Source: an uncultured Methanosarcinales archaeon | GTDB lineage: Archaea > Nanobdellota > Nanobdellia > Woesearchaeales > JABIAG01 | Length of the DNA: 24,000 nt | Assembly (NCBI GenBank): GCA_964561995.1 | Contig: CAZLQZ010000001.1 | Span: forward strand, 20,867-44,866 | Reading direction: 5' to 3' | Shown here: piece by piece, positions 1 to 24,000 of the stretch | Numbering within the stretch: the first letter of the stretch is position 1 | How the letters are laid out: the number at the start of each line of letters is the position of its first letter | Translations under genes and position numbers: made by a program | Notes under the pieces: generated by a model | The model's database searches: none | The model's input: only the letters and a program-made list of their open reading frames with translations | Told to the model about the DNA's origin: nothing

Positions 1-6
1 ATTGGA

Positions 7-660
7 ATGAAAAGATATGATTTACATGGGCATTCTTATTATTCAAAATGTTCTAATTTAAAACCTAAAATTATTTTAAAAAGAGCAAAAAAAAGAGGAT
101 TAAATGGTCTTGCAGTTACAGATCATAATACAATTAAAGGTGCAGTAGAAACAAAAAAGTTAAACAAAGATCCAAATTTTGAAGTTATTATTGGTGAAGA
201 AGTTATGACTAATAAAGGTGAAGTTCTTGCTTTGTATATTAATGAAGAAATTAAACCGGGAAAGTTTGAAGACGTAATTAAAGAAATAAAACAACAAGGT
301 GGAATTTCAATTTTAGCTCATCCTTTTAGTATGGTTGGTCTGCAAAGAAAAAGGGCATCTGGAAATATTTATGATAAAGTTGATGCTATTGAAGGTTTTA
401 ATGCTCGTTCATTTTTTAAGTTTGAAAATTATGAGGCTCAAATAAAAGCTAAAGAAATTGATAAACCTATTACTGCGGGTTCTGATTATCACTTTTGGTT
501 TGAAGTTGGACGTGCATATACAATGTTTGAAGGAGATTTAAAAACAGCAATTAAAGAGCACAAAACAAACATTAGGGGAAGTAATCTTTTTGCAATTCCT
601 GCTAGAATTATTACTTTTTTTCAAAAGTATATTATCTCTGCTCTAAAGAATTATAAATAA
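7..660 (+). CDS. PHP-domain metal-dependent phosphoesterase (217 aa)
   Basis: ATG at 7. DLHGHS (HxH), VTDHN, AHPF and GSDYH motifs occur in the order typical of PHP/histidinol-phosphatase-like phosphoesterases. The 3' end overlaps the convergent ADH gene by 29 nt. Confidence 0.75.
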   Translation: MKRYDLHGHSYYSKCSNLKPKIILKRAKKRGLNGLAVTDHNTIKGAVETKKLNKDPNFEVIIGEEVMTNKGEVLALYINEEIKPGKFEDVIKEIKQQGGISILAHPFSMVGLQRKRASGNIYDKVDAIEGFNARSFFKFENYEAQIKAKEIDKPITAGSDYHFWFEVGRAYTMFEGDLKTAIKEHKTNIRGSNLFAIPARIITFFQKYIISALKNYK

Positions 661-1816
661 TTTCTCTAATATCATTTTTGCTAAGGGGTGCGGGACTTCT
701 TTTCACACTTCCCTTTCTATAACCTAATGTGTCTAAAAATATTAATTCACAATCTTGTTGATTAAATGTTTGTTTAGTTTTATCTAAATCTAATAGTTTC
801 ATGTAATTAAAAATAGTTCTTACAAAATCACCATTTCCTCCAAGTAATCTAGAAACTTTCTCATATTTAGATTTTAATGTATCGCTGCCATTTTCAATTT
901 GTTTTTTTGAAGTTTCAGCCATTACGTAAGCTAATGATTGTCCATGATTTACTTCTGGAAATCTTGCAGAAATTGGATGAGAGATTGCATGAGGTACATG
1001 AGTTCCTATTAAGGTTAGAGCAATACCTGAAAAAATATCTGCATATATCATTCCTAGTTTATTATTAATGCCGTCTCCATTATATGATGCAATTAAATGT
1101 TCTCGTAAAGAGGTAAAAGCTGCTTCACAAAATTCTGCTGCTTCTGTTGTACAATCATCTCTTGTATAAACTTCTGCAGCATGACATAAAACATCAAAAC
1201 CAGTTGTAGCAATTACTTGGTCAGGCATTTTTCTTATAATATCTAAATCAATATAAGATTTTTTAGGTAATAATAAAGTGTTTTTTAAAGTCTTTTTTTC
1301 TAAAGTGTCAGTATTAGTGACTACTGCATATGGGGTTACGTGACTTCCTGTGCCTGAGGTAGTGCTACTTGCAACAATTGGGATGCCACTATCAAGTTCT
1401 TTTTTTTTTTCAACATAGTCCCAAACATCGCCATTTAAACTAACAGCAATTACTTTAGATGTGTCAATTACTGAACCGCCACCTAAGGCAAAAATCACGT
1501 CTGGTTGAAATTCTTTAGCTTTTTTCACTCCAGTCTTCATTTGTTTTAATGTAGGATTAGATGAAATATTGTCGTAATGAAGAGCATTTAATCCGTGTTT
1601 TTTGAATAGTTCATTGTAAATTGTTAAAAACCCATAATTTCTCATTGCTCTTGTTCCAGTACAAAACATAACTTTTTTTCCAAATTGAGTTAAACCTTTT
1701 ACAGTTTCTTCATGATTATTTTGTCCCACATGAATTTCTAAATTGTTAATGTAATCGATATTAGAATATTTTAAAAGTAATTCATCTAATCTTTCTTTTT
1801 CACTGTTTGTGTCCAT
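632..1816 (-). CDS. iron-containing (class III) alcohol dehydrogenase family protein (394 aa)
   Basis: GGGSVIDTSK nucleotide loop, SSTTSGTGSHVTPYAV, TGFDVLCHAAE and HAISHP metal-ligand histidine motifs characteristic of the Fe-ADH family. TTTATAAA at 1838-1845 lies about 26 nt from the ATG. Confidence 0.8.
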   Translation of the reverse strand: MDTNSEKERLDELLLKYSNIDYINNLEIHVGQNNHEETVKGLTQFGKKVMFCTGTRAMRNYGFLTIYNELFKKHGLNALHYDNISSNPTLKQMKTGVKKAKEFQPDVIFALGGGSVIDTSKVIAVSLNGDVWDYVEKKKELDSGIPIVASSTTSGTGSHVTPYAVVTNTDTLEKKTLKNTLLLPKKSYIDLDIIRKMPDQVIATTGFDVLCHAAEVYTRDDCTTEAAEFCEAAFTSLREHLIASYNGDGINNKLGMIYADIFSGIALTLIGTHVPHAISHPISARFPEVNHGQSLAYVMAETSKKQIENGSDTLKSKYEKVSRLLGGNGDFVRTIFNYMKLLDLDKTKQTFNQQDCELIFLDTLGYRKGSVKRSPAPLSKNDIREIIYNSLEQR

Positions 1817-1858
1817 AAATTTAGTAAGAAATATACGTTTATAAAGATTTTTGATAAA

Positions 1859-2491
1859 TTATCGGTTCATTTGAATGCCAAGATAATAAAATACAAATAA
1901 AATGCCTGAAATCAAAACTGAAATTTGTAATGATAAAGTTAAATAATTTAAATTAAATAAATTAAACAAATAAAATGCGATAATTGTTGGATAATATAAA
2001 AACGCCGAATTAGCTCTCGGTTTAATAATCCAATTTGTTTTTTTATATTCATTAAAATAAATTATTGCAAATATATTTGTATGTCCAAATAATATTATGA
2101 AAAAAATGATTAGTAATGGTTCTACTGAATAACTTATGAATGTTGAAGCAATTAAAAAAACAGTAAATATATCTACTGAAATATCTAAAAATTTACCTTT
2201 GTCAGACATTCTTCTCATATGTCTTGCCAGTACTCCATCAAAACTGTCTAATAAGAGTGAAGCAGTCACTAAAATTATGGCAGTTGTTTTATGTGTATTA
2301 TACAAAATAAAGAACATTATTGTTAAAAACAACCTAAAGCTTGTAATCATGTTTGGAGTTATTCCAATTTTAGAACAAGAACCTACAAATGGTTTAAGAA
2401 ATTTATTTCTAAATCTTCTATTTCCCTTATATAATTTATAATAAATTAATCTGTAAAAAGGATTCCATTTTTTTTTAATTAGTTTAAGCAT
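1859..2491 (-). CDS. CDP-alcohol phosphatidyltransferase family membrane protein (210 aa)
   Basis: DSFDGVLARHMRRMSDKGKFLDISVD fits the D-x2-DG-x2-AR-x8-G-x3-D-x3-D signature. Polytopic hydrophobic profile. The start is 1 nt after the stop of the upstream paralog, suggesting an operon. Confidence 0.8.
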   Translation of the reverse strand: MLKLIKKKWNPFYRLIYYKLYKGNRRFRNKFLKPFVGSCSKIGITPNMITSFRLFLTIMFFILYNTHKTTAIILVTASLLLDSFDGVLARHMRRMSDKGKFLDISVDIFTVFLIASTFISYSVEPLLIIFFIILFGHTNIFAIIYFNEYKKTNWIIKPRANSAFLYYPTIIAFYLFNLFNLNYLTLSLQISVLISGILFVFYYLGIQMNR

Positions 2492-2492
2492 T

Positions 2493-3050
2493 TTATATTC
2501 CTTTTAAAATTTCTTTTCTATGCCAATAAAGAAAATTACCTGCATATCCTAGTGAGATTAATGCCACAATTAAGTTAATCCAAAATACTAAAGTTTGATT
2601 AAAAAATACAATACTTCCTGCTAAATTAAAATACATAAAAAATAAGGTATAAATAATTACTGCTGATTGCATTAAAAATTTACTTTTACCCATCCAATTT
2701 GCCCCTACTACTTTTGTTGGTTTTGAACAAACTTGTCTAATGCCTGTAACTAAAAATTCTCTGCATAATACAATTAATACTATCCATAGTGGAATTATTT
2801 TTAAGTCTGAGAAAGCAAAGAATATTGACAAAATTAGCATTTTATCTACTAAAGGATCAAAGAAAGTTCCAAAAATAGACTTAAGATTTCTTTTTCTTGC
2901 AATTTGTCCATCTAATCTATCTGTATATATTGCAATTAAAAATACTGCTATACTTGCAAGAATATAATTGGCGTTATTAGAATACATTAACCAGATTATC
3001 ACTGGAATCAATATTGCTCTAAACATTGTTAACTTATTAGGTAAATTCAT
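2493..3050 (-). CDS. CDP-alcohol phosphatidyltransferase family membrane protein (PgsA-like; 185 aa from ATG at 3050)
   Basis: DRLDGQIARKRNLKSIFGTFFDPLVD fits the CDP-alcohol phosphatidyltransferase signature. The ORF-track start at 3128 is a TTG (plus strand reads caa) and would overlap the divergent gene. The in-frame ATG at 3050 gives the family-typical N-terminus MNLPNKLTMFR and sits about 26-29 nt from a TATA element. Confidence 0.8.
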   Translation of the reverse strand: MNLPNKLTMFRAILIPVIIWLMYSNNANYILASIAVFLIAIYTDRLDGQIARKRNLKSIFGTFFDPLVDKMLILSIFFAFSDLKIIPLWIVLIVLCREFLVTGIRQVCSKPTKVVGANWMGKSKFLMQSAVIIYTLFFMYFNLAGSIVFFNQTLVFWINLIVALISLGYAGNFLYWHRKEILKGI

Positions 3051-3072
3051 TAATGCTTCTTTTTGAACAAAG

Positions 3073-3085
3073 TTTTTAAATATTT
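3073..3085. promoter_or_regulatory. candidate shared TATA element between divergent leaderless genes
   Basis: TTTTTAAATATTT lies roughly midway between the minus-strand ATG at 3050 and the plus-strand ATG at 3104 (54 nt apart), about 25-29 nt from each. Confidence 0.4.
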
Positions 3086-3103
3086 CGAAATTATCTACTA
3101 GAT

Positions 3104-3547
3104 ATGAATCTAAAAATACTAAATTCAAAGGAATTAAAAGAAATAAGAAGAAAAATAGAAGAACAATATGGTATAACTGAAAAATTCCCTTACGTTTTTT
3201 TACTTTCAGAAAAAGAAGATATTTACATTATTAATGATGAAGTAAAAAATATAGACCTAGATAAATTAAATATTAATACAATTGGTATTTATTTTGGTCA
3301 AGTTAGAAATGATTTTAGACCTAGTCTTGAAGGTTCTCAAATAATTGGTAAATTTGTAAAAAAAAATATTTTAGAAGTTGATGATAAAGTTGCTAAAATG
3401 TGGATGTATGGGTTAGATATTCCTTGTAAAGAAGAATTAACTGGCTATGTTATTATAAAAAATAAAGATAACTTTTTAGGTTCAGGAAGGTATAAGGGAG
3501 GGATGATTTTAAATTTTGTTCCTAAAGGTAGAAGAATTCACGAGTGA
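3104..3547 (+). CDS. NIP7-like / PUA-domain protein (147 aa), putative ribosome-biogenesis or RNA-binding factor
   Basis: Overall pattern resembles NIP7/UPF0113: an N-terminal helical part (EIRRKIEEQYG), a central IGIYFG...FRPSLEG, and a C-terminal PUA-like GYVIIKNKDNFLGSGRY. Recognised from memory of the family, not searched. Confidence 0.5.
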   Translation: MNLKILNSKELKEIRRKIEEQYGITEKFPYVFLLSEKEDIYIINDEVKNIDLDKLNINTIGIYFGQVRNDFRPSLEGSQIIGKFVKKNILEVDDKVAKMWMYGLDIPCKEELTGYVIIKNKDNFLGSGRYKGGMILNFVPKGRRIHE

Positions 3548-3666
3548 AATTTCATTAATTTTTGTAAATATATTAATTAATTTAAAAAAAGAATTGAATT
3601 AAAAAATATTTTTTTTTAAGTATTAAAATTTTAAATTATTTAGATTAATAATATTTTAATATTTTT

Positions 3667-3897
3667 TTATTTTAGTAGTTCTTCCATTTTTTGACCACTA
3701 CCTTCAGCACCTTTAGTATCTTTAGCTATTTTTTCTAAATCAACACCTAGTTCTTTTAATGCTCCAATATGCATCTGCATTATTTGTTCAACAATTCCTA
3801 GCATTTTAGCAAGTTCTTGTCTTTCTTTGGCTAAAGTTGATAGTGCACCTTTATGAAATCCTACTTGTTCGTCTTTAGATTCGTTAGTTTTTGCCAT
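3667..3897 (-). CDS. hypothetical small helical protein (76 aa)
   Basis: ATG start with a TATA at correct leaderless spacing. Heptad-like charged/hydrophobic pattern. No recognisable family. Confidence 0.5.
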   Translation of the reverse strand: MAKTNESKDEQVGFHKGALSTLAKERQELAKMLGIVEQIMQMHIGALKELGVDLEKIAKDTKGAEGSGQKMEELLK

Positions 3898-3918
3898 ATA
3901 ACATATAATTTAATAATG

Positions 3919-3926
3919 TTTATAAA
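3919..3926. promoter_or_regulatory. candidate shared TATA element between divergent leaderless genes
   Basis: TTTATAAA is centred at about 3922.5, which is 25-26 nt from both the minus-strand ATG (3897) and the plus-strand ATG (3948). Confidence 0.45.
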
Positions 3927-3947
3927 TGTTCCTACTAATCAATTTGT

Positions 3948-4340
3948 ATGGATAGAATAAAAGAATTAGCTTGTTTAATTTGTAATCATAGGAATTTTAA
4001 GACAATCACTAAAGAAATCAGTAAGATTTTATTAAAATTAAAAATAATTCAAAATAAAAAATCTGTAATTCCAGTTTGTTTAAATTCAAATACAATTGAT
4101 GCAGCTTTTGCATGTTCTATTGATTCTAATAAAAATGTGTTTGGAAAGAAGATTTATATTTTAATTAAACCAGATCATAGTGAAAAAAGAATTATTCGGG
4201 TGTTAATCCAAATTGAAAGTTCGGTTTGGCAAAAAAAAGAAGATGAAGATAACCAAAGACATGATGTTAAAGAAGTGATGGAAGATGAAATTGAAGATGC
4301 TCTTAAAGATATTAAAAGATATTTTAGAAAGCATAATTGA
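3948..4340 (+). CDS. hypothetical protein (130 aa) with acidic C-terminal tail
   Basis: ATG start, TATA at -26 spacing, uninterrupted ORF. No recognisable motifs. Confidence 0.5.
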   Translation: MDRIKELACLICNHRNFKTITKEISKILLKLKIIQNKKSVIPVCLNSNTIDAAFACSIDSNKNVFGKKIYILIKPDHSEKRIIRVLIQIESSVWQKKEDEDNQRHDVKEVMEDEIEDALKDIKRYFRKHN

Positions 4341-4389
4341 TTTTTATTTAAGCATAATCTTTTTAAATATTCTTTTTAAATTCTAATTT

Positions 4390-5061
4390 ATGAAAGGAAT
4401 AACTAAAACTATACTTGTAGTTATAATAATAATACTTGCTTTATTTGTTGTTAAAGAAGTAATGAGAATAAATACAAAATCGGTGACGGGCAATCTTGTT
4501 CTTGACTCAGTAAATTTAGAAGATCCATTTCTAGGTCCTAAAGACGCGGAATTAGTTGTAATTGAATATTCTGAATTTCAATGTCCTTATTGTTCTGCCG
4601 CAGTTGGTACACATGAGCAATTAGTTCAAAGATTTAAAAGTTCAATGCCTGATTGGGAAGCATCAGTTCCAAAACTAGAAGAACTTGCAAGAGAAGGAAA
4701 AATAAAATTTATCTTTAAACATTTCCCATTAGATTTTCACGAATATGCCCAAATTGCTGCAGAAGCATCTGAAGCTGCAAATGCACAAGGGAAGTTTTGG
4801 GAATTTCATGATGAACTGTTTAAAACTGCTGGAAATTTTGATGAAGATACTTTAATTGAAATCGCAGAAGATTTGGAATTAGATGTAGAAAGATTTAAAG
4901 CCGAATTAGATGCTGGAGTTTATACCGAGTCAGTTACAAAAGATAGATTGGAAGGAGTGCAGCAAGGTATTAGAGGAACTCCTGCTTTTTTAGTAAATGG
5001 TAAGTTAATTTCAGGAGCTCAACCTTTTAGTGTTTTTGAAAAAGAACTTGGATTAGAGTAG
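4390..5061 (+). CDS. DsbA-family thiol:disulfide oxidoreductase, membrane-anchored (223 aa)
   Basis: N-terminal hydrophobic helix (ILVVIIIILALFVV). CPYC active-site motif preceded by VIEYSEFQ. C-terminal GTPAFLVNG typical of the DsbA/thioredoxin fold. TTTTTAAATAT (4360-4370) lies about 26 nt upstream of the ATG. Confidence 0.8.
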   Translation: MKGITKTILVVIIIILALFVVKEVMRINTKSVTGNLVLDSVNLEDPFLGPKDAELVVIEYSEFQCPYCSAAVGTHEQLVQRFKSSMPDWEASVPKLEELAREGKIKFIFKHFPLDFHEYAQIAAEASEAANAQGKFWEFHDELFKTAGNFDEDTLIEIAEDLELDVERFKAELDAGVYTESVTKDRLEGVQQGIRGTPAFLVNGKLISGAQPFSVFEKELGLE

Positions 5062-5096
5062 ACTGCTTTAAGTAGATTCAATTCTTTAAACTTTTT

Positions 5097-5135
5097 TTAT
5101 TTTTCAAATTGTTTTTAACTTATTTTTCAAATTGT
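5097..5135 (+). repeat. two direct copies of TTATTTTTCAAATTGT (5097-5112 and 5120-5135), candidate origin-recognition-box-like elements
   Basis: Exact 16-nt direct repeat with 23-nt periodicity in the 141-bp intergenic region immediately upstream of orc1/cdc6. Confidence 0.45.
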
Positions 5136-5172
5136 CAAATTTAGTTAATTAATAGTTAGAAAAACACAAAAT

Positions 5173-5180
5173 TTTATATA
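5173..5180 (+). promoter_or_regulatory. TATA box of orc1/cdc6 (leaderless spacing)
   Basis: TTTATATA is centred about 26 nt upstream of the ATG at 5203. Confidence 0.5.
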
Positions 5181-5202
5181 TTCTAATTCTATTAAATAAT
5201 TT

Positions 5203-6279
5203 ATGTCAATGTTTAAAGATATGCTAAAGGATACTGAATCTTTATTTACAGGAAATGTGGAAGCACTCGATTTTGATTATATTCCTAAATTAATTCCTTT
5301 TAGAGAAAATGAACAAAGAGAGATTGCTACTTGCATTAAACCTATTTTTCAAAAAAGAAATGGAAGAAATATTTTAGTTCACGGTAAACCCGGAATTGGA
5401 AAAACAGTTGCAATTAAACATTTATTAAAAGATTTGGAAGATGAAACGGATGATATTTTGTCAGTTTTTATTAATTGTTGGCAAAGTAATACTACTTATA
5501 AAATCATGCTTGAAATTTGTGAACAATTAGGGTATAAATTCATTCAAAATAAAAAAACTGAAGATTTAGTAAAAGTAATAAAAGAAATAATTAATAAGAA
5601 TGCAGGTGCCGTTTTTGTTTTTGATGAAATTGATAAGGCTGAAGATTCAGACTTTTTATATACTTTATTGGAAGTTATATTTAGAAAATCTATTATTATT
5701 ATAACAAATTATAAGTCTTGGTTTACAGACCTTGATGAAAGAACTAAATCAAGATTAATTCCTGACTTATTAGAATTTAAAGAATATAATGAAAAAGAAA
5801 CAATTGAAATTTTAAAACAAAGAATGAAATATGCTTTTGTTTCAGGTGTTTGGGATGACGATGCTTTTTTGATGCTTGCAAAAAAGTCCACTCAATTAAA
5901 AGATATACGAACTGGCTTATATTTGATTAAAGAGGCAGGTCAACATGCAGAAGACCAATCCAAAAAACGAATAGAAAAAGAAGATGCCAAAATTGCACTT
6001 TCAAAACTTGAAAGTTTTTCAATAAAAAATAGTGCTAGTTTAATCGATGTTGAAAAAGAAATTCTTGATATGATTAAAAAAAATACTGGAACTAAAATCG
6101 GGGACCTATTTAAATTATATTCTGCAAAGGGTAAAGATATTAGTTACAAAACCTTTCAAAGAAAAATTAAAAAATTAGAAGAAGGAAAGTTTATTTTCAT
6201 TAAAAAGGTAGGTGGTGGAACTGAAGGTAAAACTTCAATTATTAATTATGGTGAAAGTAAAAAATTGACCGATTTTTAA
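5203..6279 (+). CDS. cdc6: Orc1/Cdc6 replication initiator AAA+ ATPase (358 aa)
   Basis: N-terminal LIPFRENEQREI, Walker A HGKPGIGKT, Walker B VFVFDEID, and a C-terminal winged-helix-like region. This is the typical archaeal Orc1/Cdc6 architecture. Confidence 0.9.
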   Translation: MSMFKDMLKDTESLFTGNVEALDFDYIPKLIPFRENEQREIATCIKPIFQKRNGRNILVHGKPGIGKTVAIKHLLKDLEDETDDILSVFINCWQSNTTYKIMLEICEQLGYKFIQNKKTEDLVKVIKEIINKNAGAVFVFDEIDKAEDSDFLYTLLEVIFRKSIIIITNYKSWFTDLDERTKSRLIPDLLEFKEYNEKETIEILKQRMKYAFVSGVWDDDAFLMLAKKSTQLKDIRTGLYLIKEAGQHAEDQSKKRIEKEDAKIALSKLESFSIKNSASLIDVEKEILDMIKKNTGTKIGDLFKLYSAKGKDISYKTFQRKIKKLEEGKFIFIKKVGGGTEGKTSIINYGESKKLTDF

Positions 6280-6330
6280 TATCTAAATCTGTACCTAAAT
6301 TCTTTTAAAGTTATTATTTAATAATTAATT

Positions 6331-9300
6331 ATGTCTTTAGAAGATTCTCTAAAAGATAATGAAGTTCTATTAACGCAGGTAGCTGTAAGAGATAATCAGC
6401 AATCTTCTCAACAACTTCAGTTAAGGTTTAAAGGATTGTCTGATGTTTATGTTCCTTATCAACACACTTATTTTTCCATTCCACTTTCTCAAACAGAGGC
6501 ACAAGATTTAATTGAACAAATTCAAAATCCACTCATTAACGGCCAGAAAAATCCCTTTTATGGTTACCAGCATACTAAAACTTTGGTGCAAGGATATTTT
6601 AACATAGTTCAAGTTACTGCTCCAAGAACCGAATCTAAAGCTTTTCAAAGATTAAGATATAAAACAAGATGTGGTGAGTTTAATTTAAGTTCTTTAAAAA
6701 GTAAAGGAAAAAAATTATTTAGGGGTGGCTATTTTAATAGACAAGCACGTTGGAACTTACAAGACGAAGAAAACTATTTGTTGCCAGGTATAATTGTAGA
6801 AACGGATAATGAATTAATTACAATTTTAGAAAAAAAAAGACAGTTGGATAAATTAAATAGTTCTTTAGATAAAATAAGAAGACATACAAAGGTTGGTTTT
6901 AAACAAGGTAGTTATTCTGGACAATGGAGTAATGCTGTTTCACGTTATAAAAAACTATTAAAATCTGACAATAGTTTTAATGCTAAAAAATCATTTCAAG
7001 AAACTAAATCTTTTTCATATTTAAATCAAGAAACAATTGAATTAATTGAAGATATAAACTCTTATGAAAATAGTTTTGAAACTTTAATTCGTGGCTTTGG
7101 AGATTTAGATTATAATTACAATTCAATTAAAAAGAAAGGAACTTATGGGTTATTTCTTAATCAAAGGCCAACTTTAAAATTCAAAAGACAGCTAACACTT
7201 GATGAATGGATGAATTTAAAGTTCATGTTTTTTGATATTGAAACTCCTAAATTTTTAGAAAATAATTATGAAGTTACTCAAGTTGCCGCAATTTTAACAG
7301 AAAATCAACAAGTAAAACAAAGAATAGTTTTTAATAAACAGGCAACAAAGATTACTGAAGTAAAAGGACATACAATTCGTTCAGGTTATGATACCGACAG
7401 AGACATGATTGGAGATATTTCAAATTGGGCCTTACAGAACGATATTGAAGTTATTTCGGCTTACAATATCAATTTCGATGCTTCTATGTTAAAAGAAAGG
7501 GGCGATCTTTATGTTGGCGAGGCCGAAGATGAACCAAAAAAAGATGTTACTAAAAAATTCTTTGAAAGATTTAGGATGGATGGTGGTTTTTGTGTAGACC
7601 TTTTAAGGTTAGGTCAAACTTTTTTAAGGGGATTTGCAAATGCTAAACTTGAAAATTTGTCTAGATTTTTTGGAGGTATGAGTGGATATAGAAAAACAAT
7701 TTCGTATGCTGAAATGGCTGAACTTCAATATCTTTCGGAAGGAATTGATGTAGAGCTTAGTTCATCAACAAAAGAAAAGCTTGAAACAATTCCTGGAAAT
7801 AGGGAAGTTGCAGCTCAAAGATTAATTTTAGAATATGTTTGTGATGATACTGAAGAAATGCCGAAATTATTATTTGGAGATTCAAATAAATTTCAAGAGA
7901 AAGAATTAACAAGAAATTGTTTGGAAAATTTAGTTTGGATGGCTGAAAATTTCAAACTTGATTTTATAAAATTACTTTATTCTCCTACTGCTTTAAGAGA
8001 TGTTTTTGATAGGGGCTACTTTAAACATATGGGAATACAAAGAGATGAGATTTATCCGAGAGGCATTAAATATTTTGAAAATGAAGTTAATAATAACAAG
8101 AACGCTTTGAAAGGGTTTATGAACAATTTGTTTGGGATTGAATCTAGTAATGGAACTTTTCATAGGGTGGAAAGAAGATTAATTCCGGTAGGATTTTTAT
8201 TAAGACATTATTTATCTAAAAAAACTCATTCAGTAAGAGATTTTATGGGTTATGTTGAAGAAAGAGTTCAAAAAGGAAGTCATCATGAATTTGTTTTTCT
8301 TTCACATTATGTTAATGGGTTAGCGGATTATATGTTGACAGATTTTGGGTCTTATTTAAGAACAAAAAAAAGATATGACCAAATCTTTTCTAAATTGACA
8401 ACTGAGCAACCTTATAAAGAAACGGTTTTAGGATTAAATGAACTTTTTTTACATAGGTATGGAAGGACTAGATTAGGTTTACAAATGGCAAATGGTGTGC
8501 TAGGGGAAGTTTTAAGTCAAGGAATTTATGATAGGGAAGGAAATTATAGAATTGTAAAAGCTGCAGATATTAAACATTTAAAAGAATTGAATCAATTTAG
8601 ATCTTTTGTTAAAAATTCTGGAAATAATTTTTTAGATATGCTTTTAGAATCAAATAGACTTACAACTTTAGAATTGTATAAACTTTTTTGGACTACATTT
8701 TATTTGGGTAGTAGTACTTCTAAAAATTTTGGAAATCATTTGATACATCCTGCAAGTATGGCAATGCATTTTGAAAATGAAGCAATGGCAATAAAAGAAG
8801 ATTTGAATAAATATGGTGAAATTTTATCTGTAAATTCTCCTTATGTTTATTTTCTTCCAGAAAAAAATGAATCTGATTTTTCAAAGTCTGTGGTAAATAG
8901 AGTTACTAATTCAAAAAGAGTTTATTGTTGTCCTGCTCAAACTGTGATTGAAGATTTATTTATTGCAGATAAAGAATATTCTAAGGAAGACGGTTTTTTT
9001 AAAGGAGTTAAGATTAAAGATGGTCCAGCTTATTTTTCAAATGCATTTTATTCTAATATTTATCTTAATACTTTAGAACATTTTTGGCAAGAAGATTATG
9101 TTTCTGGGATTAGAGGTATTATTTCAGCATTTAAAGATTTGAAGTCAAAAAGAATAGTAACTGAAGATGAAAAAATGAATTTTTTGTTTTTTAATAAGTC
9201 TAAGAAATGTTATTTTGGTTTTCAAGATTTTGAGAAATATATGTTTAGATTGGCAGAAGATGAAGAAGAAGATAAACTTCCAGTTCATCCTATTTCTCAA

Positions 9301-9522
9301 TTTAATCCAGATTATTCAATGTATTTATGGGACTTTTCAAGAAAAATAAAACCTTTTATTAAATCTTTAATTCCCAAAGTTCAAGAAAATTTTTCTGTTG
9401 ATGAGTTAAGAATTATTGAACAAATTGTTAAAATTAAAAAGCCAAAAAAGCCTTCTCTCGACGATTTACCTTTATTCACTGGTCAAGGTGTGTCCAGTGG
9501 TGAAACCGTTTTAAACCTTTGA
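6331..9522 (+). CDS. divergent family-B DNA polymerase-like protein (1063 aa) with canonical 3'-5' exonuclease motifs and non-canonical polymerase motifs
   Basis: Exo I LKFMFFDIET (D302/E304), Exo II AYNINFDASML (N381/D383) and Exo III LEYVCDD (Y502/D506) occur with PolB-like spacing. The N-terminal VYVPYQHTYF resembles the PolB N-domain. No DxxSLYPS or YxDTDS motif; only degenerate look-alikes (DFIKLLYSP, KGFMNNLFG, YMLTDFG). TTTTAAAG (6303-6310) lies about 26 nt upstream of the ATG. Confidence 0.7.
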   Translation: MSLEDSLKDNEVLLTQVAVRDNQQSSQQLQLRFKGLSDVYVPYQHTYFSIPLSQTEAQDLIEQIQNPLINGQKNPFYGYQHTKTLVQGYFNIVQVTAPRTESKAFQRLRYKTRCGEFNLSSLKSKGKKLFRGGYFNRQARWNLQDEENYLLPGIIVETDNELITILEKKRQLDKLNSSLDKIRRHTKVGFKQGSYSGQWSNAVSRYKKLLKSDNSFNAKKSFQETKSFSYLNQETIELIEDINSYENSFETLIRGFGDLDYNYNSIKKKGTYGLFLNQRPTLKFKRQLTLDEWMNLKFMFFDIETPKFLENNYEVTQVAAILTENQQVKQRIVFNKQATKITEVKGHTIRSGYDTDRDMIGDISNWALQNDIEVISAYNINFDASMLKERGDLYVGEAEDEPKKDVTKKFFERFRMDGGFCVDLLRLGQTFLRGFANAKLENLSRFFGGMSGYRKTISYAEMAELQYLSEGIDVELSSSTKEKLETIPGNREVAAQRLILEYVCDDTEEMPKLLFGDSNKFQEKELTRNCLENLVWMAENFKLDFIKLLYSPTALRDVFDRGYFKHMGIQRDEIYPRGIKYFENEVNNNKNALKGFMNNLFGIESSNGTFHRVERRLIPVGFLLRHYLSKKTHSVRDFMGYVEERVQKGSHHEFVFLSHYVNGLADYMLTDFGSYLRTKKRYDQIFSKLTTEQPYKETVLGLNELFLHRYGRTRLGLQMANGVLGEVLSQGIYDREGNYRIVKAADIKHLKELNQFRSFVKNSGNNFLDMLLESNRLTTLELYKLFWTTFYLGSSTSKNFGNHLIHPASMAMHFENEAMAIKEDLNKYGEILSVNSPYVYFLPEKNESDFSKSVVNRVTNSKRVYCCPAQTVIEDLFIADKEYSKEDGFFKGVKIKDGPAYFSNAFYSNIYLNTLEHFWQEDYVSGIRGIISAFKDLKSKRIVTEDEKMNFLFFNKSKKCYFGFQDFEKYMFRLAEDEEEDKLPVHPISQFNPDYSMYLWDFSRKIKPFIKSLIPKVQENFSVDELRIIEQIVKIKKPKKPSLDDLPLFTGQGVSSGETVLNL

Positions 9523-9587
9523 ATTCTTGATTCTTAACAGTTTATTTATAAGTGAAAAAAACCCATTGGACATCTTCTGAAATAGGG

Positions 9588-9595
9588 TATATAAA
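9588..9595 (+). promoter_or_regulatory. candidate TATA box (TATATAAA) for the micro-ORF cassette or a small RNA
   Basis: Near-consensus archaeal TATA. The predicted TSS near 9618-9620 lies upstream of the hairpin at 9634 and the first SD at 9683. Confidence 0.3.
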
Positions 9596-9633
9596 GGATT
9601 TAGTGTATCTAATAATTATTGTTTTAAGAATTA

Positions 9634-9675
9634 GGGCAGGGATTACCCCCAATTAAACCTGCCCGGGATTTTTTT
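9634..9675 (+). terminator. GC-rich hairpin followed by T7 tract (terminator or attenuator-like element)
   Basis: GGGCAGG (9634-9640) pairs perfectly with CCTGCCC (9658-9664) around a 17-nt loop, followed by T7 at 9669-9675. It lies 112 nt after the PolB-like stop and 19 nt before micro-ORF1. Confidence 0.5.
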
Positions 9676-9693
9676 ATAACAAGGAGGAGAAAA

Positions 9694-9801
9694 ATGATAG
9701 ACTTAAGCCAAAAAACCATACAAAATTTGTTTTTTAATCAAATAAAAGAGTTAAGCGTTGATAGCTTTGAAATGCAATGTAGTGAGTGGTGGTTAAGATG
9801 A
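9694..9801 (+). CDS. micro-ORF1, 35 aa (MIDLSQKTIQNLFFNQIKELSVDSFEMQCSEWWLR)
   Basis: ATG at 9694 is preceded by AAGGAGGAG (9681-9689), complementary to the 16S 3' end CACCTCCT, with the same short spacing as the SD of the gene at 17769. The TGA stop overlaps the next ATG (ATGA). Below the 60-aa cutoff of the ORF track. Confidence 0.4.
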   Translation: MIDLSQKTIQNLFFNQIKELSVDSFEMQCSEWWLR

Positions 9802-9905
9802 TGGAAATAGATGAGTTCGCAATTGGACTAGTAGAAGAAGCACAACATATTGGAGAATTAAGTTTTGATGAAGCTGAATTTATAATTGGCTATATTTCAT
9901 CATAG
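9798..9905 (+). CDS. micro-ORF2, 35 aa, very acidic (MMEIDEFAIGLVEEAQHIGELSFDEAEFIIGYISS)
   Basis: ATG at 9798 overlaps the ORF1 stop (translational-coupling geometry). Shares an I-x-ELS-[VF]-D-x-x-E core with ORF1 at nearly the same position. The TAG stop is embedded in the next SD (TAGGAGGTG). Confidence 0.4.
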   Translation: MMEIDEFAIGLVEEAQHIGELSFDEAEFIIGYISS

Positions 9906-9919
9906 GAGGTGAAAAAATC

Positions 9920-10027
9920 ATATTCAAAAAAAAGAATTACATATCATGGGACGAGTACATATGCAAAGTACACGTATTAGAAAACTTTGTTTGGAAACAA
10001 AGTACTAGAAGAACTTTCTTGCCTTAA
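9920..10027 (+). CDS. possible micro-ORF3, 35-36 codons, basic (IFKKKNYISWDEYICKVHVLENFVWKQSTRRTFLP); non-canonical start
   Basis: A perfect SD, AGGAGGTGA (9904-9912), is followed at 4-7 nt only by near-cognate codons (ATC 9917, ATA 9920). From ATA the frame is again exactly 108 nt and stops at 10025-10027, at the foot of the terminator hairpin. No ATG/GTG/TTG start is available, so the call is weak. Confidence 0.2.
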   Translation: MFKKKNYISWDEYICKVHVLENFVWKQSTRRTFLP

Positions 10028-10072
10028 ACACCTCAAAAATGCACCTCTTGCCAGGAGGTGTTTATTTTTTTT
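10026..10072 (+). terminator. hairpin plus T8 terminator-like element with two alternative 5' arms
   Basis: AAACACCTC (10026-10034) pairs with GAGGTGTTT (10055-10063). An inner CACCTC (10042-10047) can pair with the same GAGGTG (10055-10060). T8 at 10065-10072. Confidence 0.55.
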
Positions 10073-10116
10073 AATATATGCAAAAGGTTTTTAAATAATC
10101 TTTCAATAAAATAAAC

Positions 10117-10674
10117 ATGCGAGTTGTTGATAAACAGGAAATTAAAATTTACAAAAAGGAGTTCTTTGATAAAATCAATTCCGGAAGAATTTTTATTTAT
10201 CCAACTGATACAATTTATGGTTTGGGTTGTGATGCAACCAATCAACAAGCTGTAGGAAAGTTAAGAGAAGCAAAAGAAAGAGTATCAAATCCTTTTTCTG
10301 TTATTGCTCCATCAAAAGATTGGATTAAAAATCATTGTGAAGTTACCAAAGACCATTTATCCTTACTTCCTGGTCCAGTAACATTAATTTTAAAATTGAA
10401 AAATAAAAATGCTATTGCCGGAAATGTTAACAATGAAATGCAAACATTGGGAGTAAGAATTCCTGAACATTGGATTAGTGATGTTGTTTCAGATTTGGGA
10501 AAACCTATTGTAACAACTAGTGTAAATAAACAAGGTGAAGAATTTATGGTTGATTTAGATTCAATAAATTCTGATATTAAAGGAAAAATAGATTTTACAA
10601 TTTATGAAGGGGAAAAAATAGGAAAACCTTCAAAGATAATCAATACTGTTTCTAATGAAGTTATTCAAAGATAA
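10117..10674 (+). CDS. tsaC: L-threonylcarbamoyladenylate synthase, YrdC/TsaC-type (185 aa)
   Basis: IFIYPTDTIYGLGCDA, SNPFSVI, LPGPVTLIL, LGVRIP and VTTSVN are hallmark YrdC/Sua5-domain motifs. TTTTTAAATA (10088-10097) lies about 26 nt upstream of the ATG. Confidence 0.85.
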   Translation: MRVVDKQEIKIYKKEFFDKINSGRIFIYPTDTIYGLGCDATNQQAVGKLREAKERVSNPFSVIAPSKDWIKNHCEVTKDHLSLLPGPVTLILKLKNKNAIAGNVNNEMQTLGVRIPEHWISDVVSDLGKPIVTTSVNKQGEEFMVDLDSINSDIKGKIDFTIYEGEKIGKPSKIINTVSNEVIQR

Positions 10675-10715
10675 CGTTAAAAATCTTTTTAAATGCGTGT
10701 CATTTTGTCTATAAT

Positions 10716-11318
10716 ATGAGATTACTTGCTGCAGGCGATATTCATGGAGATACTTTTCTTGTTAAGAGATTGGCAGAAAGAGCTGAAAAAGAAAATGTTG
10801 ATTTAGTAGTTTTATGTGGAGACTTGACCCAAGCAGAAGAATCTACAAAAGGATTAATTGGTCCTTTTCTTGAAAAAAATAAAAAAGTAATCATTATCCC
10901 TGGTAATCATGAAACAATTGCAACTGCTGATTTTCTTGCACAATTATATAATGTAACTAACTTACATGGCTATTCAATTCAATCTGATGGTGTTGGTTTG
11001 TTTGGATGTGGTGGTGCTAATGTTGGATTGTCACAATTATCTGAGGATGAAATTTATCAAACATTAAAGAAAGGTTTCGATAGTGTTAAAGAATTAAATA
11101 AAAGAATTATGGTAACTCACGTTCATCATTCTAATACAAAGATTGAAAAATTTTCAAATTTTGTTCGCGGAAGTTCGGGAGTAGAAAAAGCCGTTAAAAT
11201 TTTCAAACCAGATATTTTACTTTGTAGTCATGTTCATGAAGCTGATGGTATTGAAGAAACATTAGGTTCTACACGAGTAATAAATGTTGGAAAGGCTGGA
11301 AAAATTATTGAATTATAA
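10716..11318 (+). CDS. calcineurin-like metallophosphoesterase (200 aa)
   Basis: Ordered motifs GDIHGD, CGDLT, PGNHE, VTHVHH and CSHVHE. Confidence 0.8.
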   Translation: MRLLAAGDIHGDTFLVKRLAERAEKENVDLVVLCGDLTQAEESTKGLIGPFLEKNKKVIIIPGNHETIATADFLAQLYNVTNLHGYSIQSDGVGLFGCGGANVGLSQLSEDEIYQTLKKGFDSVKELNKRIMVTHVHHSNTKIEKFSNFVRGSSGVEKAVKIFKPDILLCSHVHEADGIEETLGSTRVINVGKAGKIIEL

Positions 11319-11321
11319 TTC

Positions 11322-11891
11322 TTAAAAAAATTTAATAATTTCATTTATTTTTTTCTTGGATCTTTTTAGTGGAGTGTAATCTTTTTTTTGATATCCAATT
11401 AATATTCCGGCAACCAATTCTTCATTTTTTATTTTTAACATTTGATTGATTTTTTTTTCAAATGTTTTAAAACTTCCAACCCAACAAGTTCCTAATTTAT
11501 TATTGACTGCGGATAAGATTAAATTTTCTATTGCTGCAGAAACACTTATTAAATTATTTTTATTATTGGACTTGTTTTTTTTAGAATATATTAAAATTAC
11601 ATTTTGACAATTGCCCATTGTATTATAAAATTCTACTGTTTTTTTTTTAATTTTAATTGGCATTTTTTCTATATCTTTTTTAAAAATTTTAAGAGATTTT
11701 TTCATACAATTTTCAAGTTTGTCTCTTTTTTCTTTTGAAGATATTATATAAAATTTCCATGGTTGGAGATTTTTAGCAGAAGGGGCTTTGGTTGCATCTT
11801 TAATTATTTTTTTTAATATTGGTTTTGGAATTTTCTTTTTTTCAAAAGATCTAATGCTATGTCTGTTGTTAATTACATAGTTGAATTCCAT
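11322..11891 (-). CDS. nitroreductase-family flavoprotein (189 aa)
   Basis: N-terminal RHSIRSF and APSAKNLQPW motifs typical of the NADH/FMN nitroreductase fold. C-terminal CWVG. Confidence 0.75.
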   Translation of the reverse strand: MEFNYVINNRHSIRSFEKKKIPKPILKKIIKDATKAPSAKNLQPWKFYIISSKEKRDKLENCMKKSLKIFKKDIEKMPIKIKKKTVEFYNTMGNCQNVILIYSKKNKSNNKNNLISVSAAIENLILSAVNNKLGTCWVGSFKTFEKKINQMLKIKNEELVAGILIGYQKKDYTPLKRSKKKINEIIKFF

Positions 11892-11892
11892 T

Positions 11893-12138
11893 TTAATAAG
11901 TAATTATGCTTGAAGATTCTTTTGGTTTTTCTTCTTCTTTTTTTTCTTTAGGATCTTCGTTATTGTCCATAAAATTTTCTACATTTGGTAATTCCATGTA
12001 ATCATTTTTTGTTTCATTGTTTATTAAATCAGAGGTAGTTTCTGTTATTGGGGTTGTATCTACTAACATATTTAATAAATTAATTACTCTTTTAATCTCT
12101 TTTGAAGAATCTTCTTTTGTATCAATTGTTATTTTCAT
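11893..12138 (-). CDS. hypothetical acidic/lysine-rich small protein (81 aa from ATG at 12138)
   Basis: The ORF-track start at 12156 is TTG. The in-frame ATG at 12138 has TTATTTAAATA (12161-12171) at about -26. The stop is 1 nt before the nitroreductase start, suggesting an operon. Low-complexity C-terminus (KEKKEEEKPKE). Confidence 0.45.
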   Translation of the reverse strand: MKITIDTKEDSSKEIKRVINLLNMLVDTTPITETTSDLINNETKNDYMELPNVENFMDNNEDPKEKKEEEKPKESSSIITY

Positions 12139-12188
12139 TTTATTTAAAATTGTCAATCTATTATTTAAATATTGTTAAAATCAAAACC

Positions 12189-12196
12189 TTTATAAG
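12189..12196 (+). promoter_or_regulatory. candidate rRNA operon TATA box (TTTATAAG)
   Basis: TATA-like element preceded by purine-rich AAAACC, about 100 nt upstream of the 16S processing-stem arm. Other AT-rich candidates lie nearby, so the assignment is tentative. Confidence 0.3.
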
Positions 12197-12360
12197 TCGA
12201 CATAATTTTCTCAATATTTATGACCTTCTCTCATGCACAAACCGTGTATGAAATACAGAAAGCAATATGAATGCTTAAATTACCAATTTAAGCACAAAGC
12301 AGATTGAAACCAACGTTAATTCCAAATATAAGTTAATTAATGCGACAATAAAAGCTTCAA

Positions 12361-13823
<1,463 letters not shown>

Positions 13824-14006
13824 TTTTATTTTTTTTTATAAAAAATAAAATAATATATCAAAAATAGTGCAATATTTTTGTGACTCAAAATTGTTTAACA
13901 ATTTTAAGAAATCAAAAAAGAAATGGAATCTCTTTTTTGTAACTACTAATGTAGTTTATTTCAATCTGCTTTTTTATAATCATTAGGACTATACCTTTTG
14001 CTTGTA

Positions 14007-14078
14007 GGGCCTGTAGTTCAACGGTAGAACGTCGCCCTTGCAAGGCGGAGGTTTCGGGTTCAAATCCCGACGGGTCCA
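14007..14078 (+). tRNA. tRNA-Ala (anticodon UGC), 72 nt, no encoded CCA
   Basis: Hand-folded cloverleaf: acceptor GGGCCTG/CGGGTCC with the G3:U70 alanine identity pair, anticodon loop CT-TGC-AA (TGC at 14039-14041), T-arm TCGGG-TTCAAAT-CCCGA, discriminator A. Lies in the canonical archaeal 16S-23S spacer position. Confidence 0.95.
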
Positions 14079-14255
14079 TTTCAATCATCATATTCATTTA
14101 TTGAAAACTCATCGAGAACTAAACACTCTTGATGAACGGTAGAGTTGTGATCATCATAGGATGACTTTGCAGAAGTCCTATGAGTAACAAATATTACATT
14201 ACGTTAATATTACATCATGTTATTTCACAATTATGAAGCCATGCATAGTATAGAT

Positions 14256-17154
<2,899 letters not shown>

Positions 17155-17174
17155 TTAACTATGCATGGCATTCA

Positions 17175-17190
17175 TTTTTTCTTTTTTTTT
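17175..17190 (+). terminator. oligo-T tracts (T6 C T9) after the 23S processing stem; likely operon terminator
   Basis: Archaeal RNA polymerase terminates at oligo-T. The tract begins within the last nucleotides of the 3' arm of the 23S processing stem. Confidence 0.5.
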
Positions 17191-17277
17191 AATTTATTAT
17201 ATAATAGTGTTAACTTTCGAATTTTTTCCGATTTTTTTTACATCTTATTTAAAAATAATAATAATATCTATTAATTT

Positions 17278-17679
17278 ATGAAACCAAATGATTATCTTCA
17301 TATTGGAAAATTTGCTGAGCATTATATAATTAGTATTTTATTGAAAAGAAATTTGGATGTTTATGTTCCTGTATGTGATAGAAAAGGAATTGATTTAATT
17401 GTTAACTTTAATTCTTTTTATGAATTCCAAGTTAAAGCTAGAAATTTTAAACGTGTAAACGATTCAATAATAATTCGTTATTTTAAACAAAGTGATCATT
17501 TTTTTGTAATTTGTTTTGATCTTATTAAAATGAATTATTATGTTGTTTCTTCAAAATTGATTTCTCAAAATTGTAAAAAAATAGGTTTTAGTAAAAAATG
17601 GTATGTAATTCCTTTAAGTTTTTTATTAGATCATCAAGAATTAAAAAATTCGAAAGGTTTTGATATTTTATTTTCGTAA
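17278..17679 (+). CDS. hypothetical protein, PD-(D/E)xK nuclease-like (Hjc/DUF4365-like pattern), 133 aa
   Basis: G-x2-AE-x(n)-L-x(n)-GIDLIV-x(n)-YEFQVKA resembles the E...D...(E/Q)xK core of restriction-endonuclease-fold proteins of Hjc-like size. The acidic residue before K is Q. From memory only. Confidence 0.4.
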   Translation: MKPNDYLHIGKFAEHYIISILLKRNLDVYVPVCDRKGIDLIVNFNSFYEFQVKARNFKRVNDSIIIRYFKQSDHFFVICFDLIKMNYYVVSSKLISQNCKKIGFSKKWYVIPLSFLLDHQELKNSKGFDILFS

Positions 17680-17757
17680 ATATTCCATTTTTTTCGGAAT
17701 TATTTACCCAAACGCATATAAAGAATTAAAACATATCTTATTTTAAGAATTTTTAAT

Positions 17758-17764
17758 GAGGTGA
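17758..17764 (+). promoter_or_regulatory. Shine-Dalgarno site GAGGTGA for the LTD-protein gene
   Basis: Perfect complement of the 16S 3' end (TCACCTC), 4 nt upstream of the ATG at 17769. A candidate TATA (ATATAAAG, about 17716-17723) implies a short leader. Confidence 0.6.
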
Positions 17765-17768
17765 GATT

Positions 17769-19055
17769 ATGAAAAAAATATTTGTATTAGTGTTAACTAT
17801 ATTACTTTTACCAGTTGTTAATGCTGTTAGAATTGAAGAAATTTATTATGACCCAGTTGGGACCGAATCTGGTGGAGAAGCAGTTGTGCTTTTTAATCCT
17901 GATAATTCAACTTTAGATCTTTCGGGTTGGGTATTGAAAACAGAAACTTCTGTGACTGACGTCACATTGTCTTTAGAATCTTTTATTTCACCTTATGGAT
18001 ATTTTTTAATTAGTGATGTTAATTGGGATATTAACAAAGATAATTCAGATTGGAATTCTGCAGATCATGAAGAGGCAATGACTTTGGGTAATTCAGATTC
18101 AGGAATTGAATTATTTGATTTTGAATTCAATTCCGTCGATAAGGTTGGATGGGGTAATTCTGTTGAAATAGAAGATGGTATGTTTGAATCTAATCCAGCT
18201 TTACAGGTTTCTTCAGGTATGTCTTTAAAAAGAGTTCAAGATACTAATGACAATTTTGTTGATTTTATTGAATCTATTCCAGAATTAAAATCTAGTAGTT
18301 CAATTTTCGAATCAAATTCAACACATCGTGGCATTTATTTAAGTTTAAATATTATTGATTATAATACTTTTGTTGATTTTATTAATATTACTGATGATTT
18401 AGATTTAAATGGTTTTCAAATTTTACCTTCCCCTGGAGAAAATAAAGAAATTTCAATAATTGTTTTAGCATCACATGAATTTAATAATAGTTTTATTAAT
18501 ATTTCTTGTGAAGGTATCCCAATGAATTTTATTGAAGAGGTTAATTTAACTTCTGCTTTTTTTGAAACCAAAATTAATATTAGTTATAATACTTCTCCAG
18601 GAGTTTATTCATTAAATTTTGAATATTCTAATGTTAATAAAAATGAAATTTATGAAATTATGTCTTTATCAGCAATTGAAATAGATTCTTTAGATTTAAA
18701 TTTGGATATTAAAGATAAAAATAAAGAATATTTTTTACTAGGTGATGAAGATATAGAAACATCTTCTTTACCTACTATAAAAAATATAGGTAATGTTGAA
18801 TTAGATCTGGCAATAAAAGCAACCAGTATAGAATATGAAGCAAATATCTTTGATTTAAATAATGTAAAATATTCATTTAATAATGATTTTGATTCAGTAT
18901 GGTCTGGTAATTTAATTTCTGAATTTGAAATTATTGATTTGGACCTTTTACCTAGTTTTGCAAATGAATTAGGTTTTAAGTTTTTCATACCTTCTTCAAC
19001 ATTAAAGGGAAATTATACTGGAACAATAATTGTTTCTGCATTGGAATCGCAATGA
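17769..19055 (+). CDS. secreted lamin-tail-domain (LTD) protein (428 aa)
   Basis: Signal peptide MKKIFVLVLTILLLPVVNA. VRIEEIYYDPVGTESGGEAVVLFNPDNSTLDLSGWVL matches the LTD consensus (I-x-E-x(n)-G-x(n)-E-x-V-x-L-x-N-x(n)-L-x-GW). Many N-x-S/T sequons. Confidence 0.65.
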   Translation: MKKIFVLVLTILLLPVVNAVRIEEIYYDPVGTESGGEAVVLFNPDNSTLDLSGWVLKTETSVTDVTLSLESFISPYGYFLISDVNWDINKDNSDWNSADHEEAMTLGNSDSGIELFDFEFNSVDKVGWGNSVEIEDGMFESNPALQVSSGMSLKRVQDTNDNFVDFIESIPELKSSSSIFESNSTHRGIYLSLNIIDYNTFVDFINITDDLDLNGFQILPSPGENKEISIIVLASHEFNNSFINISCEGIPMNFIEEVNLTSAFFETKINISYNTSPGVYSLNFEYSNVNKNEIYEIMSLSAIEIDSLDLNLDIKDKNKEYFLLGDEDIETSSLPTIKNIGNVELDLAIKATSIEYEANIFDLNNVKYSFNNDFDSVWSGNLISEFEIIDLDLLPSFANELGFKFFIPSSTLKGNYTGTIIVSALESQ

Positions 19056-19501
19056 AATTAATTTATTTTTTTATTTTTTTAATTTGTATAAATTCAGTGT
19101 TTGCATCTGGATTTGGTGTTTCACCAACTAAATTATCAATTAATGAAAATGCAGACTTTTATGTCATAAATTCTAATGATTATGATACTAAATTTGTTAT
19201 ACATGTGCCAGATATAGTTGAGGTTAATAAAAAAGAATTTGTTCTTGGTTCTCATGATAAAGAAAAAATTGAAGTAATGGTTATTAAATCTGGCAAGGGT
19301 AATATTGAAATCACTTCTGAAAGTAATTTCATTTCTCCTGGTTTAATTATTCCAGTCAATGTTGAATTGAATGAAATAAACCAATCTTTTGATTTTTATA
19401 TTGAAAAAAACCAAAAAAATGGTTTTTTTGTAATATTTTTAATTAATTTAGTTGGTGCTATTATTTTAGGTATAATAAAATGGAAGAAAAAACGCTCTTA
19501 A
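19052..19501 (+). CDS. secreted protein with C-terminal membrane anchor (149 aa)
   Basis: ATGA overlap with the upstream stop. Signal peptide MKLIYFFIFLICINSVFA. C-terminal TM helix FFVIFLINLVGAIILGII followed by a basic KWKKKRS tail. Confidence 0.6.
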   Translation: MKLIYFFIFLICINSVFASGFGVSPTKLSINENADFYVINSNDYDTKFVIHVPDIVEVNKKEFVLGSHDKEKIEVMVIKSGKGNIEITSESNFISPGLIIPVNVELNEINQSFDFYIEKNQKNGFFVIFLINLVGAIILGIIKWKKKRS

Positions 19502-19803
19502 CTATATCAATAATTTGTATTTGTTTGGGATTTTCAATGCTTTTTTTTATTTATGAAAATACTGACGTTCAAGAAGTAGAAAATATAGAATTGCATCTTG
19601 ATAAGGATGTTAAGGTAAAAGGTTTTGTAAAAGAGATTAAAGAGAATAATGGAATTACTTTTATTAAATTAGAAAGAAAACAATTAATCTCTGTTGTTTT
19701 TTTTAATTCTGTTAATGTTGAAGAGTTTACTGATGTAGAAATCATTGGTGAAGTTACAACTTTTAATGGAGAATATGAAATAATTGGAAAAGAAATAAAA
19801 TAA
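19480..19803 (+). CDS. membrane-anchored OB-fold-like protein (107 aa)
   Basis: N-terminal TM helix (LLTISIICICLGFSMLFFI). VKVKGFVKEI...GITFIKLE...ISVVFF...VEIIGEVTTFNGEYEI follows the beta-strand pattern of OB-fold (tRNA_anti-like) domains. 22-nt overlap with the upstream gene. Confidence 0.45.
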   Translation: MEEKTLLTISIICICLGFSMLFFIYENTDVQEVENIELHLDKDVKVKGFVKEIKENNGITFIKLERKQLISVVFFNSVNVEEFTDVEIIGEVTTFNGEYEIIGKEIK

Positions 19804-19804
19804 A

Positions 19805-20089
19805 TTAAGCGGTAAGTCTAAATTTTTGTCCTTCTATTTTTTTTGCATTTTCATCATTTATCTCTGAATTTTCAGGTAGTAATTTCAAGTTAATTATTGT
19901 CGACAAATCCATCCATAAAATTCTATCTTTTTCAGCAACTTTAGTTAATCCTAATGGGTTAACTCTTATTAAAAAACCACTTAATTTTGTCATTCCTTCT
20001 TTTGCTTCTGTTCTTTTTCTAAATTCACTACTTACTTGTCTAATCACGTGTGATTCTGCTGATTTTATTTCATATTTTATTGTAACCAT
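19805..20089 (-). CDS. hypothetical protein (94 aa)
   Basis: ATG start and uninterrupted ORF. A GAGGA SD-like motif (plus strand TCCTC at 20096-20100) lies 6 nt upstream of the ATG (7-11 nt upstream). No recognisable family. Confidence 0.5.
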   Translation of the reverse strand: MVTIKYEIKSAESHVIRQVSSEFRKRTEAKEGMTKLSGFLIRVNPLGLTKVAEKDRILWMDLSTIINLKLLPENSEINDENAKKIEGQKFRLTA

Positions 20090-20148
20090 TTTAATTCCTC
20101 TATTTATTTAATTATTTAAAAATTAGTATTCTATGTATATTAACTTTT

Positions 20149-20715
20149 CTATTTTCTTGGGGAGTTTTGGAATTTAATTACTTCTTTTTTTTCTTTAATT
20201 CCTTTTTCTTCCATTAAATTTTGAAAATTTAAGAAAACTTCATTTGTTGCTAAAACATCACTCATTGCTCTGTGTGCTTGAGAATTAATTATGTTAAAAT
20301 GTTGACAAATTGTTCCTAATTTTTTACTTGGTAAATCAGGAAGTAATCGGTTTGCTAATCTTCTTGTACAAATTCTATCATTAATTAGTCCTTCTTCAAG
20401 ATATTTTTTTTTATTATGATCTATGAAGCCATAATCAAAAGTTGCATTGTGTGCAATTATTACGTCTTCTTTTAAGAAATCAATAAAATGTGGTAAAACT
20501 TTACTTAATGTTGGTGCAGATTCAACCATTTTATTATTAATTCCTGTCAATTTAGTGATAAAGGGAGGTATTGATACTTTAGGGTTGACTAATGTTTGAA
20601 ATTCATCAACTATTTTCTTATCTTTTACTTTTACTGCTGCAATTTCAGTAATTTTATGATAATGTTTACTTAATCCGGTTGTTTCAAGGTCTAATACAAT
20701 ATAAGGAAAACTCAT
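20149..20715 (-). CDS. DEDDh 3'-5' exonuclease (DnaQ/epsilon-like), 188 aa
   Basis: Exo I IVLDLETTGL, Exo II IIAHNATFDYGFI and Exo III HRAMSDVLAT (H-x4-D) in canonical order and spacing. Confidence 0.85.
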   Translation of the reverse strand: MSFPYIVLDLETTGLSKHYHKITEIAAVKVKDKKIVDEFQTLVNPKVSIPPFITKLTGINNKMVESAPTLSKVLPHFIDFLKEDVIIAHNATFDYGFIDHNKKKYLEEGLINDRICTRRLANRLLPDLPSKKLGTICQHFNIINSQAHRAMSDVLATNEVFLNFQNLMEEKGIKEKKEVIKFQNSPRK

Positions 20716-20794
20716 TCTTTTTTTTTAAATTACTCATTAATAAATATTTTGATGTTTTTTTTGTAATGTTTCTGGTTTTATTAGAATAATATTA

Positions 20795-21673
20795 TTATTT
20801 GAAAATATTTTCATATTCTGTTTTTTTTAAAATTGGAAAAACATGTCGTTGATCAGAATTTTTACTTCTTAAAGAAGAAGTGCCTGCATGCCCTTTAGTG
20901 CCATAATTGTTAATTTCCATCACTTCTGGAGCGTTAAAAAAACAATTGTTACACGTCATATTCCAATATCTAGTAAGGGGTTTATCATCTTCTTTTAATA
21001 CTTCCTCTCCAAGAACAATTTTTCCTAGATTTGTAATATAATCTTGTTGAATTAAATTTGTAACTAACCATAAGATTCCACTATGATGTCCAGTAAGTTC
21101 AAAATTTTCAGATATATCTTCAAATTTCGAGAAAAGTTTTTCAATTCCCGTATATGGCAATCTTGCATTTATTACTTTTTTTACTGCTTTTGTATCATAT
21201 CTTAGTTTATGACCCAATAAAACTTTGTGCCAATCTTCTTCTTTAGTTTTTCCTGGAATACTGTGTGAAAAAACAAAACTATTAACATAAATTGATTGAT
21301 TTACTTGACATAACTTTTTATTAAATTGATGTTTATGAGCAAAACTATTTGATTCATATTCATCAGCTAAGTGAACTAAACCTCTTAAACCAACTAGTTT
21401 TTTTAGTTCAGGCATACTTAACCATTCTACTTGTTCATTATTGCAATATTCCACAATGGTTTTAATTGGTCTTTTTGTAATAATTTCCATTGCTCTAAGA
21501 TCGTTTTTTGATAAAGTTTTAATAATTGGAAGTTCATTAAAGGGATGTACTTGATGACTTTGAATAAGTTCTTCTTTTTCTTTAGCTTCTCCTTCTTTTC
21601 TTTTTTGATCAGATTTAGCCCATACTTCATTCCAGTCTATTTCTTCATCTTCAAACATCTCTAATTCGTCCAT
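20795..21673 (-). CDS. hypothetical protein (292 aa), acidic N-terminus
   Basis: ATG start with TTTATAAT (21695-21702) about 26 nt upstream. Long uninterrupted ORF. No motif I can assign (notable strings: FAHKHQF, TGHHSGILW, TCNNCFF). Confidence 0.6.
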   Translation of the reverse strand: MDELEMFEDEEIDWNEVWAKSDQKRKEGEAKEKEELIQSHQVHPFNELPIIKTLSKNDLRAMEIITKRPIKTIVEYCNNEQVEWLSMPELKKLVGLRGLVHLADEYESNSFAHKHQFNKKLCQVNQSIYVNSFVFSHSIPGKTKEEDWHKVLLGHKLRYDTKAVKKVINARLPYTGIEKLFSKFEDISENFELTGHHSGILWLVTNLIQQDYITNLGKIVLGEEVLKEDDKPLTRYWNMTCNNCFFNAPEVMEINNYGTKGHAGTSSLRSKNSDQRHVFPILKKTEYENIFK

Positions 21674-21698
21674 ATTTATATGAATATTAGTGGATTTA

Positions 21699-21730
21699 TA
21701 ATTATTTCGTATTTTTCGTAATTATTTCGT
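21699..21730. repeat. direct repeat TAATTATTTCGT x2 (21699-21710, 21719-21730) with a third TTTTCGT between
   Basis: Exact 12-nt direct repeat with 20-nt period. TTCGT cores at 21706, 21715 and 21726, about one helical turn apart. Located between the two divergent TATA elements. Confidence 0.4.
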
Positions 21731-21775
21731 TTTTTTCTTATAACAATTTATTAAAAACAATAAACATGTTTAATT

Positions 21776-22966
21776 ATGATTTATTTGGCAATTTTTTTAG
21801 GGATATTTTTTGGAATTATCACTGGCTTAACTCCTGGCATTCATATAAATTTAATTTCACTTCTTTTAATTTCATCATCCAGTTATTTATTAGGTTATTT
21901 TTCATTATTATCTTTATCTTGTTTTATTGTAGCAATGAGTGTTACCCATACTTTTTTAGATTCAATTCCTTCAATTTATTTGGGAGCGCCAGATTCAGAC
22001 ACTTGTTTAGGTGTTTTGCCAGGTCATAGATATTTAATGAATGGATTAGGTTACATGGCAGTTAAACTAACCGTTATAGGAAGTTTTTTTGGATTATTGT
22101 TAAGCATTATTTTATTTCCTGTTTTGATTTATGTTGTAAAATTTGTTTATCCAGTTATTAAGGGATTGATAGGTTATATTTTGATTATTGTTGTTTTATT
22201 TATGATATTTAGAGATAAAAAGAAAATTTGGGCTCTTACTGTTTTTTTAATTTCTGGATTTTTTGGTTTTATGGTTTTAAATACTTATAATGTTGTAAAT
22301 CCATTATTTCCTTTATTGTCCGGACTTTTTGGTGTTTCAACTTTATTATTTAGTTTGAATGATAAGGTTAATATTCCTAAACAAAGGATAGAATCAAAAA
22401 TTGATATTAAGAAAAGACACGCTTTTAAGGCAATTTGTAGTTCCACTTTTGCAGGATTTTTAACTTCAATGTTTCCAGGATTAGGAGGAGCACAAGGTGC
22501 AGTTATTGCAATGCAATTTGCAAGAAATATTGGCGATCATGGTTTTATGATTTTAATGGGTGGAATTAACACAGTGAATTTTGTCTTATCATTAGTTACT
22601 CTTTTAGTACTTGGTAAGGCAAGAAATGGTGCCGTTATTGCTGTTCAAGAATTAATTCCCGAAGTAAGTATGAATCACATTATTGTGTTTGTTTTAGTTG
22701 CTTTAATTGCTGGTTCAATAGCTTCAATTTTAGCATTAGTATTTGCCAGGTGTTTTTCTAAGTTAATAACTAAAGTCAACTATAGGATGTTGGTTTTGTT
22801 AATTGTTGGATTTATTGTTGTTTTAACTTATCCTTTAAGTGGATGGATGGGTTTGTTGATACTTTTTACTTCTACTTTTCTTGGTTTTATTCCAGCAATT
22901 GTAAAATGTTCAAGAACTCACGCAATGGGTTGTTTGTTATTGCCAGTAATATCCTATTTTATATGA
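21776..22966 (+). CDS. polytopic membrane protein, TctA/DUF112-like (396 aa)
   Basis: About 10 or more hydrophobic segments. N-terminal GIITGLTPGIH and central MFPGLGGAQGA resemble the repeated G-x3-G-x2-PG motifs of the TctA/DUF112 family. TTTATTAAAA (21747-21756) at -26. Confidence 0.55.
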   Translation: MIYLAIFLGIFFGIITGLTPGIHINLISLLLISSSSYLLGYFSLLSLSCFIVAMSVTHTFLDSIPSIYLGAPDSDTCLGVLPGHRYLMNGLGYMAVKLTVIGSFFGLLLSIILFPVLIYVVKFVYPVIKGLIGYILIIVVLFMIFRDKKKIWALTVFLISGFFGFMVLNTYNVVNPLFPLLSGLFGVSTLLFSLNDKVNIPKQRIESKIDIKKRHAFKAICSSTFAGFLTSMFPGLGGAQGAVIAMQFARNIGDHGFMILMGGINTVNFVLSLVTLLVLGKARNGAVIAVQELIPEVSMNHIIVFVLVALIAGSIASILALVFARCFSKLITKVNYRMLVLLIVGFIVVLTYPLSGWMGLLILFTSTFLGFIPAIVKCSRTHAMGCLLLPVISYFI

Positions 22967-23000
22967 CAAAACTTAAATATTCCAAAAATGTTAAAATATT

Positions 23001-24000
23001 GTGAAAGATAAAATAACTCCTATAATTAGGGAAGCTTTACTTATATTAAAACCATTTGAATCTAAAGATACTATTGAACTTATTAATTTTATTCAGAATT
23101 TAAAGAAAAATGCAGTTAAAAATGGTTATAAAAAATATGAAAAAATATTTAAAAAAACAAACCCGTATAAATATTTTAATGACAATAGTAATTTGTTAGA
23201 AAAATGGAGCTATTTAGATACAAAAATTTACAATTTCTTAAGAACTTCACATAATAAGTTTATTTTAAAAAAAAGTTCGAGTTTTTCTCCTTTATTTTTA
23301 TTAAAATCTTATCAGAAAATAAAATATAGGCCCATTTTGATTAATAAACAAATAGTAAAGATTGTTGCTATTGCAAATTTTCATTCAAATAGAAATAAAA
23401 TAAGGGGTAAAACAATAAAATCTTTCTTGTATGATTTGTTATTTGATAAGTTAGAAAAAAAGGATGGCGAATTAAATTTAGAAGATACTAATTTTGTTTT
23501 AGAACATTTAGGATCTTTTATTTATGATGAACAAGAGATGTTAAAAAGATACAAAGATGAAGTTAGAGAAGATTTTTCTAGGCAAGAAATCAAAGATGAA
23601 GAAATCAATTTTGAACCTAATTTAGATGAGCTTTTTGACCATTTTGCATGGGATGATAGTTCTGTTGCTTGGTTTTTGTCTCAGGTTTTAGTTTGGGATT
23701 TAAAAGAACCTGATTTAGATAAAGCTTTAATTACTTGTTTTACTGATTTAATTATTAAATTATTAAGGAAAAATCAAGAGTATATAACAAATAATATGCA
23801 TATTAATATTTATTTTAATATAAGTAAAAGTAGGGGTTCATGTTTAGTATTAAGTAAGGACCTTGCAGAGATTACTATCTCATTTAATGAAGATTTATTG
23901 ACTCAATACATTGATAAGTTTATGTATAATGATAATAATTATATTCAACAAATTATGACTCATGAACTTGCACATTTGAGAGATTGGTCTTTTTCTAATT
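23001..24000 (+). CDS. hypothetical HExxH-motif protein (putative zinc metallopeptidase), 5' part only, at least 333 codons, continues beyond the window
   Basis: I translated this frame by hand from 23001 to 24000 and found no stop codon. An upstream in-frame TAA lies at 22992-22994, and GTG at 23001 is the first standard start (next in-frame ATG is about 540 nt later). IMTHELAHLRDW lies at 23952-23987. Missing from the ORF track, presumably because there is no stop within the window. Confidence 0.55.
   Translation, partial: MKDKITPIIREALLILKPFESKDTIELINFIQNLKKNAVKNGYKKYEKIFKKTNPYKYFNDNSNLLEKWSYLDTKIYNFLRTSHNKFILKKSSSFSPLFLLKSYQKIKYRPILINKQIVKIVAIANFHSNRNKIRGKTIKSFLYDLLFDKLEKKDGELNLEDTNFVLEHLGSFIYDEQEMLKRYKDEVREDFSRQEIKDEEINFEPNLDELFDHFAWDDSSVAWFLSQVLVWDLKEPDLDKALITCFTDLIIKLLRKNQEYITNNMHINIYFNISKSRGSCLVLSKDLAEITISFNEDLLTQYIDKFMYNDNNYIQQIMTHELAHLRDWSFSN

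What the first reader, a model, noticed from the sequence alone, without database searches (positions are those of the whole stretch)
6331..9522. PolB-like protein with canonical proofreading motifs but no canonical polymerase motifs A or C, next to Orc1/Cdc6
Exo I (FFDIET), Exo II (YNINFD) and Exo III (YVCDD) are textbook family-B motifs with normal spacing, and LKFMFFDIET closely mirrors archaeal PolB. Downstream I find no DxxSLYPS, no K-x3-NSxYG and no YxDTDS. There are two competing readings. In (a), DFIKLLYSP (545-552), KGFMNNLFG (594-602) and YMLTDFG (667-673) are compressed, degenerate motifs A, B and C, with LTD retaining the last Asp. In (b), SPTALRDVFDRGYFKHMG aligns to the post-Exo III segment of archaeal PolB, so that motif A falls on VERRLIPVGF with no Asp. 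Either way the palm domain is atypical. The protein also has an insertion of about 130 aa (residues about 160-290) before Exo I, an extended C-terminal region, and a C-terminal SLDDLPLF that weakly resembles a PCNA-interacting peptide. Inactivated PolB paralogs (PolB2-type) are known in archaea. A version sitting in the origin/Orc1 neighbourhood of a reduced genome raises the question of whether it is the replicase, a proofreading-only subunit or a structural paralog.
Basis: partly seen in the sequence, partly recalled or inferred. Interest (0 to 1): 0.65.

Follow-up and report, generated by a model that had tools for sequence, protein, structure and literature searches.

The report
Proofreading-only PolB relative in DPANN archaea
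This gene from a tiny-celled (DPANN) archaeon encodes a protein with the complete shape of a family-B DNA polymerase and an intact proofreading nuclease, but without the acidic residues that make DNA, and it belongs to a sizeable, previously unnamed family.

Summary
ORF 6331-9522 (+, 1063 aa) has textbook Exo I, II and III motifs and no canonical motifs A, B or C.

It is still a full-length PolB homolog. An AlphaFold model (pLDDT 90.5) matches only family-B polymerases end to end. hhalign against real PolBs gives 98% probability over residues 128-1020.

In that alignment the motif A Asp falls on L617. Motif C (YGDTDS) falls on SVNSPY (833-838). The KxY motif and thumb motifs are kept.

Reading (a) is wrong: DFIKLLYSP is the post-Exo III segment, and YMLTDFG lies in a long helix I assign to the fingers.

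The protein is not an orphan. A profile search found 124 cluster representatives. In 86 full-length members the exonuclease residues are invariant or nearly so, and no acidic residue is conserved at motif A or C. Forty percent end in a Q-x-x-L-F type clamp-binding motif.

Named members are "hypothetical protein" from Woesearchaeota. The genes sit among housekeeping genes, and none was found in viral contigs.

The best reading is a clamp-tethered 3'-5' exonuclease with a dead polymerase site. This is a new variant of "inactivated PolB", the mirror image of PolB2. No activity has been tested.

The parts
6331..9522 (+). Gene for the 1063-aa PolB-like protein (P0001)
   Evidence: ORF list and translation. 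Full-length PolB fold by AlphaFold and Foldseek. hhalign to real PolBs gives probability 98.3%.
6331..6801 (+). N-terminal domain, residues 1-157, beta-rich
   Evidence: AF2 secondary structure with pLDDT 90-97. hhalign with P0128 as master starts at residue 26.
6802..7089 (+). Helical insertion, residues about 158-253, between the N-terminal domain and the exonuclease domain
   Evidence: Helices 160-186, 194-212 and 215-252 in the AF2 model. It is the least conserved segment but is present family-wide: a median of 137 residues separates the columns of G153 and D302.
7090..7875 (+). 3'-5' exonuclease domain (DEDDy), residues about 254-515
   Evidence: Pfam PF03104, PHROG 192 and archaeal PolB structures at E=2.4e-12. 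D302, E304, D423, Y502 and D506 are invariant, and N379 and D383 are at least 93% conserved, in 86 members.
7228..7245 (+). Exo I, FFDIET (D302, E304)
   Evidence: Aligns to D156 and E158 of E. coli Pol II. Invariant in the family.
7462..7479 (+). Exo II, YNINFD (N379, D383)
7834..7848 (+). Exo III, YVCDD (Y502, D506)
   Evidence: Invariant in the family. Position confirmed.
7876..8151 (+). Post-exonuclease helical segment, residues 516-607. It contains DFIKLLYSP and FDRGYFKHMG and is not motif A.
   Evidence: hhalign aligns it to the segment after Exo III of true PolBs.
8152..8196 (+). Strand equivalent to motif A, GTFHRVERRLIPVGF (608-622). The catalytic Asp position is L617.
   Evidence: D419 of Pol II, D392 of gp43, D536 of P0128 and D343 of the haloarchaeal PolB all map to L617. 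The family has Y or F at this column. AF2 predicts strand 608-617 with pLDDT about 95.
8281..8748 (+). Enlarged fingers-like helical region, residues 651-806. It includes YMLTDFG (D671) and a poorly predicted tip at 709-733.
   Evidence: Helices 651-691 and 779-803 in the AF2 model. The motif B segment of Pol II aligns to 791-804, with only G801 kept. D671 is conserved in 67 of 86 members.
8815..8859 (+). Beta-hairpin equivalent to motif C (residues 829-843). YGDTDS aligns to SVNSPY (833-838).
   Evidence: D545 maps to N835 and D547 to P837 with three different master sequences. In the family, column 837 is Asp in 10 of 86 members and column 835 is acidic in 34 of 86. AF2 predicts strands 829-835 and 838-843.
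8968..8982 (+). Equivalent of the KxY motif, DKEYS (K881, Y883)
   Evidence: KKRY of Pol II and KKKY of P0128 map to K881 and Y883. The family consensus is K-[IV]-Y-Y.
9040..9450 (+). Thumb domain, residues about 904-1040
   Evidence: hmmsearch aligns the family profile to thumb residues 620-665 of archaeal PolB 1qqc. The C-terminal half alone aligned by hhalign gives E=1.8e-5, against P=0.23 for a reversed control. D994 and Y998 match the PolB 'D..Y' thumb motif.
9451..9519 (+). Disordered C-terminal tail, residues 1041-1063, with the private insertion SLDDLPLF and the terminal ETVLNL
   Evidence: pLDDT below 50. Q-x-x-h-F or Q-x-x-h-x-[FLI] occurs in the last 12 residues of 34 of 86 members, against about 1.5 expected. 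ETVLNL resembles QSVLNL of P0022.
5203..6279 (+). Orc1/Cdc6-type AAA+ gene immediately upstream. It is a neighbour and is not shown to be functionally linked.
   Evidence: Pfam AAA_22, AAA_16 and Cdc6_lid. The same arrangement occurs in the loci of relative P0004.

Best explanation
The gene encodes a full-length structural homolog of family-B DNA polymerases. It has the N-terminal domain, exonuclease, palm, fingers and thumb. The DEDDy 3'-5' exonuclease site is intact, but the polymerase site has lost both metal-binding aspartates: the motif A Asp is Leu617, and motif C DTD is N835-S836-P837.

The protein belongs to a previously unnamed family of DPANN archaea (Woesearchaeota/Nanoarchaeota). 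In this family the exonuclease residues are invariant and the polymerase carboxylates are not conserved. The primer-binding KxY motif, the thumb and, in many members, a C-terminal sliding-clamp-binding motif are retained.

The most likely mechanism is as follows. The dead polymerase body still grips a primer-template junction, probably tethered to PCNA. The exonuclease then trims the 3' end. The protein would thus act as a stand-alone proofreader or 3'-end processor working beside the real replicase, presumably PolD.

Shown: homology, fold, loss of the catalytic residues, conservation pattern and family extent. Inferred: exonuclease activity, lack of polymerase activity, PCNA binding and the cellular role.
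For: - Fold: AF2 with an 86-sequence alignment gives pLDDT 90.5 and pTM 0.90. All top Foldseek hits in PDB and BFVD are family-B polymerases aligned over their full length, for example Pol delta at 4e-13, E. coli Pol II, KOD and P. abyssi PolB with TM up to 0.52.
- Sequence: hhalign of the family against 8 real PolBs gives probability 98.3% and E=2e-14 over residues 128-1020. The C-terminal half alone gives E=1.8e-5, and a reversed control gives 0.23. The profile hits the archaeal PolB exonuclease and thumb in PDB.
- Catalytic residues: the motif A Asp maps to L617 and motif C D-T-D to N835-S836-P837, consistently with different master sequences. Family columns have Y or F at 617, Asp in 10 of 86 at 837, and no acidic column conserved at motif A or C.
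- Exonuclease: D302, E304, Y502 and D506 are invariant, D383 is 99% and N379 is 93% conserved.
- DNA binding: KxY is kept as K881 and Y883, and the thumb D994 and Y998 are kept.
- Selective constraint: the palm and thumb are conserved about as well as the N-terminal domain, so the dead module is under selection.
- Clamp motif: 34 of 86 members carry it, against about 1.5 expected.
- Context: cellular and housekeeping. No relative was found in viral contigs.
- Another replicase probably exists: Pacearchaeota carry both PolD subunits (PMC8204110), and B7 PolBs are reported in Woesearchaeota and Pacearchaeota (PMC7544198).
Against: - No biochemistry exists for any member.
- PolB2 was also predicted to be inactive and later shown to polymerise. 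Primer-independent PolBs work without the first motif C Asp (PMC7544198).
- I could not inspect model coordinates, so an unconventional active site built from other acidic residues (D671 at 78%, D560, D572, E at column 907) is not excluded.
- The residue mapping in the palm rests on low-identity profile alignment plus the order of secondary-structure elements.
- All hhalign mappings use one reference alignment of 8 sequences, so 'different master sequences' is not fully independent evidence.
- The window's own protein has only a degenerate terminal motif (ETVLNL).
- I could not survey the rest of this genome for PolD or another PolB.
Confidence: 0.62

Rival explanations
1. It is an active DNA polymerase, replicative or translesion, that uses a non-canonical active site, as happened with PolB2/Dpo2.
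For: PolB2 was predicted inactive but is an active translesion enzyme, and piPolB lacks the first motif C Asp (PMC7544198, read). The full PolB fold, KxY motif and thumb are retained and conserved. D671 is acidic in about 81% of members.
Against: Both metal-ligand positions, not just one, are non-acidic here, and neither is conserved in the family. The motif B Lys, Asn and Ser are absent. No acidic column in the C-terminal half is invariant, whereas the exonuclease residues are 99-100% conserved. D671 lies mid-helix in the region I assign to the fingers, not in the palm sheet.
Confidence: 0.17
2. It is a purely structural, non-catalytic scaffold of the replisome, like the C-terminal half of Pol epsilon, and the exonuclease motifs are only residual.
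For: The gene sits next to Orc1/Cdc6 here and in one relative. Inactivated PolB modules with essential structural roles are known, for example the Pol epsilon C-terminal half (PMC7544198, PMC2669801).
Against: All DEDDy residues are invariant or at least 93% conserved across 86 members that share only about 20% identity. That is the signature of a maintained active site. The inactivated Pol epsilon C-terminal module has lost its catalytic residues.
Confidence: 0.1
3. It is a polymerase of a virus, plasmid, casposon or other mobile element integrated in the chromosome.
For: PolB genes are common in mobile elements. The best PHROG hit is a phage 'DNA polymerase exonuclease subunit'. On a haloarchaeal plasmid a Cdc6 gene lies two genes upstream of a PolB gene.
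Against: Neighbours are housekeeping genes: the rRNA operon, Sua5, lipid synthesis genes, ribosomal proteins, RNA polymerase subunits and aIF5B. Synteny is conserved among relatives. No relative was found in 2.9 million viral contigs. GC content is the same as in the flanks.
Confidence: 0.04
4. It is only a PolB-type exonuclease domain fused to an unrelated C-terminal domain.
For: Pfam and single-sequence searches see only the exonuclease domain.
Against: Foldseek aligns the whole length to PolBs. hhalign of the C-terminal half alone is significant. hmmsearch aligns the thumb to 1qqc residues 620-665. The order of helices and strands from 807 to 973 follows the order of motifs in the Pol II alignment: palm helix, motif C hairpin, KxY strand and thumb helices.
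Confidence: 0.02

Closest known systems
Archaeal family-B DNA polymerases of the B1/B3 type (Thermococcus, Pyrococcus and Desulfurococcus PolB; PDB 1qqc, 1tgo, 4flt)
   Same: These are the best sequence matches in PDB, at E=2.4e-12, with both the exonuclease and thumb segments aligned. The domain order and fold are the same, with Foldseek TM up to 0.52. Exo I-III, the KxY motif and the thumb D..Y motif are shared.
   Different: The catalytic Asp residues of motifs A and C and the motif B K/N/S are missing. There is an extra helical insertion of about 95 aa before the exonuclease domain and a much enlarged fingers region. Pfam PF00136 does not detect the protein.
PolB2 (archaeal B2 group, e.g. 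Saccharolobus Dpo2), the classical 'inactivated' archaeal PolB
   Same: It is a PolB paralog with substitutions in catalytic motifs, found in cellular archaeal genomes.
   Different: The pattern is the reverse. In B2, Exo I is not conserved, Exo III is missing and one motif C Asp remains (PMC7544198). Here the exonuclease is intact and both polymerase Asp positions are lost.
C-terminal half of eukaryotic Pol epsilon (inactivated polymerase-exonuclease module)
   Same: A PolB fold retained under selection after loss of the polymerase catalytic residues.
   Different: In Pol epsilon C the exonuclease is also inactivated, and the module is fused to an active PolB (PMC7544198, PMC2669801). Here the exonuclease residues are invariant and the protein stands alone.
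E. coli DNA polymerase II and the archaeal B7 (Pol II-like) group reported in Woesearchaeota and Pacearchaeota
   Same: hhalign aligns the protein over its full length to Pol II. Pol II ends in QLGLF, the same type of C-terminal motif as in 40% of the family. The host phyla are the same as for B7 (PMC7544198).
   Different: Pol II has all catalytic motifs. The family profile scores much lower against Pol II (21 bits) than against archaeal PolB (49 bits).
Separate proofreading subunits (bacterial DnaQ/epsilon; exonuclease subunit of split phage gp43, PHROG 192)
   Same: The proposed way of working is the same: exonucleolytic editing carried out by a polypeptide that does not itself polymerise. 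PHROG 192 matches residues 277-449.
   Different: Those proteins are small exonuclease-only polypeptides. This one keeps a complete, though catalytically stripped, polymerase body.

Membership tests
Family-B DNA polymerase (structural superfamily) | DEDDy exonuclease domain with Exo I, II and III | tested here: met
   Pfam PF03104 above its cut-off. D302, E304, N379, D383, Y502 and D506 are conserved. They align to the Exo I residues of Pol II, gp43 and P0128.
Family-B DNA polymerase (structural superfamily) | Overall fold and order: N-terminal domain, exonuclease, palm, fingers, thumb | tested here: met
   AF2 pLDDT 90.5. Foldseek returns only PolBs, aligned over full length. hhalign probability 98.3% over residues 128-1020.
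Family-B DNA polymerase (active enzyme) | Motif A (DxxSLYPS) with the catalytic Asp | tested here: not met
   The Asp position maps to L617. The family has Y or F there.
Family-B DNA polymerase (active enzyme) | Motif C (YxDTDS) with the catalytic Asp | tested here: not met
   D-T-D maps to N835-S836-P837. In the family, column 837 is Asp in only 10 of 86 members.
Family-B DNA polymerase (active enzyme) | Motif B (KxxxNSxYG) in the fingers | tested here: not met
   Motif B aligns to YLGSSTSKNFGNHL (791-804), and only G801 is kept. The alignment in this region is of low confidence.
Family-B DNA polymerase (active enzyme) | KxY primer-binding motif | tested here: met
   K881 and Y883 align to KKRY or KKKY. 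The family consensus is K-[IV]-Y-Y.
Family-B DNA polymerase (active enzyme) | Match to Pfam DNA_pol_B (PF00136) | tested here: not met
   There is no hit at E<=10 for this protein. None of 46 family members hits at E<=0.01.
Family-B DNA polymerase (active enzyme) | DNA-dependent DNA synthesis | not testable with these tools
   This needs a primer-extension assay.
PolB2 (B2 group, 'inactivated' archaeal PolB) | Degenerate exonuclease (Exo I not conserved, Exo III missing), a single Asp left in motif C, and a group-specific D(K/R) motif (PMC7544198) | tested here: not met
   Exo I and Exo III are invariant here. No Asp lies at motif C.
Pol epsilon C-terminal-type inactivated module | Both the polymerase and exonuclease sites are inactivated, and the module is fused to an active PolB | tested here: not met
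   The exonuclease residues are intact. The protein is a stand-alone ORF.
Mobile-element PolB (casposon, protein-primed or viral) | Location in a mobile element with cas1, terminal inverted repeats, terminal protein or viral genes | tested here: not met
   Neighbours are housekeeping genes in the window and in 8 related loci. The viral-contig scan found nothing.
Sliding-clamp client (PIP-box or clamp-binding-motif protein) | C-terminal Qxx[LIM]xx[FY][FY] or the short QLxLF-type motif | tested here: inconclusive
   The family is strongly enriched: 34 of 86 members against about 1.5 expected. This protein ends in ETVLNL, without the Gln. SLDDLPLF is not conserved. Binding to PCNA was not tested.
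Orc1/Cdc6 (upstream neighbour 5203-6279) | AAA+ ATPase module, Cdc6 lid and C-terminal winged helix | tested here: inconclusive
   AAA_22, AAA_16 and Cdc6_lid hit. No Cdc6_C winged-helix hit was listed at E<=0.01.

The most novel reading that the evidence does not exclude
In a whole branch of DPANN archaea (Woesearchaeota/Nanoarchaeota), the vertically inherited archaeal PolB has been converted into a clamp-tethered, polymerase-dead proofreading exonuclease. It would edit 3' ends made by another enzyme, such as PolD or primase. In at least some lineages it may be the only PolB left. That would mean the conserved role of PolB in PolD-containing archaea can be exonucleolytic or structural rather than synthetic.
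Probability: 0.25. Interest if true: 0.8.

Novelty: new variant of a known kind. Interest (0 to 1): 0.62.

Why it matters
Inactivated PolB relatives are known, but the known ones have lost the exonuclease (PolB2) or both activities (Pol epsilon C-terminal half). A family that keeps a fully conserved proofreading site, the DNA-gripping parts and a clamp-binding tail, yet drops both polymerase metal ligands, would be a natural "exo+ pol-" PolB.

Its members are long proteins annotated only as hypothetical, and Pfam's polymerase model does not see them. Surveys of archaeal replication genes therefore probably miss them.

If the exonuclease works in trans, this bears on an open question: what PolB is for in archaea whose essential replicase is PolD. 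It would also offer a simple, testable system for extrinsic proofreading. The activity assays are straightforward.

Tried and rejected
- Single-sequence searches gave nothing beyond the exonuclease domain: phmmer against PDB, NCBIfam and Pfam.
- The first AlphaFold run, with only 5 sequences, was unusable (pLDDT 53). It was replaced by the 86-sequence run.
- Two further word-indexed homolog searches with alignments returned only the same 5 close relatives plus one true PolB.
- A scan of GTDB genome contigs with the close-family alignment found nothing. The broad alignment was too divergent to derive search patterns.
- Viral and metagenome contig scans added no new loci.
- My own first guess was wrong. 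I proposed DFGSYLR (671-677) as motif A and K784-LFWTTFYLG as motif B. I dropped this after the AF2 model put D671 inside a long helix and hhalign placed motif A at 608-617 and motif B near 791-804.
- I tried to extend the window by looking up its edge genes, so as to search for PolD or another PolB. No exact products were on record.
- I looked for an origin signature near orc1 and in the 595-nt gap after the gene. I found only a 2-copy direct repeat and weak AT-rich inverted repeats, and no Rfam hit.
- tblastn of the family against 39 Woesearchaeota/Nanoarchaeota rRNA loci found no member there.
- Literature searches found no description of such a family.


Full report
**Setting.** The window is archaeal. 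It holds a 16S - tRNA-Ala - 23S operon at 12361-17157. GC content is about 27% outside the rRNA genes. A lineage-specific 29-nt stretch of the 16S occurs in 39 GTDB genomes, and more than two thirds of them are titled Woesearchaeota, Nanoarchaeota or Nanoarchaeia. The best full-length 16S identity among these is only 84.5%. The organism is therefore a deep-branching DPANN archaeon of the Woesearchaeota/Nanoarchaeota radiation. The finding is the ORF 6331-9522 (+), 1063 aa. It lies 51 nt downstream of an Orc1/Cdc6-type AAA+ gene at 5203-6279, which has the Cdc6 lid domain. Sua5 and a metallophosphoesterase follow it.

**Check of the observation.** DFIKLLYSP is at 544-552, one residue off. There is no DxxSLYP, no KxxxNSxYG, and no DTD in the C-terminal half. 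Pfam reports only DNA_pol_B_exo1, at 26.5 bits against a cut-off of 23 and E=5e-6, covering residues 295-395. It reports no DNA_pol_B. PHROG 192, 'DNA polymerase exonuclease subunit', matches residues 277-449 at E=1.3e-9.

**A family, not an orphan.** The word-indexed search found only four relatives, at 33-50% identity. An HMM of these five, run against 1.84 billion cluster representatives, found 124 proteins at E<=1e-3, of which 70 were at E<=1e-30. Most are 850-1200 aa long. I aligned 86 full-length members (A2). D302, E304, D423, Y502 and D506 are invariant. P306, N379, D383, P402, F410, K439, L440, K455, Y459 and G608 are at least 90% conserved. None of 46 members scanned matches Pfam DNA_pol_B, and 10 match the exonuclease model. 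The few source names are 'hypothetical protein', including one from Candidatus Woesearchaeota (MBW3002521.1).

**It has the whole PolB fold.** With the 86-sequence alignment, AlphaFold2 gives mean pLDDT 90.5 and pTM 0.90. With five sequences it gave only 53. All top Foldseek hits against PDB are family-B polymerases aligned over their full length. They include yeast Pol delta (E=4e-13), E. coli Pol II, and KOD, Tgo and P. abyssi PolB with target TM up to 0.52. The viral library likewise returns mainly DNA polymerases among its named hits. The family profile hits archaeal PolB structures at E=2.4e-12 in two stretches: the exonuclease domain, and thumb residues 620-665 of 1qqc.

For a residue-level comparison I assembled eight real PolBs from annotated records:
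- E. coli and Variovorax Pol II
- two T4-like gp43 proteins
- three haloarchaeal plasmid PolBs
- the delta-like protein P0128

The canonical motifs were confirmed in the five non-haloarchaeal references; in the three haloarchaeal PolBs only motif A was found by the patterns used. hhalign of the family against this set gives probability 98.3% and E=2e-14, with P0001 residues 128-1020 aligned to Pol II residues 11-774. The C-terminal half alone (556-1040) still scores E=1.8e-5 against the polymerase half of the references, whereas the reversed profile scores 0.23. The idea of an 'exonuclease domain fused to something else' is therefore refuted.

**Where the polymerase motifs fall.**
- *Motif A.* The motif A Asp (D419 of Pol II, D392 of gp43, D536 of P0128, D343 of the haloarchaeal PolB) maps to L617 in the strand GTFHRVERRL. 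The family has Y or F at this column, followed by a conserved P619-x-G621.
- *Motif C.* YGDTDS maps to S833-V834-N835-S836-P837-Y838. This is the turn of a confidently predicted beta-hairpin, with strands 829-835 and 838-843. In the family this reads [HA]-[QK]-[EQN]-G-x-Y. Column 837 is Asp in 10 of 86 members, and column 835 is acidic in 34 of 86.
- *Motif B.* It aligns weakly to 791-804, and only a Gly is kept.
- *Retained motifs.* KKRY maps to D880-K881-E882-Y883, with family consensus K-[IV]-Y-Y. The thumb 'D..Y' motif maps to D994 and Y998.

The secondary-structure order from 807 to 973 is: long helix, hairpin, short helix, three strands, two thumb helices, strand. In the hhalign alignment this follows the order of the Pol II palm helix, motif C, KKRY and thumb. 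My recollection of the archaeal PolB structure agrees with this order, but that is memory and not a test.

No acidic column in the C-terminal half is invariant. The best are E at column 907 (85%, Tyr in this protein), D994 (84%) and D671 (81%). So reading (b) is right and reading (a) is wrong.

**Is the dead module under selection?** Within the close clade, the palm and thumb are 30-67% identical to P0001, close to the N-terminal domain (53-55%) and below the exonuclease domain (55-63%). Family-wide information content is 1.4-1.5 bits for the palm, 1.6 for the exonuclease and 1.4 for the N-terminal domain. The high AF2 confidence also requires coevolution signal across the polymerase half. The module is maintained, not decaying.

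**C-terminal tail.** In contrast, 34 of 86 members carry Q-x-x-[LIMV]-F or Q-x-x-[LIMV]-x-[FLI] within their last 12 residues. Examples are QLELF, QLSLF, QGELF and QLELSL. About 1.2-1.8 such matches are expected, and the maximum in 500 tail shuffles was 8. E. coli Pol II ends in QLGLF. From established knowledge, that is its beta-clamp-binding motif, and archaeal PCNA clients carry related C-terminal PIP motifs. P0001 ends in ETVLNL, which resembles QSVLNL of P0022 but lacks the Gln. Clamp binding is thus a reasonable inference for the family and only tentative for this protein.

**Context.**
- Orc1/Cdc6 is adjacent in the window and in the four loci of the relative P0004, where a 182-aa ORF lies between the two genes. 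Sua5 and the metallophosphoesterase are conserved downstream.
- Sua5 also lies downstream of the gene for P0003.
- More distant members sit among other housekeeping genes. An HhH-GPD glycosylase lies divergently upstream of P0011, P0037 and P0043. DnaG and an RNase H-like gene lie near P0037.
- aIF5B lies near P0005 and P0022. Ribosomal protein genes lie near P0022 and RNA polymerase subunit genes near P0010.
- No relative was found in viral contigs.

The Orc1 link is therefore local to this clade. It does have a precedent of the same kind: on a haloarchaeal plasmid a Cdc6 gene lies two genes upstream of a PolB gene. I found no convincing origin signature. There is only a perfect 16-nt direct repeat, in two copies 23 nt apart, upstream of orc1.

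**Which enzyme replicates the genome?** I could not read the rest of the 231-kb contig. The literature reports both PolD subunits in Pacearchaeota (PMC8204110) and Pol II-like B7 PolBs in Woesearchaeota and Pacearchaeota (PMC7544198). Another study names Baldrarchaeia and Aenigmatarchaeota as the only lineages that lack DP2 while keeping DP1 (PMC12680538). It is thus likely, but not shown, that these organisms have another replicase.

**Interpretation.** The most economical reading is a PolB-derived protein that still binds primer-template DNA through the KxY motif and thumb. It is probably tethered to the sliding clamp and uses its intact DEDDy site to trim 3' ends. Its own polymerase site is dead. 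It would act as a stand-alone proofreader or 3'-end processor.

Shown here are the homology, the fold, the loss of both carboxylate positions, the conservation asymmetry and the extent of the family. Inferred are the activities and the role.

The main rival is a non-canonical active polymerase. The history of PolB2 is a warning on this point (PMC7544198). However, here both ligand positions are lost, and nothing acidic is conserved in the palm. A purely structural role is disfavoured by the invariant exonuclease residues.

**Novelty.** I found no description of such a family in the searchable literature. The library does not cover all journals. The category 'inactivated PolB' is known, but the configuration 'exonuclease kept, polymerase lost, stand-alone' differs from PolB2 and from the Pol epsilon C-terminal half. 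I rate it a new variant of a known kind, of moderate to high interest, and readily testable.

Noticed in passing
window 5097-5135: A perfect 16-nt direct repeat, TTATTTTTCAAATTGT, occurs twice, 23 nt apart, about 70 nt upstream of the orc1/cdc6 start. It could be an Orc1 binding site, an operator or a promoter element. A third copy with 2 mismatches lies at 36-51, and that count is not above chance.
   Followed up: partly
window 9523-10116: A 595-nt stretch with no convincing ORF lies between the PolB-like gene and Sua5. Relatives (L001, L006) have only tiny called ORFs at the same place. There is no Rfam match at E<=1 and only weak AT-rich inverted repeats.
   Followed up: partly
window 12361-17157: The rRNA operon is 16S - tRNA-Ala(TGC) - 23S, with no 5S detected in the window. 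The 16S is at most 84.5% identical to the GTDB representatives that share its 29-nt signature, which suggests a lineage without a close sequenced representative.
   Followed up: partly
window 20149-20715 (-); L005 4539-5084: A separate RNase_T/DnaQ-like DEDDh exonuclease gene lies in the window. In the locus of relative P0005, an RNase_T-family gene directly follows the PolB-like gene on the same strand.
   Followed up: no
L007 9299-9934, L009 9319-9951, L012 9331-9948: An HhH-GPD (endonuclease III-type) DNA glycosylase gene lies divergently, 50-70 nt upstream of three distant family members (P0011, P0037, P0043). This could point to a repair role, or it could be inherited synteny.
   Followed up: no
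P0037 and P0045 C-termini: Some family members carry an extra Cys/His-rich C-terminal extension instead of the Q-x-x-L-F tail. One member gave a weak SWIM zinc-finger Pfam hit.
   Followed up: no
protein residues 655-677 (window 8293-8361): The motif F-L-S-x-Y-x-x-A-L-A-x-[WY]-[LIM]-x-x-D-[YF]-G (D671 in 67 of 86 members) is among the best conserved stretches of the C-terminal half. It sits inside a long helix assigned to the fingers, and its role is unexplained.
   Followed up: partly
L011 10104-13493: An ORF of 1129 aa with no Pfam hit at E<=0.1 lies 3 kb downstream of family member P0022, in a ribosomal-protein neighbourhood.
   Followed up: partly
window 632-3128 (-): This is an archaeal lipid-synthesis cluster. 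It holds an Fe-ADH-type gene (probably glycerol-1-phosphate dehydrogenase) and two CDP-alcohol phosphatidyltransferase genes. A related arrangement with CarS occurs in L006.
   Followed up: no
L015 2177-4869 (Aeromonas phage AS-zj): In this phage the T4-type PolB is annotated as two adjacent CDSs, both called 'core DNA polymerase of replisome'. This is a natural split into an exonuclease-bearing part and a polymerase-bearing part.
   Followed up: no

Follow-up and report, generated by a model that had tools for sequence, protein, structure and literature searches.

PBP1 and PBP2 of Sulfolobus are small accessory subunits (~12 and 8 kDa) of the DNA polymerase PolB1 (PMC5418573). They were overlooked for decades, modulate the replicative family-B polymerase and include one member with an acidic tail; PBP1 has a 78-residue Cys-containing domain plus a Glu tail and PBP2 has a winged helix (PMC5418573). 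The cassette described here likewise encodes tiny proteins with an acidic member, directly after a polB-like gene, but its peptides are of 35–36 residues, Cys-poor and predicted to form simple helices, and the polB neighbour is particular to this window (the whole stretch of DNA analysed, 24,000 nucleotides), being absent beside the cassette in relatives. No similarity to PBP1/PBP2 was found in sequence (PDB sequence search, E < 0.1) or in fold (Foldseek against the PDB), and the resemblance is offered as an analogy only, with no claim of membership. The spRNAs of Methanosarcina mazei (bioRxiv 10.1101/2025.10.28.685009) similarly encode peptides of fewer than 50 amino acids on short transcripts devoted to them, part of which is untranslated and structured; they have no sequence relationship to the cassette, which consists of three coupled cistrons conserved across a DPANN lineage. 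Type II toxin–antitoxin systems also have small, adjacent, translationally coupled genes of opposite charge, but the cassette lacks a family match and mobility, has a third, universal partner, and its candidate 'toxin' is dispensable.

The gap between the DNA polymerase gene and tsaC (9523–10116, 594 nt) was confirmed to hold a real, tightly coupled operon with a leader, whose three cistrons, of 35, 35 and 36 codons, encode microproteins (Table 1). A previous sequence-only reading had described an unannotated cassette at this place, in which ORF1 and ORF2 are each exactly 108 nt long and joined by an ATGA stop/start overlap, and these coordinates were confirmed. The word 'unannotated' is correct for the 231 kb source contig, in which zero genes are called within the gap, but not elsewhere, as homologues have been entered as hypothetical proteins in some GenBank MAGs.

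Table 1. Features of the cassette and its upstream region (window coordinates).
Feature	Position	Strand	Details
Inverted pair of CACTGG(A/T)CA boxes, CACTGGTCA ... TGTCCAGTG	9477–9499	.	Within the 3'-terminal codons of the polB-like gene
Promoter-proximal box CATTGGACAT, family consensus (C)CACTGGACAT	9564–9573	+	~10 nt upstream of BRE/TATA
Putative BRE/TATA promoter (aaataggg TATATAAA)	9580–9595	+	Read from sequence
Leader hairpin: GGGCAGG, 17-nt loop with CCCCC, CCTGCCC, then GGGA and T7	9634–9675	+	Stem-loop 9634–9664, T7 9669–9675
SD AGGAGG for ORF1	9682–9687	+	6-nt spacer
ORF1	9694–9801	+	35 aa, MIDLSQKTIQNLFFNQIKELSVDSFEMQCSEWWLR; ATG 9694, TGA 9801; 108 nt
ORF2	9798–9905	+	35 aa, MMEIDEFAIGLVEEAQHIGELSFDEAEFIIGYISS; ATG 9798, TAG 9905; 108 nt; start overlaps ORF1 stop (ATGA)
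Perfect 9-nt SD AGGAGGTGA	9904–9912	+	Overlaps ORF2 stop codon; complementary to 16S 3' end ...GATCACCTCCT
ORF3	9917–10027	+	36 codons, (ATC)IFKKKNYISWDEYICKVHVLENFVWKQSTRRTFLP; TAA stop 10027; basic, aromatic, single helix
Terminator-like hairpin GCACCTCTTGCCAGGAGGTGT + TTATTTTTTTT	10041–10071	+	GCACCTC..GAGGTGT stem-loop 10041–10061, then T-run

An initial protein search with the concatenated window peptides gave no matches; homologues were reached via synteny-anchored loci first and by profile searches afterwards. ORF1, the universal member of the cassette, has homologues at 50 metagenome loci and in two MAGs. In the profile searches ORF1/ORF2 matched 345 database proteins and ORF3 matched 61, and the ORF1 family comprises 255 clusters at 50% identity. 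A protein identical to the window ORF1 (P0089) is present in a different assembly. Every named homologue is a 'hypothetical protein, Candidatus Woesearchaeota' (DPANN archaea) and, as far as named records show, the three protein families are confined to this group. Searches of Pfam, NCBIfam, PADLOC, PHROG and the PDB with the peptides of the window or with typical members of the families gave no match (E < 0.1 for the PDB chain sequences). These three families of 35–60 residues, kept under strong purifying selection throughout a major DPANN lineage, escape standard annotation, and they merit Pfam-type models even if the replication link considered below fails.

ORF1, ORF2 and ORF3 are genuine protein-coding genes, all under purifying selection. 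In the closest pair used for substitution counts (L021 and L022), synonymous and non-synonymous differences numbered 12 versus 7 in ORF1, 11 versus 1 in ORF2 and 10 versus 2 in ORF3, with pS/pN values (Nei–Gojobori, NG86) of 0.60/0.07, 0.43/0.01 and 0.48/0.02, respectively. The family median dN/dS was 0.15 for ORF1, 0.27 for ORF2 and 0.29 for ORF3, the pooled pN/pS was 0.28, 0.46 and 0.44 in the same order, and synonymous changes, AGC/TCT serine switches among them, can be seen directly between loci. No frame-breaking (non-3n) indels were seen in ORF1 across 52 loci. The proposal that the micro-ORFs are coding genes led by Shine–Dalgarno (SD) sites is borne out by the homologues found, by the frames kept in relatives and by the synonymous excess in all three frames.

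ORF1 has an N-terminal helix and a C-terminal SF(D/E)xQ(F/C)S motif. It ranks among the most conserved sequences of these fast-evolving, reduced genomes, which suggests that it may contact an essential machine. ORF2, present at 34 of 49 loci, has nine acidic residues and lacks both K and R, and ORF3 carries seven basic residues, as the sequence-only reading had pointed out. D5, E25, F28, G31 and Y32 of ORF2 are invariant with respect to 23 database homologues. Most of the homologues end in ..EQGFMKGYLGA, that is, with Q-x-x-M-x-x-Y-L shortly before the C-terminus, and in the AlphaFold2 model this stretch comes after a disordered acidic segment. The PIP box, with the consensus Qxx[ILM]xx[FY][FYLW], usually occupies the extreme C-terminus of archaeal replication proteins and binds the sliding clamp PCNA. 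Most database ORF2 proteins fit this motif (QGFMKGYL), but the window ORF2 ends in AEFIIGYI, without the Q, and does not; many relatives have E in place of Q (EEGFM.GYL), the ending at L021 diverges still more, and the invariant F and G inside the ORF2 motif are not PIP features. No PCNA gene is present within the window.

The similarity of ORF1 and ORF2 had been taken as a hint of tandem duplication. This was rejected: hhalign of the two families gave a probability of 0.03% with one aligned column, and the ELS-x-D string common to the two peptides occurs only in this genome. ORF1 and ORF3 show a weak similarity over nine columns (E of 0.057), from which no relationship is claimed.

The 16S 3' end is GGATCACCTCCT. 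AGGAGG occurs eight times in the window (5.45 expected), an ordinary overall count. The clustering of SD sites in the gap is nevertheless real and unusual for this genome, because three of the eight copies fall within its 594 nt (four others are in the rRNA operon) and a good SD precedes only one of the 21 other long ORFs of the window (at 17769); a binomial estimate for at least three of eight copies in 2.5% of the window is ~1e-3. All three copies had been read as SD-like sites; the third (10053) is instead the 3' arm of the terminator-like hairpin and not a ribosome-binding site. GAGGTGA-type SDs precede ORF1 in all 52 homologues, and ORF2 has a weak SD (GGTGG) within the last codons of ORF1. 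The ORF2 stop is embedded in the perfect SD, 11 nt ahead of the ORF3 start position. Across loci, the ORF1-to-ORF2 gap peaks at -4, 0, +1 and +10 nt and the ORF2-to-ORF3 gap at -4, +1 and +2 nt.

Two natural fusions were verified in the DNA, one of ORF1 with ORF2 (P0085 in L072) and one of the N-terminal half of ORF1 with ORF3 (P0181 in L073/L074, three contigs). Their existence, together with the tight stop/start spacing, argues for peptides that work together. P0085 and P0181 are the only genuine cases. For P0001–P0007 (ORF1-Q-ORF2), P0031, P0035 and P0058 the DNA shows TAG (TGA by inference) at the junction and the locus translation differs from the query; P0066 and P0090, which look fused to larger proteins, are probably oddities of read-through or of short contigs; and P0301 (2462 aa, eight 'ORF1-like' stretches) is a low-complexity repeat protein matched by chance.

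The leader hairpin has a chance expectation of 0 matches in the window. It is shared by 24 distinct loci, 87.7% of the cells being paired; its base (GGCAGG/CCUGCC) does not vary, and some compensatory changes occur in the upper stem. It was rejected as a terminator of the upstream gene because this gene is on the opposite strand in many related loci, and it would be a 5' leader resembling an attenuator or, alternatively, the 3' terminus of a short RNA. Elements analogous to the downstream hairpin and T-run follow the last cassette ORF in relatives, and the earlier description of the unit as bracketed by two hairpin plus T-tract elements holds at both ends. The host organism otherwise mostly uses leaderless mRNAs, and the combination of SD-led coupled cistrons, an ORB-like-box promoter and a leader hairpin makes this a compact testable case of regulated leadered expression.

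The third frame had been proposed in spite of its non-canonical start and is real, as it aligns end to end with ORF3 of L021 (MNFKKQGYMNWDDYVETIATIEDYTWRQSVRSTFLP) and L032 (MIFFKRK...RRTFLP). Its start position is the ATC at 9917, 4 nt past AGGAGGTGA, where homologues have ATG. ORF3 is intact in ~20 loci and disrupted in at least five; it is absent or disrupted at many loci where ORF2 often persists. A three-part complex cannot be obligatory, because ORF3 is lost or disrupted in places and has no canonical start here. Whether ORF3 of this genome is a fresh pseudogene (ATG to ATC), so that only ORF1 and ORF2 are produced, is a fairly close call in which we lean somewhat against the pseudogene. 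ATG, GTG and TTG are missing from the frame before the penultimate codon (TTG, Leu), which leaves no usable canonical start, 16 of the 17 called copies begin with ATG, and independent disruptions have arisen in L040, L043, L060, L071 and L072. However, the 36-codon frame is otherwise intact and retains the W, Y and Q conserved in the family as well as RRTFLP at its C-terminus, and the best SD of the window precedes it at the spacing typical of the family. In translational coupling in general, re-initiation could tolerate an AUC start, and here it might do so after the adjacent ORF2 stop.

AlphaFold2 models consist overall of short helices without a globular fold. The P0002 model (ORF1–ORF2; pLDDT 72, pTM 0.27) contains helices only and no confident contact between the two peptides, the query being an artificial single chain with an unpaired alignment. 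The P0181 fusion was modelled as two helices (pLDDT 84), its ORF3 part being a single helix with pLDDT 90–97. Foldseek against the PDB, with the helical model as the query, returned 0 matches.

The gene order in the window is orc1/cdc6–(polB)–cassette–tsaC, with the Orc1/Cdc6 gene at 5203–6279, the polB-like gene at 6331–9522 and tsaC at 10117–10674, and the order orc1 ... cassette–tsaC–metallophosphoesterase recurs among related loci. An orc1 gene is upstream in 8 of 21 loci with at least 2.5 kb of upstream flank; it is also upstream in L022, L026, L032, L050 and L072 (making 13 fetched loci) and in L073. A test for conserved synteny beside polB and tsaC had been suggested: the tsaC part stands, with tsaC at most 2.5 kb downstream of the cassette in 29 of 40 loci, but the polB part applies to this window only.

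As a whole explanation, we consider a leadered tricistronic microprotein operon whose peptides form a helical complex on a conserved machine to be somewhat better than an even bet. The promoter would fire at ~9620; some transcripts would stop at the T7 past the leader hairpin and the remainder would serve as mRNA. ORF3 would either be made by re-initiation at the AUC at 9917 or be on its way to loss. The three peptides would assemble, with ORF1 as the hub, into a small helical hetero-complex, which would dock on a conserved cellular machine.

Several other explanations were weighed against this one. If the region were a structured ncRNA or the frameshifted remnant of one ~105-codon gene, the ORFs would be incidental; they do step through the three reading frames one after another, in some relatives ORF1 and ORF2 share a frame and are separated by a single TAG, and one relative has a real fusion. 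We nevertheless regard this as contradicted and extremely improbable, given the protein-gene substitution patterns, the SD and start that each cistron has of its own at dozens of loci, where both gaps and frames vary, and the lack of any matching protein longer than the fusions. No known ncRNA family matches the region even at E = 10 (Rfam 15 on 9400–10250; top match 22.6 bits, the gathering score being 50, E = 3.9); 22 related loci gave nothing at the gathering threshold, nor did five of these at E ≤ 0.5. The ORFs might instead be cis-acting leader or arrest peptides, whose translation would act together with the leader hairpin and T-run to adjust downstream transcription. Strong conservation of short peptides is typical of arrest peptides, a hairpin and T-run are present in the 5' leader and the cassette is usually upstream of tsaC, but this hairpin is upstream of the ORFs rather than inside or after them, a terminator follows the cassette, three separate peptides are conserved along their whole length and not just in a C-terminal arrest motif, and the natural fusions link the peptides to one another and not to a downstream gene; the chance that this is correct appears slim. 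We give a similarly small chance to a toxin–antitoxin or inhibitor–effector module, in which acidic ORF2 would neutralize basic ORF3. This analogy had been drawn in the sequence-only reading from the complementary charge, the overlapping or coupled genes and the small size, and it fared badly. No family in PADLOC, Pfam, NCBIfam or PHROG matched the window peptides or typical members, the chromosomal position is fixed across Woesearchaeota over dozens of contigs, with the recurrent gene order given above, and 2.9 million viral contigs gave 0 matches to relatives of the cassette. In place of a two-component distribution there is a universal ORF1, which such a module leaves out, an ORF2 in 34 of 49 loci and an ORF3 intact in only ~20; this putative 'toxin' is often lost or broken while ORF2 stays, has no canonical start here, and is predicted to be a soluble amphipathic helix rather than a membrane peptide or a nuclease fold.

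A functional tsaC link, with the peptides acting as accessory factors of translation or tRNA modification (e.g. partners of TsaC or KEOPS), is also unlikely, although the pairing persists across TsaC divergence to 52% identity and the further neighbours of cassette loci include RtcB, SerRS, S8e and diphthamide synthase. Between the cassette and tsaC stands a terminator hairpin, and tsaC itself looks like an independent leaderless gene because it has no SD and a TATA-like stretch ~25 nt upstream; an aquaporin gene intervenes in L002, and in L073/L074 tsaC was not found near the cassette. The local TsaC carries a TsaC-type Thr signature (TTSVN) and so should not need a Sua5-like loop in trans (PMC10321239). 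For the same reason, and on account of a different spacing, ORF2 GFMKGY was rejected as a stand-in for the Sua5 PGM...HY loop.

For the partner of the proposed helical complex, our leading guess is the replication apparatus. It is a tentative one that we would expect to fail rather than hold, and it comes from the orc1/cdc6 and polB neighbours, the ORB-like boxes and the PIP-like QGFMKGYL in most ORF2 proteins. The link could be lineage synteny, because the adjacency to tsaC (29 of 40 loci) is tighter than that to orc1 (8 of 21). If it holds, the peptides would open up a new class of accessory factors for replication in archaea. A more specific version, a replication-coupled control module with an Orc1/Cdc6-box promoter at or near an origin, in which the initiator would set the levels of the leader RNA and of peptides that dock on the replisome, strikes us as quite unlikely. 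In such a module ORF2 would bind PCNA via its PIP-like C-terminus, and the targets of ORF1 and ORF3 would be Orc1, MCM or PolB; if true, no microprotein that regulates DNA replication would have been described in Archaea before it, and it would come from genome-reduced DPANN cells.

Oligonucleotides of the Orc1/Cdc6-bound ORB1–3 and mini-ORB elements of P. furiosus, TTTCCACTGGA, contain the core CCACTGGA (PMC1904270), and the core of the cassette promoter boxes is identical. A second ORB cluster in Thermococcales is downstream of cdc6, and the three boxes of the window, at 9477–9573, are likewise downstream of orc1/cdc6. Like ORBs, the cassette boxes occur in several arrangements, with one to four copies that are sometimes inverted. 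They differ from ORBs in being locked ~10 nt upstream of BRE/TATA, with a predicted transcription start near 9618–9622, and in being mostly direct repeats, 20–21 nt apart. No boxes were found upstream of orc1. Near the boxes no distinctive AT-rich unwinding element or G-string was evident, the stretch between them is no more AT-rich than the genome, and the GC skew over the 24 kb was uninformative. The boxes could equally be a transcription-factor site, and the fixed distance to TATA, the direct repeats and the lack of copies upstream of orc1 would fit such a site better than a classical origin.

The box–BRE–TATA arrangement, which matches the promoter consensus, recurs in ~30 loci, and of the 90 box matches in 214 kb of related loci 74 precede ORF1 by at most 900 nt. 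L021/L022 (boxes ~60 nt apart), L045 and L062 also have an inverted box ahead of the proximal one, and L025 has a back-to-back inverted pair resembling that of the window. One clade carries a different box, CCATTTGCCACTTGCCA, at the equivalent place.

The window is archaeal, AT-rich (GC ~29%) and carries a 16S-tRNAAla-23S operon. No gene is called between the polB-like gene and tsaC in the annotation of its 231-kb ENA metagenome source contig. The cassette of micro-ORFs that a sequence-only reading had described in this interval is real and was under-stated: it is a conserved, coupled, Shine-Dalgarno (SD)-led operon that has conserved promoter boxes and a conserved leader hairpin of its own and lies in an orc1/cdc6 neighbourhood. 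The ORF coordinates, ATGA overlap, SD sites and hairpins of that description were all present in the sequence, both flanking hairpins included; its third SD (10053) proved not to be a ribosome-binding site but to belong to the downstream terminator, as the 3' arm of the hairpin (GCACCTC...GAGGTGT) that precedes the T-run. The minus-strand ORF at 10033-10248 (71 codons, overlapping the terminator and the start of tsaC in antisense), for which no homologue or signal was found, is almost certainly spurious.

Positions of the cassette, its promoter elements and its neighbours in the window
Feature	Position	Remarks
orc1/cdc6 (Orc1/Cdc6; AAA_22, Cdc6_lid)	5203-6279	upstream of polB, 3.4 kb before cassette
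polB-like gene	6331-9522	5' neighbour of cassette
Inverted box pair	9477-9499	inside end of polB, in its last codons
Proximal box CATTGGACAT	9564	
TATATAAA (BRE/TATA)	9588-9595	
ORF1	9694-9801	108 nt
ORF2	9798-9905	108 nt; ATGA overlap with ORF1
ORF3 frame	ATC 9917, end 10027	
tsaC (Sua5/YrdC family)	10117-10674	3' neighbour of cassette

Since a search of the protein database with the concatenated window peptides gave no match, tsaC was used as a synteny anchor. An ORF1 homologue was located upstream of tsaC in L002 and in L003, a Woesearchaeota MAG, which are the two closest genomes; their DNA differs from the window by AGC/TCT serine switches and third-position changes. The resulting three-sequence ORF1 profile retrieved 50 metagenome loci, in each of which ORF1 was intact (37-47 codons, GAGGTGA-type SD in front; consensus MDLSNETIKDLFYRQIKELTLRxxDSFDLQFSGKLLEK). 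The acidic ORF2 (...LDIYTEEGxExYVDDDxISxxE(E/Q)GFMxGYLxA) is next in most loci, and many also carry the basic, aromatic ORF3 (MFNFFKRKFMEWEDYKAKIDFIEDFYWQQSVRKQSIRNL). ORF1 is part of every cassette and ORF2 of 34 of the 49 with enough flank; an intact ORF3 is found in some 20 loci, and in at least five (L040, L043, L060, L071 and L072) it shows visible disruption. ORF2 and ORF3 of the window could be aligned end to end with these families, and the ending ...RRTFLP or ...RSTFLP is common to the window and its nearest clade (loci L021-L023 and L032, database homologue P0133). Family median dN/dS values (Nei-Gojobori counts) were 0.15 for ORF1, 0.27 for ORF2 and 0.29 for ORF3, and synonymous versus non-synonymous differences between L021 and L022 were 12 versus 7, 11 versus 1 and 10 versus 2, respectively. 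All three frames are thus conserved with a synonymous excess, a pattern which indicates that they are protein-coding genes under purifying selection.

The spacing of the cistrons points to packing for coupled translation: ORF1-to-ORF2 gaps peak at -4, 0, +1 and +10 nt and ORF2-to-ORF3 gaps at -4, +1 and +2 nt, and in several clades the ORF2 SD is encoded in the final ORF1 codons (...SERWLK = ..GAGAGGTGG..). Two fusions were verified on DNA, namely P0085 (ORF1 with ORF2, in L072) and P0181 (the N-terminal helix of ORF1 with ORF3, in three contigs). Several other apparent fusions were rejected as gene-calling artefacts from read-through of TAG or TGA; public ENA gene calls put Q for TAG and W for TGA, giving false 84-97-aa fusions (P0001-P0007, P0031, P0035, P0058). 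In one clade (L071 276-284) ORF1 and ORF2 are in frame with only TAG between them.

The 3' end of the 16S rRNA is ...GATCACCTCCT. AGGAGG occurs eight times in the window (5.45 expected) and is not over-represented overall; three copies fall in the 594-nt gap and four others in the rRNA operon. On comparison of the start regions of 24 ORFs, a convincing SD was found in one of the 21 other long ORFs of the window (the LTD-domain gene at 17769, GAGGTGA), and the remainder have AT-rich promoter-like sequence abutting the ATG, without an SD. The organism's genes are thus mostly of the leaderless type, and the cassette is an exception. The ORF3 frame of the window has no usable canonical start, ATG and GTG being absent and the sole TTG being the penultimate Leu codon. 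Its ATC at 9917 occupies the exact position of the ATG in L021, L032 and database homologues and begins 4 nt past AGGAGGTGA, which is the strongest SD of the window and overlaps the ORF2 stop; either ribosomes finishing ORF2 would re-initiate at AUC or the start has been freshly lost. ORF3 was lost through other mutations in other lineages.

Upstream of ORF1, relatives carry one to four copies of (C)CACTGGACAT followed after ~10 nt by a consensus BRE/TATA (cgcgtgagATATATAAA). Of 90 box matches across 214 kb of related loci, 74 lay no more than 900 nt ahead of ORF1; upstream of orc1 there were none. The leader hairpin, downstream of the predicted start, was found in 24 distinct loci including the window (87.7% of cells paired); it has an invariant GGCAGG/CCUGCC base, an upper stem that varies and shows some compensatory changes, a loop often containing CACCCC and a short C-rich tail preceding a T-run. 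In the window the hairpin (9634-9664) and T7 end only 18 nt ahead of the ORF1 ATG, so that ORF1 transcription must run through it. Archaeal transcription terminates at oligo-T, and the window element resembles either an attenuator or a short RNA's 3' end. None of the expression elements of the window or its relatives matched an Rfam family.

Some relatives have extra elements between hairpin and ORF1. A cloverleaf-like RNA of ~102 nt (L060 ~1130-1232, L061 ~1640-1742, L063 ~2830-2932) lies 15-25 nt before the ORF1 SD, with acceptor arms GGCGTGG/CCACGCC, GGTTCGAA T-loop-like elements, an anticodon-like loop and MFE z-scores of -3.1 and -2.7. It was recognised by neither ARAGORN nor Rfam and could represent an atypical tRNA, for example one with an intron, that is transcribed together with the cassette; related pieces occur in L002 and L052. 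L060 (~620-790) has an additional small ORF behind an SD in the same interval; it contains four Cys and is zinc-ribbon-like (MNICIDCGTAIKDYFDRCYGCNN...). In an ORF1-only clade (L029, L057, L058, L064, L066-L069) ORF1 ends in ...FSGTNPL with a terminator directly after, and the promoter box is CCATTTGCCACTTGCCA where other clades carry CACTGGACAT. CACCT(C/T), identical to the 16S anti-SD, lies 2-5 nt past the last cassette stop in 10 of 49 loci versus 2.4% of background windows (window 10028-10034; also L021, L029, L057, L058 and L066-L068) and could reflect SD sequestration or a mere GC-rich stem; a second copy in the window pairs with AGGAGGTG as the terminator stem.

The recurrent gene order is orc1/cdc6, an acylphosphatase or Fe-S assembly gene on the other strand, boxes, cassette, tsaC, metallophosphoesterase and RtcB; the window also has the metallophosphoesterase gene downstream of tsaC. 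Of the synteny proposed beside polB and tsaC, the tsaC side recurs (29 of 40 loci) and the polB side is confined to the window, where the polB-like gene lies between orc1 and the cassette; it was absent there from all relatives examined. Its 1063-aa product matched only a family-B exonuclease domain, weakly (PF03104, E 5e-6), and the gene may be that of a polymerase which is very divergent or was inserted recently. Of 21 loci with long flanks, 8 have orc1 no more than 3 kb upstream; the overall count is 13 loci, and orc1 is also upstream in L073, which lacks tsaC. In L025 and L026, tsaC and orc1 precede the cassette and are encoded on the other strand, with a back-to-back inverted box pair (CCACTGGACATTGATGTCCACTGG; L025 2859-2882, L026 786-808) in between, which suggests an inversion with its breakpoint at the boxes. 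The AT-rich gap upstream of orc1 (5061-5203) contains no CCACTGGA box; a 16-nt direct repeat TTATTTTTCAAATTGT at 5097-5112 and 5120-5135 could be a promoter or origin element.

ORF1 is bipartite, its N-terminal helix and C-terminal SFDxQFS motif being joined by a linker of 0-35 residues depending on lineage. Insertions of 10-35 residues between both parts (P0228, P0252, P0256, P0262, P0280, P0294, P0307) mark them as separable modules, a layout typical of a peptide touching its partner at two sites. AlphaFold2 predicted helices only and no compact fold for an ORF1-ORF2 chain (100-sequence alignment; pLDDT 72, pTM 0.27), and two helices for the ORF1N-ORF3 fusion, the ORF3 part being a single 28-residue helix (pLDDT 90-97). 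Foldseek found no analogue in the PDB. The toxin-antitoxin and ORF1/ORF2 tandem-duplication readings put forward earlier gained no support. A motif I-x-(D/N)-hydrophobic-F/Y-Y/W-x-Q is common to ORF1 (residues 8-16, 9715-9741, TIQNLFFNQ) and ORF3 (residues ~23-31, ~9983-10009, VLENFVWKQ); MAFFT spontaneously aligned both families there, and it may represent an ancient internal duplication, the hhalign match (E 0.057, nine columns) not being significant.

The replication apparatus is the leading, unproven candidate partner of the peptides on circumstantial grounds: the orc1 context, the ORB-like box core and the PIP-like ORF2 ending. Most ORF2 proteins end in EQGFMKGYL, which fits the PCNA-interacting PIP consensus. 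The box core CCACTGGA is that of Pyrococcus ORB/mini-ORB elements bound by Cdc6/Orc1, and a second cluster of ORBs follows cdc6 in Thermococcales (PMC1904270). However, in position the boxes resemble a transcription-factor site, ORF2 of the window lacks the PIP-like Q and adjacency to tsaC is tighter than to orc1. The alternative is that the cassette is tied to tsaC functionally rather than positionally, but a terminator lies between them, tsaC has the appearance of a leaderless gene with expression of its own, and the window TsaC has the TsaC-type Thr signature and therefore should need no Sua5-like loop (PMC10321239). Most likely, the peptides would act as a small helical hetero-complex, or a set of docking peptides, on a conserved housekeeping machine.

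The cassette peptides had no match in Pfam, NCBIfam, PADLOC, PHROGs or the PDB and no relative on viral contigs, and the family signature strings were absent from the literature text searched. They constitute three uncharacterised microprotein families of Woesearchaeota, all named records being 'hypothetical protein [Candidatus Woesearchaeota archaeon]'. Profile searches gave 345 ORF1/ORF2 proteins and 61 ORF3 proteins, and an exhaustive ORF1 profile search gave 255 clusters at 50% identity, nearly all of 28-90 residues.
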